Source: a virus (lineage: Duplodnaviria; Caudoviricetes). From it: DNA of 64,000 bases. The translations under genes were made by a program, and so were the position numbers. Where the stretch lies: positions 64,881 through 128,880 of IMG/VR virus record IMGVR_UViG_3300021379_000005, one strand, 5' to 3'. The notes under the pieces are model-generated. The model saw only the letters and a list, made by a program, of their open reading frames with translations. It was not told where the DNA came from and searched no databases. Positions 1 to 64,000 of this stretch are shown here, one piece after another (the first letter of the stretch is position 1; each line of letters opens with the position of its first letter).

Positions 1-888
1 GTTTGGGTGATAACCCAATCCTCCACCAATTACACCACCCTCTTCGTTTGGCATAATTTTTACATGTTCAATCTGGCCAGGATTTGGTTGTGATGCAGCT
101 TGTTTAATATCCCACTGTACCTGAGCAGCGGTACCAGGCGCAACTGGATCTTCTAGAAGATTTTTAACTGGAATGTAATCTTTTGTCAAGAACTTAAGAG
201 AATCTTGAAGGTCGATTGCATACATAAACTTCCACTTATAACCATCTGCAGTCTCTTCAATTTCAGTTCCAGTAGTTGATGGTTGAATTGTTGAAGCAAC
301 TGTAGTCACTGTTTGGGCAGCAGCATCATATTTCTGGTTATTAATACACTTATAAACGTTAAATTGATTTCCAGATGCAACGATCACATATCCATTTGGG
401 ATAATTTCTTCTGGGTTGTCGTGTTCGTACATAGTGTACACTCTTCCAGAAGTCCAGTTAATTCTTGGAATTGCAAGAGTCATGTCACTGTAGTTGACTT
501 TCTTAAGTGCAATTGTATCGTATTTAAATCTATACGAATAACCAATAGAATCTTCTGGTGTTGGTGGGTTTGAATCATTTAACCAAGGAGTTTGTTTACC
601 GATTGCCATATAAAGCATATTGTAAACCGATTGTCCTTGATGGGCCCACTGTACAGTGCCATCTTGGAGAGTATCTGGTGTTGGGCCATCCCCATCACCA
701 GCAGAAACACCACTTGTGGAAGCGCCACTAATATTTCCTAGTGCAATAAATGAGTTCTGGTTGTTAACCACAACATCGCCTTCTGCATAGGTATAGTTAG
801 GTTTCCAATTAGGTGCGGATCTGTTAATTGATTGTAAGAATTCCATTGCATTGAAAATTCTTAATTTGTTTGTAATAATCGCTGCCAT
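1..888 (-). CDS. gp8: Baseplate wedge subunit gp8 (runs off window start)
   Basis: Manual translation from ATG at 888: MAAIITNKLRIFNAMEF...LYMAIGKQTPW...PPTPEDS...IPRINWTSGRVYTMY...FNVYKCINN, typical of T4-like gp8; follows gp7. Confidence 0.85.
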   Translation of the reverse strand, partial: MAAIITNKLRIFNAMEFLQSINRSAPNWKPNYTYAEGDVVVNNQNSFIALGNISGASTSGVSAGDGDGPTPDTLQDGTVQWAHQGQSVYNMLYMAIGKQTPWLNDSNPPTPEDSIGYSYRFKYDTIALKKVNYSDMTLAIPRINWTSGRVYTMYEHDNPEEIIPNGYVIVASGNQFNVYKCINNQKYDAAAQTVTTVASTIQPSTTGTEIEETADGYKWKFMYAIDLQDSLKFLTKDYIPVKNLLEDPVAPGTAAQVQWDIKQAASQPNPGQIEHVKIMPNEEGGVIGGGLGYHPN

Positions 889-921
889 TTTTTTACCTTT
901 TTAGTGTCATGAATTTTATAC

Positions 922-929
922 TATTTATA
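922..929 (-). promoter_or_regulatory. T4-type late promoter TATAAATA for gp8
   Basis: Exact TATAAATA on minus strand 34 nt upstream of gp8 ATG. Confidence 0.8.
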
Positions 930-938
930 ATTTATTTT

Positions 939-3900
939 TTAGTCTTTCAGAACAATCTGTTCATTTAATTCTTCAATTGTTGTTGGATTCGTATTATACA
1001 GTACAATAGACGATTCTGGTGCGACATTTGACTTATCGTGAATATGTTCTGCCTGATACTTTATAAAAGTATTCAAGTCTAATAAATTTTCGTCATAGTC
1101 AATTCTATCTACGTTATAATCAAGTCCTGATTGTAATCTATCATTAAATTTTATTCTCTCAATTGTTAAATTTGTAGGGCCCAGTCTTTTTCTAGTTGGG
1201 ATATCTGGTTCTTCCTCACTCATTATCAAGAATACAGGTGTAATATTAATAAACGAATCTAAAACTGCACGATATTTGTTATCTGCAAGTCTTACAATGT
1301 CTTCAATTACAGTATTTCTCCAATTATGATCTGTTCCGTCTGTATTTGCAATCCAATCATTATCTGTTGCATCCACTGGTAAGTGATACCAAATTCCAAG
1401 ACCTTCTGCCTTTGCAGGAATATGAGTCAATCCATTTCCATTTACAATTGGTCGTTTTATCAGATATGGAGAATTATCCATTTCTCTCTGAGGACTAAAC
1501 AGTAATGGTCTCAACCTTTCCCAAGGGAATCTGGAAGTAAAGTAAAACTTAAACCTTTCTAGTGACCTATATGTAGTGTGCAATGTAGGTAGGTCGCCAG
1601 TATAGTTTTTATAGAACATATACTTACCTGTTATATTTATCACCATTTTTTCATCTCTTGGATTTGCACCATCTGCAATAGCACCAACCCAATAGTTTGG
1701 TTGTCTGTTTACATTTCCACGCCAAATGTTGTCCCACCTAAACTCAACTCTATTCTGAGGAGCGGTAGAAGGAAGTTCTCTATACGACTGAATAATCTTC
1801 ACATCAAAAACTGCAATTCTGTCAAGATAGTCAGGATCCAATTCCACACTCTCTACAACATACTTTGCCCAAGGCCTTACATTTATCCATTCATCATTGG
1901 TCATACTCTCATCAGATGTATCGTATATTGTAAATGTGTTACCAAGGATTTTAGATGACCAATAATGTCCATAATCTTTTCCGTATGCGTCTTTGTAGTT
2001 GATTGCGATTTTCTTTACATCTGACCAACGCAACGCATTGTTTCCATTTTCATCCAATAATGCGTATCTACCAGACCCACTGTCTACTGTTGCTGCACCG
2101 GCCGTATCATCAGATATCTCTCCAGTTCCTACACCCTGATAAAGACCATCAATTTCACTGTCAATACTAAGTTGACGATTATCATACACAAAATAATAAC
2201 CATGAGAATTCAAATCGTTGATATCAGTTTGTTGGGCAGTAGCATATGTCCAACTTCCACTACCATCCATATTACGCATTCTCAAATTAACATTTTTAAT
2301 GATCTCATACATGAGTTCACGATATACAACTCCAAGTCCTTTTCTTACAGAGGCCTTGGTTAGAGTAGTAAATTCTCCAAACATCATCAAACCAGCGGGG
2401 TGAATAATCTTCTTAACTATTCTTCTCCACTCATCAATATATCTGTTTACTTTTACAACATAAGAATAATCCTGCCATAGATATCCATCATGAATACGAT
2501 TATCATCTGAAATAAATCCTTGTTGATTGACATAAACACCTTCACGAACACATAGAGGCCCAGTTAATACTTTAATAGATGCCTGACCGTTACCATAACC
2601 ACTCAAGTCAACTTCAGGTGGTGTATCATATCCAACCCCGAAACCGTCAAAATCTTCTCTAAATGGGTTTGAGTATATTTCCAATCTATTAATCTTGCCA
2701 ATATCTTTTCCAAGTCCTCGTAAAACTCCATTTCTACCTGTAGAAGTGTATGACAATGTTTCTCTCGCCACATTTCCATATGGATATCTAACATAACCTT
2801 CGCCACCTGTAATAAGTCTAGTAGTCTCAATACCAGATTTTGGAATTTCTTCCCACTCAACAGTCAGTGTGTGGGCATCAGGCAATTGATATTGAGCCAT
2901 AGTGTCATCAAGAGTTTGAGGATTATCTACCCACCTTCTCAATCTGATTTTATTTGGTTCTACTAAAGATTCACTATTGAATATCACATATTCAAGTTTG
3001 TCTGATAAGGCACCATAATATCTAATCATTATAATATCACCAGCGGCCAACGGATTAGTAAAGGTTATCGCAGTACCAGTTGTCGCATTATAATCAGCTG
3101 GGTCAAGTTCAATATAATTTTTCCACGAACCATCAATCCAGATATAATAATTATCAGCCCATTCCCATATCAACTGATCTATAGGATTTGTTGGGAATGC
3201 ATCTGGAATGTTTTCTGGAGTGATAATACTATCTGTAACTTTGAATATTCTCAATGCGGAATCAACGTCATAGAATAACTCAATTTCCGTTTCTCCGCCA
3301 ACGGCATTCACTCTTTCTACATATCTAGATGACTGTCTAATATTTTGTTTAAAAGGAATAGGATTGACATGTTCAGGACTTATTCCATTACCAGAAACAG
3401 GATTCTGGGTTCCTTTGTCTTCAATTGTAACACCAGTAGATGACCCCGATGCATCTAACAATGAAAAGTTTGCAGCATCTTGACTATGTGCGCCAAATCC
3501 CCACTGGATTGCACCTTCAAATTTATTTAAGACTGGATTTGTACTTAAATCGACATAAAGTGTAGTTGATGAATCTAAAGAAGTTGATCCATTCTGTGAA
3601 GTAGTTGCATATATATTTGCACCATTTTTGATTACTTTTACTTTTGTGGCGCCATTTGCACTCCAACCACCAGAAATAAATGGTACATTAGATGTTTGAA
3701 GAACAATCTGATCATCTTGTAGATAATTATATACTATTCCCCAACCAACATTAGGAGTAGTTCCGCCCATATTTCTGACCGCACTTAAAGTATATTCTTT
3801 ATATCCAGCGTCTGTAGGTTGTAATCCATTAGTCACAAATCCAATTATAAGCGCAAGTGTATCATCATCTGATGAAGTACTTGACATGACGGATTCAAAT

Positions 3901-6900
3901 TCTAAGTTTGTTGCAGGAGTTGGGCCAATAAAACCAGTAAAACTACCTGTGTTTGCGGTACATTCAATACTATTTGTACTAGAGTTATAAATCCATGCAG
4001 ACAAGTCGCTGGGGATTGCTTGGTATGATGATGCACCAGAATGTGAAAATCTATACCAAGCATCAAATGCCGCCTCAATTGCTGCAGGATCTCCTTGCAA
4101 ATTGATATTAGATTCATAACTGGCAACGTATCTCTCTCCTTTAGTCATTCTGAATGCACCAAAGAAACCAAGAGTATAATCATTCATAATTACTAAAGAA
4201 TTTCCATCTACAATCTGTCTTGCGCCAATATAGAAATTTGAATTTGTACTATAATTCAACATGTTGACGCCGGGGATAGTGTTTTCTAATAGGCCATTCA
4301 TATAGATAGAAGTTCCACCATTAGAGAAATAAATTGCAATATGGTTCCATTCTCCAAATGGAACTGATCTTGCACCAAGGGTATTACCAGAAGAATCGAT
4401 TAAATCAATTGTACCATCATAATTTTGCCAAAGAGTTAAATGCTGAGTTCCACCATCTTCACTATTGATTGCAAAGATAACACCGCCAGGCGAATCTATA
4501 TCTGTAATAGAGATAGATTTTCTGAAATACCAAAAGTCTATTGTTAGTTCTTTATTAGTTAACTCATTATCAAATTTTAGATCGATGTTATCACTTCTTA
4601 ACCATCCATAATCTGTGTATAGTGCGTGTTCTCCAACTTTCGAAAGTCCCGCCTTAAATCCTTCTTTTAAGTATTGATGTGCTAATTTATAACCTTTAAT
4701 CTTAAAATTTTGTCCTTCAAGATAATTAGCGCCTGGTTGATTTGGTGTAACACTATATACACCGTTATTAATATTGATATCAAAGGTTGCACCATAACCA
4801 TTGGTCATAACACTAACTAGATTTTCATTTTTGTCTAGATTTTCTGGTGATGAATTAATCGCCGTACCAGTAATATTTCCAATCTGTAATATACCACCAT
4901 TATCATCAATCTTAATTACATCAAAAACTAGATCGTTAATTCCATCAACACCTCCCAATTCACTACCAAGTATTGTGATTGAATCTCCAACAGAATAGTT
5001 AATTCCATTAAATCTTGATGCAGGATTTGTCACATAATATGTTGTTCCATCTCTTCTAATGAAATTAAATATTGCACCTGTTCCAGAAGTTCCACCATTT
5101 TGAGTAGAGGCGGTATATTGTGGTGCGTAGTAATATGAGTAACCATCCGGCATTGGAGTATTTGGGTTTAAAACTTCAAATGTTTCTATATGTCCACCTA
5201 TTGGATCGGCAAAAACTTCAAAATCTTCAATTCGTCCTTCATCATTGACTTGTGTGACGGTAATTGTTATATCGTTCTCTCCATCAGTACCACCCACAAC
5301 AGAACCTAAAATTGTAAATTTATCACCGACAATATAATTCGTGGTTGGTGATAAAATTCCTTGTGCATTTGCATCACTCAAAAGAACAGAAAGATTTTGA
5401 GGATATGTTGGTTCGTCTGTATCAATATCCCATACAGCACCCGAACCAATTCTAGAGGTTGTAGTATATGAAGATGAATCTAGATTTAAGTATGCTGCGC
5501 CACCTGTAACTGTTAATACTTTTATAAAGATATCGTGAACACCAGACACACCATTATAAAATTGTTCACCATCAATTTTAATAAAATCGCCAGGAACATA
5601 GTGTTTAGAATTATCTTGACTTCCTAAAGTAACAGAAGTTATTGCATTATCAAGATATGCAACATCAAACAACGCACCCACACCTCTACCCTGATGATAA
5701 GTTGCGGTTTGATTTCTCACATCTGCGACTTGTGGGAAAACATTGGTTGGACTTGCTAAGTTATTTGTAATTGAAACTCCAGTAATACCACCAAATTCAT
5801 TTACAGATGTAACTTGAAATTCTAAGTCTGTTCTTAATCTATATTCTGTAGGGTCACCTTCATTTAAATTTGTAATTATGAATGGTGGTTCTTCGACTGG
5901 AGTTATAGAACTTCTATAAGTCGAACTCAACTCCCCAGTTTTATAATCTTTGACAGCGGCAAAAAATGTTTGGGCCTGGTGTGTGATTTTTCTATTATAA
6001 ATGTCCTCATAGTCATATAGATAAAAAACATCATCATAGAGATAATCTATATTCTCAATCGTAACAGATGGGTTTTGGGCTCTAGGGCCAAAATCATAAC
6101 CAGACAGTCCAATATCAAATGACATGACTGGATATTCCAAACTTTCTGGGTTTTGAAAAAATGAAACACTAAAATTATTTTTAACAGATTGAATCGAACT
6201 AATTTGTCCAATAGCATATGAACCTAATGTATTACCATTTTGAAACTCAATTGTTTCCCCAGTAATATACTGATCTCCATTATTGACAATTTTGATATTT
6301 TCAACTGGGCCATAAGAAGTATGTGCAATTTTTGCAGCAAACCCATAACCACTTCCATTCGAAGACAAGTTATTTTGCAGTGTTAAATTTCTTGGCATAT
6401 CTTCGCCAGGATTTTCTATTTCAAATCCTACGACACATTCATATAAACTTTCTTCATAAATGGAGGCATCGTTTTGTTTTATTCTTACGGTTTCTTTACT
6501 AGAAAACTCACCATTGATTGAACTAATTACATATTCACGAACTTTATAGTCACTTAAAGTATAGTCATTAAAATATTCGATGTTCGCTGAGGCCCCACTA
6601 GATACACCTTCAATAAATAGTGGTTGATTAATTTTAATTGGGCCTTCATACGGAACAGTTCTAAGACTTGTTAGTGTTTGCCAAGTATTAGAACTTGGTT
6701 TTAACAAGTTTTCTTTTGGATAATATATTTCTATATCTTCATTAAACAACGCCCTAAACAAAAACTTATAGGAAGCTTCGCTGCCCTTTTGTTTGTAGAA
6801 CTTGTTAATTAATTTTAAAAAGTTTCTTTCATTAGTATATCTGGTTTTTTCTTTTCCACTTTCTTCAACTAATTTTTGGATTGTATCTTCAGTATCTGCG

Positions 6901-7604
6901 TCTGCAACAGGATTTATAAAAGTTCTTAAATAAAATCTGATTTTTATAATATCACGATTATCGTGAACAATCGGATCGTTATTTTCATCTTGAAAAATAA
7001 TAGAATTTTCTAAAAGTCTATAATCAATTCCCTCAATTAACTCGACCCAATCACCAGTGCTTGCTGTTGGGTCATCATTTGGGGGTGTTAAATTATCCAC
7101 AACCTCACTTAATGATTCACCGACCCTTCCAGCAAAATTAACATCATTTATAAAGACTCGTATCTTAGTAACTTTTGTATCTACATTTTGATCTGAAAAA
7201 TAATAAAACGGATTGAAATAATCCATTACATATTTTGCAGAAACTCCATCGGTAAAAAATTCTTGGTCAGCAGTAGTATCTATAGACGTTTCTGCATCCT
7301 CACCATTGTTTTCTTCTTGCAAGATTTCAGTTGCAATTTGATTATTTGTTTTAATCTTAGTAATTGTGGGCCATGCACCAGCAAGTTCAGACTTAAACTC
7401 TTGGACAAATATATCAAAAGTTTCGTCTAAATCTGTTAGAGAAGTAAGTTTTCCAGTTACATTACTAACATTGTCATCTAACGCCAACCATTCGTAATAT
7501 AATTCTAAAAAACGAACAAAGTTATCATACTCACTACTGTTCAAGTAAGTAGGGAGTTGTTCTCTTATTCTAGATGCAATGTTTTGTAAATTAGTTTTAT
7601 CCAT
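939..7604 (-). CDS. gp7: Baseplate wedge initiator gp7-like, 2221 aa, with internal repeats and LamG/lectin-like domains
   Basis: N-term FVRFLELYYEWL and FYKQKGSEASYKFLFRALFNE; C-term IHDGYLWQDYSYVVK...IHPAG; located between gp6 and gp8. Confidence 0.8.
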   Translation of the reverse strand: MDKTNLQNIASRIREQLPTYLNSSEYDNFVRFLELYYEWLALDDNVSNVTGKLTSLTDLDETFDIFVQEFKSELAGAWPTITKIKTNNQIATEILQEENNGEDAETSIDTTADQEFFTDGVSAKYVMDYFNPFYYFSDQNVDTKVTKIRVFINDVNFAGRVGESLSEVVDNLTPPNDDPTASTGDWVELIEGIDYRLLENSIIFQDENNDPIVHDNRDIIKIRFYLRTFINPVADADTEDTIQKLVEESGKEKTRYTNERNFLKLINKFYKQKGSEASYKFLFRALFNEDIEIYYPKENLLKPSSNTWQTLTSLRTVPYEGPIKINQPLFIEGVSSGASANIEYFNDYTLSDYKVREYVISSINGEFSSKETVRIKQNDASIYEESLYECVVGFEIENPGEDMPRNLTLQNNLSSNGSGYGFAAKIAHTSYGPVENIKIVNNGDQYITGETIEFQNGNTLGSYAIGQISSIQSVKNNFSVSFFQNPESLEYPVMSFDIGLSGYDFGPRAQNPSVTIENIDYLYDDVFYLYDYEDIYNRKITHQAQTFFAAVKDYKTGELSSTYRSSITPVEEPPFIITNLNEGDPTEYRLRTDLEFQVTSVNEFGGITGVSITNNLASPTNVFPQVADVRNQTATYHQGRGVGALFDVAYLDNAITSVTLGSQDNSKHYVPGDFIKIDGEQFYNGVSGVHDIFIKVLTVTGGAAYLNLDSSSYTTTSRIGSGAVWDIDTDEPTYPQNLSVLLSDANAQGILSPTTNYIVGDKFTILGSVVGGTDGENDITITVTQVNDEGRIEDFEVFADPIGGHIETFEVLNPNTPMPDGYSYYYAPQYTASTQNGGTSGTGAIFNFIRRDGTTYYVTNPASRFNGINYSVGDSITILGSELGGVDGINDLVFDVIKIDDNGGILQIGNITGTAINSSPENLDKNENLVSVMTNGYGATFDININNGVYSVTPNQPGANYLEGQNFKIKGYKLAHQYLKEGFKAGLSKVGEHALYTDYGWLRSDNIDLKFDNELTNKELTIDFWYFRKSISITDIDSPGGVIFAINSEDGGTQHLTLWQNYDGTIDLIDSSGNTLGARSVPFGEWNHIAIYFSNGGTSIYMNGLLENTIPGVNMLNYSTNSNFYIGARQIVDGNSLVIMNDYTLGFFGAFRMTKGERYVASYESNINLQGDPAAIEAAFDAWYRFSHSGASSYQAIPSDLSAWIYNSSTNSIECTANTGSFTGFIGPTPATNLEFESVMSSTSSDDDTLALIIGFVTNGLQPTDAGYKEYTLSAVRNMGGTTPNVGWGIVYNYLQDDQIVLQTSNVPFISGGWSANGATKVKVIKNGANIYATTSQNGSTSLDSSTTLYVDLSTNPVLNKFEGAIQWGFGAHSQDAANFSLLDASGSSTGVTIEDKGTQNPVSGNGISPEHVNPIPFKQNIRQSSRYVERVNAVGGETEIELFYDVDSALRIFKVTDSIITPENIPDAFPTNPIDQLIWEWADNYYIWIDGSWKNYIELDPADYNATTGTAITFTNPLAAGDIIMIRYYGALSDKLEYVIFNSESLVEPNKIRLRRWVDNPQTLDDTMAQYQLPDAHTLTVEWEEIPKSGIETTRLITGGEGYVRYPYGNVARETLSYTSTGRNGVLRGLGKDIGKINRLEIYSNPFREDFDGFGVGYDTPPEVDLSGYGNGQASIKVLTGPLCVREGVYVNQQGFISDDNRIHDGYLWQDYSYVVKVNRYIDEWRRIVKKIIHPAGLMMFGEFTTLTKASVRKGLGVVYRELMYEIIKNVNLRMRNMDGSGSWTYATAQQTDINDLNSHGYYFVYDNRQLSIDSEIDGLYQGVGTGEISDDTAGAATVDSGSGRYALLDENGNNALRWSDVKKIAINYKDAYGKDYGHYWSSKILGNTFTIYDTSDESMTNDEWINVRPWAKYVVESVELDPDYLDRIAVFDVKIIQSYRELPSTAPQNRVEFRWDNIWRGNVNRQPNYWVGAIADGANPRDEKMVINITGKYMFYKNYTGDLPTLHTTYRSLERFKFYFTSRFPWERLRPLLFSPQREMDNSPYLIKRPIVNGNGLTHIPAKAEGLGIWYHLPVDATDNDWIANTDGTDHNWRNTVIEDIVRLADNKYRAVLDSFINITPVFLIMSEEEPDIPTRKRLGPTNLTIERIKFNDRLQSGLDYNVDRIDYDENLLDLNTFIKYQAEHIHDKSNVAPESSIVLYNTNPTTIEELNEQIVLKD

Positions 7605-7622
7605 TTAATTTAACTTCTGCTG

Positions 7623-9563
7623 TTATGTTGTAGTATCAGATATTACATTTGTAATACTTGCCTGTGATGTATTATATGTTGTTCTAAGAGATCTAGTAAC
7701 AACCACTCTTTGAGAAGAGATATCATAGTTTTCATTAAACTCATCTGTATCAGGCATCATTACAATATCAAGTTCGTCATAATCAATAAAGATAATTTGA
7801 TTACGAACAGGAAATATATCATTAGATTCTGGTTCTGCAACCAAACCTAAAACGGTTGAGCCAACAATGCCTGTAATCTGAATATCATTTAAAACAACTT
7901 TACCAGTTCCATAGTTAATAGTTCCGCCCAAAACATTATTATATTTTCTAGCGAATAATGGAGTTAATGTGTATATTCTCAATCCACCCAATCCGTCATC
8001 TTCAATATAATGAGGGTCACTTGATCCAGCAATAGTAAATGCATTAGAATACAAACTATTAGGACGTATTGCATTATTAAAATTGAATGTATATGATGCA
8101 ACACCATTATATACTGGAGTTTTTTCATTAATCATCAAAATTTCTGTTATATTGTTTGTAACAGAATCATCGGTTTTATCAATGGCAGACAAGAACTGCG
8201 AATATCTAAAATAACTATTAAATTCATTTAGAAACTCGTTATTGTAAGAAATGATATTTTGTCTTACAGATTCTTTTAGTGCCGATTCGTCTAATAAAGT
8301 CGCCTCATCATTATACTTTACATTTGTGGTTATCTTCAATTTTAAATAATCAGGGTCGACAATTTGAGGCGAAAGAGTAAGAACCGAATAATTACTTTTT
8401 AACTGATTTAAAATATATTGTTTTTCTTGAGTGGAAAGAATTAATCCAGTATTTGGTTTAATAGACATAAACACAGAACCATATGCAGGAGGGTCATTAT
8501 CTTCTCCACCCCAAACATTCATCGTGTCTACCTCTGGATAAATTTGTGGAACAATCGCTTTATAGTCTCTGGCAGTAACTGCTCTATTTTGACTTTCGAA
8601 TGTTCTTGGTGCAAAAAATTTAATAGACTCAATATCTTCCCTGTCAGCACCACCATAACTTTCACCAATAATCTGAACATTTTCAGTATCAACGATCACA
8701 CCTTTAGGTAATGCAACTGCAGTAAGTCTTCCAGTTATACCATTTCCATCAGCGCCCTTTGTTGTAATATAACGAACCGTAATGATATTACCATTTTCTA
8801 CTTCGTCACCAAGAACACCATCTCCAAAAAATATTTCATACTTCATATCTTTCGATTCTTGAAGAAAATATGTTTTAGAAATATCTGAAAGTTGTGTAGT
8901 ATCAGTTGCCAATTTAAATTCAGTGACAACATCATCTTCTGCACTTGCCTGTACTAGAACTTGAATAGTGTCAGTATCTACAGTTTCGTTAGATAAAATA
9001 AATTTTTGGTTTGGATTATTAATATCAACAACAAACTTTTCTTCTACCTGTTGACCTTGAAACAATTCTAAATCGTTTATAGTATAGTAGTGCGCTCTTG
9101 CCCCGCCTTCTGCTTCAGAGCGTGACCTTGTAATCGATCTAGAAACCTTCGGAACAAAAATATAAGATTCGTTATCAATCGAACTAGAAAATGCAAGTTG
9201 TCTATCGATTCTTAATGTGTTGTATTGATAATCTCTTTCGGGCCTATTCTTTCTAATAATCTTAAATGTTACTGCAACCAATGCAGTCGCAGACTTATTA
9301 GAACGTGGGGTATAACCCAATAACTTTGCTTTGGATACAACGTTCTCACGAATTCTTGCGGTATCTAAAAAACTTTCATTTGCAATCATATTCATATAAT
9401 ATGAGTTATAATATGTATTGTATGATAGTATGTCGAGTATACTAGACAGTGCAGAGCCATCAAAGTTATAGTCTTTGAAAACTTTATCATTCTCCATGTA
9501 TTTTTTGATATTGTCTTTTATTCCATCAAAACTTAAATCTGATATGTTTATGTTTTTAGCCAT
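7623..9563 (-). CDS. gp6: Baseplate wedge subunit gp6
   Basis: DYNFDGSALSSILDILSYNTYYN, ANESFLDTA, GYTPRS, QNRAVTARDY motifs. Confidence 0.95.
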   Translation of the reverse strand: MAKNINISDLSFDGIKDNIKKYMENDKVFKDYNFDGSALSSILDILSYNTYYNSYYMNMIANESFLDTARIRENVVSKAKLLGYTPRSNKSATALVAVTFKIIRKNRPERDYQYNTLRIDRQLAFSSSIDNESYIFVPKVSRSITRSRSEAEGGARAHYYTINDLELFQGQQVEEKFVVDINNPNQKFILSNETVDTDTIQVLVQASAEDDVVTEFKLATDTTQLSDISKTYFLQESKDMKYEIFFGDGVLGDEVENGNIITVRYITTKGADGNGITGRLTAVALPKGVIVDTENVQIIGESYGGADREDIESIKFFAPRTFESQNRAVTARDYKAIVPQIYPEVDTMNVWGGEDNDPPAYGSVFMSIKPNTGLILSTQEKQYILNQLKSNYSVLTLSPQIVDPDYLKLKITTNVKYNDEATLLDESALKESVRQNIISYNNEFLNEFNSYFRYSQFLSAIDKTDDSVTNNITEILMINEKTPVYNGVASYTFNFNNAIRPNSLYSNAFTIAGSSDPHYIEDDGLGGLRIYTLTPLFARKYNNVLGGTINYGTGKVVLNDIQITGIVGSTVLGLVAEPESNDIFPVRNQIIFIDYDELDIVMMPDTDEFNENYDISSQRVVVTRSLRTTYNTSQASITNVISDTTT

Positions 9564-10079
9564 TTATCGTACTCTTTTTATACTAAATTGAAATGATATA
9601 TCTTCTTCAGATGCAGGGACATTGTATACTATACTAACTTCCAAGGTATTATTATCTACTAACTGTGCCTGTCTGGTTCTTTCGTCTTCTGTCTTTATTC
9701 CTTTCAACGATGACATAACTCTTTCTCTAGAGAAAAAATTAACATCAGAAACTATTATTCTTGGTTCATGTATTTTTAACGCAAGTTTTATCTCTTCTTG
9801 CATATTTATGTCATGCGGCGAACCCTTATAATCCCAATTCGTCATTAAATCAAATAAAGTGTTGTAAATATTTCCACCGAACCTTGGTTTAAATGGTTTT
9901 TCGAGTTTATTAGTCAATAAAATATTTTTAATACTTTGATTTATTGAACTAATATCTTTTTTGATTAAAACATCTCCACTGACTGGATTTCGTCTAAACG
10001 TTAGATCAAAATCAATATATTGATCTCTCTTAGATGGTAATATCCCAAGTTTTTCTTCTGCACTACTTAAATTTGACAT
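9564..10079 (-). CDS. gp25: Baseplate wedge subunit gp25
   Basis: SINQSIKNILLTNKLEKPFKPRFGGNI...HEPRI; synteny gp5-gp25-gp6. Confidence 0.9.
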   Translation of the reverse strand: MSNLSSAEEKLGILPSKRDQYIDFDLTFRRNPVSGDVLIKKDISSINQSIKNILLTNKLEKPFKPRFGGNIYNTLFDLMTNWDYKGSPHDINMQEEIKLALKIHEPRIIVSDVNFFSRERVMSSLKGIKTEDERTRQAQLVDNNTLEVSIVYNVPASEEDISFQFSIKRVR

Positions 10080-10088
10080 GACTTCCTC

Positions 10089-12389
10089 TTATGGATTTAA
10101 ATGAATGTTTGGTGCTTTTATTGTGGTATTCCCACCAGATTCGGTATCAATTGTTCCACCGACTTTCGCATCGACATTGCCACCCACTCTAATATTTACA
10201 TCTGCATCTACAACAACGTTAATCGTTCCCTTAACGTAAATATTATTATTACCAAAGATAATTTCATAATTATCCTTAACAACTTTTGTGACCACAGAAC
10301 CATCTGGATGTATTTCTTCAAATGTTCCAGACCTATGATATGTATGTATTCTTTCTGCGCCGGGCGTGTCATCAAACTCTTGATGGTGTCCAGACTCAGT
10401 AGATAACACTTTGTTGTGTGGATACTCTGCAGCGTATGGAGTTGGTGGTTCATCAAATAGTTCTGTACTTTCAGTGCTTTCCTTTTTCATTTCGACAATA
10501 GAACGTGGATTATATGTGTCCTGTCCATATGAAGAGTTGCCAGAGTTTGCATTAAATGTTGATGGAGACTGATCCACATCTACCACACTACCTTCTTCCA
10601 CTGCATCATCAATCACTGGTAATGGATCTTCATATACTTCCCAAAGAATGTCACCATCTTTTAAACTTGATGATGTTGGGCCGTTACCTTCCACATCAGA
10701 TGTTCCAGAGTTTTTTGCAATAAAGGTTTTTTGTTGGACAAATGTACTGTCATTAGAACCCGCTAGAAGACGCTTGGCGTTTCTTTCATGTCCTTCCATC
10801 TGATTGTTTACTTTGTCTCTTACAGTCCCTGCTGCCCCGCCAGCTGCGGTATCTGAGCGACTATAATACTTTTCTCCGATACCACCAGCATTGATTGCAG
10901 AATAAACTTCTAGTCTACCCATGCCAGGCCTGACACCCTTATCTCGTAAATACTTAACCACCGCACCACTTGGGCCAAGTTGAGTGTCTATTGCTGTTTG
11001 TGGGGTACTGAAGTCTACGCCGTATTGTTTTGCCTGTGGCTCTCCGAATTGAATAAGTCCCCTGTGTTGACCCCATTTAGTGGTGGGCCCTCTTTTCTGA
11101 GGATCGAGTGTGCCACCAGTTTCATATGACATCACTGTTGCAAGATCAATCGCACTGATTCCAAGTGCTTCGGCAGCTGCCAAAGTTCCAGAACGCATTG
11201 TATATGGAGGCCCACTAGACTCTTCTCCCTCTTCTAGTGGCGGCGATTTCACCAAATCACCTTCATTATAAGATTTTCCAGCAGACCATTGCGTTGCACT
11301 TGCAGAAGGCGCCTGACTTTGTTGTTGTGCAGCAGTGTCTGCGGATCTACTAGAAGTTGCTCCAGATTCACTAGTCGTTACAGTATCACACTCCTGACTC
11401 TCTCCAGGCTTCTCAGTACCACCACCAGACGTACTTTCAGCCTGACTACCTGATGCTGGGTCAGGAACAATACCATTTCTTTTTAAGGGAGTAGAACCCC
11501 TTTCCCCAGACGCAGCACTAAAATGCATTGCATCCTTAACACTATTCCAATCGCCACCCCAACCTAGACCATACTTTCTGGCAATAGATGATACGCCATC
11601 TGGCATATCTGTTATTAGTGTATTACCATTAGGATTCTCGGCAGGATTAATATCAATAGCAGCACCACTGGCATGGTAACTAAATCTACTTGGATTATTT
11701 ACATTTTTTCTATATGCATATCCACCAATACTTTTAATAACATATCCTGTACCCTCAAGTTCATTCACAAATCCTTGGAACTGATCTTTAAATACTGTAG
11801 CAACCCAAGCACTCTTTCCAGACTTTGTAGTAATCTTACTAAGTCTTTTTCTATTTTCTTTATCACTTGAAACGCCATCTTGGTTAACTTCTTTTCCGCA
11901 TTCGGTTGTATTTCCAGAAGAAGATGTGTTTTCATCACCACCGTTTGTATTGGATGTACTATCCTTTACACCTCTTGCAAGTCTATTAACATCAGATTCG
12001 TCTTTAGTAGAACCACCAAATACTGATCCACTATCTGAAGGATATGTTCCATCTGCGTTTGTTTCGGAACCCTCTGTTGGACGGCCATAAACTGTTCCAA
12101 AAATTATAGGGTCTTGACCTTGCTCACCATCTCTAAAAAATCCCATAACCCATGCACCAGGCAATGCACCTGTTGGAGATTGTCCGATGCCACCAGTAGA
12201 TGAACTAGTAATAGGCATGATTGGGGACGCCCATGGAAGTTTTTCTGTGGGCAGAATTGCCTTATCTGCAGTATGCCATCCGATAATTCTAACCTTTACT
12301 CGGCCGAGAGCTTCTGGATCTTTTACGTCTTCGATGACACCTTGCCACCAAACCATTCCTTCTCTACCCGAAAACATATTCATATCCAT
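10089..12389 (-). CDS. gp5: Baseplate hub/spike gp5 with M15 peptidase and lysozyme-like inserts
   Basis: OB-fold WWQGVIEDVKDPEALGRVKVRIIGWH; C-term YPHNKVLSTESGHHQEFDDTPGAERIH; internal SYHASGAAIDIN...WGGDW...DAMHF and ATVMSYETG...GLIQFG. Confidence 0.92.
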   Translation of the reverse strand: MDMNMFSGREGMVWWQGVIEDVKDPEALGRVKVRIIGWHTADKAILPTEKLPWASPIMPITSSSTGGIGQSPTGALPGAWVMGFFRDGEQGQDPIIFGTVYGRPTEGSETNADGTYPSDSGSVFGGSTKDESDVNRLARGVKDSTSNTNGGDENTSSSGNTTECGKEVNQDGVSSDKENRKRLSKITTKSGKSAWVATVFKDQFQGFVNELEGTGYVIKSIGGYAYRKNVNNPSRFSYHASGAAIDINPAENPNGNTLITDMPDGVSSIARKYGLGWGGDWNSVKDAMHFSAASGERGSTPLKRNGIVPDPASGSQAESTSGGGTEKPGESQECDTVTTSESGATSSRSADTAAQQQSQAPSASATQWSAGKSYNEGDLVKSPPLEEGEESSGPPYTMRSGTLAAAEALGISAIDLATVMSYETGGTLDPQKRGPTTKWGQHRGLIQFGEPQAKQYGVDFSTPQTAIDTQLGPSGAVVKYLRDKGVRPGMGRLEVYSAINAGGIGEKYYSRSDTAAGGAAGTVRDKVNNQMEGHERNAKRLLAGSNDSTFVQQKTFIAKNSGTSDVEGNGPTSSSLKDGDILWEVYEDPLPVIDDAVEEGSVVDVDQSPSTFNANSGNSSYGQDTYNPRSIVEMKKESTESTELFDEPPTPYAAEYPHNKVLSTESGHHQEFDDTPGAERIHTYHRSGTFEEIHPDGSVVTKVVKDNYEIIFGNNNIYVKGTINVVVDADVNIRVGGNVDAKVGGTIDTESGGNTTIKAPNIHLNP

Positions 12390-13669
12390 TATTGTATACT
12401 CCCACCAGATGGAGGTGTCGGCGATTCCGCTGGTAACGGAAGTCCAATACTATCTCTAACTAACTCAATGTCGGTTTGATATCTCCCACCCTCAATTCTA
12501 TGTCTAATTGCAAACACTAAATACTTTCCACTATAATATTTGTTTGTTCCTGTATTATCTCTTTGGTATATTGGCATTTCAAGTTCTAAGACATCCCCAG
12601 CACAAACATCAGTATCTCCAAAAACAGTAATAGTTACTTTTATATTTTTCATCAACTGCATATAAAATAATCTTGGAAGAAAAAGTTTTTCCTGATTGAA
12701 TGTGGGGTTTCCGCCCTGTAAGTCTCTTTCTGGAACAACATATAAGTTTTTTGGTTTATATTGCATTCCTTGGCCAGTAGTATCTTGAAAAGTGTTACTG
12801 TCCAAGTACTTATAGTCTCCATAATTTTCCCAATATGAGTGTGTATAATTCTTAACCTGTCGTGTTAGTAAATCCACAGCATAAACTTCTGAATTATAAA
12901 ACCCCTTTGTCATATTTCCAAGAACATCGAAGTTTGAATCAAAATTAAAACTAATTACTTTCTTATTTTCAACATTTGTTGAGATATCATCAAGTTCTTT
13001 TGCACCAGCACTTTTGTATGCACCAACGATGAATTTATTCTTTGGTTCTGCCTGTGTCAACATTTCTAACGGTTTCATAACATATTCTTTTGTTGTTTCA
13101 AAAAACATGTAGGAAGAACTTTTATATGTCTCACTAAACGCTTTATTACATAAAAATGAAATACTTTTCATTGGAGTATAATTTGGAATTACTAATCCAT
13201 TATCACCACTATACTGGTCACTACTCGATTCTACAGAAAGACTCTTTGAACTACCAAGTCTCGAAAAAATAGTTTGTGCAATGTCTGTAGAACTTCCTTG
13301 AAAATATTCCGACACCTTTTCTTCAAAATTTTTTGCAAAATCTTTTGAAATCAATTCTAAATTATAAGTCTGAGTTCCATCCTCATCTGTCAGTTCAGAG
13401 ATTTTATGAACAAGAAAATCCAAATTAATATTTTTCCACTCTGGAACTTCAAAATCTAATGAAACTTCTTCTTGTCCCACGATTGGCATAAAAGTTAGCA
13501 TATCTTCTACATCCATAAAACTAACTGTCGCAGTAATACTAGACGATAGTATATCTTCGAAAATACGAATTGATGTAAAATATCTTTTAAGATCTAATTC
13601 AAATCCGTTGTGTGAACGAATAGTGAATTTACGAATATTGTAATCACCTAACTTAAATGTATCTGACAT
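12389..13669 (-). CDS. Putative baseplate hub protein (gp27-like)
   Basis: Lies between gp53 and gp5; C-term GD..AGDVLEL...YSGKYLVFAIRH typical of phage hub proteins. Confidence 0.6.
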   Translation of the reverse strand: MSDTFKLGDYNIRKFTIRSHNGFELDLKRYFTSIRIFEDILSSSITATVSFMDVEDMLTFMPIVGQEEVSLDFEVPEWKNINLDFLVHKISELTDEDGTQTYNLELISKDFAKNFEEKVSEYFQGSSTDIAQTIFSRLGSSKSLSVESSSDQYSGDNGLVIPNYTPMKSISFLCNKAFSETYKSSSYMFFETTKEYVMKPLEMLTQAEPKNKFIVGAYKSAGAKELDDISTNVENKKVISFNFDSNFDVLGNMTKGFYNSEVYAVDLLTRQVKNYTHSYWENYGDYKYLDSNTFQDTTGQGMQYKPKNLYVVPERDLQGGNPTFNQEKLFLPRLFYMQLMKNIKVTITVFGDTDVCAGDVLELEMPIYQRDNTGTNKYYSGKYLVFAIRHRIEGGRYQTDIELVRDSIGLPLPAESPTPPSGGSIQ

Positions 13670-14337
13670 TAAATAACCTCTTCAAAATTCAAAAGAAAAT
13701 CATTCAGTAAATTTGCTCTTAATAATTTAATTACTCTGTTTTTTTCGTTCTTTTCGTGTTCATAATCATATGCACTATAGATTGTATATTTTTTCTTATC
13801 TTGTGGAGTAAGAAGATTATATGTGTCTGGAGAGATTTTATGTCCTAATACATTGTGAGTATAATGGATAGGAATATTCCTTGCAATTGATAATCCGTTT
13901 AAATTGCTTGCGGAATAATCATTCAACACAACTTCCCATCTGTCATTTCTTCTAACAAAAACCTTTTGTTCCAATGTGTCATAGATATAGTCACCAGTTT
14001 TAAATATTCTTGGATAGAAATTTGACCCTTCATATGCAGGAGCCCCATAAACGGTTTCGATGTGAGTTTGTAGTGTTCTACTTGTCATTGGCCAATCATC
14101 ATAAACATTTGCAATATCGTTCATCCATAAAACAACCCAGCCATATGTATGACTGCCATAGTATAAATGGGCAATTGTTTCTGGTGTATCTTCATCTCTT
14201 ATGGTATACTCATAATGCGAAAGAGGATTTTCTCTGTATTGTTCTATAATGTATGCATTTTGAAAGATATTAGTTACCTTTTTTGGTTTTCCGTCCAGCA
14301 TTAAATCATATTTCTTTTTCTCTAGATAATTAAACAT
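13669..14337 (-). CDS. gp53: Baseplate wedge protein gp53
   Basis: YTIRDEDTPETIAHLYYGSHTYGWVVLWMNDI..DWP; YEHEKNEKNRVIKLL. Confidence 0.9.
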   Translation of the reverse strand: MFNYLEKKKYDLMLDGKPKKVTNIFQNAYIIEQYRENPLSHYEYTIRDEDTPETIAHLYYGSHTYGWVVLWMNDIANVYDDWPMTSRTLQTHIETVYGAPAYEGSNFYPRIFKTGDYIYDTLEQKVFVRRNDRWEVVLNDYSASNLNGLSIARNIPIHYTHNVLGHKISPDTYNLLTPQDKKKYTIYSAYDYEHEKNEKNRVIKLLRANLLNDFLLNFEEVI

Positions 14338-15182
14338 TAGTAACCCTCCGCTGCATCCGAAGATGTTACTAACTGAACCTCTTGGAAAGTCAGAGATAAC
14401 TCAATAACTGCAGGAGCATCTGTTTCATTGAAAGTTGCAAACGCACCGTTGCCACCATATTTAACAGTACAGTCAGTTAATACACATGGTTTGATTTTGT
14501 GAAGAAACTCGGCAGGTCTACCACCTAAGTAGTATTCAACAGTAAATGTATTAGGAACTTGGAAAAAATTTAATCCTGCCATTTCAGGAAGCATATTCTT
14601 TCTTAAAAATTTTATCATGTTATTAATTTCAATAGATTCTTTATCTGACCTTGGAAGAATACTATATTGATAATTGAACGCCCTAAAATCAATTCCTCTG
14701 AATAACATATGTTTATTCGCACCAGAAACTCTACCACCAATAACTTGAGATTGCAAATTGCCATCACCACCAAATGCAAGACCTCCTGCAAATTTAGTTG
14801 CTGATAATGAAAGTTCTCCACCAAGATTAAGTACTTTGTCGAGAAATCCATTATCTTCGCCTGCGACTGCACCAGTCTTGCCCAGCATACCCAATGCACC
14901 ACTGTCAGCGCCTTCAAATTGGGACTTTGTTGAATTTTCAATATTTTCTGGAAGATGAAGAGTGACACTCCCGATCTTTTCAAGTTCGACTGCACTTCCT
15001 CTTGTCTGCATAGTCGTGTAACCAGGCTGCTCACCTTTATATGCGGTGAATCTAACAAAATCTCGCATTGGAATTACATCAGCATGTTCATGCAATGACA
15101 TTGGATAGATATAAGTTTCTCCGCCCGCTGCAACTGTTTGTCTCTGTTGCGTTAGTGTGGATGGTAAGTCTGTTGCGGCCAT
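14337..15182 (-). CDS. gp48: Baseplate tail-tube cap gp48
   Basis: LFRGIDFRAFNYQY..PRSDKES; CVLTDCTVKY; ELSLTFQEV. Confidence 0.8.
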   Translation of the reverse strand: MAATDLPSTLTQQRQTVAAGGETYIYPMSLHEHADVIPMRDFVRFTAYKGEQPGYTTMQTRGSAVELEKIGSVTLHLPENIENSTKSQFEGADSGALGMLGKTGAVAGEDNGFLDKVLNLGGELSLSATKFAGGLAFGGDGNLQSQVIGGRVSGANKHMLFRGIDFRAFNYQYSILPRSDKESIEINNMIKFLRKNMLPEMAGLNFFQVPNTFTVEYYLGGRPAEFLHKIKPCVLTDCTVKYGGNGAFATFNETDAPAVIELSLTFQEVQLVTSSDAAEGY

Positions 15183-15211
15183 TAAATACTTGCTCCTAAA
15201 TATTTTGATAC

Positions 15212-15219
15212 TATTTATA
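15212..15219 (-). promoter_or_regulatory. Late promoter TATAAATA for the gp48-gp7 operon
   Basis: Exact motif in the divergent gp48/gp4 gap. Confidence 0.8.
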
Positions 15220-15233
15220 AAGGTTTTTATGAA

Positions 15234-15677
15234 GTGAGAAAAAGATTTACTTATAAAGGAAAATACAAACCAGCAAATCCAGAAAAATATGCAGGCAATG
15301 TGAATAACATTGTATATCGTTCTTCGTGGGAAAGAAGGTTTATGGTGTATTGCGACAACAACGAAGCAATCACTTTCTGGTCGAGCGAAGAATTAGTAAT
15401 ACCTTACATTTCACCAATAGACAGAAGACAACACAAATACTATCCAGACTTTGTAATAAAGATCCAAGAAGAAAATAAAACCCGAACTATTGTTATCGAA
15501 GTAAAACCAAAAAAAGAAACCAAACCCCCAAGAAAGCGTACCAAGATTACACCAAGATATCTGAGTGAAATGAAGACTTGGAGTATCAATGAGGCCAAGT
15601 GGAAATATGCAAAAGAATTCTGCGAAGATAGGAAATGGGAATTTAAAATTTTAACAGAAGATCAACTCGCTCAATAA
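15234..15677 (+). CDS. gp4: Head completion nuclease gp4
   Basis: YKGKYKPANPEKYAG, YRSSWERRFM, WSSEE, YYPDF, IEVKP. Confidence 0.92.
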   Translation: MRKRFTYKGKYKPANPEKYAGNVNNIVYRSSWERRFMVYCDNNEAITFWSSEELVIPYISPIDRRQHKYYPDFVIKIQEENKTRTIVIEVKPKKETKPPRKRTKITPRYLSEMKTWSINEAKWKYAKEFCEDRKWEFKILTEDQLAQ

Positions 15678-15682
15678 AACGA

Positions 15683-15690
15683 TATAAATA
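15683..15690 (+). promoter_or_regulatory. Late promoter TATAAATA for the gp2 operon
   Basis: Exact motif 20 nt upstream of gp2 ATG. Confidence 0.8.
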
Positions 15691-15710
15691 GTAAAAAACG
15701 GCATAAATTA

Positions 15711-16286
15711 ATGACAGACTTTACACCACTATTAAATAGACTCGCTACCCGAAATATTAGACCAAACACCGACAAGGCAAGGGAATGGTTTAGAAAAAAG
15801 GCAAGAGAAACAAGAATCACAAGAGCATCTCTATTGGGAGATGGAGATCGCTCTGCGGCAACACCCAATGTTGGAAGTATGTATTGTTACCAATATGACC
15901 CTAAGTATGCAAAAAAATTACCATACTATGATGAATTTCCACTTATTTTTATGGTGGAAAGAATTTCTGGGGGATTTGTTGGAATCAACTTGCACTATGT
16001 TTCTCCAAGAAATAGAATTGTTGTGATGAATGCGTTATCCGAAATTGCATCAAACAAAAGATATGATTCAACTACAAGACTCAGATTATCTTATAATGTT
16101 CTAAAAGGCCTGTCTAAATATAATGTCATAAAACCTTGTCTCAAAAAATACCTGTTTGCTCATGTTAGATCAAAGTTTGTAAAAATTGAGGCAAATGAAT
16201 GGGATATCGCATTGTTTTTACCAGTACAAAAATTCAAAAAGGCCGCTGCTTCAAAAGTTTGGTCAGATTCTGCTAGGAGATCATAA
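15711..16286 (+). CDS. gp2: DNA end protector gp2
   Basis: YDPKYAKKLPYYDEFPL, GINLHY, CLKKYL..HVRS. Confidence 0.92.
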   Translation: MTDFTPLLNRLATRNIRPNTDKAREWFRKKARETRITRASLLGDGDRSAATPNVGSMYCYQYDPKYAKKLPYYDEFPLIFMVERISGGFVGINLHYVSPRNRIVVMNALSEIASNKRYDSTTRLRLSYNVLKGLSKYNVIKPCLKKYLFAHVRSKFVKIEANEWDIALFLPVQKFKKAAASKVWSDSARRS

Positions 16287-16871
16287 ATGGCGTCAATAGA
16301 TGATTTCATTGGAAATATTTCAAAATCTGGCCTTACTCAGGTAAATCGGTATGAACTTAGAATTCAACCGCCGCCGAAGTCGTTTCTAACAAATCCAGAC
16401 AATTTCTTAAAATTTCGTGTTCCGTCAATTACTTTGCCAGGCAAAACTATTGCAACAACAGAAACCAAGATTTATGGGCCGGTAAGAATGGCACCATACA
16501 CAACTACATACGATCAATTGACGTTTAATATATATTTGAGTGATAACTTAAAAGAAAGAGATTGGTTTGAAGATTGGTTTCACCAAGTTATAGATTTTAC
16601 TACACATAAAATTTCATATTATAACGACTATGTGGCGCCACAGGCAGAACTCATTACATATGATAAAAACGATGTAAAACGACATTCCGTAACGTTTGAG
16701 AATCTATATCCATTATCTATAGGACCAGTTGAATATGCATATGCAAACGAAGAACCAGCGCAATGTCAGATTACGATGTTCTATAGAAAATATCGTTCTG
16801 AAACAGCCAAATCTGAAGCGGAGTTTCGTGATTTTCTAAATGAACTTAGCAATCTAGATATAGACATTTAG
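16287..16871 (+). CDS. gp54: Baseplate tail-tube initiator gp54-like
   Basis: Tube-protein-like motifs ITLPGKTIAT, ERDWFEDW, YYNDY, NLYPLSIG; synteny. Confidence 0.7.
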   Translation: MASIDDFIGNISKSGLTQVNRYELRIQPPPKSFLTNPDNFLKFRVPSITLPGKTIATTETKIYGPVRMAPYTTTYDQLTFNIYLSDNLKERDWFEDWFHQVIDFTTHKISYYNDYVAPQAELITYDKNDVKRHSVTFENLYPLSIGPVEYAYANEEPAQCQITMFYRKYRSETAKSEAEFRDFLNELSNLDIDI

Positions 16872-16909
16872 AATATAATAATTTAAATTATACTTGAAGA
16901 GGATAAAAT

Positions 16910-17632
16910 ATGTTACCTACAATTAATGCACCAACATATGATTTGACTATACCATCAACAAATGAAAGTGTGAAATTTCGTCCGTTTTTGGTCAAGGAAG
17001 AAAAAATTCTTCTGATGGCACAAGAGGGAGAAGAGTTACAAGAAAAAATTGATGCGATAAAACAAATTATTGGAAACTGTTTAGTATCTGATGTAGATGT
17101 TGATAAACTTTCTACATTTGATATTGAACACATTTTCATCAAACTTAGAAGTAAGTCTATTGGAAACGTAATTGGTTTGAGTTACAATCGGGAAGATTGT
17201 ACAGAAGAAGGAGCGGGGCAGGGGGGCTGTCAAATTCCTTTCACATTAGACTTAGAAAAGGCAGAGATTGAAAATCAAGAAGGACACACCAATGAATTGA
17301 ATCTAACGTCAGATATTAAAATTATTATGAAGTATCCAGATTTTAATATCTTAAATTCTGTATTAACTGCAGATAGTGTAGATGATGTAATTGATGTTGT
17401 TGCTACTTGTATTGACATGATCGTTGATGGAAGTGAAGTATATAATGCGTCTGATTATTCAGAAAGTGAATTAAAAACTTTTGTTGAGAATTTAACACAG
17501 CAACAGTTTGAATCTATTAACAATTTTTTTAATACAATGCCAGAAACTGCATGTGATGTAAATATTGTTTGTAGAAAATGTGGATGGAAAAAATCGATGA
17601 AAGTAAAAGGAATTACCGATTTTTTTTCCTAA
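16910..17632 (+). CDS. gp26: Baseplate hub subunit gp26
   Basis: PTYDLTIPST..VKFRPFLVKEEKILL, FDIEHIFIKLRSKSIG, GITDFF. Confidence 0.9.
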   Translation: MLPTINAPTYDLTIPSTNESVKFRPFLVKEEKILLMAQEGEELQEKIDAIKQIIGNCLVSDVDVDKLSTFDIEHIFIKLRSKSIGNVIGLSYNREDCTEEGAGQGGCQIPFTLDLEKAEIENQEGHTNELNLTSDIKIIMKYPDFNILNSVLTADSVDDVIDVVATCIDMIVDGSEVYNASDYSESELKTFVENLTQQQFESINNFFNTMPETACDVNIVCRKCGWKKSMKVKGITDFFS

Positions 17633-17814
17633 GTTTAAATCATGAGTCCCTTGCATCGATGTATCGAAATAATTTTGCGTTGATGCAGCACCATAAATAT
17701 AGTTTGAGTGAATTAGAAGATATGATACCGTGGGAAAGAGAAATATATTTAAATCTTTTGATAAACTATATTAAAGAAGAAGAAAAGCGTAGAAAAGACG
17801 CAATGAGGAGTTAA
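17578..17814 (+). CDS. gp51: Baseplate hub assembly protein gp51 (true start probably downstream)
   Basis: NFALMQHHKYSLSELEDMIPWEREIY. Confidence 0.88.
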   Translation: MWMEKIDESKRNYRFFFLSLNHESLASMYRNNFALMQHHKYSLSELEDMIPWEREIYLNLLINYIKEEEKRRKDAMRS

Positions 17815-17815
17815 T

Positions 17816-18145
17816 ATGGAAGAAGAAATTAAAGCATCTGGACATCACCCCGCCGATACTAATGGAGATGGAAAGGTTTCAAAAGAAGAAGAAAAGATGT
17901 ATCTTGAGTTTAAAAGAAAAGAACTAGAAGATGCTGACGCTCGCAGAGATGCAATGCGTCAAATGGCCTGGTTCTCTTTATTCGGTATGTTACTCTATCC
18001 ATTCGCAGTAGTGATTGCAGTAGTTGCAGGATTGGATCAAGCATCAAAGATTCTGGGTGACATGGCGGCAACATACTTCGTTTCTGTCGCTGCAATTGTT
18101 GCCGCATTCTTTGCGGGCAACGCATATTCAGATAAGAAGAAGTAA
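17816..18145 (+). CDS. Small 2-TM membrane protein with EF-hand-like loop (holin-like candidate)
   Basis: DTNGDGKVSKEE loop, two hydrophobic helices, basic C-terminus. Confidence 0.55.
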   Translation: MEEEIKASGHHPADTNGDGKVSKEEEKMYLEFKRKELEDADARRDAMRQMAWFSLFGMLLYPFAVVIAVVAGLDQASKILGDMAATYFVSVAAIVAAFFAGNAYSDKKK

Positions 18146-18148
18146 TAA

Positions 18149-20704
18149 ATGGCAAGTCCTGATCTAAAAGCGGTAACAGAAAAACTTATCAGACAAAACC
18201 AAGAGGAATTGTCTGCGTCATTTAGCGCTGCAACCGATCAGTTGCAATCTGCCGCCGCTAGACAGGCCCTTACAGAAGTTGCTGATATTCTTGGACAGCA
18301 AGAAGGTGTGTCTGTAAAAGAATTCAAAGAAACCAAAAAGAAGATTGACCTTCTTGATGCTGATTTGGCACAACTAGAAGGTGCTACTGACCAAGAAAAG
18401 AAAGCACTTCAAGAGATATTAAGAGCGTCCCAAGAAAGTATCAAACAAAACACTACATTTAAAAAATCTATTGGTGATCTTGCAACAAAGACAGTAGAAA
18501 GTTCAATTAGTGGAATTGGTGGAGTTATTACAGGTGCATTGAGTGGTAGTCCACTATTAGCATTTGGTGCATCATTTGTTGGTGACAGAATTAAACAATT
18601 CAGAGAAACAAGAAAAGCAAATAAGGCAGAGGAAGAAGAAAGACAAAGAAGAATTATAGAACAGAGAAAAATTGAAGAAGAAGAATTTTCTGTTTTAAGA
18701 ACACAAATATCAAATGAAGAAGCCATCTCAAGAGCAAATATAACATCGGAAGAAGTAGCGAACCAAGCACTTGCAAGAGGTATTACTGAACAAGAGGTTA
18801 TTGACGAACAAAAGAATGCTATAATTCGTCAGGCAAAGATTGCAAAAGAGACAGAAGATGCAAACAAGGCAAGAGAAGATGAAATTGAGTCCATTAGAAA
18901 AAGTTATGGACTTGATATGTCAGAGTCTCCAGTATCTGTTCCACAACCAGAAACCTCAGTATCAGACGATAGAGAAAATATTACAATACCATCTCCATCT
19001 GAAAATGTTCAAAGTTTATCTACAGAAGAGACATCCGCTCCAAGTGAAATTTCTCAAATCACAGCAACAAAATTAGATGAAGTAAAAGAACAACTTGGAG
19101 AAAACAGTCCATATCTAGAAGAAGTAGTAAATCTTCTAAAATTCTTGCAGGATACTTCTGACAATCCATCTCCATTAGATTTAGAAAATCAAAGAGAAAA
19201 TAATAGAGAAAGAAAAATTGAACAAGATTTAGAAAAAACTCAAATCAAACTTCTCGAACAGATTGTAGAAAACACTGGAAACTTAGATGAAATCTCTGGT
19301 GATGGGGGTGGATTTTTGGACGGATTGTTAGGTGGAATCGGAGGTGGCCTATTAGACGGCGTTGGAGATGGACGAAGAGGTAGAAGAGGCCGAGGTAACG
19401 TTAGAGGAAGAGGCGGTATTAGAGGTGCATTCTCAAGGGTTGGAGGAGCGGTAAGAAGTGGTGTCGGCCGAGTCGGTTCAGTAGTGAATAGGGCAAGCGG
19501 CGGAAGATTTGGCAGACTTGGAAATTTTGTAAGAAATGTAGGAACTGGGGTTACAGGAAGAGCAAGAAGTTTTATTGGTGGTGGATTGAATGCTGCAAGG
19601 GGTGTATTAGGGGGAATTAAAAACGTTGGATTGAATGCACTAAAACTTGGCGGCGGGGCAGTAGCAGGACTTGCTGCAACTGGAGCGGTAAAAACAGCAA
19701 ACGCTGCAAGTAATGTTGCGAGTAATGTAAAAAATACAATGACTTCGATGCCTGATAGAATAAAAGGTGTTGGTAGTGCAATACCCGACAAACTTCCAAA
19801 AACGCCAAGTATTTCAGTGCCCCCAAAAATGCCATCAGTAATGGATAAAATAACAGCACCAGCAAAAGGAGTTGGTGCAAAAATAAGTGGACTTGCATCT
19901 AAAGTAACTGGAAAGGGCGCCGCAAGTGTCGCTACAAAGGGGGCTGCAACTGCTGGTAAAACTGCTAGTAAGGGACTTGGGAAATCTTTATTGAAAAAAA
20001 TCCCCGGCGTTGGTTTAATTGCAGGATTGGGATTTGGTGCTCAAAGAGCATTTAGTGGAGACTTCTCTGGTGCAGGCCTAGAGGTACTTTCTGGACTTAC
20101 TAGTATAATACCAGGCCTTGGTACTGCTGCGTCAACGGCGATTGATGCTGGACTCATGGCGAAGGATATGGGTGCATTTGATGGAGAAGAAGGTGCATCA
20201 GTTCCAGAGATATCTCCAGAAGATCAAAAAGCAGAACTTCAGTCAAAAATTGCAGAGGCAAAAGATAGAATTACCAGAAGTGAAGGTGGTGAAAATGTTT
20301 ATTGGGGCAGAGATTCTAAAGGCAGAGAAGAAGATGCAGCAGAAATAGAAAAACTACAAGCTGAATTAGACAAATTGAACATCACTCCAAAAATGATGGA
20401 TTTTGATTCTGGTGTTTCTGCACAAGAAATGATGGATGCTGATTCTGGTGTTTCTGCACAAGAATCATTCTCAAGTGATGTTCCTAACAAAAAATTAGAA
20501 GCGTCTAATATGATGGACAGTGTTGCTATGGATAAATCTACATCAGAAGCGAAACAGGCTGCGAACATTATAAATGCGCCGCAACAAAATACTGTGAATA
20601 ATGTAACCAACAATTCAACAATTATGCCTAAACAAAAACCAGAAGTAAGACATACTGATGGTGCTGTGAGGGATGCTAAGTTATCTTTAGTGGGAGCATG
20701 GTAG
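18149..20704 (+). CDS. Tape measure protein / gp29-like
   Basis: 851 aa; coiled-coil N-half, G/R/A-rich middle, LLKKIPGVGLIAG motif, NNVTNNS tail; follows gp51. Confidence 0.7.
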   Translation: MASPDLKAVTEKLIRQNQEELSASFSAATDQLQSAAARQALTEVADILGQQEGVSVKEFKETKKKIDLLDADLAQLEGATDQEKKALQEILRASQESIKQNTTFKKSIGDLATKTVESSISGIGGVITGALSGSPLLAFGASFVGDRIKQFRETRKANKAEEEERQRRIIEQRKIEEEEFSVLRTQISNEEAISRANITSEEVANQALARGITEQEVIDEQKNAIIRQAKIAKETEDANKAREDEIESIRKSYGLDMSESPVSVPQPETSVSDDRENITIPSPSENVQSLSTEETSAPSEISQITATKLDEVKEQLGENSPYLEEVVNLLKFLQDTSDNPSPLDLENQRENNRERKIEQDLEKTQIKLLEQIVENTGNLDEISGDGGGFLDGLLGGIGGGLLDGVGDGRRGRRGRGNVRGRGGIRGAFSRVGGAVRSGVGRVGSVVNRASGGRFGRLGNFVRNVGTGVTGRARSFIGGGLNAARGVLGGIKNVGLNALKLGGGAVAGLAATGAVKTANAASNVASNVKNTMTSMPDRIKGVGSAIPDKLPKTPSISVPPKMPSVMDKITAPAKGVGAKISGLASKVTGKGAASVATKGAATAGKTASKGLGKSLLKKIPGVGLIAGLGFGAQRAFSGDFSGAGLEVLSGLTSIIPGLGTAASTAIDAGLMAKDMGAFDGEEGASVPEISPEDQKAELQSKIAEAKDRITRSEGGENVYWGRDSKGREEDAAEIEKLQAELDKLNITPKMMDFDSGVSAQEMMDADSGVSAQESFSSDVPNKKLEASNMMDSVAMDKSTSEAKQAANIINAPQQNTVNNVTNNSTIMPKQKPEVRHTDGAVRDAKLSLVGAW
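20393..20464 (+). repeat. In-frame 36-bp tandem duplication (MMDxDSGVSAQE x2)
   Basis: atgatggat(ttt/gct)gattctggtgtttctgcacaagaa repeated twice. Confidence 0.9.
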
Positions 20705-20711
20705 GAACCTT

Positions 20712-20825
20712 TCAGTTCCCACACATAACTCTTTTTGCTTCTTCGTATAAACCCTGTTGTGCAAGAACATGTGCGGCTCTTGCTCTTCCAATACGTTCAA
20801 AAGTTTCTAAAATTCTTTTAAACAT
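20712..20825 (-). CDS. Small protein, 37 aa (MFKRILETFERIGRARAAHVLAQQGLYEEAKRVMCGN)
   Basis: Manual translation; start overlaps end of DUF1127 gene. Confidence 0.6.
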   Translation of the reverse strand: MFKRILETFERIGRARAAHVLAQQGLYEEAKRVMCGN

Positions 20826-21033
20826 CTTTTAAATCCAATTCCATTGCAATAGATTTTATCTGTGATCTAGCAATACCAATATCATGTAAATCTCTATCGG
20901 ATAGTGAATTTAATTCTTTTATAGTTTCTTTTTGAAGTTTTCTCAATTTCATTCTTCTTTTTAAATCATCAATTAGATCTAAAAATGAAGAAATGTTTAA
21001 CCATTCTGATGCTGTTAATACTAATTGTGTCAT
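20818..21033 (-). CDS. DUF1127 (YjiS-like) small protein
   Basis: TIKELNSLSDRDLHDIGIARSQI is the DUF1127 signature. Confidence 0.88.
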   Translation of the reverse strand: MTQLVLTASEWLNISSFLDLIDDLKRRMKLRKLQKETIKELNSLSDRDLHDIGIARSQIKSIAMELDLKDV

Positions 21034-21044
21034 CTAATTCTCCG

Positions 21045-21146
21045 TTAATTAACATACGGTAAAATAGACATAAACATAACTGCAGCCACAATAGTAAGTG
21101 ATACAGTAAGAACACTCAAACTTTTAATAATTTCTTCGACACTCAT
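21045..21146 (-). CDS. Small membrane peptide, 33 aa
   Basis: MSVEEIIKSLSVLTVSLTIVAAVMFMSILPYVN with AGGAG RBS. Confidence 0.55.
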   Translation of the reverse strand: MSVEEIIKSLSVLTVSLTIVAAVMFMSILPYVN

Positions 21147-21272
21147 TCTATTCTCCTGTGTATGATATGTGTGAAATGTCAGCGATTCTGACAAAAATAT
21201 TTATTTCGCAAGTGCAGAAAATTGTCATGTAATTATTGCAAGTTCGTTATGCAATCTAAACATATCTAAGAC

Positions 21273-21304
21273 AAAAAAAGGGCAAGGATTTCTCCCTGCC
21301 CTTT
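21273..21304 (-). terminator. Rho-independent terminator downstream of gp32
   Basis: AAAGGGCAGGG-AGAAAT-CCTTGCCCTTTTTTT. Confidence 0.8.
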
Positions 21305-21422
21305 CCCACACTCAGTTCTTTGTATGCGATAATAGATGGCGGTCGAGTGTGTTGTATACCCTCTATTACCTGTATGGACTCTGTGTCGTGTCTTACACTA
21401 ACACTTCAGTGCCACCAACTGT

Positions 21423-22331
21423 CTAACTTTCATCTGCAAGACGTTCAAAGTATGAGATTGAATCGTCTTCTTCATCTTCATCATAAGATACAGACTTTGG
21501 TTCTGGCGCAGGCGCAGATTTAGTCTGAGTAGGTTCAGTATAGTATGAAGAATCATCAGAAACAAAATCTGTTTCTACTGAAACTGCAGACTGTTGAAGT
21601 CCAAGAACACGGTCAAGGCGTTCCTTGAGTTGTTCATAAGACTTGAACTTCTCTTCACTTACAAACTCTTGCAATGAATATAGTTGGTTATAGATTGTTT
21701 CCAATTCTGAATCATCATCTGCAAGTGGTGCTTGAGAGTCGAATTCAGACTTATCATAGTTACCATAACCATCAACAGTACGATACTTCAGTTTAAAGTT
21801 TGCACCGTCCCAAAAATCAAATGGGTTGTAACGAGCTTCATCTTCAAAATGAGGATTCATTGCCTCGTTCAACTTGTCAAAGATTTTCTTACCGTATGAG
21901 TAAAGAAAAACTTTTCCTTCATTATCTGGGTTTGCAGGATCTTTTACAACATAAATGTTCGAAAGAAACTTGAGTTTACGTTTACGATCACGAGCAAGGT
22001 TTTGATTGTCTTGTGAACCAGTATTCCATAGTTCAGTGTTAGACTCACAAACAGGACACTGTTTGTTGATTGTAGTAAGGCAGTTATCAATCAACCAACC
22101 GCCTGGGCCTTTAAATCCATGATTAAACACACGAACCCAAGGAATATCTTCACCATCTGCAGGGGGAAGGAAACGAATTACAGCATAACTGTTACCATCC
22201 TTACCAATAGTTGGTTTCCAAAATCGATCATCGATATTTGATGTGGTTTGTTGTGGGGATTGGGTTTTTTCCAACTCTTCCGCAAGACGGGCAAAGTTAG
22301 AGCGACCTTTTTTAAGGTTTGCAAAAGACAT
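21423..22331 (-). CDS. gp32: Single-stranded DNA-binding protein gp32
   Basis: DDRFWKP, AVIRFLP, CLTTINKQCPVCE, YGKKIFDK, acidic tail. Confidence 0.97.
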   Translation of the reverse strand: MSFANLKKGRSNFARLAEELEKTQSPQQTTSNIDDRFWKPTIGKDGNSYAVIRFLPPADGEDIPWVRVFNHGFKGPGGWLIDNCLTTINKQCPVCESNTELWNTGSQDNQNLARDRKRKLKFLSNIYVVKDPANPDNEGKVFLYSYGKKIFDKLNEAMNPHFEDEARYNPFDFWDGANFKLKYRTVDGYGNYDKSEFDSQAPLADDDSELETIYNQLYSLQEFVSEEKFKSYEQLKERLDRVLGLQQSAVSVETDFVSDDSSYYTEPTQTKSAPAPEPKSVSYDEDEEDDSISYFERLADES

Positions 22332-22399
22332 AAATTTTCTCCTTTATACGTTATATGCGTTTTGTATTTTTACTAATATACTATATTATCCAAGAGCTG

Positions 22400-23095
22400 T
22401 CAACTAGTTTTTTTAATTAATTGACCATAATCTTCATAATAATCATCAATCAATATGTCCCTAAGAACATTAACATAATAATTAACATCTATGTCCAAGA
22501 AAGACATATAGTCTTTTACTTTCTTAGTATATATAGGCCAATAAGTTGTATCATTTATTTTGACCTTATCTATGAAAGCAAAAATCTTTTCAAAGATAAT
22601 TAACGTTTCTAATGAAAGTTCTCCACGTTTTTCTAAGAATACAATAAATGGGTAGTCATTGTCAATAGATTTAAATATAGAATTGAATTCCATATTTTCT
22701 TCAGACGCCCTTGTAAACAACACATGACAATCATTAGTAAAAGTATACTTTATACTTTGAATTCTTTTCTTCCAATTTTTATATGTATCATAGGATTCTT
22801 TATCTAAAAGATTTCCTGTCCACATAAACTCATTGCGAGAAATTGCAAGATTACCATTTTCTGTTACATTCAAGAACAAGGCAAGTAAAAACTCTTCCAA
22901 ACTCTTTTTATCAAATCTTCTGGAAAGTTCTTCAAAAGTTCTTCTGTCTCTCCTGTTATAATAAGTTTCTTTCTTTGGGGAAACCTTCCCCTTATACTTT
23001 ATAAAATCATACTCACTATTAAAATGACTTTTCATTGCAAGATAAATTTTAAACGCTTCAAAGTCATCTATCTTTTTTCCAGACATGGTAATCAT
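22400..23095 (-). CDS. gp59: Helicase loader gp59
   Basis: YLAMKSHF..YDFIKYKGK; synteny gp33-gp59-gp32. Confidence 0.9.
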   Translation of the reverse strand: MITMSGKKIDDFEAFKIYLAMKSHFNSEYDFIKYKGKVSPKKETYYNRRDRRTFEELSRRFDKKSLEEFLLALFLNVTENGNLAISRNEFMWTGNLLDKESYDTYKNWKKRIQSIKYTFTNDCHVLFTRASEENMEFNSIFKSIDNDYPFIVFLEKRGELSLETLIIFEKIFAFIDKVKINDTTYWPIYTKKVKDYMSFLDIDVNYYVNVLRDILIDDYYEDYGQLIKKTS

Positions 23096-23316
23096 AGAGG
23101 CAATTTTTCTGTAGACTTCTGAACCATGTTCAGTCCTTCTGCCTCGTATTTAATTTTTTCTTTAATGAAAGGACTCAACAGAGAAACTACATTTTCTATT
23201 TCTAAATTATTCTTTTCACAGTAGTATGTGATTGTGTCGATATACGAACTGTTTAATTTAGAAACCTGTTTTTCTATCTCATCACTAAATTCTTTCGAAC
23301 TCTTAAGTTTCAACAT
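23092..23316 (-). CDS. gp33: Late transcription co-activator gp33
   Basis: FSDEIE...YIDTITYYCEKNNLEIE...KEKIKYEAEGLN..LPL. Confidence 0.9.
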   Translation of the reverse strand: MLKLKSSKEFSDEIEKQVSKLNSSYIDTITYYCEKNNLEIENVVSLLSPFIKEKIKYEAEGLNMVQKSTEKLPL

Positions 23317-23336
23317 TATAATAAATTCTCCTTAGA

Positions 23337-23380
23337 TATGTGTTACAGCGTATAATACGCTATAACACACGTTTTGTCAA
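23337..23380 (-). promoter_or_regulatory. Sigma70-type promoter (TTGACA-17-TATTAT) overlapped by an inverted repeat, upstream of gp33
   Basis: Minus strand TTGACAAAACGTGTGTTATAGCGTATTATACGCTGTAACAC. Confidence 0.7.
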
Positions 23381-23384
23381 TAGA

Positions 23385-23546
23385 TTATTCTGATTTCCAG
23401 ATAGTCCAAAGACCATAAACAATCGCTGCATATGCAGCCCATGTAATTAAACCATCAAAGAGAAGTGCAACAACACCCATCGCAATAAGTGCGCCGCCAT
23501 CCCATGATGTTCTTTCTGCCAATCTGGCTTTGATCCAATTTACCAT
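23385..23546 (-). CDS. Small 2-TM membrane protein, 53 aa
   Basis: Manual translation MVNWIKARLAERTSWDGGALIAMGVVALLFDG...GLWTIWKSE. Confidence 0.65.
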   Translation of the reverse strand: MVNWIKARLAERTSWDGGALIAMGVVALLFDGLITWAAYAAIVYGLWTIWKSE

Positions 23547-23547
23547 A

Positions 23548-24339
23548 TTACATTCTCCCTATAATGCTTGTGATTTCAACTTGTGCCACTGGGTCTAAAT
23601 TCATAGCACTTACATCTTCTGTTTCGAAGGTGATATCTGCCCTGCAGTCTACCTTAGACCCCTGCTTTGAAAAATAATTGGGCAGAACTTTAAAATAACT
23701 ATTCTGCGAATTTATAAAATCTCTAAAAATAAACTCATTCTCGCCAAGTTCCTTGCCCACAGACAAAGAAAATCCTACGGTTGGAATCTTATCTATATCC
23801 CATCTTAAAATTCTTTGCCATCCAAGTGGAGCGCCTGGACATAAATCTCCTTTAGTATAAAGTTCCGTACTACGAACAGGAGTATTATCAGAGATTACTT
23901 CTGTAATTCTGAATCTCAACTTAGAATCTACTGATGCTTTATAATTACAATATATTTTTATAGATTGTTCTTGTGCTGTATTGTTTTGATAAATGTGGGT
24001 AGAATTGTTTGCGGTGCTAATACTTTCACCAATCTCTGGTTCATCAAGTGGAATGATACCACATTGAACTCGATCTAAAGTATTTGTTTTTTCATATTCA
24101 AATTTAATAGTAGTAGCGGGGTTTACTCGAAAGATTTTTTCTCTGTAATTGTTAGTAGCAGGCAAAAGAATGTTTCCATCAAATAGTACAATATCACTAG
24201 ATCGAATGCCAGGCTTTCTTTTAAAACCACCGACAAACAAATGTCCCGCTCTTGTTCTTGTGTTGTAATCATACATCACTCCCAAATAGTCTGGGACTCC
24301 TACATATCTTCTTGCACTACTTTTTAGATATTGAACCAT
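23548..24339 (-). CDS. Hypothetical protein
   Basis: 263-aa ORF in operon orientation; no recognised motif. Confidence 0.7.
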   Translation of the reverse strand: MVQYLKSSARRYVGVPDYLGVMYDYNTRTRAGHLFVGGFKRKPGIRSSDIVLFDGNILLPATNNYREKIFRVNPATTIKFEYEKTNTLDRVQCGIIPLDEPEIGESISTANNSTHIYQNNTAQEQSIKIYCNYKASVDSKLRFRITEVISDNTPVRSTELYTKGDLCPGAPLGWQRILRWDIDKIPTVGFSLSVGKELGENEFIFRDFINSQNSYFKVLPNYFSKQGSKVDCRADITFETEDVSAMNLDPVAQVEITSIIGRM

Positions 24340-24351
24340 GTTTTTTATTTC

Positions 24352-25020
24352 CTACAATTGTGCTTTATATTCTGTTATCATTTCTATCAATCCATTGATA
24401 TGACTATCACGTTTAGAAGTATAAACTTCCGCATCTTTTTGGTCATCAATGGCCGCAATGATTACTAGATTATTTATAGGAATTTTTGTCCTCTCTTCAA
24501 ACATAACAGCATAACCAGATGCTTGTCTGAAGTAGTTTTCCAGTTTATTTGGATGCATTGACTTTCTTGATGTTTTAAAATCAATAATAGAAAGTTTACC
24601 ATCAAAATATGCAATACAATCACATTTTCCTGCAATTCCTAGATGTTCAGAATACATTGGCCACTCTTGAACATACACATCATCTAATCTAGTATCAAGA
24701 GTTTCTTTCAATGTAAGAAACATCTCTGTATCATTCGGCATGAGTTTACTATAATCTATTTCTATGTTATTTATATAATCTTCGCACAACTGATGAACAG
24801 AAGTTCCTCTTCTCGCAGCTTGGGTGGTAATTCTATTAGCTTCCTTTTCGCCTACACGCTTTCTCCATTCCATAATGGACTTCTTAGAAAAATGTGATAT
24901 GACAGTTGTTATCGAAGGATATTTGTTGCCATTTTCATCATAGTAATATCTAGTACCAGACTTAAGGGTTTCACTTCTAAGTGAAATTTCAGGCAGATCC
25001 AATTCAACATGATTAAACAT
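24352..25020 (-). CDS. PD-(D/E)XK exonuclease (Cas4/RecB-like)
   Basis: YPSITTV, RGTSVHQLCEDY, AGKCDCIA, IIDFKTS, QASGYAVMFEE. Confidence 0.88.
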   Translation of the reverse strand: MFNHVELDLPEISLRSETLKSGTRYYYDENGNKYPSITTVISHFSKKSIMEWRKRVGEKEANRITTQAARRGTSVHQLCEDYINNIEIDYSKLMPNDTEMFLTLKETLDTRLDDVYVQEWPMYSEHLGIAGKCDCIAYFDGKLSIIDFKTSRKSMHPNKLENYFRQASGYAVMFEERTKIPINNLVIIAAIDDQKDAEVYTSKRDSHINGLIEMITEYKAQL

Positions 25021-25076
25021 AAATTACTCCAAATTTATTAAAGTATATCAAATATCCTTCGATATGTCAAGCAGTT

Positions 25077-25424
25077 TTATGAAATTTCTTCCTTTTCGTG
25101 TCTCGACTTAAGTTCTTCTATCGCCTCATCAATATTCTGTATCATTGCATTTTCAATACCATAATGTCTATCCATTATGGCCTGCAGTATAATCCCAAGG
25201 AAACTTAAATCATCGACAAGAACTTTATTACTTAAATCAAATCCATACTCGTCTGACATAATATAAACAAATTCATCAAGGAGTTCATTTGTCATTCCAA
25301 TAGACACATCATAATCTTCATCCATACCACCTAAGTTAATAAACGACTTTATATCTTCCAAGTTATTACTTTTAGATTTTGTTTTAGCAGAAAAAATATC
25401 TTTTGCTTCGATTATGTTTTTCAT
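25077..25424 (-). CDS. Hypothetical protein
   Basis: ORF with AGGAGG RBS. Confidence 0.7.
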   Translation of the reverse strand: MKNIIEAKDIFSAKTKSKSNNLEDIKSFINLGGMDEDYDVSIGMTNELLDEFVYIMSDEYGFDLSNKVLVDDLSFLGIILQAIMDRHYGIENAMIQNIDEAIEELKSRHEKEEIS

Positions 25425-25436
25425 TTTGAGCCTCCT

Positions 25437-26153
25437 TTAGGCAAAACCCAATTCTAATTTATTAATTATGTAGGATTTTACCAAAGGACTTCTGACAATA
25501 TCTTGTTGCATAAACTCAATGAAAGAAAAACGATCCATACTTTTTATGATTTTCATAAAGTCAAGTATTCCATCTTTTTCATCTTTCCATTTAAAGTCTG
25601 ACTGTCTAAAGTCTCCACAGAAAATTATTTTACAGTTGTCTCCTATTCTAGTTATGACAGAATCCAGTTCATGAAAATTCATGTTCTGGCATTCATCCAC
25701 AATAATAATACTATCATAAAAGGTCATACCTCTTATGTAAGATGTTGAATTAAAATTTATGAGGGAAGTTTTTCGTAAACTTTCGTATGCACTACCGCAT
25801 TCGAATAATTCGTTTATTATGGTTCTATATGGGGTTTCGTATGATTGAAGTTTTTGTTTTTCCGAGCCGGGCAGAAAACCCATATCCCTTGTCGGAACAA
25901 CACTTCTGATAATTTGTATATCTCTATAACTAGAAGATTTGTTCATTAATTCATCTAGTGCAAGGTATAGAGAAATATATGTTTTTCCTGTCCCTGCAAC
26001 TCCATGAAGAAACAAATGATCTTCATAAAAGGCATCGAATACTTCTTCTTGTGCCGGTGTTATTGGTGTAATTTTTTTTAGTTGTGTTCGTGCGTCAATC
26101 CCTATTAATCTACTATTATTGTTTGATTTTGTCTTTCTAGCTTTTCTACTCAC
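25437..26153 (-). CDS. phoH: PhoH-family ATPase
   Basis: GVAGTGKT, RDMGFLPG, RGMTF, VDECQN, GDFRQSD, DIVRSPLV. Confidence 0.95.
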   Translation of the reverse strand: MSRKARKTKSNNNSRLIGIDARTQLKKITPITPAQEEVFDAFYEDHLFLHGVAGTGKTYISLYLALDELMNKSSSYRDIQIIRSVVPTRDMGFLPGSEKQKLQSYETPYRTIINELFECGSAYESLRKTSLINFNSTSYIRGMTFYDSIIIVDECQNMNFHELDSVITRIGDNCKIIFCGDFRQSDFKWKDEKDGILDFMKIIKSMDRFSFIEFMQQDIVRSPLVKSYIINKLELGFA

Positions 26154-26193
26154 TAATGAGACTCCTCTGAAAGCTGGAATCTACGGCGAAAAA

Positions 26194-26463
26194 TTACATA
26201 TTAAATTTAGACTCTGTTTTAGCTGCTCCAGGCACCTTTGCCACTTTATCTAATACATTCTCCTTAAATGATTGTGGAACCTTTTGTCTGCCCATACGAA
26301 TAGGATCTCCAATAGAAGGAGCACCAGTAAGAAATTGTTGGATTTTTCCTGTAACGTTACAGTTGGGACAAGAGCCATTTAAATGTTCTTCTCTTTCAGC
26401 AATACGACACCAAATTTCATATTCATGTTCACAATCAGTACATTTAAAATCATATCTTGGCAT
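26194..26463 (-). CDS. FmdB-family zinc-ribbon protein
   Basis: MPRYDFKCTDCEHEYE...CPNC. Confidence 0.85.
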   Translation of the reverse strand: MPRYDFKCTDCEHEYEIWCRIAEREEHLNGSCPNCNVTGKIQQFLTGAPSIGDPIRMGRQKVPQSFKENVLDKVAKVPGAAKTESKFNM

Positions 26464-26606
26464 AATTTATTGTTTCTCCATAATAAGTTCTTGCGTGAAT
26501 TTATTTTTCACAATAGTATTCCATTGGTTAAGGTTTTAGAGGTTTAATTACCTCTATCATTATATATCACTAACAATGTCTACAACCTTGCGTTTCACGC
26601 ATTTTT

Positions 26607-26633
26607 AAAAATGGGGGGCATTGCACCCCCCAT
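26607..26633 (-). terminator. Terminator hairpin (core identical to 45887-45906)
   Basis: ATGGGGGGTGCAATGCCCCCCATTTTT. Confidence 0.8.
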
Positions 26634-26638
26634 CAAAT

Positions 26639-26926
26639 TTACTCTTTAGTTGAAATAAAAGTATACAACTCTTGAGCCTTTTTCATAATGTCTTGAGGGG
26701 CGGGCATTTCTGGTTTCAAGTGTTGTGTATGTTGAACCAATTCCTCAACACTTTTATTCCATGTCTCTGCAGTCGCATTCAAAGTTTGCCAATATGTATC
26801 CATTGCCATATGGTAACTTTGTTCAGACATATCTTTTGCCATTTTTAAAACTTCTAATCTAATTTCAAATGGATTTTTATTACTCATCATATTTCTCCTT
26901 TTCTGTGTGATGTGTGTAATTAGCAA
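26639..26926 (-). CDS. Hypothetical protein (start probably about 26890)
   Basis: NKNPFEIRLEVLKMAKD...KAQELYTFI; AGGAG RBS before MMSNK. Confidence 0.7.
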   Translation of the reverse strand: MLITHITQKRRNMMSNKNPFEIRLEVLKMAKDMSEQSYHMAMDTYWQTLNATAETWNKSVEELVQHTQHLKPEMPAPQDIMKKAQELYTFISTKE

Positions 26927-26966
26927 CTTTATAGGAAGTTGCCACCTTTATTATATAGTATGAAAC

Positions 26967-27314
26967 TCAGAATGTAAAGCGAACACCAACTGATGTATCT
27001 TCATATTCAAAGTCATGATCTGCACTAATATCACTGTAAAGAGAAAGTGCAGGAGATACTGCATATGAAACTCCCAAATTAACACCGTCAAAATTAATTG
27101 TATCAGATGCTAAGTTACGGTCATATGAAAAATCTGCCCATGGGCGCAGCACCAATCCTTGTGGAAGTGCCATTGTGTATCCTAATTCAGATGTAAATTT
27201 TTCATTTTCCAAACTATATTCAACTTCACCATCTACATGGCCTCTAATGCCTTCTGCCATTGCAGATGTGCATAAAAAAACCGCCGAAGCGGCTCCAACT
27301 AAAAACTTTGTCAT
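26967..27314 (-). CDS. Small outer-membrane beta-strand protein with signal peptide
   Basis: Signal peptide ending SAMA; alternating beta pattern; C-terminal VGVRFTF (BAM-type terminal Phe). Confidence 0.65.
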   Translation of the reverse strand: MTKFLVGAASAVFLCTSAMAEGIRGHVDGEVEYSLENEKFTSELGYTMALPQGLVLRPWADFSYDRNLASDTINFDGVNLGVSYAVSPALSLYSDISADHDFEYEDTSVGVRFTF

Positions 27315-27339
27315 TTATTAAATCCTTTTACTATGACTG

Positions 27340-27719
27340 CGGGCCCGTTTGGTAACAAGGTGGAGCCCATACCCCGCTGATTATGCTGCTAGAGCAAATT
27401 CAGGTGCAAAGTTATCGTTTGCGTTTAGTTTTGTTCGACCGAATATCGTAGGTCAACACGGTAATCTACTCTCATCTCTACACACCTGTCGATCCTAGTT
27501 CGCCCCCATCATAAACACACGAATAAGTAATGGCCCAAATCTATAACTTTTATAAGGATTCCCACTGTTAAATCTAAATTCGCCCCATTGAAAAGGTGTT
27601 CCTTTAAACCAACTAATCCAGTGCCAATCCCAATTCATTATATCCTCATGTGTTTATGGTGGAGGCGTTGGGTACTGCCCCCAAGTCCAGTATGCATGTT
27701 GAATCGTATCAACAATTAC
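27340..27719 (-). ncRNA. ssrA: Circularly permuted two-piece tmRNA; tag ANDNFAPEFALAA (27381-27422); outer ends approximate
   Basis: Acceptor piece ends GGACTTGGGGGCAGTACCCAACGCCTCCACCA (CCA at 27657); coding piece starts GGGGGCGAACTAGGATCGAC (27507); G3:U70 acceptor stem; tag ORF ends ALAA-stop. Confidence 0.93.
27495..27638 (-). CDS. Putative 47-aa aromatic-rich peptide inside the tmRNA intervening segment
   Basis: GAGGA RBS then MNWDWHWISWFKGTPFQWGEFRFNSGNPYKSYRFGPLLIRVFMMGAN. Confidence 0.5.
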   Translation of the reverse strand: MNWDWHWISWFKGTPFQWGEFRFNSGNPYKSYRFGPLLIRVFMMGAN

Positions 27720-27724
27720 AAGTT

Positions 27725-27755
27725 TATTTATACACTATTCTTTTATTTTTGTCAA
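27725..27755 (-). promoter_or_regulatory. Composite promoter for tmRNA: TTGACA-17-TATAAA, whose -10 is also the late motif TATAAATA
   Basis: TTGACAAAAATAAAAGAATAGTGTATAAATA. Confidence 0.75.
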
Positions 27756-27932
27756 GCAAAAAATAATATAAAAAATATAGTGTAATAATACAACACCAAG
27801 AAATTCATACAATACGATATTTTCTTCTGGTGTAAATACCATTAAACTTTTTCCAAATAAACCTAAAAGGAATAAAAGGATAAAGTAAGAAACTATGGGG
27901 ATACACACAAAGTACCCCCAACTTATTTTCAT
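27735..27932 (-). CDS. Hypothetical membrane protein
   Basis: Hydrophobic 65-aa ORF coupled to endolysin stop. Confidence 0.45.
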   Translation of the reverse strand: MKISWGYFVCIPIVSYFILLFLLGLFGKSLMVFTPEENIVLYEFLGVVLLHYIFYIIFCLTKIKE

Positions 27933-28384
27933 ACCATCAGCTCAAAGTGTGGAGCGTCAATAAATGGGCGTCTTCCTTGAGAGCGCCTCAAATCAACATA
28001 GGCGTTCATGGCGTCTTCCATGGAACCATCCCACTCTCTAATGTCATCAATGTGCCAGGCTGCGCCCCAGCGGACTGCTACACCTTCTTCTATTGCAGCG
28101 GCCTTCATTGCGTCTGCAACTTCATCATACACATTGAGTTCCCAGACTCCACGGCCTCCAACATAAGCCATTAAGTCTACTGCAAGTCCGTCAAGATGCT
28201 TACTCTTCATTGTTTGACTTGCACCCTTAGCAACTAAAGCCTCTTGTTCTTCAAGAGTTCTTAAACCTTGGATCACTCCAAAGTCGACCTCAGTCAATTC
28301 GATAGCACGGCTGACAACTCTAACCATGTCATCATGAACACCTTCCAGTTTAGAAAGTGATCTGTTTGATAATTTAAAAGTCAT
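27929..28384 (-). CDS. Endolysin, peptidase M15 (L-Ala-D-Glu peptidase type)
   Basis: LSNRSLSKLEGVH, GLRTLEEQ, SKHLDGLAVDL, RWGAAW, DAPHFEL. Confidence 0.9.
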   Translation of the reverse strand: MTFKLSNRSLSKLEGVHDDMVRVVSRAIELTEVDFGVIQGLRTLEEQEALVAKGASQTMKSKHLDGLAVDLMAYVGGRGVWELNVYDEVADAMKAAAIEEGVAVRWGAAWHIDDIREWDGSMEDAMNAYVDLRRSQGRRPFIDAPHFELMV

Positions 28385-28386
28385 TT

Positions 28387-28914
28387 TTAATCCTTTTCTT
28401 TGTCTTTGTCAAAATTAATTGTAATATCACTTGGAGTAAGTGACACATTATATGAGTCTGTAAAAGTGATATCAGAAGTATCTAGTGTGACATCCATATT
28501 ATCGAAGGTGACAGAACCGATGTCATAATCTCCAGTAAAAAGCAAATCATCCAACCCATTACCAGTTAATGTTATGGTATCTTCTGAATCTTCTTTTTTA
28601 GGAAATTCAACAATTTTGGCAGTGGTATCTAAACCATTAAGTCTATTATACATTTCTTCTGCACTTACAGAATATTCATCAAATAATTCTTTTCCTGCAG
28701 CAAGGTCATAGTCTTCATCGGAAACACTTTCGATATGTTGAATTTCACCTTTCTTAATCCAATCAAAACCTGCAGCGATCAAAAAGATTTCGATTTTCTC
28801 CAACACTTCACCAAGTGTTGCATCTGTCCCATCAAATGAATAAGTAACAACATCTTCTTTGCCCCCGTCATCGTGTACACTACTAAAAGTGTATTTTGTA
28901 CTATAGTCTTCCAT
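28387..28914 (-). CDS. Acidic hypothetical protein
   Basis: 175-aa ORF with RBS. Confidence 0.65.
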   Translation of the reverse strand: MEDYSTKYTFSSVHDDGGKEDVVTYSFDGTDATLGEVLEKIEIFLIAAGFDWIKKGEIQHIESVSDEDYDLAAGKELFDEYSVSAEEMYNRLNGLDTTAKIVEFPKKEDSEDTITLTGNGLDDLLFTGDYDIGSVTFDNMDVTLDTSDITFTDSYNVSLTPSDITINFDKDKEKD

Positions 28915-29064
28915 TATTAATCTCCTGAGATATTTTCATCTGTCTGTTTATATACGCCTGTCGTTGTAAATATTGCCTCATCCTTGACCTTGCGTCTCGC
29001 AATCTAATCCTTAATTGATTTATATTTGATCTTTTCATTATATACTCCACAATTATATAGGTTA

Positions 29065-29862
29065 TCAAAAAAAACTATCAATCGTAATATCTGCCTTGTA
29101 TCTTGCGATATTACTCTTATTATGTTTTATGTCATTACTGTGAATGAATGGCATATCATCACACCATTCGTATTCTGTTTCGCCAGGCCGTTTAATTTTC
29201 CACTGCAAATCATCATCTTTTGGATACTGATTTGTCCAACAACAAGTTGAATATCTATTCATATACTTTCTATCTGTTTTTGTCAATGGATAGATATATC
29301 TGAACTGTTTACCCCATACTCTTGAAAACCCCATATCACCCATTTTGGCGTCATTTGGTCGAGGGCCATACTTCGTATCATGTCTACCCATCTCTTTCTT
29401 CATCTTCCTCTGTATAGTCCTAAAATGCACCTTCTCGCCTGTCTCAGAGACATATACATCAGACCATATAAAACCGCCGTAAAGAAAGTTTGCAGATTGG
29501 TAAACATATCCTGGCTTTCCAACTATTCCATCTGCCCAAGTATACAGATATTTTGCATCTGTATTTTCACGCATCCACTTTACCGTTTGAGATAACATTT
29601 GGGATTCGGAGTTTCTGGGCATAGAATCATCCATGCACATCTTTCCGATCTCAAAGTAATCGGATGTAGTCAAATCTGGAAACATCTTTTTAATAGTTCC
29701 CATCGGATTAGTTCCCCATCCTAATGTTAAAACCCCAACCAACTTATCATCTAAGTGAAAACCTAGATAATGTTTAGTTAATCGAGGCATAACTGCAGAA
29801 TAATGGCGTTCTGCAACAAATACAGAAGCATTATTCTTGTGAAGGGGCCTTATATCATACAT
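29065..29862 (-). CDS. Mom-like DNA adenine-modification protein (GNAT fold)
   Basis: HYS, LVGVLTLG, PRNSESQMLS, TWADG..G..GYVYQSANFLYGG match the Mu Mom family pattern. Confidence 0.75.
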   Translation of the reverse strand: MYDIRPLHKNNASVFVAERHYSAVMPRLTKHYLGFHLDDKLVGVLTLGWGTNPMGTIKKMFPDLTTSDYFEIGKMCMDDSMPRNSESQMLSQTVKWMRENTDAKYLYTWADGIVGKPGYVYQSANFLYGGFIWSDVYVSETGEKVHFRTIQRKMKKEMGRHDTKYGPRPNDAKMGDMGFSRVWGKQFRYIYPLTKTDRKYMNRYSTCCWTNQYPKDDDLQWKIKRPGETEYEWCDDMPFIHSNDIKHNKSNIARYKADITIDSFF

Positions 29863-30449
29863 TAAACAACCTTATAATCGCCCATAGTGGTTCGTTGTTC
29901 AACTTCATTCCACATACTTTTCTGATCTAGATAACTAATCATATTTTCTGGAGTTGTTTGAACATATGGGTCATCATCACTACCATCGTTATTGATGCCT
30001 GGCTCTTGCCACCAATGTTCAACAACCCCATCATTAATTACACACATGTATCTCCAACTACGCATACCAAAACCTAAGTGGTTTTTACCAATCAACATTC
30101 CCATGAAACGAGTAAAGTTTCCAGAACCATCTGGAATCACTTTTACATTTTGAATGTTCTGTGCCTTGGCCCATGCATTCATAACAAATGCATCGTTAAC
30201 TGAAATGCAGTATACTTCGTCAATACCATAATCTTTAATCTTTGAATAATTACTCTCAAAGCCTGGCAATTGGTATGTAGAACAAGTGGGCGTAAATGCG
30301 CCGGGCAAACTGAATAAAACTACTCTCTTACCTTTAAACAATTCATCACTTGTTACATCTTCCCATCTAAATGGGTTTGGGCCTTCGATTGATTCATCTC
30401 TAACCCTAGTTCTGAATACCACACAAGGTGGTCTAAATCCTTCTATCAT
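29862..30449 (-). CDS. Peroxiredoxin (Prx5/redoxin family)
   Basis: LFSLPGAFTPTCS, VYCISVNDAFVMNAW, GMRSWRY. Confidence 0.95.
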   Translation of the reverse strand: MIEGFRPPCVVFRTRVRDESIEGPNPFRWEDVTSDELFKGKRVVLFSLPGAFTPTCSTYQLPGFESNYSKIKDYGIDEVYCISVNDAFVMNAWAKAQNIQNVKVIPDGSGNFTRFMGMLIGKNHLGFGMRSWRYMCVINDGVVEHWWQEPGINNDGSDDDPYVQTTPENMISYLDQKSMWNEVEQRTTMGDYKVV

Positions 30450-30718
30450 ACAGCCGGTTCTCCTCTCATCATAAACTTTTTCTGTTTTCTAAAATCGCCC
30501 CAAACCTCACTTGCCTTAACTCTTATAAAAGGTTTATTTGTTTCTGAGGTATTTGGGTTTGGAATTGTAAGAACTACATTCTTTCCTTGCTGCCATGCCT
30601 CTCGTTGACGAATTGCATGTGCAAGAGTTCCTTTTGGGTTTTTAGTTCTATTCTTCCGTGATACACTAGGGCGTTCGCCCTTAGATGTGTAATTCTTTCC
30701 CTTTGATTTTCCACCCAT
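30446..30718 (-). CDS. Basic hypothetical protein
   Basis: YTSKGERPSVS; AW..GKNVVLTIPNPN..ETNKPFIRV; coupled to neighbours. Confidence 0.7.
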   Translation of the reverse strand: MGGKSKGKNYTSKGERPSVSRKNRTKNPKGTLAHAIRQREAWQQGKNVVLTIPNPNTSETNKPFIRVKASEVWGDFRKQKKFMMRGEPAV

Positions 30719-31014
30719 TAATCTAAATCTCCATACTCTTTAAGCCTTTCAAATCGAAACGATCTCCATCCCTCTTTTTCCAAATCCCAAACAACAATAA
30801 GGTTTGGGTCTTTTTCTTTTTGAACTGATCCTTCCACCTCTACTGGGTTATCAGGCCACGGCACGATCTTCGGATTTGTCGTGCAATGCATTACTCTTAG
30901 AGTTCCGTCTGCCTTTTCGAACACTACTCGTTGTGCCTTTTCCTGTAGTATTGCCCTTAGTGTTGGTGCGTCCAGATTTGATATTGGACTTTGTTGTTGC
31001 ATTTGTTCTACCAT
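30718..31014 (-). CDS. WYL-like/SH3-fold protein
   Basis: VVFEKADGTLRVMHCT...VWDLEKEGWRSFR. Confidence 0.75.
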   Translation of the reverse strand: MVEQMQQQSPISNLDAPTLRAILQEKAQRVVFEKADGTLRVMHCTTNPKIVPWPDNPVEVEGSVQKEKDPNLIVVWDLEKEGWRSFRFERLKEYGDLD

Positions 31015-31528
31015 TATTTCTCACCTTTTTTGCATTTACATTTTTATCAGTATCGCATGTTTTTTTGTATAAGTCAAGATAAAAATTCCAATGTTTTTCA
31101 GTATCATTATATTTTGCATCATATAATATACTCCAATCACCCATTCCCCAAGACAATACATGTCTACCATGTTTTGTTTCCTTAGTAATTGCGTACTTGG
31201 CGCCATCTTTGCCTGGAAATTTTATTTGTTCATCAATTAAACTAGTATCGAACTTTTGTCTTGGTGGGGGTGGGGGATATGAACGAGGTTTCTTTTTTGA
31301 TTTTGGTGGGGACGGTTTTGGGCCCTTATACCCAATCTCATACCACTTGGGTTCTGGTGGTAATGATGCTGCCCGAGCGGCCTCCATCTCTGCTTTGGTT
31401 CTGCGCTTCCTCTTTTGTTTTGGTTTTGAGGATTGAGACTCGGCCGCTCGGGCGGCCTCCATTTCTGCCTTTGTTCTTCTTTTCCGTTTAGGTTTCGCTT
31501 CCGTCTTCTTCACCATTATCATTCCCAA
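30851..31528 (-). CDS. Basic hypothetical protein with duplicated KRRTKAEMEAARAA motif
   Basis: ORF track; C-terminus overlaps the next gene. Confidence 0.6.
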   Translation of the reverse strand: MGMIMVKKTEAKPKRKRRTKAEMEAARAAESQSSKPKQKRKRRTKAEMEAARAASLPPEPKWYEIGYKGPKPSPPKSKKKPRSYPPPPPRQKFDTSLIDEQIKFPGKDGAKYAITKETKHGRHVLSWGMGDWSILYDAKYNDTEKHWNFYLDLYKKTCDTDKNVNAKKVRNNGRTNATTKSNIKSGRTNTKGNTTGKGTTSSVRKGRRNSKSNALHDKSEDRAVA

Positions 31529-31757
31529 TCAATTTTTCTGCACTCTTGTCATCAATGACTTCACGAATGTCCATAATTTTTTCTCTTCCAATCATATCTA
31601 TTATAAGATTTGTTAGGTCGATTTCTTTGCGAATGAAAAACATTTTATGATTTAATTTTTCTAACTCTCGTTGATAATATTCAAGCTCTTTTTCTTTTCG
31701 AACCTTTTGTTCTATTATATCAGTTAGAAGAATTATTTTTCTTTCTTTGTCTTCCAT
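31488..31757 (-). CDS. Hypothetical coiled-coil protein
   Basis: IIEQKVRKEKELEYYQRELEKL. Confidence 0.7.
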   Translation of the reverse strand: MEDKERKIILLTDIIEQKVRKEKELEYYQRELEKLNHKMFFIRKEIDLTNLIIDMIGREKIMDIREVIDDKSAEKLIGNDNGEEDGSET

Positions 31758-31872
31758 TTACATACAACAGTCTTCGTATCTTTCGCTATGCAATCTATGT
31801 TTTGAAAGATCGCCGTGATGTTCTTTCATTTTAAAGAAGTTTATTATCCAATTAAACATATTAAATTCCTAA

Positions 31873-32061
31873 CTATACTTCAATATCTTCTCTATATATA
31901 CAAATTGCCTGACTGTCTGGTTTAAAATAACCATCACCTCTGCCAACTTTATACGATAATAATTCTCTATTGTCAAAGCATTCGTACATTGTTGGGTATG
32001 TTCCTTCCACTGTAGACGTTAGTTCGCCTTGAATGAAGACAATAAAAACTAAAGTCCACAT
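31873..32061 (-). CDS. Small hypothetical protein
   Basis: GAGGAG RBS; hydrophobic N-terminus; two Cys. Confidence 0.6.
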   Translation of the reverse strand: MWTLVFIVFIQGELTSTVEGTYPTMYECFDNRELLSYKVGRGDGYFKPDSQAICIYREDIEV

Positions 32062-32077
32062 AAGATTCTCCTCTAAT

Positions 32078-32151
32078 TGGCACAGGCGGACAGAATCGAA
32101 CTGCCATCTTCAGTTTTGGAGACTGATGTGTTGCCACTACACCACACCCAT
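32078..32151 (-). tRNA. tRNA-Trp (CCA)
   Basis: Cloverleaf; anticodon loop CT-CCA-AA; TTCGATT T-loop; encoded CCA; G:U-rich acceptor stem. Confidence 0.85.
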
Positions 32152-32156
32152 ATTAA

Positions 32157-32232
32157 TGGTGCCGCTAGAGAGATTCGAACTCCCGACCTACTGATTACAA
32201 ATCAGTTGCTCTACCAACTGAGCTACAGCGGC
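32157..32232 (-). tRNA. tRNA-Thr (TGT)
   Basis: GCCGCTGTAGCTCAGTTGGTAGAGC...TTTGTAA...GTTCGAATC...CACCA. Confidence 0.95.
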
Positions 32233-32420
32233 GTATTTTCTATTTCACTTTCTCTTTTTTTAATCCATTCCTTTAATTCACATACCTTTTCAACATACAT
32301 CATGTATGCTTCATACCATTCTGCATCTCCAGTAAGTATCCATTGTTGACTGCACTGATCGGCGTTCTGAACTAAATTCTTAATTATGTTTTGGTAATTG
32401 TCCCTAAACCCAAGTGACAT
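32223..32420 (-). CDS. Hypothetical protein
   Basis: 65-aa ORF with AGGA RBS. Confidence 0.5.
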   Translation of the reverse strand: MSLGFRDNYQNIIKNLVQNADQCSQQWILTGDAEWYEAYMMYVEKVCELKEWIKKRESEIENTPL

Positions 32421-32561
32421 AACTGTTCCTATTCTTTTAAAGTTAACTCCAACTTAATTAGAATGCATTTTCATAATATATAAATCCTTTTTCACTCCTC
32501 ATCAAATTCACTTAATAGCCAGTGTAACTCAATGAGGAGTGATTGTCAATAGGTAAATTTA

Positions 32562-32828
32562 TTATTTACCGTAACCCTCTGGGCGATAGTAGTATGACGT
32601 ATCCTCACCAGAGAACATGTTCTGCATCGAACCTTCACCATCTGCATCAAAGTCTGCTTTGGTGTTTGCAGATGCAGAGAAGTTCATAGAGAAGGTTGCA
32701 ACACCACGGCCTTCTGCGTCACCGTTCATTGTAGATGATGCGCCACCAGACGAATTGCCATTACCATCATTGATAAATGCAAATGCAGAAGTCGAAGTCA
32801 TTGCCAAAATTGCGATTAAAGTTTTCAT
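32562..32828 (-). CDS. Secreted Gly/Ser/Asn-rich protein (possibly sulfur-globule-protein-like)
   Basis: Signal peptide ending SAFA; GRGVATFSMNFSASA core; Tyr-rich tail. Confidence 0.55.
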   Translation of the reverse strand: MKTLIAILAMTSTSAFAFINDGNGNSSGGASSTMNGDAEGRGVATFSMNFSASANTKADFDADGEGSMQNMFSGEDTSYYYRPEGYGK

Positions 32829-32966
32829 TGTATTTTCCTTGCACCAATTGGTGCGGTAGTGCTAATATATTAGTAAATGATTAATTACTAACAGATACTA
32901 GTATATATCAAAAAAGTATAAGAAATCAAGACTTTTTTGCACAGAAATTTTTTATGGGGTATAAGT

Positions 32967-33251
32967 TTATTTTATGTCGTATAATGTATACTCACATGTA
33001 AGTTCTTCGCCTGGCCAAATATCTCTAGTGGCAACAATAAAGAACCTACTATCTTTTCTAATCTTTACTATATTCGGCTCATCAGAGTGATTATAAAAAG
33101 CACCCAATGGAGTTCTTTGCAATTCTTCTCCCCAATAAAAATGTGACATTCCGATCTCTGTTCCTTCTTTGATCGGTTTTACACACCAAAGGCCAAGTCC
33201 ATGTATACCTGATTTTTTTATTGTTACTTCTTCTGGTAGAGGTTTATACAT
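32967..33251 (-). CDS. SET-domain protein (putative lysine methyltransferase)
   Basis: SGIHGLGLW, NHSDEPN, ATRDIWPGEELTCEY. Confidence 0.88.
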   Translation of the reverse strand: MYKPLPEEVTIKKSGIHGLGLWCVKPIKEGTEIGMSHFYWGEELQRTPLGAFYNHSDEPNIVKIRKDSRFFIVATRDIWPGEELTCEYTLYDIK

Positions 33252-33272
33252 CTTGTGTCCTTACTGTTTATT

Positions 33273-33348
33273 TGGCTCCCAGAGAGGGGTTCGAACCCCC
33301 GACCCAATGATTAACAGTCATTTGCTCTACCAACTGAGCTATCTGGGA
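33273..33348 (-). tRNA. tRNA-Asn (GTT)
   Basis: TCCCAGATAGCTCAGTTGG...CTGTTAA...GTTCGAACC...GCCA. Confidence 0.95.
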
Positions 33349-33360
33349 ATATTCCTAAAT

Positions 33361-33437
33361 TGGTCGGGGTAGCTGGATTCGAACCAACGACCCTCTGCTC
33401 CCAAAGCAGATGCGCTACCAGACTGCGCTATACCCCG
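33361..33437 (-). tRNA. tRNA-Pro (TGG)
   Basis: CGGGGTATAGCGCAGTCTGG...TTTGGGA...GTTCGAATC...ACCA. Confidence 0.95.
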
Positions 33438-33446
33438 ATAAATTTT

Positions 33447-33520
33447 TGGAGCGGATGAGGGGAATCGAACCCCTGTCATTAGCTTGGAAGGCTAAGGTAA
33501 TACCATTATACGACATCCGC
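33447..33520 (-). tRNA. tRNA-Gly (TCC)
   Basis: GCGGATGTCGTATAATGG...CTTCCAA...GTTCGATTC...TCCA. Confidence 0.95.
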
Positions 33521-33724
33521 CTAAACTTCAACATCAACTTTACTAACTGGTTCGACTGTTCTAATCTTTCCAGTTTTGTCGTATGTTCTATAAACTTCTT
33601 CAACCCTAACAGAGTTTCCAAAGTCTTTATGCGTTACTACAATGTTATGAATCTTATCACCGACATTTAGTTGCCTAACATACTCACTCACAATTCTTAC
33701 TGGTGGTACTGGTGATACTTGCAT
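33521..33724 (-). CDS. Hypothetical protein
   Basis: 67-aa ORF with GGAG RBS, inside the tRNA cluster. Confidence 0.6.
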   Translation of the reverse strand: MQVSPVPPVRIVSEYVRQLNVGDKIHNIVVTHKDFGNSVRVEEVYRTYDKTGKIRTVEPVSKVDVEV

Positions 33725-33744
33725 TATAGTAACTCCGAATAAAA

Positions 33745-33960
33745 GGGACAGTAGGTGTTTTTACTTTTAGCAGTTTGAGGGGTTACAGGCCGCTTTATTT
33801 TCTTATACATTAGTCGCCTCTTCCTACTGTCCGCCCCTGTTTAATCTTGTTGGTTTCTAGTGAGGGATTTCCAACTTCCCACCTGAGTCTTCTATTTAGT
33901 GTCGTTTTCAGGCTTAACCGTGTTTTTACTCACTCGACAAATCGAGCGTCCGACTCGCCC
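33745..33960 (-). ncRNA. Candidate structured non-coding RNA(s) in the tRNA cluster
   Basis: GC-richer gap with no listed ORF; 10-bp stem GGACAGTAGG/CCTACTGTCC, further stems and a repeated AGTAAAAACAC. Confidence 0.45.
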
Positions 33961-33969
33961 GATATTAAT

Positions 33970-34046
33970 TGGCCTGCCCTGTAGGATTCGAACCTACGAC
34001 CCACAGCTTAGAAGGCTGTTGCTCTATCCAGCTGAGCTAAGGGCAG
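33970..34046 (-). tRNA. tRNA-Arg (TCT)
   Basis: CTGCCCTTAGCTCAGCTGGATAGAGC...CTTCTAA...GTTCGAATC...GCCA. Confidence 0.95.
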
Positions 34047-34118
34047 ATTTCTATGTTTCATAAAATAGTCATTACAAGTATTAATGTACCATATATGAAA
34101 CATATTGTCAATATATTT

Positions 34119-35942
34119 TTAATTTTTTTCCCTTAACTTTATCCATTCTTCATGAACTCTAAGTTGATGCTCAAGTTCATAAACTGTTTCTTCTAATAGA
34201 ACAACCTTTTTAAAAAGATGTTTAATAAGTTCTCTATCAGAGATACCAAACATTTTTGCTTCATCATCGTTAATACGAATATCTGAAACTTCACTTTCTA
34301 AAAAATTCATTACACACCAAGAATTCTGGCAACATCATTGTGTCCAGTTTGAATTCTTCCCCCATCACGCAACCAATCTTCTACCTGTCCAAAGTAGAAT
34401 GCAGCATCTTCTTCTCCACGCTCTTCTAAAAGAACCTTTGCATTTTTGCAGAAAGTAGTTAAAGACATTGCATCTATTTTACTACTATCATTCATTGCAG
34501 CTGGTTTCCAGTTTCCTCTTCGCTGATTACTCATTTTCTACTCCCAATTATTTTGAGTTTCATGTCATCACTTCTAACGAAGGCATTTAAAACAAATCGT
34601 CCAGTCTCATTAACTGCATAAATCAATACACTGCGGAAACTATTTTCTTTATGAATTTCATATGCCATTTTTATAGCATCTTCAAAAGTTTTTGTTTCCC
34701 CGACTTGTTTTGTTGAGGTTTGAGGTTTAAATGCTATAATACTATAACTTACTGCATTTAATCTAATATCTTCCTCATACTCATCCAAATCCATCTAAGT
34801 TCCTTTCTTGAAGAAATTTAAATTGGCGAAATACATATGTTCATACCTATTCCACTCTTCATCAAAAATTGTTTCCAACTTTTCTCTAGAAATCTTTTCA
34901 TATGCAGACTCAAAAAACTGTTTCTTTGCAGAATCATAATCAAGTCCAACAGAATACAGTCTACCTATATTATTTTTTACTTCAGAAATTTGTGACATTT
35001 TAACTCTCCATCAAATTGACTTGAACAGGAATTTCTTTTGTAATGGTATGAAGTTTTTTTATGATCGTATCAACTTCATCTTCTGTCAAGTATCCCTTAA
35101 CATCATCTTCAACAATGCCAGGCAAATTTGCAAATTCTCCATTGATGAATACTGCGATTTCATAAGGGGCATTCTTGGAACCATATGCACCTTCACCACT
35201 GACAACACTCAGTTGATGATGCTCACCAAAAGACAATAATGAATGGAAACCGCCAGGCATATAGTCCTTTTCAATCATTTTAAAATCTGCAAGTTTCATT
35301 TTAAATAGTCCACTTCCTTTGTTCTTCAAAAGCGATTTGTGCCGCTTGATAGTAATCACGATCTTCATCGTTCATGTGACTGAAGTAAAGTCCAACTTTA
35401 TCCAGTTCAATCATAAACTCTTCTGGTGACTCAATATGTCTCTGACTCTCTAAACTCTCTTGTACAGTATCCATGAGGGTTTTTATTTTTTCTTGTATTT
35501 TCGACATTTATAATTCTCCTTAACTATAATACTTAGTCGAAAAAACCAAAAATGTAAAGTAACATTCTACATTTCTCCAATTTCAAATGACCAATATTTA
35601 CCATCAGATTTAAGTTTTGCAACAACATCTAATGCCTGTTCTTCCGTTAGTGCTTCCCAACGGAATTTTTCTTCACCGAATCTTTCTTTCACTTCAACAA
35701 AAAACATCTAAGTACTCCTGATTACTAGTTTCCAAAACTACGATGTGTCCAAAATTCTCTTCAAATACTTTAAGGAGATTGAGATAATCTCCAGATTTCA
35801 TATCTTGTATGATAGACTCCGAATCTACACCACATATAGAGGCAAGTTTTTCTGCGATACCAAAAAGAACAAATGCATTCCCTTGGGGGCCATCCAAATC
35901 GATATGAATTTTTTCATTGTATTTTTTTGTACGAACTGCCAT
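34119..35942 (-). other. Run of small hypothetical early genes (34119-34310, 34310-34534, 34531-34794, 34795-34998, 35000-35368, 35301-35507, 35694-35942)
   Basis: Tightly packed or coupled minus-strand ORFs; no recognised function. Confidence 0.65.
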
Positions 35943-35945
35943 GAA

Positions 35946-36368
35946 TTATGCCGCCTCTTCTAGAGCCGTGCAAACATAAGGTTTATCCCACTTACCCACA
36001 TTGATATCCAAGTAGTATGCAATATCAAAATAGTCAATCTGGGCATCTGTGTTGTTATACCAACCAGTACCTTTCATTGCAGCAATAAGTTCTTCTAGAA
36101 ACTCTTGCGCTTCACCGTAGTGTTCGGGATAGTAGGTATTGACTTGAATATATCCTTCACTTGGATAATAACGGCCATTGCGGCGTTCTGCGATCTCTTT
36201 GTTTTTAGCATTTGCCATACCAATAAAATCAGCAACACCTTCTTTAATGTTCACAACAAGAGAACTATGATTGTCCACTGCAATCGAACCCTTATAACCG
36301 TACTTCTTAAGAACGGATTTGATCGCAGGGGCGAGTGATTTTTTCATTTCTTGGGAAACATATGCCAT
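35946..36368 (-). CDS. Phage early protein, LPD29-like
   Basis: LKKYGYKGSI...WYNNTDAQIDYFDIAYY.DINVG; has its own sigma70 promoter. Confidence 0.55.
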   Translation of the reverse strand: MAYVSQEMKKSLAPAIKSVLKKYGYKGSIAVDNHSSLVVNIKEGVADFIGMANAKNKEIAERRNGRYYPSEGYIQVNTYYPEHYGEAQEFLEELIAAMKGTGWYNNTDAQIDYFDIAYYLDINVGKWDKPYVCTALEEAA

Positions 36369-36434
36369 AATTTAGATCCTCATCACTGTTTTCATCAACT
36401 TACATATATAATATAATACTTTTTGGGGTGTTTG

Positions 36435-36773
36435 TCAAGCCCTAAAGAAGAATTTTTTACATATTTCGTCAATTTTTTCCTTGCCCAATTCCCATTCGTA
36501 GAGATAATTCTCTAATTTTCTATAACAATATGCATCCGATTGAAGATCAAACGGTTCCGCATCGTTTTTTTCTACTTGATACATGGTTCTGAGGGCGGGG
36601 ATCCAACTACAATCGTAAATCATCATAGCTTGTTTTAGAGCAGACTTGAAGGCACTAAGTTTTTCTTTATAATATTCTTCATAATACGCTTCAATGTCGG
36701 GTTCTGGATAATCTGGCTCATCCCAAAGTCCATCTTCCATCAAACCAACAACATAATTACCCATCTTCGACAT
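36435..36773 (-). CDS. Hypothetical protein
   Basis: GAGG RBS and upstream TTGACT-17-TATTAT promoter. Confidence 0.65.
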   Translation of the reverse strand: MSKMGNYVVGLMEDGLWDEPDYPEPDIEAYYEEYYKEKLSAFKSALKQAMMIYDCSWIPALRTMYQVEKNDAEPFDLQSDAYCYRKLENYLYEWELGKEKIDEICKKFFFRA

Positions 36774-36849
36774 TTTTTCACCTCATCTGTTCACTATATT
36801 TTATATAATACAGTAAAATTACGATAAAGTCAAGAATATTTTACAATTT

Positions 36850-37059
36850 TTAGTAATCGGCCAAGTATTTTGACCAGTGTTCACTCCAAAGGTCTGCAAT
36901 AAAGTCATCAATTTCTTCTTGACTCCAGTGTTCGACAAGTTCTTTAGATTTCATACACTCATTTTTTGCATGTTCTAAACTTTCAGACTCCTGTACAGTC
37001 TGAATTACAATTTCTTCAAACGCTTCTTCTTGCTGGCATTGACGTTCAGCCAAATACAT
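36850..37059 (-). CDS. Hypothetical protein
   Basis: ORF track; AGGAG upstream. Confidence 0.55.
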   Translation of the reverse strand: MYLAERQCQQEEAFEEIVIQTVQESESLEHAKNECMKSKELVEHWSQEEIDDFIADLWSEHWSKYLADY

Positions 37060-37063
37060 TCGG

Positions 37064-37516
37064 TTAGACTCCTAAGAATTTCCATCCATGAATATTAATA
37101 AATGATTCTGATAGTTGTTTTTCTAATGAAAACGCTTCAATTTCCCATGGACGTTCTTCATATTTAGTTTCTGAGGGTATTTGACCACCCTTCCACAACT
37201 GATGTTTGATTGAGTGTTGTATTAATTCTTTACGAACATACTGTTTTACATGAACCATCTCATGTAAAATTGTCTCAACAAAGTCTTTTGCAGGCAATTT
37301 GGAATCAACACGAACAATATACCAACGATCATCATCGTCAATACAATCGCCCCAGATACCTTCTTTACCATTTAAGTTTGGAATGAGTTCGACTTCGACA
37401 ACAACGTTTCTGTGTCGAGGAAATAAAATACTTTTAGCGAAAGTTACTACTAACTCCGCCAGTTTTCTTTTATTTTTAGTGGAACCTTTGACATAGAGTT
37501 CTTCAAAATCTACCAT
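37064..37516 (-). CDS. Zincin-like metallopeptidase (HEMVH)
   Basis: TILHEMVHVKQ...PWEIEAF. Confidence 0.75.
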   Translation of the reverse strand: MVDFEELYVKGSTKNKRKLAELVVTFAKSILFPRHRNVVVEVELIPNLNGKEGIWGDCIDDDDRWYIVRVDSKLPAKDFVETILHEMVHVKQYVRKELIQHSIKHQLWKGGQIPSETKYEERPWEIEAFSLEKQLSESFINIHGWKFLGV

Positions 37517-37582
37517 AACAACCTCTAACTGTTCCCTATACTATTAATATAGGTACTCCACATACAAATGTCAAGCTCTATT

Positions 37583-39166
37583 TTAAGATTTTTTATATTT
37601 TTTATCGGGGTTATTTGTTAATTCTTTAACTATTTTATGAAACTCGACTGAATCTTCTGGAATTACTTTTTCCATTGAGTTTAATAAGACGGTTGCTCCC
37701 ATACAAAAACCTTCAAAGTGTGCCTTTTTCCAAGTTCTTGTAAGTGCGACTACAAAGAATATCCCGATGGTGATAATCATCCACCATTCTAGATACATTT
37801 GATATCCTTTTTAATTATATTTACTAAAGTAATCATCTATGTATGATGGAATTACTTCTAAAACTGAATCTATTCTAGTTTCTTGATATGTTCTAACTTT
37901 CAAACCAATTTGTGTTATAATATATTCAAGATACTCTATACGTTCATTGTGTTCGTTATGTTTAAGGGGCAATGGTGGGTCACTAAACAATTCTAACTGT
38001 ACTTCATGCATATTATTCTCCATTTTTTATTTTTTATTTTTTAAGAATATGCCTTCTCTAGAACCCAAGTCATTGCAGTTTCCCAACCATCTCTCCATGC
38101 CTGTTTTCGAAAATCATCATCCGTCCAAGGACAATGTTCAAATCCAAGTCCTTCACGGCATGCTAATGCGCCTTGTTGGAATGCTTCTCTGTATTTCACA
38201 ATAGTTCTTTTATTATGAAATAAATTTTCTTCTAACTTTTCCATGATGAAAGTTTCGATAAATTTACTACAACTCCAGTGTTCCACTTTTTAGCTTCAAT
38301 CAGAGCATCTTCTTTATTGTCAAACGTTAAGACGGAATCAGCTGTCGTCCAACTATTTCCTTTTTGTTTCCTAACATATTCATATTCGCCCTCATCGATT
38401 TCGATTTGGACTCCATATAGTATATCCATATTTAGTTCCTTTCAAAAACTAATCACCGATATGATTCCACTTTAAGAGTTCAATGTTATCATCATTGTCC
38501 TTACGAAAACGCAAGTATCCATTATCGATGAGTTGATCTAAAGTGTTTTCGATTGCTGCAACATCACTTTCTTTTTTGTTTCCTCGGCCCCATATGAAAC
38601 CAAACACAGTGAAAATGACTGCAGTAATTAACAACCAAGCTTCTATTGACATTTTTTGTCTCCTTTAAGATTTCGATATAATCTAGTATTCTTCATCCGC
38701 AAGAGCATTAAGTTTGGGAATTGCCCATAACATAAGAGTCAATCCAAGCAGTGAACCAAGAATTGCTTCCGTAAAGGTAGCAGTATCCTGTTCAAGTCCA
38801 CCAACAGAACCAAAAACCAACAACATTCCAATCATAAAACGAATCATAATCTAATCCTTTCGTTATTTCACTATAACATTATGACAGAAAGAACGAAACT
38901 TGTCAAGTACTTTTTTAACCCCAATCCTTGAAGTCACCACGTTCTTCGTTGTCATTATAACCTTTAGTGTACTCTACAATTTCTTGAGCAGTCATATCCT
39001 GCATTTCAACACGGTCAGAATTGTATGACGCACCTTTATAATAGTGAGGACTGTAAGCTCGTCTATAATAACTATCCGCACTTCCTCTATCGTAAGGGCC
39101 TCCATGACGTTTATCATAGTCACATTCACTCAATTGAGTTTGAGCTAGTTTATTCCACCATCCCAT
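37583..39166 (-). other. Run of small hypothetical early genes (37583-37798, 37811-38023, 38041-38286, 38232-38429, 38449-38652, 38915-39166)
   Basis: Minus-strand ORFs with RBS; several have an N-terminal TM helix. Confidence 0.6.
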
Positions 39167-39275
39167 TTCACAGTTCCTTTCATATTATATTAAAGACTTT
39201 GACCTGACCGATTTTTCGACTCATTTCTATTTATACATATACTATATCAGAAAGTCTTACAGGAGTCAATAGAAA

Positions 39276-39467
39276 ATGTCGGAAGGAAACCCCAATAGAA
39301 CCATGGAAAGAATGCGAGTCTTAGAAGAATCTCTCAATATTGCACACGATAAAATCAATTCACTGGAGATGGCACTCTATCTTGCAAAGAAACAAGAGAA
39401 AGAACTCAAAGAAAAGATTTTGAACTACGAGAGAAAACTCCCACCGTCACTTCCGAATTCCCTTTAA
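39276..39467 (+). CDS. Small coiled-coil protein, lone plus-strand ORF
   Basis: AGGAG upstream; heptad pattern; fills a gap free of minus-strand ORFs. Confidence 0.45.
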   Translation: MSEGNPNRTMERMRVLEESLNIAHDKINSLEMALYLAKKQEKELKEKILNYERKLPPSLPNSL

Positions 39468-40043
39468 ACAGTCTGAAATCAAACTGACAGTTCTTTTTGA
39501 TTGAACAATCTCGTAGTGATTACGGTCAATTGCATAGTAATCAACATCCTCTCGACTCATCATAGATTCCATTGTGACTACGCCATCATTCTTTCCTGCT
39601 ATTAAAGGAATATCTCCAGTTGTTGTAATCACCTGTTTCCAAGGAATTGCAATTCTAATCTTTCGTGACTCTGTGATAAATCGACTGGTAGGAACGATAT
39701 CTGCAAACAATTGATATTGAGGTGCAACCCATCTTCCCCATTGTGCTACTTCAGAACCATTGAAAGGAGTTGCAAGTGAAACCGCAAACGAAGAGTTGTA
39801 TGCAAATTCTTCCTGCAAGTAGATTCCGTAGATGCCTCCTAGAGAATGCATAATATAAAATAACTTGTCATTAGGACGCATTTGTTCTCTCAACGTTTCC
39901 TTTAGAAAGTCTAGGTTCTCTTTCGCAGTTGCATCTTTGGAATTATAGTTAAGGTATATTGGATTCTTTGCATTGATATTTTTTTGAATAAACGCAAAGG
40001 TTCTTTCAGTTGCGGTTGCACCGTGAATGTAAACAATTCTCAT
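39447..40043 (-). CDS. Alpha/beta hydrolase (esterase/lipase-like)
   Basis: YIHGA, MHSLGG nucleophile elbow, LATPFNGS, NDGVV, NHYEI. Confidence 0.85.
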   Translation of the reverse strand: MRIVYIHGATATERTFAFIQKNINAKNPIYLNYNSKDATAKENLDFLKETLREQMRPNDKLFYIMHSLGGIYGIYLQEEFAYNSSFAVSLATPFNGSEVAQWGRWVAPQYQLFADIVPTSRFITESRKIRIAIPWKQVITTTGDIPLIAGKNDGVVTMESMMSREDVDYYAIDRNHYEIVQSKRTVSLISDCLKGIRK

Positions 40044-40342
40044 CTCTTAAACAACTCCCAAAATCTTCCAAGAAGTATTAAAATGCCTCCAAAGAATAAC
40101 CAAGTCGTAAAGGCGCCGAATCCATCATAGTACCAAATAAATGGCATTGCGCCGATCCAGACTGTCTTTGCTAGATAAGACTTCCAGTTCCATAGAATGT
40201 ATAGAAATCCATCAAAGGAACGTAAAGACTTCGGACGTTCTGGGCCAAAGTCCAGTTTTGTTTTCGGTGTATCCTTATTCATCCACCAAACCCACCAACA
40301 GATAGGAAGAAAAACAATTAGAAATACTAGGATATCAGACAT
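40040..40342 (-). CDS. Membrane protein
   Basis: Trp-rich, about 3 hydrophobic segments; coupled to AOX and hydrolase. Confidence 0.65.
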   Translation of the reverse strand: MSDILVFLIVFLPICWWVWWMNKDTPKTKLDFGPERPKSLRSFDGFLYILWNWKSYLAKTVWIGAMPFIWYYDGFGAFTTWLFFGGILILLGRFWELFKR

Positions 40343-40901
40343 TAGAGAACTTCTTATTCACTTCTGAATGTTTTCTTTCATCTTCTCTTACACACTTTAT
40401 CATATCCGATAAACGTGCATTCTGATTTAAACCATAGTAATCGATTGCTAATTGTGGTGCTGGAACATTTTCTATTTGTTTATTCTCTATCATTGCTAGG
40501 TATTCTGTGTAGGATTTGACGGCTTCATCTTCGAAGTAATGTATCATAAGATGTGCTGTCTTTGGACTGAGAACGTATAATAAGAAATAGAAATTCCAAA
40601 AGAGTATCTGTGCAATTAGAATAATCTGTCTTTCTAACCAATTAGGTTTTGCAATCTCTATAAAGAACATTAAATGCATACGTTCATTTTCTGCTTCTGC
40701 GAGAAGTTCTCTAATCATAGGGCCGTAACCTGTCTTTGCTTGTCTTAGAGACTTGAGATGAATCCACATTCCTGCAACCATGCCTGGGACTCCTGCAATT
40801 GTCTCTAAGACTACTGCACGATGTCCATAACGCTTTGCAAAGAATGTATCTGCAAAAAACCTAAAAAACTTTGTCATACTTCTTGCAAGACTTTCTCGCA
40901 T
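40335..40901 (-). CDS. aox: Alternative oxidase (ubiquinol oxidase, di-iron)
   Basis: LETIAGVPGMV, EAENERMHL, EDEAVKSY, REDERKH: all di-iron ligands present; AOX-type not PTOX-type first motif. Confidence 0.92.
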   Translation of the reverse strand: MRESLARSMTKFFRFFADTFFAKRYGHRAVVLETIAGVPGMVAGMWIHLKSLRQAKTGYGPMIRELLAEAENERMHLMFFIEIAKPNWLERQIILIAQILFWNFYFLLYVLSPKTAHLMIHYFEDEAVKSYTEYLAMIENKQIENVPAPQLAIDYYGLNQNARLSDMIKCVREDERKHSEVNKKFSNV

Positions 40902-41095
40902 TGTGTTATTCCTTCTTTTTCTCTCTTAAAGGTATTTAGAGATTTTACCCCCCAAAAAAAATTTTTTAAAAACACCTTTTAGAAAACTTGCAGACTTTTT
41001 AGAGGCGTGTCGGGTGACTATATCATCTCCGCAATATTTTTTAGGAGTCCCATAAATTTAAAGTTACACTCTAAGTATTTTCGAAGATGACAAAT

Positions 41096-41135
41096 AAAAA
41101 AACCCTTAGAGAATCCTTGCAGACTCCCTAAGGGC
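41096..41135 (-). terminator. Long-stem terminator
   Basis: CCCTTAGGGAGTC-TGCAAG-GATTCTCTAAGGG-TTTTTTT. Confidence 0.8.
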
Positions 41136-41194
41136 AAGTTACCATTATCTAAGGAGATATTTCAGTCAGTTCCTAATACTACTTAGGTAAAATA

Positions 41195-41434
41195 TCATGC
41201 ACCGATGGTCAAATAATAGCCATCAGCACTCACAGTCACATACTCATCTTCACTACTCATTACTCTCAGTTCACTACCTGTAAAATGAATACAGGCTTCA
41301 TTCATGATGTCGAAATCCTTTGAGAATATTCTAACATTCTCAATAGGATCTTTCCAATTCTCCATACCTTCTGTCAAAACATCAAAGGCTTCATTTAGAA
41401 TGGATTGTCTTTGCATATCAAAAACAGTATTCAT
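41195..41434 (-). CDS. Hypothetical protein
   Basis: AGGAG RBS; NWKDPI...ACIHFTGSEL...ADGYY. Confidence 0.65.
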   Translation of the reverse strand: MNTVFDMQRQSILNEAFDVLTEGMENWKDPIENVRIFSKDFDIMNEACIHFTGSELRVMSSEDEYVTVSADGYYLTIGA

Positions 41435-41445
41435 ATCTAACTCTC

Positions 41446-41694
41446 CTAACTCATAGCACGAACATGTTTACCTACTTGGCCGTCTAAGAAGTCTCCCTTA
41501 CTAGCCCAGTTACGAAAGGCTGAACATTCAGTTTCATTTACCATACATGAAGCAGCTAAAGGACAAGTATCACAAGGACATGATCTCTTATTCAGTGGCC
41601 CTAAGATTTCTTCAATCTTCTCTGAGAGAACATCTGAGAAAGCATCAGGAACACCTTTCATAGCTTCTGCATCTATCCAAACTTCATGAGTCAT
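41446..41694 (-). CDS. Cys-rich hypothetical protein
   Basis: CPCDTCPLAASC...C. Confidence 0.6.
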   Translation of the reverse strand: MTHEVWIDAEAMKGVPDAFSDVLSEKIEEILGPLNKRSCPCDTCPLAASCMVNETECSAFRNWASKGDFLDGQVGKHVRAMS

Positions 41695-41788
41695 TCACAA
41701 TCTCCATAGAATATTTAAATTTATCTGAATCATCATCAGCATAGTTAATATAACAGTTTGTCAAGAAGAAGTCAAGCACTTTTTTAAA

Positions 41789-42175
41789 TTATTTCCAATT
41801 TTTTTTAAATAATTTTTCTTCCTGAGCATAAGCAGATATCTCCCAAGGCTGTGTCTCGTAATTACAGTCATAATAATTACGGCCTTTATACATATATCCG
41901 TCAACCAATTCTTTCTTGATTATTTGTTTTGCGTGAACCATTTCATGAGCAAGTGTAGTCATCATCTGGTTCATATCAGATGTCTTTAAGATATCGATAT
42001 AGACAAGTTTCTCAGTACCCCAACAGAGTCCAAGACAATCATCTAAATCTTTTCGAAAACGGATTTGAATAAGGCGGGAATAATATCGATTAATACCTAG
42101 ATCTTTTTCTAGATCTTTTACATATTGATATACTTTTGCAGAGTCTTTAATACGTCCCAGTGCAATCGTAGCCAT
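41789..42175 (-). CDS. Zincin-like metallopeptidase, paralog of 37064-37516
   Basis: TLAHEMVHAKQ...QPWEISAY. Confidence 0.75.
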   Translation of the reverse strand: MATIALGRIKDSAKVYQYVKDLEKDLGINRYYSRLIQIRFRKDLDDCLGLCWGTEKLVYIDILKTSDMNQMMTTLAHEMVHAKQIIKKELVDGYMYKGRNYYDCNYETQPWEISAYAQEEKLFKKNWK

Positions 42176-42612
42176 ACAGTAATATCTCTAACCAAACAAT
42201 ATGCATATTTTCGCATGGCCTAGAGACCCTGTCAAGCATTTTCGAAGGTTTTTTCATGGATTTTTTCGATAATTCTCTGAGATATCATCGATATTATCTA
42301 TGATTTGTTTCGAACCCCTCAGCGGCGAGCAGAAATTTGCTCCGCAGATTTAGACCAAGGGGGTAAAAACTTGTAGCCCTCGTATTTCTATGGTTTCTGC
42401 AACAGATTCAATGGTTTTTTGTGGGTCTTTGTGGGAAAACGTGGGATGATTTGGATAAATTTCTTATTATATTCCAAGAATTCTTGGTATGCAGTTCATT
42501 ATAACACAGTGTGTAAGTAGTCCTATCAATACTCCATACGCAAAGCATTCTTCTCTACTGCAGTATCCTAAAAACGTTGACAATTTTTCCATGGTTTTTC
42601 CCCTCTGAGTCC

Positions 42613-42620
42613 TATTTATA
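42613..42620 (-). promoter_or_regulatory. Late promoter motif TATAAATA facing a non-coding tract
   Basis: Exact motif; no listed ORF for about 430 nt downstream. Confidence 0.55.
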
Positions 42621-42717
42621 ACTCTTTCAGGTTAATTGCATATATGTCCATGAAAGACTAAAAACGACTATCAGAATACTCAGTAATTCTGTCTTTGTAA
42701 TGATTCGATACATCTCC

Positions 42718-42921
42718 TTATCCTATTGTATTTACATACCCTGTTCGATTAAATAAATCTGCAGGATTGCACTGAGGCTGACTCCTACAATTTCTTATAT
42801 TATGTTCCCATTGTAATGAATTTGGCATCCAGTCAAACTCTGGTAATTCTCTATTAGAATTTGTTTCTGTTATACCTGTACATGATACCAAGAATGGCAA
42901 AAAGAATATTAATTTTTTCAT
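42718..42921 (-). CDS. Small lipoprotein
   Basis: Lipobox LVSC after a hydrophobic leader. Confidence 0.65.
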   Translation of the reverse strand: MKKLIFFLPFLVSCTGITETNSNRELPEFDWMPNSLQWEHNIRNCRSQPQCNPADLFNRTGYVNTIG

Positions 42922-43254
42922 AGCATTTCTCCTTAGTTTATCTATAGAGTATACTACGAAATTACTCTTATTTTAGTTGTGTTAAATTGTAACTTCTACG
43001 AACTTTCTTCGTGACTTACTGAACTGCTTAGAGGGTTTATTAAATCTCAGTAATTCTTTTGTACCTTGTTTAATATATCCTACACATTGTCCATTCTCAA
43101 AAGCATAGATATGATTAGGATATTCCCACTCTGTAATCTCTTTTAGAAATTTCACTCAGTCTCTTCCTTAACGATAAAATTAACTTTTACAATATTATCT
43201 TTTTCTTTCTTAATAAAGAATTCTAGATTATTCTCTGTAAGAATCTTTCTCAAT

Positions 43255-43500
43255 TCAACGAGTGTAACTTGTCTTAACTTCATTCAATAACTCTTTCGTA
43301 ATTCTATTTGCAGGCAGACATGCAACATTGACAATTTCATCATTAAATCCAGCAATCGAAATCACCTCTATTGCAAGACGATCACTATTTGCAGGGTTAT
43401 TAATGAAACTCTTGCATTCGTTCTGTGTATCGAATTGCAGACTCTTTACTACAAATGGTTCTGTATTCATCATGACAAATAAAATTAACCACTTCATCAA
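43255..43500 (-). CDS. Hypothetical exported protein
   Basis: AGGAG RBS; hydrophobic N-terminus; two Cys. Confidence 0.6.
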   Translation of the reverse strand: MMKWLILFVMMNTEPFVVKSLQFDTQNECKSFINNPANSDRLAIEVISIAGFNDEIVNVACLPANRITKELLNEVKTSYTR

Positions 43501-43570
43501 TCTTCTCCTTTAAGAATCCACCAGAAGGCAACAATAAAGAGTGCGAATATTAAAAAAATAAATTCCATGA

Positions 43571-44050
43571 TTACTCATACTTTATTTGTTCATCTTCATG
43601 AAATGCAGGATATCCAAACGGCAAACTTCCATCAGAAACTGAATTGAGTTTACTAGGGGCACGATCCCAATCAATCTCAGAATCTTTCTGTGCATACTCC
43701 GCACGTTTCCGTAACTCATGGTGTTCTTTGCAGACTGCTTCGAAAGTTGTCCATAATTTCTGAAACTTCACATCATACAATTCTTTAATACCAAAGTAAC
43801 GATTCATTAGTGCATCTGCAACCTTTGAATCCATTCCTTCCCACTCAGGGGCATCTATGAAGTTGGATGTAACGACATCAATATCCTCACATACATTCCA
43901 ACAACTCATTATATCTTGTTCTAAATCAAATATTTTCATGAAATCTTGTTCTGAATCATGAATTTTAATATTATCTTGTTCTGAATCATGAATTTTCATA
44001 TTTTTCCCATTCTTTACTAAACTCCAACAACCATTCACGTTGTTCGTCAT
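43571..44050 (-). CDS. Hypothetical protein with N-terminal tandem repeats
   Basis: KIHDSEQD x2 plus KIFDLEQD. Confidence 0.65.
   Translation of the reverse strand: MTNNVNGCWSLVKNGKNMKIHDSEQDNIKIHDSEQDFMKIFDLEQDIMSCWNVCEDIDVVTSNFIDAPEWEGMDSKVADALMNRYFGIKELYDVKFQKLWTTFEAVCKEHHELRKRAEYAQKDSEIDWDRAPSKLNSVSDGSLPFGYPAFHEDEQIKYE
43913..44000 (-). repeat. Three 30-bp tandem repeats
   Basis: atcttgttct(g/a)aatca..atttt recurring at 30-bp spacing. Confidence 0.85.
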
Positions 44051-44176
44051 TTACACAATCTTCCCAAGCAAGTTCATCTGCACTCATAGCAGGAAGTCCT
44101 TGTTGTGCAATCCAATTGTTGTAAGTTTCAATAAGTTGTTCTAGCATTTTTCTACCTTTTTTCATATTACTCTCTT

Positions 44177-44215
44177 ATTATAGAGAAAGTGCAAGAACTT
44201 GTCAAGCACTTTCTC
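44177..44215 (-). promoter_or_regulatory. Consensus sigma70 promoter TTGACA-17-TATAAT with a 10-bp inverted repeat flanking the -35
   Basis: GAGAAAGTGC-TTGACAAGTTCTT-GCACTTTCTC-TATAAT. Confidence 0.8.
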
Positions 44216-44267
44216 GTTGTCTAAGGAATAAAATTTACGGGCGTAACCGCAGGGCGGTCACAGGCGG

Positions 44268-45788
44268 TCAGGTCAAATTGACAGAACCCATTGATCTATT
44301 CTCCCCAGAGTCTTGAAGAACAAGATTCTCAGTAGAGTTAGATCCCCCATTATGTTTAGAGACTATGTGTCCTCTATCCAAGTTGTTTAGGTCACGAACA
44401 GAAATACGATTTCCTTTTGAGTCTTTTCGATTGTTCGCTTCCCATACGACTTCTTTCTGTGGCATTGGCATTGAAAGAGCTGCATCAATAACGATGTTGT
44501 CACTTTTCAAATGTTCCTCATTTTCGATGAATTTTTTGCAGAGTAATTCTACTCGACAACGAATAAACTCCTCTTTGATTTCAGAACATGCCCAGAAGAA
44601 ACCATTCGGTACTTTTGTGGGTGTTGGTAGTCTTACCCCATTCAAATCATGAGTAATGCGTCCATCAGGATCTTCTCTCATTGATTTTTGTGCGGCATCA
44701 TACTCTTTCACAAAACCTTCTACATCTTTTATTTTCCATAGAGGGGTCGTAATATCCGCATACACTCGATTGTCCAGTTGATAACGGAAATAGATGTAGT
44801 TTCGTACCATTACATTGTTATACTGTTTTGCAGAAGTCATGGTTTTCATTCCCATTGCAAATTCACGAAGATAACGTCTTACTTGATCTACTTGGGATTT
44901 TGTCACAGTCTCCATACCAGAAAACATGAGTTCATGAGCACCGATTTTTGAAGAAGATGGTTGTGTACCTTTCGCAATCCAGTAAAACACTTCTGACAAG
45001 AACAATTCGTGTCCTGCAAGTTCTTCACTATATGTTTTCCCAGAAAGACTTTGTAATGCAGTAATTGCACATTTGTCTTCAAGAATTGATGTTAATTGAC
45101 GGCGATACGTTGAGAACCAGAAACGTGTAATCATTTTTTGCCATTCTGTCCATGGGTATCCTTCATTTTTCGCAATCAATGCATTTACGAGTTCTTGGAT
45201 ATCTCCCTCTTCTGCAACCATATACAACAATTCGATATTCATAAATGCAACTTGAAGAGATTCATGCAAATCTTGATAAAGTTTTCCTTGTGCAAACTCC
45301 ACAATTTTTCCATTCTCATCTACAATTGGAATATCTGTAGCACCAAGAGGAAATTCGTTGTTGATAAACGGAACAATGGCATTTAAAATTCGGTTTTGTC
45401 CGTCAATGATATAGTTTTCAACACCACCAGCAACATCTTTTCGAATTTCTTCAATCTCCTGTGCAAGAGCAGTTTTTCGTTCTTTTTCGATAGTGCGGTC
45501 GTGATCGTTGATCAATCCTTGCAATAGAAGGTTCGCAGGCACAACGATAATTTTGTCCAAGAATTCCAATCCTTGAATTACAGTGTTAAGATAGGACTGC
45601 CTACGATGGTTGTCCCATGCATCTGTTTGTAGTTTTCGTTGAAGTAATCCTGCAGCAGTTGATAATACTGCATATGAAGTGTTGTCTCCAGCTTCATCTT
45701 TTATTGGTGATGCAAGTTTGTATAAATCACCAACAGTAATAGTTTCCAGAAAAAATCTAGTTTTTTTTGCGAATTGTAGCTTTGACAT
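44268..45788 (-). CDS. GmrSD-like protein: DUF262/ParB-Srx N-domain plus C-terminal HNH nuclease
   Basis: LQR..W, YIIDGQNRI; C-term LDRGHIVSKHNGGSNSTENLVLQDSGENRSMG. Confidence 0.72.
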   Translation of the reverse strand: MSKLQFAKKTRFFLETITVGDLYKLASPIKDEAGDNTSYAVLSTAAGLLQRKLQTDAWDNHRRQSYLNTVIQGLEFLDKIIVVPANLLLQGLINDHDRTIEKERKTALAQEIEEIRKDVAGGVENYIIDGQNRILNAIVPFINNEFPLGATDIPIVDENGKIVEFAQGKLYQDLHESLQVAFMNIELLYMVAEEGDIQELVNALIAKNEGYPWTEWQKMITRFWFSTYRRQLTSILEDKCAITALQSLSGKTYSEELAGHELFLSEVFYWIAKGTQPSSSKIGAHELMFSGMETVTKSQVDQVRRYLREFAMGMKTMTSAKQYNNVMVRNYIYFRYQLDNRVYADITTPLWKIKDVEGFVKEYDAAQKSMREDPDGRITHDLNGVRLPTPTKVPNGFFWACSEIKEEFIRCRVELLCKKFIENEEHLKSDNIVIDAALSMPMPQKEVVWEANNRKDSKGNRISVRDLNNLDRGHIVSKHNGGSNSTENLVLQDSGENRSMGSVNLT

Positions 45789-45880
45789 CGCATTCTCCTT
45801 TTTAATAAGCGTCTTCGATATTCGATAGACTGTCCAAATACTTGGATATTTTTTTAGGTCGTTACCAAGTTTATCGACTC

Positions 45881-45907
45881 AAAATGTGGGGGGCATTGCA
45901 CCCCCCT
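45881..45907 (-). terminator. Terminator hairpin (core identical to 26612-26631)
   Basis: GGGGGGTGCAATGCCCCCCACATTTT. Confidence 0.75.
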
Positions 45908-45919
45908 AGTTTTTTATTA

Positions 45920-46192
45920 TTATGCAGCTTGTGCAGCCAATGCCCTATAACCAGCAGCAACAACTGAACGAGGCGGAGTACCAAGACGATAGAAAGTCTT
46001 AGTGCGTCCCTTAGTATCAGTGTGCTGGTTTGCAAAAATTGCAAAACCCTTCATGCGAAGGCTAGATACTGTTGCACGAGCATTTCCAACCTTGAATTGG
46101 TTTTCAATCTGAGCAGCAGTCAAACCTTTATCATTATTACGAAGAGCCTCAAGGACTCGATCTTGTTTTGTCACAACATTTGCATTAGCCAT
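45920..46192 (-). CDS. Winged-helix DNA-binding protein
   Basis: RVLEAL..GLTAAQI..F.VGNARATVSSLRMKGFAI. Confidence 0.7.
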   Translation of the reverse strand: MANANVVTKQDRVLEALRNNDKGLTAAQIENQFKVGNARATVSSLRMKGFAIFANQHTDTKGRTKTFYRLGTPPRSVVAAGYRALAAQAA

Positions 46193-46298
46193 GTTTTACA
46201 TTCTCCATTTTAAGTTTACTTTAAGTTTACGAAATGTTAACACTTCACATGTTAACTATAGACAATATATCACAAATAATTCCTCTTTGTCAAGAAGT

Positions 46299-46508
46299 TT
46301 ATTCATTAATATACTGAATTATTTTAGACTTTACTGTTCCACCAGCAAGTCCAAGATTGAAAACATATGATTCAGCATCATCATATGAGTCAAATACTAC
46401 AGGCACCATGTTAAAATCACATCTGCCAGTGTCTTCAGTTACATACATCCAAGTATCCTCTCTATTAGAAGGATTAATCATAACAACATATCTATCTTCA
46501 TTTGACAT
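46299..46508 (-). CDS. Hypothetical protein
   Basis: ORF track. Confidence 0.55.
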   Translation of the reverse strand: MSNEDRYVVMINPSNREDTWMYVTEDTGRCDFNMVPVVFDSYDDAESYVFNLGLAGGTVKSKIIQYINE

Positions 46509-46640
46509 TTTGTTTACCTTTTAGAAATTTGTATAACTTTACATAATATGCAAAACTTTTTGGATAGTGTACAGGGCTTGGATGATTAGGAAACATCAAT
46601 AGAAATTTTTTATATTCTAGTTCTGCTTCCTCATTCGACA

Positions 46641-46916
46641 TTATACAATTAATCCACTAGTTTGTTCTTGCCATGCCTTTTGTACATCTTCATTAGCTTC
46701 TGTAACAAACACTGCATGTCGGATCTTCATTTCTGTAGGGTCTGAATTTCCAGTTGCAGCAATACCATGTGCGAACCCCATGTTTTGATTTTCACCAAAC
46801 ACAATCATTCTGGGGTTACTAAGAGTAATACCAGTGGCATCATCCTCAACTAATCGTCCAATAAACTCACCAACAGGTGTCACTACAGTGATAATTTGAT
46901 TTTTTTCTAAACTCAT
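46641..46916 (-). CDS. Hypothetical protein, possible Sm-like fold
   Basis: IITVVTPVGEFIGRLVE..ITLSNPRMI; Y/W..QTSGLI tail. Confidence 0.55.
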   Translation of the reverse strand: MSLEKNQIITVVTPVGEFIGRLVEDDATGITLSNPRMIVFGENQNMGFAHGIAATGNSDPTEMKIRHAVFVTEANEDVQKAWQEQTSGLIV

Positions 46917-46927
46917 TTTAGTTTCCT

Positions 46928-47368
46928 TTAAGTATTTAATCTAGATTGGGTTTGCATTCTCTCTTTTAGGTAAGTTTGATAGTGAACCCATTCACCATCT
47001 TTGATAAATCCCCATTCTTTCTTCTTACCAAATCGAAAGAACAGTGTCCATGCCGAACCACCTTGAGGAATTTCCAAATAGTGCAGACTTCCTGCCTTTG
47101 AAAATCTCATGTGACCAGGCCCTCTCCAAAACTTACCTTCTGGAGTGTGTTCCCAATAACCACCTTTTAGGATGATGGTAAAATAATCCCATGGATGGTC
47201 ATGAAAAACTGGTTCATCGGATAAAACTATTTTGTGTAGGTAGGCGTTAAATGGAACTTTCCGTCCCTTTGAAAAATTGTCTACCTTATCTCTAAACAAT
47301 AGATGCCAGCGATGCATGTATGGTGTAGTACCATCTCTGTCATAGATAATTCTTTTCCTACCGAACAC
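46928..47368 (-). CDS. Cupin-like protein
   Basis: LHKI..SD..HDHPWDYFTIILKGGYWEH...H. Confidence 0.7.
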   Translation of the reverse strand: MFGRKRIIYDRDGTTPYMHRWHLLFRDKVDNFSKGRKVPFNAYLHKIVLSDEPVFHDHPWDYFTIILKGGYWEHTPEGKFWRGPGHMRFSKAGSLHYLEIPQGGSAWTLFFRFGKKKEWGFIKDGEWVHYQTYLKERMQTQSRLNT

Positions 47369-47432
47369 TTAAGTCTCCAATTCAAATATTATGTTTATAA
47401 TACACTAAACATCATATACTGTCAATATGTTT

Positions 47433-47948
47433 TTATAAAATTCTTTCGTATGCCCATTCTGGTGTGTCTGTTCTACTCTTACCATTTACTACACCATCTG
47501 CACCAAACGATGCAGCCCAACTATTTGGTTTCAACTTTGGTTGAATACCAGTCATACCAAGAACATACCCTGCCGCCTCTGATGCGGCGCAATTAGAACC
47601 GTGTTGGGGATTTGTATTAATATCTAAATGTATTTCAATATCAAACTCATCGATAAAAGGTATAACTTGTGTATATAATTCACATACCTTTCTCACCTCG
47701 TTTAACATTCTCATTTTAGGTCTGTCTTTCTTTAAATCATAATCATCTTCATATGATATATTAGAGAATATCCGACAACCACTGTTTCCATTCATATGGA
47801 CAATACACACTGCAGCGTATCTGGCCTTTTTCTTTCCTTTTTTAGTAAGAAAACGAACACTGTCACACCCTAGATATATCTTTGTTCGATTATCTAGGGT
47901 GGCCAGCAATTCTACCATATTCTCTATCTGTTCAGATGAGAGCATCAT
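47433..47948 (-). CDS. RNase H-like YkuK (DUF458) family protein
   Basis: IYLGCDS, RMLNEV, IEIHLDIN, KPNSWAASFGAD. Confidence 0.8.
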   Translation of the reverse strand: MMLSSEQIENMVELLATLDNRTKIYLGCDSVRFLTKKGKKKARYAAVCIVHMNGNSGCRIFSNISYEDDYDLKKDRPKMRMLNEVRKVCELYTQVIPFIDEFDIEIHLDINTNPQHGSNCAASEAAGYVLGMTGIQPKLKPNSWAASFGADGVVNGKSRTDTPEWAYERIL

Positions 47949-48235
47949 TCAACCTCAACATACAATCCTTCCTCATCGATGCTCATGATTCGTTTCACAA
48001 TCAACGGTTTTTGTTTAGTACCTTCGTGAATCTCATCCCAGTAGATTTTACTACCGATAGCAACATAAGGCCCGCCGCTTGGATCGAACATACCAAGGTC
48101 ACTGTAGTCAATACCCTCTTGACCTTCCTTGCCTCCATATCGCATATACTTCATGCCCTCGTCTGACATATCAAAACGATATAGTTTATCGTCACACTTG
48201 ACATAATTGTATTCTACACCGTATCTATTTTTCAT
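47945..48235 (-). CDS. Hypothetical protein
   Basis: KNRYG...FDPSGGPYV.IG. Confidence 0.65.
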   Translation of the reverse strand: MKNRYGVEYNYVKCDDKLYRFDMSDEGMKYMRYGGKEGQEGIDYSDLGMFDPSGGPYVAIGSKIYWDEIHEGTKQKPLIVKRIMSIDEEGLYVEVE

Positions 48236-48414
48236 AACTAAAGTCCGCTTTCATTGCCTCTATCGCATCACGCAGAACTTTATTGAACCCGATTTCTACT
48301 AGCCATGCTCGGGCTTCTTCGTCAAGTTCTAGTTCTACTTTCCCAGTTTCTTCGTCTACTGATATTACTTCAATGTTCATCACCCAATCTCCCGCTAGTT
48401 TGTGTCTTCTGACA

Positions 48415-49041
48415 TTAGTGTAACACGGCTCTTAAATTAAACGACATTGTTATTCTCTCATCACCATTATGTTCTGCAACCCCATGTTCATAATCGGCAG
48501 GGAAGATTGCAACATAACCGTCTTTTCCACTATACTGAACCTCATTATTAAAATTTGTTGGAGAAGATTCAGTATTTTTTACATATAGAACACCAGATAG
48601 TTGGCCAACATGAGTATGCATCGGATTTACATCGCCAGCATTTGCATAATTAATCCAAACACCCCAATCATAATGATCTTGAGTTCCATAAAAAGAAACT
48701 CTATGGCGTAAAATTTCTAACCTTTCTCCCATACTCTTTTTTAGCAATGGTGGAAATGTTTTTGCAATATACAACTTTCCAAGTGTAATCAAATATGCCT
48801 GTGTAAAAGAAGACTCCTGTAAATGTTTAGGAACACTAATTTGATAGCTGTTTAGTCCAGCATTAACATGTTCTAATAATATACTTAACTCATGATCTTT
48901 AAACTTTCTACAATGTTCAGTCCACTCCAGTAATTCTTGGTGTATCGCAGTTGGAAGTTTACCAACAAAAACTGGAGTATTTTCTAAGAACTGAAAACCT
49001 TCATAGATGTTTAACAGATCCTTTACAGATTGTTGTTTCAT
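48415..49041 (-). CDS. Putative 2OG-Fe(II) oxygenase
   Basis: WINY..G..NPMHTH..LSGVLYV..FP..EHGV..RITMSFN. Confidence 0.8.
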   Translation of the reverse strand: MKQQSVKDLLNIYEGFQFLENTPVFVGKLPTAIHQELLEWTEHCRKFKDHELSILLEHVNAGLNSYQISVPKHLQESSFTQAYLITLGKLYIAKTFPPLLKKSMGERLEILRHRVSFYGTQDHYDWGVWINYANAGDVNPMHTHVGQLSGVLYVKNTESSPTNFNNEVQYSGKDGYVAIFPADYEHGVAEHNGDERITMSFNLRAVLH

Positions 49042-49922
49042 TACATACCGTTTTCTGGATACTTTTCTGGTTCTTGTGTATCTTCATCGACTACAATTGT
49101 ATCTTCATCGACTACAGTTTCTTCAACGATTTCTGTATTAACAATCGCCTCTGGTTGCGGTGCCATTTGCATTCCCTGAGTTCTCATTGCATGAGCGATC
49201 ATTTTTCTAATCCGCCTTTCTTGCAATTTTTGGTTGTTTTCAGCAACTTTTAACGCAAGCCGATGTTTTCTGCGTTTAGTGTTATGCAGGCCATGTTTTT
49301 TTGCCCTTCGTGCAACACCAGCTCTATCTTTTAGTTTATACATTTAATTCTTCTCCAAGTTTTTTAATTCCATTTGCCCAATTTTCTGCAGCATCCTCTA
49401 CATAGTTTATCGATTTTTGCGGAAAATCTTCTGTAAAAAATAACATTCCTTCATTATCGAAATATTTAATAAAATTGATATTTTGTACAAAATCGACATG
49501 CACCTCTGCATATCCTTTTTGATTATCAGCGTAATAGGTAGATATTTTTCGTGTTTTCATTTTTTTCTCCCTGTATAAACTGCACATTGTGCATAAAAAA
49601 AGGGATGCAAGATTTTCTCTACATCCCTTTGTCTTTAATTCTTATTCTTAGTCGTAATCCGATTCATCATATCATTAAATTCATTGGGATCTATTAACTG
49701 ATCTCTATTTTTTTCAAAATGGTTGTCTAATATTTCTATCCTAACTAACTCCATTAGAGTTTCTGCAATCTGTCTTTTTCCTGGCGAACATGAAGTCAAA
49801 TATATTCTCAATTCAGTCTGTGTTGTACAACTCCACAATTCGTCCATTATACCATGATATTTTTTTGGTATGTTATCGACTCTAAATTCCATACTAGTCT
49901 CCTCATTCATATTTATTACCAT
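49041..49922 (-). other. Three hypothetical ORFs (49041-49343 basic, 49336-49587, 49635-49922)
   Basis: ORF track; operon orientation. Confidence 0.6.
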
Positions 49923-50515
49923 TTTGCCCGATAAAATATATGAGAACCAATACGGCCAATGCGATCTTTTTTAGTTGACCAATACGGTTTGACATAGGTG
50001 GCATGATAGTGAGTTGCACCCTCAGTCAATCCACGATATGAACCAAGATAAAAATCTCTTGCAAATTTTCTAGAGCGATCCCATGCAGTGATATCACTTG
50101 GAACATCAGATTTTCCATCACAATACCAAGAGAACTGACATCGATTTCGAACCATTACCAATTTATCTGGATTTTTCCAAGATGGTTTCTTTTCACCTTG
50201 ATAAACAACATCACAGATTGTATCTGGAAAATGTTTATGATTTACTCTGTTCTGAACAACATCACTGACAGCCATTGCATCAGCGAGTGAAACTGCTCTT
50301 GTCTCCCAATATATATTGAGTGCAAGACACTCAATGGACGCAATATCATCAACAGTCATCTCTCGTTTTTCATCCATGTGTGTCGCTGCGGATGCGACTG
50401 AGAGCATACTAACAACTATAAGTCCATTTAATGCAATAACTGCAGTATTTTTAATCTTTCTTCCGTAATGTGTAAGTGCCATGTTGTGTCTCTTCCCATA
50501 ATAAATCATCACCAA
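49916..50515 (-). CDS. Cell wall hydrolase, SleB/Hydrolase_2 family
   Basis: CLALNIYWETR, VVQNRV..FPDTICDVVYQ, CQFSWYCDGK, GATHYHATYVKPYW, IGSHIFY. Confidence 0.92.
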   Translation of the reverse strand: MVMIYYGKRHNMALTHYGRKIKNTAVIALNGLIVVSMLSVASAATHMDEKREMTVDDIASIECLALNIYWETRAVSLADAMAVSDVVQNRVNHKHFPDTICDVVYQGEKKPSWKNPDKLVMVRNRCQFSWYCDGKSDVPSDITAWDRSRKFARDFYLGSYRGLTEGATHYHATYVKPYWSTKKDRIGRIGSHIFYRAKW

Positions 50516-50684
50516 TATCCCAACCCATTTGATTTAGTAATTCAGTAGGTAGGGGCAGCACAAGATTTCCTTCATCGTCTTCTTCTAATTGTACTGTCAT
50601 CAACTGTTCTTCTTTCGCCTGTTCTTCTCTAAGACGCCGGCCCATATAATCCCAATAAGATTCTCGCCTGATATTGTCAACCAT
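50451..50684 (-). CDS. AbrB/MazE-like small protein
   Basis: LVLPLPTELLNQMGWDIGDDLLW. Confidence 0.65.
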   Translation of the reverse strand: MVDNIRRESYWDYMGRRLREEQAKEEQLMTVQLEEDDEGNLVLPLPTELLNQMGWDIGDDLLWEETQHGTYTLRKKD

Positions 50685-51055
50685 TAACTAGGGTCTCCCT
50701 TCTCTACATTTTTATATGGCACAAAATTATTACCATTTAGTATGAGACAACCATATCCATTTGGAAATACCGCAATAATACTATATGTACCTTTCTCTGG
50801 ATTCATTAACCAAAAAGTTTCAACTTGAACCCACTGTCCATTTAATAGTCTTATAGTTGATATAGAACTACCTAGTGGGAGTTCTCCATATTTGTTTTGA
50901 ACCAATTCGAATAGATAATTTGATTCAGTATCACAACCATGCATGGTTACTAATGGCGTTGGTGTTGGCCTCGGTGTTGGTTGAATCTCTTGTCCGTTTG
51001 CAATCCCTGCTGTCATAAAGAGCAGGGGTAACGCTAATACTGCTCTTTTGAACAT
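50684..51055 (-). CDS. Exported hypothetical protein
   Basis: Signal peptide; C..YGE.P...NPEKGTYSII...C. Confidence 0.65.
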   Translation of the reverse strand: MFKRAVLALPLLFMTAGIANGQEIQPTPRPTPTPLVTMHGCDTESNYLFELVQNKYGELPLGSSISTIRLLNGQWVQVETFWLMNPEKGTYSIIAVFPNGYGCLILNGNNFVPYKNVEKGDPS

Positions 51056-51093
51056 CTTGATACCTCTCTGTAGGGGGAATACCCATCTAATAT

Positions 51094-51633
51094 TTATGCG
51101 GCCTCATACTCTTTATATGAAACCACCTCAAGAAGACGGTTTACCAGTTCACGACCATAGTCTGTAAACAAAATACCTTGGTTGTATACCCAATGTTCCA
51201 CATCTTGCGAATGATAAAACTCTTCACTTTGAGTTAACCAACGAAGTGCAGTTTCTTCATCACCAGCACCCATCTCAATTGTATTCTGCACTAGAGATTT
51301 AAACTCGGCAACAGCCTCGGCGTTACGAGCCTTTTCACGCTCAATCTCACGAGCAACTTCTTCAGATAACTCATCGGCCCACTGATTCAGTTCGTCCATG
51401 GTCATGGTGTCCCAATCGTAGCCACGAGGCCGAAAACCATATGCATCTTTATGTGCATCGGAAATATAACTAACTACTTGATACCGCTTATAATCTTCAA
51501 CAGTAAACACGCCCATCTCCGCCCAATGTGCAGGGTCGGTAACAGTGGTAGTATACCACTCTGCACCATTAGCCTGACACTCTGCAACCCACTTGGCATT
51601 TTCGGTTTCGATGTATTGTTGAAGTTCTGTCAT
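51094..51633 (-). CDS. Hypothetical phage early protein
   Basis: SDAHKDAYGFRPRG; GAGDEETALRWL; own sigma70 promoter and AGGAG. Confidence 0.7.
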   Translation of the reverse strand: MTELQQYIETENAKWVAECQANGAEWYTTTVTDPAHWAEMGVFTVEDYKRYQVVSYISDAHKDAYGFRPRGYDWDTMTMDELNQWADELSEEVAREIEREKARNAEAVAEFKSLVQNTIEMGAGDEETALRWLTQSEEFYHSQDVEHWVYNQGILFTDYGRELVNRLLEVVSYKEYEAA

Positions 51634-51642
51634 AACTTTCTC

Positions 51643-53467
51643 CTAGTAATCAATCGGGTCTTCATTATTATCATAACGAATTGGGTCGAAGTTGTCAAGC
51701 ATTTTTTCACTATTTGACGAAAAATAATCTTCCCAATATTCAATGACGTAATCTTCGAAAAGATCTTTATTAAAATGGCTATACTTCTTAGTAATCCATT
51801 CTTGGATATCATCGTATACCATTTCTTCTAGTGTTTTTTCGATGATACTCATCGCACCATTCCTTCTCCGATACCATCAAGATAGATCAGGGACTGTTCT
51901 TCAACCCAAGCATCATATGCTTCTACCTCTACCAATTTTTGATTAAGAAGGTTTTCCAGAGTAGTAAGTGCCATGCGTTTTTCGTCACTTGCACCTTCTT
52001 TAAATGCAATGATTGCATTTTCTAAAACCTCAACTTCTTCAAACATACCAAAAGTCATGTATTAACTCCCACAAAAAAGTTCTAAATTTCCATCATCTGT
52101 CATATCAAAATTTTCAATGAAGATATGATGGGTATCACCAGATTTTTCAACCGCCTCATTGGCAGCACGATATAAATCTAACCAAGTATTTCCTTCAACC
52201 TTAACTTCCAGTCCTTCATAAAGAACATAACGAGTCTTAGCTTTGAGAGGCATCTCTTCATTACAACTATTGATATGGTCGTAAATACTCCAACGAGCAG
52301 TGAAGTCATTTGCATCCTTCACACCATCCCAATATTGCATTTGACGTTCAAAAGGTAATTGACTTAACATTATACAAACTCCACATTATTTTCGAACATG
52401 TCGAAAGCAGATACGAAATCGATCTCCCCACTAGGGAGTTCAACAGTAAATTGAATATCGGGTTGTGAACCGAATTTAACACGGCGGTCAACAACCGTGT
52501 TACCTGAGATTGATGAAGCAGTCCAAACTGCTTCCATGAAAGATTTGAGTTCTGGAGTAACTGTCATAACGAATCCTTTTTTATCAACCTTACATGTATA
52601 ATATAAGGGTTTTCGAACCAAATGTCAAGCTTTTTCTTCAAAAAAGAATCGTTTAAAATCAATGACTTATGATTTTTTTTGATCTTTTTTTCGAAAATCT
52701 TTTTCCCATGGAAGAGGGATTCTTTTCCCTCTTTTTCCCTCTTCAACAACATGAGCACTCATGTATGCAAAGAATACCATGACAATCACTAAGAAAATAG
52801 AGAAAATTGTCTCTAAAATTTCCACAGTTAGATTTCCTCAAATCCAACTGCAGCAACACGGTACTTTGTATTACCCATCAACATCTGGTCACCAACACTG
52901 GTTGAACGCAATCCCATGTGAGTCTGGTGTCGTTCACTCCAATGTAGAGGAGCCATGACAGTAACATCATCATTGTAATCTCCATTTTTTTCGCCTCCAA
53001 GAAACTGTTCTTTGATACTCCAAGAACCCATTACATTATTAGTCCAACGATACGCATACTCAAGCGCTTCTGTACCTGTTCGTTCACCAACTTCTACAAA
53101 CGCTACTGTTTGTGGCGCATCTTCAAAGGCGGTATGTATTACTGCAACTTGCATTATTGTATTTCCTCTTTACGATAAACTTTAACTGCACCATCTTCAT
53201 ACATGACGGTAACTAATTCGTCACCATTTGCATCAGTATGAAGAGATGTTACTTCACCATTTACTGTCCAGTACCCATAATCAGTAATGATAGGGGCACC
53301 GATTTCTAACTCTTGGAACATTACATTCATTATGCTACATCCAATTCTGCATATGTTACTTTGGGGGATTTGCGGATCTTGTGAAAGAACTTCTTTGCCT
53401 GTTCATACGATTCAAATGAATAGACATGAGAGTACTTTCCGTAGATTTTGTATATCACTTTGTACAT
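51643..53467 (-). other. Run of small early genes (51643-51852, 51849-52058, 52062-52370, 52370-52567, 52828-53154, 53330-53467)
   Basis: Minus-strand ORFs; starts of two corrected to the ATG after the RBS. Confidence 0.6.
52580..52635 (-). repeat. Early-promoter cassette copy 1 (TTGACA-17-TATATT plus leader)
   Basis: 56 bp; one mismatch to 53477-53532. Confidence 0.9.
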
Positions 53468-53476
53468 CATCATTCC

Positions 53477-53532
53477 TTTATCAACCTTACATATATAATA
53501 TAAGGGTTTTCGAACCAAATGTCAAGCTTTTT
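53477..53532 (-). repeat. Early-promoter cassette copy 2
   Basis: tttatcaaccttacat(a/g)tataatataagggttttcgaaccaaatgtcaagcttttt. Confidence 0.9.
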
Positions 53533-53546
53533 GAAGAAAAAAGTTC

Positions 53547-53575
53547 AAAAAAAAGTCCTTGAAAAACAAGGACTT
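53547..53575 (-). terminator. Terminator ending the curli/cyclase/IscA transcript
   Basis: AAGTCCTTG-TTTTT-CAAGGACTT-TTTTTT. Confidence 0.75.
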
Positions 53576-53595
53576 ATGATTTTTTTAAAAAAATG

Positions 53596-53931
53596 TTAAA
53601 TATTTACACTAACACCACATCCACAAGAACTCTTTGCTTGTGGATTATCTACCACTAACATACTGCCTGCTAGACTTTCTTGATAGTCAATAGTACTACC
53701 TAATATATACATTAAACTATGACTATCTACTACAAAGACTTTACCATCTGATAATTCTATAATTTCATCTAAGTCTTTTATGGGTTCTTCACTACCAAGT
53801 TTCCAAAAGTATTCAAACCCAGCACACCCACCACCTTGCAGTCCAAACATTATATGAGTTTCATTATTTTTATTTAAAATATTCATTAGATGTTTTTTTG
53901 CACTTTCGGTAATTGATAATACTTTTGTCAT
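53596..53931 (-). CDS. iscA: A-type Fe-S cluster carrier (HesB/IscA family)
   Basis: ITESA, GGGCAGFEY, GSTIDY, NPQAKSSCGCGVS. Confidence 0.93.
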   Translation of the reverse strand: MTKVLSITESAKKHLMNILNKNNETHIMFGLQGGGCAGFEYFWKLGSEEPIKDLDEIIELSDGKVFVVDSHSLMYILGSTIDYQESLAGSMLVVDNPQAKSSCGCGVSVNI

Positions 53932-54227
53932 TTACTCTTCTTTCTTAGTTTTTCTCGCAACAAGTCCATTTCACTACTGGCGACTTTTTTCTCGTTCCTC
54001 TTTTCCACTTCAACAGTGCGTTCCCGCCGTAAGGAATGAATGTATTCTGTTTCAGTGAACCCACTTCTAAGTTCTGCAATTTTTTGTTTGAGTTGTCTTG
54101 TTCTTTCTTCTCGTTCATTTTGTTGTTGCTCTAAAAATTCCGTCCCAATCTTCTGGGAGATCTTGCGTTGACATGTAATCACAACGTTCCATCCACATAT
54201 CGTAATATCCATCCATTTTGCCATCAA
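53928..54227 (-). CDS. Hypothetical charged protein (start and frame uncertain)
   Basis: Fills the gap between cyclase and IscA; overlaps cyclase end. Confidence 0.4.
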   Translation of the reverse strand: MMAKWMDITICGWNVVITCQRKISQKIGTEFLEQQQNEREERTRQLKQKIAELRSGFTETEYIHSLRRERTVEVEKRNEKKVASSEMDLLREKLRKKSK

Positions 54228-56157
54228 ATTGTCCTTTCAATAACTCACACAGTTCTATGGCTTTGTCGAACTGTTTTTTTCTATAAAACTTTAACATATT
54301 TCTATGTACTAATTTATACTTTGACCAATCAGACTTTTCATCATCCAAAACTGTGTATATCGGCAAACCAATACTTTTTCCTTTTACCGCAAGGTCGTCC
54401 AATTTTAAATAAAAGAAATCTTCTTTAGTTCTTCTATATGTTTCTGGGCCGATGATCAACAGTACACCATATGCCTTACACTGTCCCTCTAATCGTGCAG
54501 TAGTAGAAACCGAATCACCAAGAACATCATAACTATATCTTTTAGTCGAACCCATCTCTCCAATATAACCAACACCAGTATTAATACCAGCACCCATACC
54601 AACTGGTGGTCTTCCATCTGCAACAAGTCTATCGTTAAACTTTTCAACCGCCTTTAACATCTCCAATCCTGTTCTTACAGATGTGTGTGCGTGTGATTCA
54701 TCATCAATTGGTGCGTTATGAATATGCATAGACGCATCACCAATATACTTAATTATCATTCCATTATTTTTTAGTACTGGTTCTGTAATGGCATCCATAT
54801 ATCCGTTCATTATTTCCGTTAATCCCTGCACATCATCCCCAAAAGATTCCCCCAACGGAGTAAATCCTCTCAAATCAGAAAAACAGATACTGATATCTCT
54901 TTTCGTACCTTTCTTCACAAGGTCTGGATTTTCTTGTAATATTTTAACCACTGCTGGTGACGCATATCCTTCAAACTGTTTCTTGATAGCCTGTTTTTGT
55001 AAAAATTCATCTAAAAATTTTGCAACATATCTACTAAGTCCAACCAATAGTAATATTGCAGAAATGGTTGCACCATCAATGAGTAGATTCTCTGTTCTAA
55101 ATGCATATATTGATCCACCAACAAATCCTACTATTGATACAACATAAAATCCTAATCCTAGATATGTCCACTTTGATAATAATATGACAAGAAGTCCTGC
55201 AATTACTAATGCGGCAATTTCTCCCCATGCCTTTGCGTCTGGATGTCTTACTATATTAGATTCGTTGAATACGGTTCCTAACATCGCTGCCTGTATTTCG
55301 TGTGGCCACACTCCACCCTTTGCAGTAGAAATTGGTTGTGTGACTCCAGATGCACTAACTCCAACAAATACAACCGCACCGTCAAAACTATCTGGTAAAT
55401 CCATAATACTTGCACTTCTATATCCCTGTGACCAATCAATCCAAACTTCTCCTAATTCATTTGTCTGAATAGGCCCATATTGGGGTATTCTAAGTTTATC
55501 TACCCCCAATGGAGATAACTTAATTTGGAATGATTTGTCACCAGCAAGTACTCTTAATACTTCCATCGTCAAACTAGGGTATAATACACCACCAGATTCA
55601 AAAACTAGTGGAGCCCGTCTTGTAACACCATCAATTTCTGGATAAGTATCAACTATCCCTGAACCAAGTGCATAAGTTTCAAGTAGTTTAATATTAGATG
55701 TGATGCCAGATACACTTGGAATGAGATGCATATACTCAGAATTAATAATTCCAGCGCCAGGGTTAATCGGTTCATTTTTATTCTCCTCTGATCCTATAAT
55801 ACTCAGAATGACTGGATATTCCATCATTACTCTTGATAGAACTTCATCCTTTTCAAATCTATCACTCTCACTCATAAGTACATTAAATACAACTAATCCT
55901 GCACCTCTATCGTACAAATCTTTAATTATATCAGCGTATATGTTTCGTGGAAATGGCCATTGTCCGTATTGATTAATAGTAGCATCATCAATATTAACAG
56001 TATAGATATTATTTTCTTGAATTGGTTGATTTACTATAAGACTATCGAAATATCTAAGTCTTAAACTTTCTAATAAATTTGGATTTGTATAGTATCCATA
56101 AGTACATAAAAGAAGTATGATAATACTCCATATGGGGGATAATAAAAACTTTCTCAT
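54115..56157 (-). CDS. CHASE2-domain class III adenylate/guanylate cyclase
   Basis: VNIDD..GQWPFPR, DGVTRR (CHASE2); 3 TM helices; FSDLRGFT, KYIGDA, GINTG, YDVLGDSVSTTARLEG, VKGK. Confidence 0.93.
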   Translation of the reverse strand: MRKFLLSPIWSIIILLLCTYGYYTNPNLLESLRLRYFDSLIVNQPIQENNIYTVNIDDATINQYGQWPFPRNIYADIIKDLYDRGAGLVVFNVLMSESDRFEKDEVLSRVMMEYPVILSIIGSEENKNEPINPGAGIINSEYMHLIPSVSGITSNIKLLETYALGSGIVDTYPEIDGVTRRAPLVFESGGVLYPSLTMEVLRVLAGDKSFQIKLSPLGVDKLRIPQYGPIQTNELGEVWIDWSQGYRSASIMDLPDSFDGAVVFVGVSASGVTQPISTAKGGVWPHEIQAAMLGTVFNESNIVRHPDAKAWGEIAALVIAGLLVILLSKWTYLGLGFYVVSIVGFVGGSIYAFRTENLLIDGATISAILLLVGLSRYVAKFLDEFLQKQAIKKQFEGYASPAVVKILQENPDLVKKGTKRDISICFSDLRGFTPLGESFGDDVQGLTEIMNGYMDAITEPVLKNNGMIIKYIGDASMHIHNAPIDDESHAHTSVRTGLEMLKAVEKFNDRLVADGRPPVGMGAGINTGVGYIGEMGSTKRYSYDVLGDSVSTTARLEGQCKAYGVLLIIGPETYRRTKEDFFYLKLDDLAVKGKSIGLPIYTVLDDEKSDWSKYKLVHRNMLKFYRKKQFDKAIELCELLKGQFDGKMDGYYDMWMERCDYMSTQDLPEDWDGIFRATTK

Positions 56158-56164
56158 TTTTACC

Positions 56165-56848
56165 TCAATTACTTCCGTTTATAGTTACCGAGCATCCCGC
56201 CGAATTTGTACAATATCCTGTAACACTATAAGAGTCTGGAGATGAAGTTACATTTTGAGTTAAATTTAAGGTATATGCACCACCAGAGTTGGTTAAATCT
56301 ATTGCAGCTGTTGCACTATGACTACCTCTTTGGTCTACATCAACTGTATGTCCATCTCCAGTAAGTACAATATCTGCCCATTTCTGTCCACCATTCCCTC
56401 TTTGATATAGGTCTACTGTGTTACTGTCGCCCTGTATCTCTACAAAACCATCGTGTCCAGCCTTACCCATTTGTATATGTTCTACTGTATTACTGTCGCC
56501 ATTTACTATATTTGCTATGTGATGTGGTGCGCCGCCACCTCCGCCTCTGTTGGTATCTGTTTGGTAACTTGCAACTGTATTTCCATCGCCTGTTACAGTC
56601 CAGTATGCTTCATGTCCGCCTGTTTCATCGCCATCATATGTGTTATCATTGTGAATACCTTGCCGTACAGTAATGTCGTTATTTGGGCCTGTAGAACTTA
56701 GATTAATATAGTTATTTTCACTGCGCTGTTGAATCTCCAAAGTGAGATTGTCTCCACTTTGAGTAATATAGATTTCGTTACTACTGACTTTGGGTGATAT
56801 CGATAGTGTTAGTACCAACACCAAGGCGGTAATCGTATACTGCTTCAT
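56165..56848 (-). CDS. Curlin-like repeat protein (CsgA/CsgB-like)
   Basis: Signal peptide, NEIYITQSGDN, repeated GDxNTVxxxQxG units. Confidence 0.75.
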   Translation of the reverse strand: MKQYTITALVLVLTLSISPKVSSNEIYITQSGDNLTLEIQQRSENNYINLSSTGPNNDITVRQGIHNDNTYDGDETGGHEAYWTVTGDGNTVASYQTDTNRGGGGGAPHHIANIVNGDSNTVEHIQMGKAGHDGFVEIQGDSNTVDLYQRGNGGQKWADIVLTGDGHTVDVDQRGSHSATAAIDLTNSGGAYTLNLTQNVTSSPDSYSVTGYCTNSAGCSVTINGSN

Positions 56849-57905
56849 CTCCCTGCTCCACGTTTATTGTGTATCCGTTTTCTTGGTGCAATTTCAAATC
56901 TAGTCTTTGAGTAACACCAGCATCTTCTCTTATAATTCTCCACATAGGATTAATATCTTCTATGGTGATTCTTGTTGTTTCGTCATAACCATACACTCTT
57001 TCTACGAAAAATTCTTCATTCTGTTTATCTAATTCATCTCTAAATATTTCTGCAAGTGCCAAATTTAACTGATCTAACATGTCGTGTAATAGTTCTTGTA
57101 GATAATAATTAGAATCGTGCAATTCAGTTACCCATATATTTTTAATATCATCAGTTAATGCATCTTGATCTAAATCATCAAATTCTAGAAAGTCTATATC
57201 CAGAAAATCAAACATTTTTCTGGCCTTTTTTGCAATTTCTTGTTCTTCTTCTTCGTATGGTGTCTTTTTTCTTAACATTAATAAATTATTAATATCGCCT
57301 TCAGATATATCTAGTGTAATTGGCGGTAATGGTTTCGACCACATACTTTTTACGATAGTAGATTGAAATGCCTGAGTCATTATAACAAACCCTGTATCAG
57401 TTTCAACCAAAATTTCACCAGTGACACAATAACCATCTATATCACAACTTGGCAGTAATGTAATCATACTGCCACCAATTTCATCAACAACCATAATAAA
57501 ATCAGTACCCCTTACACTAATCTTTGCACTTGGAGTTCTGATGTTAACTCTTTGTCTACTGTTTGTGGCGATTTTACCACTTGCATAACGAATAGTGCCT
57601 AATGTAGCCCTCAATCCAAGAGAACCAGTTCCACTATTGGGGTCATAAACAAAATCATCTATTAATAGTCTGGTATGTTCTGTCAAGTCTACTCTAGTAT
57701 TATCAATGAAATCTATTCGCATCTTACCACGTTCAGTAACTGCGACATCCATAGACTCAACACCTATGCCGTAATCACCAATAATAACATCACTATCTCT
57801 TTCCAGTACTCCACTTCCACTCAGGTCAGTTATAGTCCCTGCAGCACCATATAGGTTATGTGGAAAACATAACACTAAGAGTAATAAGAAGATGTACCTA
57901 AACAT
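56781..57905 (-). CDS. FecR-domain periplasmic protein
   Basis: Signal peptide; IDFIDNTRVDLTEHTRLLIDDFVYDP, GTIRYASG, IRTPSAKISVRGTDF. Confidence 0.88.
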   Translation of the reverse strand: MFRYIFLLLLVLCFPHNLYGAAGTITDLSGSGVLERDSDVIIGDYGIGVESMDVAVTERGKMRIDFIDNTRVDLTEHTRLLIDDFVYDPNSGTGSLGLRATLGTIRYASGKIATNSRQRVNIRTPSAKISVRGTDFIMVVDEIGGSMITLLPSCDIDGYCVTGEILVETDTGFVIMTQAFQSTIVKSMWSKPLPPITLDISEGDINNLLMLRKKTPYEEEEQEIAKKARKMFDFLDIDFLEFDDLDQDALTDDIKNIWVTELHDSNYYLQELLHDMLDQLNLALAEIFRDELDKQNEEFFVERVYGYDETTRITIEDINPMWRIIREDAGVTQRLDLKLHQENGYTINVEQGDEAVYDYRLGVGTNTIDITQSQ

Positions 57906-58639
57906 CAGTCTCGTTGTGTTATATTAACGTCTGCGTTATCGCCAGAAAAAGTGGCGTCAATTAAGGTATCATAAATTCCTGATTGGGAAATTTTAAAATT
58001 TCCACCACCACCAGTAATGTCTAGTGTAATACTGTGTCCGTTAATATCCCCATTTCCAGTTTGATCTATATCAATGTAGTTTCCTGGCGCACTTGTAGAA
58101 AGTCCTGTAGTTGCATGTGTGATTGTGCCAGATGCAAGACTTGAAGAAGAATCAACTGTAACAGTGATATCTGCTTCTGTTCCATCTTGTACTAAATCGA
58201 TCACATTACCGTCACCAGTAATTGTGAAATCTGCAACCAAATTTTCTGCATCATTATTTTCACCGATATACATTTGGAATTGGTTATTATCGCCAGTTGT
58301 AGTAATATCTAATGTAACAGTTTCACAGTTAACGCCTGAAGTGGCATCACAAGTCAAATCTACTGTATTTGTATCTCCAGTAAACGCCCATGTTCCTGTA
58401 TAGGTATTACCTTTAATTACAGCGTCAATTTCATTGAAATTGCCCGTTTGGGTAATATCAAATGTCATTGTATCGCCTTCCAGTGTCATATCAGTAGTCG
58501 AATCGCCGATTTTATTGTCTTGCCCATCTTGTACAATATCTAAGTCCAGATTATCGCCAGATTGTGTAATGTAGATTTCATTAGCGTATACTGGAATAGT
58601 GTACAGAAGTGCAAAAATTAGTAGTATTTTTTTAAACAT
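57905..58639 (-). CDS. Curlin-like repeat protein (CsgA/CsgB-like)
   Basis: Signal peptide, NEIYITQSGDNLDLDIVQDGQDN, repeated ITQTG/GDxN units. Confidence 0.78.
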   Translation of the reverse strand: MFKKILLIFALLYTIPVYANEIYITQSGDNLDLDIVQDGQDNKIGDSTTDMTLEGDTMTFDITQTGNFNEIDAVIKGNTYTGTWAFTGDTNTVDLTCDATSGVNCETVTLDITTTGDNNQFQMYIGENNDAENLVADFTITGDGNVIDLVQDGTEADITVTVDSSSSLASGTITHATTGLSTSAPGNYIDIDQTGNGDINGHSITLDITGGGGNFKISQSGIYDTLIDATFSGDNADVNITQRD

Positions 58640-58640
58640 A

Positions 58641-59459
58641 TTAGTCCTCTTGATTTAATTCCATTTTCCAGAGTTGTTTTTTTACTCCACCATAAACTAA
58701 CTCGATCACGCCCTGTTCTATTGCTGCTCTGACAGCATAATTAACAGGTTCATTTGATGAAAAGCCGGTTTCAGTTTCTACGAGTTTTGTACCAAGATCT
58801 AAAAATTTAAATATATCTGCACCACTTCGATAACTTGCAATGGTTTTATCCGTTGCGATACTCATTAACACCTTACCTGTACTAACACTTACTAGTCGCA
58901 TAACCACAGTAACAGTATCTATTCTGTATTCTGTTTGTGCGCCAACCCCTAAGTATCTAGCGCCGACACCGCCTGTCGCCGTATTTGAATCATAACCAAC
59001 CACTCCCCCCTCAAGGATAAGTCCTGCAAAAATCATAGGACTTAATGGTTCTGGGCCGCCTGGTTTGTCTTTATCATAGACATCTCTTGTCTGTCTAATT
59101 AATTGTCTTTCTTTTATTAAATTGTCCATACCAACACGCTCTACAACTTCAAACCATGTTCCATTACCTACATCTTGAAGTGCCTTTATAACCCAAACTT
59201 CTGATCCTTGAGTTACTGCAGAACTTAAACTTGCAATATTAGATGCCGCCTTTCTTTGTCCAGTTTTATCTAAAAACTGATAGACTGCAATCGTAATTTT
59301 TGGCCCGTCAATCGGTGGCACCGCCGCAAGACGTTCCTTGATAGGACTCTCTTGCAATTCTGGAGAAGTATTAACATCCCATAAAGTCTCAAGACTCTTT
59401 TGAGTTGCACATCCAGATAAAACTAAAAGAGAAAATATTAATGGTAACAACTTTCTCAA
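58641..59459 (-). CDS. csgG: Curli secretion channel CsgG
   Basis: Lipobox LSGC; AVYQFLDKTGQRK, SSAVTQG, WFEVVER..NLIKERQLIR, EGGVVGYDSN..GG.GARYLG, NEPV. Confidence 0.93.
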   Translation of the reverse strand: MRKLLPLIFSLLVLSGCATQKSLETLWDVNTSPELQESPIKERLAAVPPIDGPKITIAVYQFLDKTGQRKAASNIASLSSAVTQGSEVWVIKALQDVGNGTWFEVVERVGMDNLIKERQLIRQTRDVYDKDKPGGPEPLSPMIFAGLILEGGVVGYDSNTATGGVGARYLGVGAQTEYRIDTVTVVMRLVSVSTGKVLMSIATDKTIASYRSGADIFKFLDLGTKLVETETGFSSNEPVNYAVRAAIEQGVIELVYGGVKKQLWKMELNQED

Positions 59460-59917
59460 AAACCAAACTCCCCTGTTGGAATTGTTATTTCAGTAACACT
59501 TCCATCTTCTTCAACAACGGTTAATGTTATGGTACCAGCAACTGGGTCTTTTATCCAAGTTATAGTAGAACCCTCAATTTCAGCGGTTCCAGTATTCGAA
59601 CAAACATCCCCACAATCAGCAAACATTGCGTCTACCATCTGTTTAGATAGTGTTGCGTAAATTCTAGATTCGATATTTCTTAGAAACTTTGCCAGAGTTG
59701 TATTTTCAAGTTCTCTCTGAATTCTTGCAGCCTCTGCCTCTGCCTCTTTTCTCAAATCCTCTTTTCTATTATGTTGTAACTGTTCGACACTCAAAACATG
59801 AGTAGAATAACCATTTCCATAGTGAAACGCTGGATTCTTAAACCCCCATGTCAGTTCAGAAGCATATAGATTACTGCTCACAAATATTAAACCTATAACT
59901 GTCAGTATTTTTTTCAT
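59456..59917 (-). CDS. csgF: Curli assembly component CsgF
   Basis: Signal peptide then ELTWGFKNPAF..GNG (CsgF pore-binding N-terminus); adjacent to csgG. Confidence 0.85.
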   Translation of the reverse strand: MKKILTVIGLIFVSSNLYASELTWGFKNPAFHYGNGYSTHVLSVEQLQHNRKEDLRKEAEAEAARIQRELENTTLAKFLRNIESRIYATLSKQMVDAMFADCGDVCSNTGTAEIEGSTITWIKDPVAGTITLTVVEEDGSVTEITIPTGEFGF

Positions 59918-59927
59918 AAGTTTTCCT

Positions 59928-60221
59928 CTAGGAATTTTCTTTTCGTTTTTTTATAACTTCTTCTACTTCTTCGTCAGATGGGACAACAACTCCCTTTTGT
60001 TGTAAAATCATATTTAACTTTGTGTTCAATCTTATTAAATCATTGTCCAACATTCTAACCCTATCGATTAGTGCTATCAGAGTCATATGCGATTCTTCGA
60101 TAACAGGATCTACCTCTTCTGTTACCCAATGCCAGATATAGTATATGAAATAACCCAGTCCAAATGCGGCTATGATAGGAAATCCATATTGTCCTATTAA
60201 TGATCCTAATTCTAATTCCAT
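59928..60221 (-). CDS. Single-TM coiled-coil membrane protein (paralog of 60605-60892)
   Basis: YGFPIIAAFGLGYFIY...LIDRVRMLDNDLIRL. Confidence 0.7.
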   Translation of the reverse strand: MELELGSLIGQYGFPIIAAFGLGYFIYYIWHWVTEEVDPVIEESHMTLIALIDRVRMLDNDLIRLNTKLNMILQQKGVVVPSDEEVEEVIKKRKENS

Positions 60222-60222
60222 T

Positions 60223-60423
60223 TTACTCTCTATTTACACCGTCATCGCCAGAGATATGACATAACCAACCTTTTTCGTTCACACGAAAAAGGTCTCCAGG
60301 CTTATACAGAAAGTGTTCTTTCTCACTTCCGTCTGCATCTATTCCCATAAGTTCACCTTCCCATTCACCACGAACTTTAAAGTTCCTTCCAGCTTGCTCG
60401 ATGACATATTCTAACCAAATCAT
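60223..60423 (-). CDS. Small hypothetical protein
   Basis: YKPGDLFRVNEKGWL; coupled. Confidence 0.6.
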   Translation of the reverse strand: MIWLEYVIEQAGRNFKVRGEWEGELMGIDADGSEKEHFLYKPGDLFRVNEKGWLCHISGDDGVNRE

Positions 60424-60605
60424 GTCGTAGTATCCTCTGCAACACTTCCAATTTTTTCAAAATAACCATTAGGCCCAACTTGATATAAATCACCAATCTG
60501 TAACTCAACATCATCAATAACAAAAAATTTATCGTCTGGATCTTTTGCCGATGTAATTCTAAATCCGTTTTTAAATTTCATTAATAGTAAGTCTTTCCAA
60601 AGCAT
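60420..60605 (-). CDS. Small hypothetical protein
   Basis: LQIGDLYQVGPNGYF; coupled. Confidence 0.6.
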   Translation of the reverse strand: MLWKDLLLMKFKNGFRITSAKDPDDKFFVIDDVELQIGDLYQVGPNGYFEKIGSVAEDTTT

Positions 60606-60892
60606 TAATCTTTCCTCGCATCTGTTTGTCCATCCGCTCTTGCAATTCTATTAAGATCTGCAGGCAATAATGGAATATTAAATGATCTACACATTAGTAT
60701 ATCAATTCGCAAGAGTTCATTATTCATGGTCTTCACTCTATTATCTAAAGATTGCACAAACCCTCTTTGTGTTTTGATATTATCCAAAACCCCAGCAAGA
60801 ATAAATTTTAATGTTAAGAAAACGAAAAAACCTCCGGCAAGAGCAGAGGCAATCGGAAACCCGACATCGGCTACTAAAGATAAAAAGTCCAT
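60605..60892 (-). CDS. Single-TM coiled-coil membrane protein
   Basis: VGFPIASALAGGFFVF...LDNRVKTMNNELLRID...RIARADG..DARKD. Confidence 0.7.
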   Translation of the reverse strand: MDFLSLVADVGFPIASALAGGFFVFLTLKFILAGVLDNIKTQRGFVQSLDNRVKTMNNELLRIDILMCRSFNIPLLPADLNRIARADGQTDARKD

Positions 60893-60911
60893 AAAAGAAT
60901 CCTCTCACCTG

Positions 60912-60919
60912 TATTTATG
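60912..60919 (-). promoter_or_regulatory. Late-promoter variant CATAAATA heading the curli operon
   Basis: One mismatch to TATAAATA; lies between a terminator and the GAGG RBS. Confidence 0.55.
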
Positions 60920-60939
60920 ATTTTGATTCATTCTAGGCC

Positions 60940-60970
60940 AAAAAAAAGGGCAGTAATGATACCACCCTTT
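60940..60970 (-). terminator. Rho-independent terminator
   Basis: AAAGGGTGGTA-TCAT-TACTGCCCTTTTTTTT. Confidence 0.8.
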
Positions 60971-60991
60971 GTAACATTTGTCAGATTTGCA

Positions 60992-61156
60992 TCAAGTTAT
61001 ATACCATATTACCAAAGATGCAAGAACAATCCATAAAGAATGCTGGAAACCAAACTTAATAAAACCAAATACGATACTAAGAAATATTCCTATAGAAACA
61101 CCTAACACTGCAAGTATTGATATCACATCAAGTGCTAATTGTAAGTCTCCACCCAT
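60992..61156 (-). CDS. Small membrane protein, 54 aa
   Basis: Manual translation MGGDLQLALDVISILAVLGVSIGIFLSIVFGFIKFGF...; AGGAG RBS. Confidence 0.6.
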   Translation of the reverse strand: MGGDLQLALDVISILAVLGVSIGIFLSIVFGFIKFGFQHSLWIVLASLVIWYIT

Positions 61157-61165
61157 TTCAAACTC

Positions 61166-62473
61166 CTAATCTATGATGATTGGTCTATCCAATCTTTCTA
61201 TTTCTCTAACAGTTGCAGCTGCGTCATTCCTATATTTATTGTCATCATTAATAAGAGATACATCATATCTCACTCTGTTAATTGCATATGCAGTATCCGT
61301 AATTTGTCGATTCCCTGCAATATCTTCTGGTATATTTCTAGATGCATCGCCAAGAATTTGTCCACAAGTAAGTAACGAATTACTATGGAAATTGTCCCAA
61401 TATCCATAAGACATTATATCATCATGTTCTCCACACACATCATTCCACCCATGACCAAACTGTGGAAATATATAACCAGAGTTTGGGAATCCTTGATTTT
61501 CTGGGCCGTGGGCAAGTCCTATCGAATGTCCGATTTCGTGTAAATCGGTTTTCCATGTACACGCTGCCATTGAAACAATAGGATACCCCTCATAAAATCT
61601 AGTGTTGGGATATGCAACACCGCAAGTATTTGGATATGTGGTTCCTGCACCCAATACAATGTCTGCATTAACTTCTGTTGCAATTTTTTCTAAATTATAT
61701 AATCCATGATAATGGGATATCCAAATTTCTTTGATTACAAATCTAGCAAAGACTCCAGAATCTTCATACAGTTTGTTAAATTTTTCAACTCTTGTATTCC
61801 ACTTCGCCCACAATCTAGAAGGGTCGTTATTCGGGTCTATATTTGAAATAAGGCCTGGTTCCATGTCATCACCCTCAATATGAGGTTCGTATTCAAAGAT
61901 AGTTAATTCAAAATTAACAATAGATTCATCATCTTCACCATAAAAAATAAATCCTTCTTCTGGTGAATTTCTCGACACCGCATATCCAAGACAATCTACA
62001 AGACCTTCATGGGCACATCTTGGTTCATCTTCTATAGTGTAAAGGAATTCTTCATCATTTAAAATAATCGTACCTTCACCAATTCTTCCATCACCATAAA
62101 TTAAAAGTGTATACTCATCGGGAGTTTCAACCCACCCTATTGTTTCTTTTGTAGTTTCATACCACCAATCTAATATAATATCTTCTACTGGTTCACCAAA
62201 CTGTTCATATGAAACTTCAACCACAACGGGGTTGAATCTATCACCAGTTGGCAAAGTCATTTTAAAAACGACAACTGGTTCCTCATAACCACAATCTTCT
62301 GATAACTCTTCTTCTACTACATAAGTTCCGCCCTTACCATCGTGGTATTCTTGAAACTTAGAGTAGTTTTGACACCAATAATCTGCAACTGGTGTCCCGG
62401 CTAGGGGATATGATTCCCCACTACTACATGCACTCAAAAAAAGTGCAAGTACTACAGTATACAATCCTTTCAT
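61166..62473 (-). CDS. Lipoprotein metzincin metalloprotease (reprolysin-like)
   Basis: Lipobox LSAC; CGVAY, HEIGHSIGLAH, Met-turn DIMSY. Confidence 0.85.
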   Translation of the reverse strand: MKGLYTVVLALFLSACSSGESYPLAGTPVADYWCQNYSKFQEYHDGKGGTYVVEEELSEDCGYEEPVVVFKMTLPTGDRFNPVVVEVSYEQFGEPVEDIILDWWYETTKETIGWVETPDEYTLLIYGDGRIGEGTIILNDEEFLYTIEDEPRCAHEGLVDCLGYAVSRNSPEEGFIFYGEDDESIVNFELTIFEYEPHIEGDDMEPGLISNIDPNNDPSRLWAKWNTRVEKFNKLYEDSGVFARFVIKEIWISHYHGLYNLEKIATEVNADIVLGAGTTYPNTCGVAYPNTRFYEGYPIVSMAACTWKTDLHEIGHSIGLAHGPENQGFPNSGYIFPQFGHGWNDVCGEHDDIMSYGYWDNFHSNSLLTCGQILGDASRNIPEDIAGNRQITDTAYAINRVRYDVSLINDDNKYRNDAAATVREIERLDRPIIID

Positions 62474-62479
62474 AAAAAT

Positions 62480-62875
62480 TTATGTCCTAGTAATTAATTC
62501 AACAAGATTTAAAGCAACAGAAGTACAAGATATAGACCTGCCTATCATAATTGCCCTGTCGCTCCATTGCATTCCTACTATAACCCACCCTATACTTGCA
62601 ATGACATATAAGATTTGTCCTACCATTTCAAAACCAGCACTCAGTGAAAAAATACCAAAAACTGCAAAGATAGTAGACATCCATTTAACATACCAGTCAA
62701 ATGTACCGACTGGTGTTGTTGGAGTAAGATCATCTACTTCACTTTGCAACTGGGCGAGTTCTTCTTTAAGTCTTTTTCTTTCCTGAGAAAGTTCCATGGC
62801 GATTTTTCCTGCCTTGGACATTTGACTTTTTTCAAACTTTTCCTTGATCTCTGGGTCTACATCATCATTATTCAT
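62480..62875 (-). CDS. Membrane protein
   Basis: Coiled coil, then DWYVKW and about 3 TM segments. Confidence 0.65.
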   Translation of the reverse strand: MNNDDVDPEIKEKFEKSQMSKAGKIAMELSQERKRLKEELAQLQSEVDDLTPTTPVGTFDWYVKWMSTIFAVFGIFSLSAGFEMVGQILYVIASIGWVIVGMQWSDRAIMIGRSISCTSVALNLVELITRT

Positions 62876-62887
62876 AATTTAATACAC

Positions 62888-63244
62888 TTAAGATTTTCCA
62901 TGTGGAGCTGGTTTACCATCAGGCCCCAAATTAACAAATACAATACTATCTACACTTGTGATAGTTTTTTCGGTACGTTTATTTCTTACATCACATTTGA
63001 TAGTAATACTTGTGCGGCCAAATGCAATTGTCTCCATTCCTATTTCAATGATATCACCACGAATAGCACTATGTTTAAACTCAATATTACTCATACTTCG
63101 TGTGACAACTCTATCATTATCCAATTGACAACTACAATAAATATATGCTTCTTCGTCAATCCAATCCAATACCCTGCCTCCAAATAGTGTGCCGTTACTA
63201 TTCAGATCTTTATGGGCTATCATTTTTCGTGTAAAGTAGTTCAC
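62888..63244 (-). CDS. Acyl-CoA thioesterase (hotdog fold)
   Basis: DLNSNGTLFGGRVLDWIDE, FGRTSI, VFVNL..DGKP. Confidence 0.9.
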   Translation of the reverse strand: MNYFTRKMIAHKDLNSNGTLFGGRVLDWIDEEAYIYCSCQLDNDRVVTRSMSNIEFKHSAIRGDIIEIGMETIAFGRTSITIKCDVRNKRTEKTITSVDSIVFVNLGPDGKPAPHGKS

Positions 63245-63516
63245 TTTTCTAATTTTTTGAGTCTTTCTTCCAGTTCGTCAATCTTACCAGTCATTTTAGG
63301 ATATCTTTTGCGCCAAGCATCTGGTGGTTCTTGCAACCATGCAATACCCCACCTCTCTGCAAGATACTCCATAAAAGTATCGAACTTGGCGTATCCCCAT
63401 AGTCCCATACGAGTATCTTTGAACCACATTAAAAATGCAGCACCAAAAAGACTTCCTGCGATGCCCGTATAAATCCACAACCTATCGGTTGCCATCCTCT
63501 CGATCATTTCCCACAT
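63241..63516 (-). CDS. Hypothetical membrane protein
   Basis: One TM; WRKRYPK..KIDELE. Confidence 0.65.
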   Translation of the reverse strand: MWEMIERMATDRLWIYTGIAGSLFGAAFLMWFKDTRMGLWGYAKFDTFMEYLAERWGIAWLQEPPDAWRKRYPKMTGKIDELEERLKKLEK

Positions 63517-63679
63517 TTTTATTCTCCAATATCTTTATTACTTTGTTATATCCAGATATTTCGCCTAACAAATGTGATCTAATGTGATCTGGAATTGCCT
63601 TTACGAGGGTTTTGCCATCTAATTTTTTACGATTAAGATCCCTCAATCTTCGTACATCTGCAATTATTTCTGCAGTCAC
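63482..63679 (-). CDS. Hypothetical protein
   Basis: Coupled ORF. Confidence 0.5.
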   Translation of the reverse strand: MTAEIIADVRRLRDLNRKKLDGKTLVKAIPDHIRSHLLGEISGYNKVIKILENKNVGNDREDGNR

Positions 63680-64000
63680 TTTTTGTCTCCTATGGACTCT
63701 TTTAGTCCTTCCGTATATCTCATATAATATTTCATACTATGGTCATAAGCACCATCAAAGAATTGTCTTTTCTTTAATGCGGCCCATCTCCCTCTCATTT
63801 GATCTTTAAATCTCTGCCATGGTGTCAATTTACGAATATTACCATAAAAATTAATATAACGCAACTTACCATGATGTTTATAAGTAAAGATTGCAGGCGG
63901 TACACTTGGTACTATATCATTATTGTTTACAAATCTAATATGATTTGCAATATTAGATTTACAGTATTCACGATTACCAACTCTCGGCGAACCAAAGTAC
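63676..64000 (-). CDS. Class 3 lipase, C-terminal part (runs off window end)
   Basis: Frame open from 63999: YFGSPRVGN...RFVNNNDIVPSVPP...YKHHG...DHSM. Confidence 0.85.
   Translation of the reverse strand, partial: YFGSPRVGNREYCKSNIANHIRFVNNNDIVPSVPPAIFTYKHHGKLRYINFYGNIRKLTPWQRFKDQMRGRWAALKKRQFFDGAYDHSMKYYMRYTEGLKESIGDKK

What the first reader, a model, noticed from the sequence alone, without database searches (positions are those of the whole stretch)
27495..27656. Protein-coding ORF hidden in the excised intervening segment of a permuted tmRNA
Seen: about 150 nt separate the acceptor-piece CCA (27657) from the coding-piece 5' G (27507). The segment ends are complementary (CATAAACACA / TGTGTTTATG), extending the acceptor stem. 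The enclosed loop holds a GAGGA RBS and a 47-codon ORF (MNWDWHWISWFKGTPFQWGEFRF...GAN). Its stop codon lies inside the mature tmRNA 5' end. Known: this segment is normally cut out by tRNA-processing nucleases and discarded. Inference: the unprocessed precursor is an mRNA for a Trp/Phe-rich peptide. After RNase P cleavage the released fragment is a non-stop mRNA, i.e. a substrate for tmRNA tagging itself, which suggests a feedback loop or sensor. It could alternatively be a parasitic mini-gene in a neutral site.
Basis: partly seen in the sequence, partly recalled or inferred. Interest (0 to 1): 0.85.

Follow-up and report, generated by a model that had tools for sequence, protein, structure and literature searches.

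The report
Small protein gene inside phage tmRNA
A marine phage carries a real, conserved 47-residue protein gene inside the stretch of its split tmRNA gene that is normally cut out and discarded, and related phages use the same spot for many other small genes.

Summary
The window (part of a 128.9-kb T4-like marine phage record) holds a permuted, alpha-type tmRNA gene on the minus strand. Between the CCA (27659-27657) and G1 of the coding piece (27507) lies a 149-nt intervening segment (IVS). It is closed by a 14-bp stem and holds GAGGA, an ATG and a 47-codon ORF. The TAG stop lies at +11..+13 of the mature coding piece.

ORF length alone is not significant (16% of shuffles). Comparison shows a real gene:
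- 26 protein clusters and 76 viral loci encode relatives.
- dN/dS is about 0.13, and pN/pS is 0.14 in frame against 2.9 and 1.6 out of frame.
- Homologues at 47-56% identity are ordinary free-standing phage genes.
- A profile search finds 57 clusters, mostly of 41-60 aa.
- AlphaFold gives a confident four-stranded beta-sheet (pLDDT 89).

The arrangement is general. In this sample, 45 of 104 unique phage IVSs are at least 100 nt long, against 3 of 115 cellular ones. At least six other ORF families sit at the same site with coding signatures. Identical cassettes sit in tmRNA backbones about 25% diverged, and identical backbones hold different IVSs.

The non-stop feedback loop is untested and not general. 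The peptide's function is unknown. My literature searches found no prior description.

The parts
27727..27755 (-). Sigma-70-type (T4 early-like) promoter: TTGACA (27755-27750), 17-nt spacer, TATAAA (27732-27727), about 8 nt upstream of the Rfam tmRNA start.
   Evidence: Read directly. The same TTGACA-17-TATAAA stands before the Melnitz tmRNA and before the tmRNA in L230. The consensus scan does not list it because its rule requires T at position 6 of the -10 hexamer.
27657..27719 (-). Acceptor piece of the two-piece tmRNA: T-arm, 3' strand of the acceptor stem CGCCUCC, discriminator A and encoded CCA at 27659-27657.
   Evidence: Rfam RF04321 alignment, model positions 1-64; sequence.
27508..27656 (-). 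Intervening segment (IVS) of 149 nt, absent from mature tmRNA.
   Evidence: It is the insert in both Rfam alignments. A script measured 149 nt.
27645..27658 (-). 5' arm of the precursor extension stem (CAUAAACACAUGAG). It includes CA of CCA and GAG of the Shine-Dalgarno.
   Evidence: RNAfold MFE and centroid structures. Own-arm stems of at least 8 bp occur in 110 of 127 unique phage IVSs, against 95 of 567 mismatched arm pairs.
27510..27523 (-). 3' arm of the extension stem (UUCGUGUGUUUAUG). It overlaps codons 39-43 of the ORF (IRVFM).
   Evidence: sequence.
27643..27647 (-). Shine-Dalgarno-like GAGGA, 4 nt before the ATG.
   Evidence: GAGG with ATG is kept in most in-IVS relatives; L189 and L230 are exceptions.
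27495..27638 (-). 47-codon ORF plus TAG (MNWDWHWISWFKGTPFQWGEFRFNSGNPYKSYRFGPLLIRVFMMGAN). The last four sense codons (MGAN) and the stop lie in the mature coding piece.
   Evidence: Homologues. dN/dS 0.13. Frame test. AlphaFold pLDDT 89.
27338..27507 (-). Coding piece of the tmRNA. It starts at G1 = 27507 with GGGGGCG (G3:U with the acceptor piece). The end is as in Rfam alpha_tmRNA; ARAGORN extends it to 27290.
27381..27422 (-). Tag reading frame GCA...GCA TAA encoding ANDNFAPEFALAA*.
   Evidence: ARAGORN (positions 329-370 of the gene); sequence.

Best explanation
The IVS of this phage's permuted tmRNA gene carries a real accessory gene for a 47-aa protein. The protein belongs to a widespread, unnamed family of roughly 45-aa, four-stranded beta-sheet phage proteins.

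Proposed working:
1. The strong early-type promoter of the tmRNA gene makes one precursor: acceptor piece, IVS, coding piece. (The promoter is read from sequence; its activity is inferred.)
2. The Shine-Dalgarno and ATG lie just inside the 5' arm of the precursor stem and are free until the 3' arm, about 125 nt downstream, is transcribed. Ribosomes most likely load co-transcriptionally and translate through the 3' arm and the first 13 nt of the coding piece. (Inferred.)
3. The RNA then folds its tRNA-like domain and is cut by RNase P at G1 and trimmed to CCA, giving two-piece tmRNA. (Inferred from established knowledge of permuted tmRNA.)

One transcript would therefore serve first as mRNA and then as tmRNA precursor.

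The IVS is a permissive cargo slot. tmRNA function needs only its closing stem, so phages have placed many unrelated small genes there. These are exchanged between tmRNA backbones, most likely by homologous recombination through the near-invariant tmRNA segments on each side. The peptide's biochemical function is unknown. The overlap of its stop codon with mature tmRNA is best read as a by-product of the reading frame.
For: **Gene reality**
- 26 clusters at 69-100% identity in the protein database.
- 76 viral loci giving 54 unique contexts.
- 25 unique in-IVS ORF cores: mean dS 0.72, dN 0.094, ratio 0.13; variable columns by codon position 7/14/25.
- pN/pS is 0.14 in the ORF frame against 2.9 and 1.6 in the other two sense frames.
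- Homologues at 47-56% identity to the window's peptide sit as ordinary, translationally coupled genes in unrelated phage gene arrays: L250-L257, L258-L262, L263.
- The profile search finds 57 representative clusters at E <= 1e-3 and 20 at <= 1e-10, mostly 41-60 aa.
- The AlphaFold model made with the 33-sequence alignment has pLDDT 89 and pTM 0.65, with four strands.

**Generality**
- Phage IVSs: 104 unique, median 95 nt, 45 at least 100 nt. Of those 45, 35 have a sense ORF covering at least 0.7 of the length and 15 also have a Shine-Dalgarno.
- Cellular alphaproteobacterial IVSs found with the same search pattern: 115 unique, median 35 nt, 3 at least 100 nt, none with Shine-Dalgarno plus ORF (Fisher p = 3e-14).
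- Sense ORFs covering at least 0.7 of the length occur in 37 of 47 long IVSs, against 3 of 47 antisense.
- Other IVS ORF families have pN/pS of 0.22-0.39 in frame. One matches Pfam DUF2061 at E = 1.8e-4, 22.3 bits against a cut-off of 23.1.
- Phage Melnitz, a cultured isolate, has a different ORF at the same place, unannotated in its record.

**Cassette turnover**
- L160 and L177 have identical IVSs but flanks 25.7% apart. L135's flanks are identical to those of non-carrier L075. L142 differs from L121 by 0.4%.
- The 14 carriers need 11 changes on the flank tree, and the AU test rejects one clade (p = 1.9e-52).
- Metatranscriptome contigs X1 record 1 and X8 record 17 match the window's flanks with 2-7 mismatches but carry 17 other letters in place of 127 nt of IVS.
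- Ectopic copies keep tmRNA-derived ends: L196, L209, L217.

**RNA**
- One RNA-library contig (X3 record 13, 376 nt) spans 27488-27675, which covers the whole IVS and both processing sites.
Against: - There is no direct evidence of translation or of the peptide. The RNA evidence consists of contigs from RNA libraries that may contain DNA.
- ORF length alone is not significant.
- In the folded precursor, GAG of the Shine-Dalgarno and part of the start region are paired, so translation from the folded RNA may be poor. The co-transcriptional window is an inference.
- No Pfam, PHROG, PDB, BFVD or Atlas lead to a function.
- tblastn found no copy in 50,697 named phage records, so this particular family has no cultured representative.
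- The patchy distribution could partly reflect repeated loss. IVS and flank distances among carriers do correlate (Mantel r = 0.615).
- Metagenome assemblies can switch between genomes inside shared sequence, which could mix left and right flanks, although each flank-cassette junction would still be real.
- Two families (F, and the mixed nucleotide alignment of A and C) gave uninformative pN/pS of 0.7-1.0.
Confidence: 0.8

Rival explanations
1. The reader's feedback or sensor model, which is like ArfA. RNase P cleavage at G1 removes the ORF's stop codon, so peptide made from processed IVS RNA is a non-stop product that tmRNA tags and destroys. Stable peptide would then report insufficient tmRNA processing or trans-translation capacity.
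For: The stop codon lies at +11..+13 of the mature coding piece in the window. It lies beyond G1 in 29 of 32 unique in-IVS contexts of this family (read). A precedent exists in arfA mRNA, which lacks a stop codon and is repressed by trans-translation (PMC10107115, abstract seen in the listing).
Against: The TAG is part of the conserved tmRNA motif GAAnUAGGAUCGAC, so its position follows from the frame rather than from a dedicated signal. Three in-IVS copies (L221, L228, L234) stop inside the IVS. Other IVS ORF families stop at -1, -7, -12, -14 or -15, inside the IVS. Free-standing homologues end with their own stops and unrelated tails. No expression data exist.
Confidence: 0.1
2. A cis-acting leader ORF. 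What matters is the act of translating through the 3' arm and the acceptor-stem strand, not the peptide. Translation would delay or gate folding of the tRNA-like domain and so tune tmRNA maturation to ribosome availability.
For: The ORF's last codons overlap the 3' arm and the acceptor strand. In nearly all families the ORF ends at or beyond the last 15 nt of the IVS, so a terminating ribosome would cover or unwind the stem.
Against: The peptide sequence is under strong purifying selection and exists as free-standing genes with no tmRNA nearby. Close relatives work with a short IVS and no ORF. Cellular tmRNAs lack such ORFs. A side effect on processing is not excluded.
Confidence: 0.1
3. A selfish mobile mini-element. 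The cassette, bounded by the inverted arms, spreads among tmRNA genes and elsewhere for its own sake, like a MITE or a homing-element cargo, and the ORF contributes to that spread.
For: Identical cassettes sit in diverged backbones. The distribution on the flank tree is patchy. The ectopic copy L217 carries both arms plus about 4 nt of each mature piece between two genes, flanked by a 14-nt direct repeat. L196 and L209 keep a remnant of the coding-piece 5' end.
Against: The arms are a feature of every tmRNA IVS, with or without an ORF, and are not specific to the cassette. The 47-aa all-beta protein has no nuclease or transposase motif. Many unrelated cargos occupy the same slot, which fits recombination through conserved flanks better than one element's own machinery. 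Only one example of a direct repeat was seen.
Confidence: 0.1
4. A chance ORF that is not translated. Its conservation reflects RNA-level constraints on the IVS.
For: 16% of dinucleotide shuffles give an ORF as long. The IVS region folds better than shuffles (z = -4.3).
Against: Substitutions concentrate at third codon positions (7/14/25). pN/pS is low only in the ORF frame. Protein homologues exist at 47-56% identity in unrelated nucleotide contexts. AlphaFold gives a confident model from the family alignment.
Confidence: 0.03

Closest known systems
Permuted (two-piece) tmRNA genes of Alphaproteobacteria and of marine phages such as Methylophilales phage Melnitz
   Same: Same gene order (acceptor piece, IVS, coding piece), the same Rfam families, an alpha-type tag and a closing stem. 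The precursor is thought to be processed by RNase P and tRNase Z (PMC3985003, passage read). Melnitz's ssrA is described in PMC9004378 (passages read).
   Different: Described IVSs are treated as non-coding spacers. The 2025 tmRNA database paper mentions only a tRNA-Ala gene and a repetitive element inside permuted IVSs, with 0 hits for 'ORF' or 'open reading' (PMC11915505). The Melnitz paper has 0 hits for 'intervening', and its record annotates no CDS there. Here the IVS carries a conserved protein gene.
ORF-bearing intervening sequences of 23S rRNA genes (S23p ORF in the helix-45 IVS of Coxiella and Leptospira)
   Same: A protein ORF sits inside a stem-closed segment that is excised from a stable-RNA precursor. 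The element is regarded as mobile or selfish (PMC4990558, abstract only, seen in the listing).
   Different: The host RNA is different (rRNA, cut by RNase III). The protein is unrelated (S23p is a helical protein as I recall; there was no Pfam hit here). According to that abstract, S23p appears not to be made in vivo. The present ORFs show purifying selection and the slot holds many families.
Homing-endonuclease genes in group I introns of tmRNA and tRNA genes
   Same: A protein gene is nested in a removable part of a tmRNA gene (HEG-bearing intron forms are mentioned in PMC11915505).
   Different: There is no intron: no Rfam intron hit at gathering threshold in the window. The insert lies between the two pieces rather than in the T-loop. 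It is removed by tRNA-processing nucleases rather than by self-splicing. The ORFs are 23-82 aa without endonuclease motifs.
arfA non-stop mRNA regulated by trans-translation
   Same: Endonucleolytic cleavage would remove the stop codon, so the product becomes a tmRNA substrate (PMC10107115, abstract in the listing).
   Different: Here the nuclease would be RNase P acting on the tmRNA precursor itself. The arrangement is not shared by other IVS ORF families or by free-standing homologues, and nothing has been tested experimentally.
Promoter/stem-loop bounded gene cassettes shuffled among T4-type phages
   Same: Small accessory genes are swapped between T4-like genomes through short conserved flanking sequences.
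   Different: Here the conserved flanks are functional parts of a tmRNA gene, and the cargo lies inside that gene.

Membership tests
Permuted (two-piece) alpha-type tmRNA gene | Covariance-model match above the curated threshold | tested here: met
   RF04321 scores 123.2 bits against 47; RF01849 scores 114.6 bits against 50. ARAGORN calls a permuted tmRNA.
Permuted (two-piece) alpha-type tmRNA gene | Order acceptor piece (ending CCA), then IVS, then coding piece starting with the 5' acceptor strand; G3:U pair | tested here: met
   CGCCUCC-A-CCA at 27667-27657 and GGGGGCG at 27507-27501. The third G faces U.
Permuted (two-piece) alpha-type tmRNA gene | Tag reading frame ending in a hydrophobic ALAA-type tail plus a stop | tested here: met
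   ANDNFAPEFALAA* at 27422-27381.
Permuted (two-piece) alpha-type tmRNA gene | Precursor actually cut into two pieces with loss of the IVS | not testable with these tools
   Only contigs of RNA libraries were available; they cannot show ends.
Unnamed family of ~45-aa phage proteins (core W.G.PF.W..F.FN.G.PY..YR.GPLLI) | Significant profile match over the whole length | tested here: met
   The profile from alignment A2 finds 57 clusters at E <= 1e-3. The window's own copy scores E = 9e-27 against profile A3, though it is one of the rows of that profile. Invariant and near-invariant columns are listed.
Unnamed family of ~45-aa phage proteins (core W.G.PF.W..F.FN.G.PY..YR.GPLLI) | Members are expressed proteins | not testable with these tools
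   Indirect only: dN/dS of 0.13 and translationally coupled free-standing copies.
23S rRNA IVS protein (S23p, PF05635 as recalled) | Sequence homology to S23p | tested here: not met
   No Pfam family at E <= 1 for the peptide.
Group I intron with homing endonuclease | Intron fold and endonuclease domain | tested here: not met
   No intron family in the Rfam gathering scan of the window. No Pfam or PHROG domain.
Regulatory leader peptide / attenuator | Peptide sequence largely free to vary; the ORF exists only in cis to the regulated RNA | tested here: not met
   Purifying selection on the peptide and free-standing homologues.
ArfA-like non-stop sensor | Stop codon removed by endonucleolytic cleavage | tested here: inconclusive
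   This follows from the coordinates in 29 of 32 unique in-IVS contexts of this family. It does not hold in several other IVS ORF families. Cleavage and tagging have not been observed.

The most novel reading that the evidence does not exclude
The IVS of phage permuted tmRNA genes is a dedicated, recombination-driven cargo slot in which mRNA and tmRNA functions of one transcript are mechanistically coupled. Translation of the cargo ORF through the acceptor-stem strand gates RNase P processing. For cargos such as this one, whose stop lies in mature tmRNA, processing converts the message into a non-stop substrate. The peptide's level would then report the balance between tmRNA maturation, trans-translation capacity and ribosome availability during infection.
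Probability: 0.15. Interest if true: 0.88.

Novelty: new variant of a known kind. Interest (0 to 1): 0.72.

Why it matters
- **A dual-use transcript.** It would add a fourth content type to tmRNA gene architecture, after spacer, intron and genomic-island insertion: protein-coding cargo in the IVS. The tmRNA precursor would then be a bifunctional transcript, mRNA first and stable-RNA precursor second. tmRNA itself exists to deal with broken mRNAs, so an mRNA that loses its stop codon when the tmRNA is matured is an unusually direct place to test coupling between RNA processing, translation and trans-translation.
- **Annotation.** Annotation pipelines mask RNA genes and will systematically miss these small proteins. 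Melnitz's copy is unannotated.
- **Phage evolution.** The site shows how short, functionally frozen RNA segments can serve as portable homology arms for accessory-gene exchange among abundant ocean phages.
- **A testable system.** A cultured model, Melnitz on OM43 strain H5P1, exists for a sister ORF family, so the idea can be tested at the bench.

Tried and rejected
- **ORF-length statistics.** The window's ORF is not significant on its own (16% of shuffles), so I did not use it as evidence.
- **First structure prediction.** The run with 14 sequences gave pLDDT 61 and was not used. The second run, with 33 sequences, was used.
- **Fold and feature searches.** Foldseek against PDB and BFVD gave 0 matches at E <= 1e-3. 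The ESM Atlas gave only unnamed clusters at scores of 0.78-0.80. Neither gives a functional lead.
- **Long proteins in the profile search.** P0057, P0064, P0070, P0075 and P0077 match only a short repeated stretch and carry unrelated Pfam domains. I treated them as spurious.
- **Named phages.** tblastn of the peptide against named phages found nothing.
- **SmpB.** None was found in the 79%-complete phage record, which shows nothing either way.
- **Uninformative alignments.** Nucleotide-aligned pN/pS for the mixed A/C cluster (1.0) and for family F (0.70) were uninformative. For the L094 cluster the longest ORF was the wrong frame (pN/pS 3.7); the MDREIW frame is the constrained one (0.30-0.39).
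- **L208 flanking repeats.** I considered that the GGTGGAGGC repeats flanking the L208 copy were tmRNA scars. They are more simply the Shine-Dalgarno sequences of two coupled genes.
- **RNA-library depth.** Depth over the IVS against the mature pieces comes from contigs summed over relatives and cannot rank expression. The lack of cover of the IVS in X1, X2 and X8 is not evidence of processing.
- **Literature.** The first search was too loose and useless. A mention of IVS ORFs there, or in the supplements of PMC11915505 and PMC9004378, cannot be excluded. 'Not in print' rests on searches and on the find-mode reads.
Full report
**What is there**

The window is the second half of a 128,880-bp IMG/VR virus record estimated 79% complete. 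Its nearest named relatives by tRNA and tmRNA matches are the T4-like marine myophages Methylophilales phage Melnitz and Pelagibacter phage Mosig.

On the minus strand ARAGORN finds a permuted tmRNA at 27290-27750 with tag ANDNFAPEFALAA. Rfam finds tmRNA_permuted at 123.2 bits (cut-off 47) and alpha_tmRNA at 114.6 bits (cut-off 50). Reading the sequence gives these parts:
- a TTGACA-17-TATAAA promoter at 27755-27727;
- the acceptor piece, ending in CCA at 27659-27657;
- a 149-nt IVS at 27656-27508;
- the coding piece, starting GGGGGCG at 27507.

The IVS ends pair. RNAfold joins 27658-27645 to 27523-27510 (14 bp) on top of the acceptor stem, with z = -4.3 and 0 of 200 shuffles folding as well. 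Inside the IVS stand GAGGA (27647-27643), ATG (27638) and a 47-codon ORF whose TAG (27497-27495) is +11..+13 of the mature coding piece.

**Is it more than chance?**

Not on ORF length alone. 16% of dinucleotide shuffles of the IVS give an ORF at least as long. The comparative evidence decides the question.

- The peptide has 26 clusters of relatives at 69-100% identity in the metagenomic protein collection.
- A scan of viral contigs with an alignment of the peptides returned 76 loci giving 54 unique contexts.
- Among 25 unique ORF cores that lie in a tmRNA IVS, mean pairwise dS is 0.72, dN is 0.094 and the ratio is 0.13. Variable columns by codon position number 7, 14 and 25.
- In a frame test on the aligned IVSs, pN/pS is 0.14 in the ORF frame and 2.9 and 1.6 in the two other sense frames.

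Reading by eye, the 54 unique contexts divide as follows:

| Context | Number |
|---|---|
| ORF inside an IVS, both tmRNA pieces visible | 32 |
| Cut or partial | 4 |
| Ectopic copies near a tmRNA gene or carrying tmRNA remnants (L196, L208, L209, L217, L230, L231, L249) | 7 |
| Distant homologues that are plain genes in ordinary, translationally coupled phage gene arrays (L250-L257, L258-L262, L263; 47-56% identity to the window's peptide) | 11 |

A profile search of 1.84 billion representative proteins found 57 clusters at E <= 1e-3 and 20 at <= 1e-10. Nearly all are 41-60 aa long and share the core W.G.PF.W..F.FN.G.PY..YR.GPLLI. With that 33-sequence alignment AlphaFold gives a confident model (pLDDT 89, pTM 0.65) of four antiparallel strands. 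With 14 sequences it had given only pLDDT 61.

The ORF is therefore a real member of a real small-protein family. No function can be assigned. Pfam, PHROGs, PDB, BFVD and the Atlas gave nothing, and no named phage record holds the family.

**The wider pattern**

From these and the Melnitz locus I extracted the IVSs. Many long IVSs begin with a Shine-Dalgarno and a start codon and are filled by an ORF.

| Set | Unique IVSs | Median length | At least 100 nt | Of those, sense ORF at least 0.7 of length | Of those, with Shine-Dalgarno |
|---|---|---|---|---|---|
| Viral contigs | 104 | 95 nt | 45 | 35 | 15 |
| Cellular genomes, same pattern (mostly alphaproteobacterial MAGs) | 115 | 35 nt | 3 | 1 | 0 |

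The difference in the share of long IVSs gives Fisher p = 3e-14. Long sense ORFs far outnumber antisense ones: 37 against 3 of 47.

Clustering the ORFs gives several families unrelated to the window's:

| Family | Unique sequences (n) | pN/pS in frame |
|---|---|---|
| Hydrophobic 'WSICAD' peptide | 7 | 0.30 (other frames 0.99 and 1.48) |
| 'ICINNYS' | 4 | 0.33 |
| 'MDREIW' membrane peptide | 7 | 0.34 |
| Melnitz-type 'RKADAKIPKYLSG' (family A) | 4 | 0.375 |
| 'RYLSGVGK' (family C) | 3 | 0.27 |
| 68-aa ORF matching DUF2061 just under threshold (E = 1.8e-4, 22.3 bits against 23.1) | 2 | 0.22 |
| Family F | 3 | 0.69 (uninformative) |

Many singletons are probably chance ORFs. The cultured phage Melnitz has such an ORF in its 142-nt IVS. 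Its GenBank record annotates only the tmRNA, and its paper does not mention the IVS.

The closing stem is the constant feature. 110 of 127 unique IVSs have at least 8 contiguous pairs between their own ends, against 95 of 567 when arms of different loci are combined.

**Cassette turnover**

The window's IVS is 85-97% identical to other carriers, while the flanking 70 + 160 nt of tmRNA are only 65-77% identical. The loci with the most similar flanks (L117 at 89%, L108 at 85%) carry a different, shorter IVS.

Among 14 carriers with unique flanks:
- L160 and L177 have identical IVSs but flanks 25.7% apart.
- L233 and L235 differ by 1.3% in the IVS and 28.7% in the flanks.
- Carrier L135 has flanks identical to non-carrier L075.
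- L142 differs by 0.4% from L121, which has a 29-nt IVS.

On a maximum-likelihood tree of the flanks the carriers need 11 changes (shuffled labels: mean 13.5, minimum 10), and the AU test rejects their being one clade (p = 1.9e-52). IVS and flank distances still correlate (Mantel r = 0.615, p = 5e-4), so some co-inheritance exists and part of the patchiness may be loss.

Contigs from two metatranscriptome studies (X1 record 1 of 1644 nt, X8 record 17 of 2713 nt) match the window's flanks with 2-7 mismatches but have 17 other letters in place of 127 nt of the IVS. Very close relatives therefore lack the cassette.

Ectopic copies keep tmRNA-derived ends:
- L196 and L209 retain 'CUGAGGGGGUCGAAC'.
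- L217 carries both arms plus about 4 nt of each mature piece between two genes, flanked by a 14-nt direct repeat.
- L230 and L231 have a decayed acceptor piece plus the ORF in front of an intact promoter and tmRNA gene.

One caveat: metagenome assemblers can switch genomes within shared sequence. Each flank-cassette junction would still be real.

**How it most likely works**

Shown: the anatomy, the coding constraint, the family, the generality, and the patchy, exchangeable distribution.

Inferred:
1. The early-type promoter drives one precursor.
2. Ribosomes load on the Shine-Dalgarno and ATG, which lie at the base of the stem. In the folded precursor GAG of the Shine-Dalgarno and part of the start region are paired. 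Initiation is therefore most plausible co-transcriptionally, before the 3' arm about 125 nt downstream exists.
3. The ribosome reads through the 3' arm and the first 13 nt of the coding piece and terminates.
4. The RNA folds and is processed by RNase P and a 3' nuclease, as proposed for permuted tmRNA (PMC3985003, passage).
5. Exchange of cargo occurs by homologous recombination through the near-invariant tmRNA segments on either side.

One RNA-library contig (X3 record 13, 376 nt) bridges both processing sites across the whole IVS. This is compatible with an unprocessed precursor, but DNA in the library is not excluded.

It is true that cleavage at G1 would leave this ORF without a stop. That holds in 29 of 32 in-IVS contexts of the family. 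But the TAG is part of the conserved tmRNA motif. Three in-IVS copies and many other cargo families terminate inside the IVS. The C-terminal tail after GPLLI.V is not conserved in free-standing relatives. I read the overlap as a by-product of the frame. Its likely consequence is that only unprocessed precursor yields untagged peptide. I rate a selected sensor function at about 10%. A purely cis-regulatory role and a selfish-element role are each rated about 10%, and a chance ORF about 3%.

**Comparison with what is known**

The host gene is a bona fide permuted alpha-type tmRNA; all sequence-level criteria are met.

The nearest analogue for the nested gene is the ORF (S23p) inside the excised helix-45 IVS of 23S rRNA in Coxiella and Leptospira (PMC4990558, abstract only). 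A second analogue is homing-endonuclease genes in tmRNA group I introns (PMC11915505). The present ORFs are homologous to neither.

Searches, and targeted reads of the tmRNA database papers, two reviews and the Melnitz paper, found no description of protein-coding ORFs in tmRNA IVSs. The 2025 database paper singles out a tRNA gene in one IVS as unique. Mao et al. 2009, Keiler et al. 2000, Sharkady & Williams 2004 and all supplementary files could not be read, so prior mention there cannot be excluded.

**Verdict**

- The coding interpretation is supported.
- The feedback loop is not supported, though it has not been tested.
- The finding generalises to a previously unremarked use of the tmRNA IVS in marine and freshwater phages as a slot for small protein genes.
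- Novelty: a new variant of a known kind (ORF-bearing intervening segments of stable-RNA genes).
- Interest: 0.72.

Noticed in passing
L217:1460-1660: An ectopic copy of the ORF cassette includes both stem arms and about 4 nt of each mature tmRNA piece. It is inserted between a 224-aa gene and a 46-aa gene and is flanked by a 14-nt direct repeat (ATGATGGAAACCTA), which looks like a target-site duplication. Only one example was seen, and the mechanism is unexplained.
   Followed up: partly
L230 and L231 (context printed): A decayed acceptor piece (..GTCCTACCA) plus the ORF stands directly upstream of an intact TTGACA-17-TATAAA promoter and a complete tmRNA gene. This looks like a partial tandem duplication of the tmRNA 5' part that moved the ORF outside the functional IVS. 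L249 has the ORF just upstream of a tmRNA gene without the pseudo-piece.
   Followed up: no
L001:1856-1904 (Melnitz) versus window 27290-27380: Melnitz has a glutamine riboswitch aptamer (RF01739, 52.8 bits) right after its tmRNA, as its paper reports. The window has no such Rfam hit at gathering threshold. There the tmRNA is followed directly by a 115-aa ORF with a signal-peptide-like N-terminus (26967-27314, minus strand; no Pfam hit).
   Followed up: partly
L088:5967-6170(-) and L104: A 68-aa ORF with a TTG start fills a 238-239-nt tmRNA IVS and matches Pfam DUF2061 (predicted membrane protein) over 51 of 52 profile positions, just below threshold (22.3 against 23.1 bits).
   Followed up: partly
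window 32078-34046 (minus strand): A cluster of six tRNA genes (Trp-CCA, Thr-TGT, Asn-GTT, Pro-TGG, Gly-TCC, Arg-TCT) lies about 4.5 kb from the tmRNA gene. The Arg-TCT gene is 92.6% identical to that of Pelagibacter phage Mosig.
   Followed up: no
window 27929-28384 (minus strand): The 151-aa ORF two genes upstream of the tmRNA matches Peptidase_M15_4 (D-Ala-D-Ala carboxypeptidase type, E = 3.3e-6, 28 bits against a cut-off of 25). It is a likely cell-wall hydrolase. Between it and the tmRNA promoter lies a 65-aa hydrophobic ORF (27735-27932).
   Followed up: partly
L100 (IVS of 60 nt): This IVS is made of two and a half tandem copies of a 22-nt unit (AATGTGCATTAGGACTACTGCC...). It is another kind of IVS content.
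   Followed up: no
L221, and L228/L234/L176: These are composite IVSs. L221 has the 3' arm duplicated (…GTGTTTATGTAAGCACATGTGTTTATGAT), so the ORF gets a TAA inside the IVS. L228, L234 and L176 have the ORF cassette followed by about 100 nt of a second, unrelated IVS sequence before the coding piece. This looks like a cassette inserted into an already occupied IVS.
   Followed up: no
P0057, P0064, P0070, P0075, P0077: Long proteins (390-2723 aa) match profile positions of about 6-31 of the peptide family 4-6 times each (motif GLPF.WNG..F). They carry unrelated domains. This is probably a convergent beta-hairpin repeat and was not pursued.
   Followed up: partly
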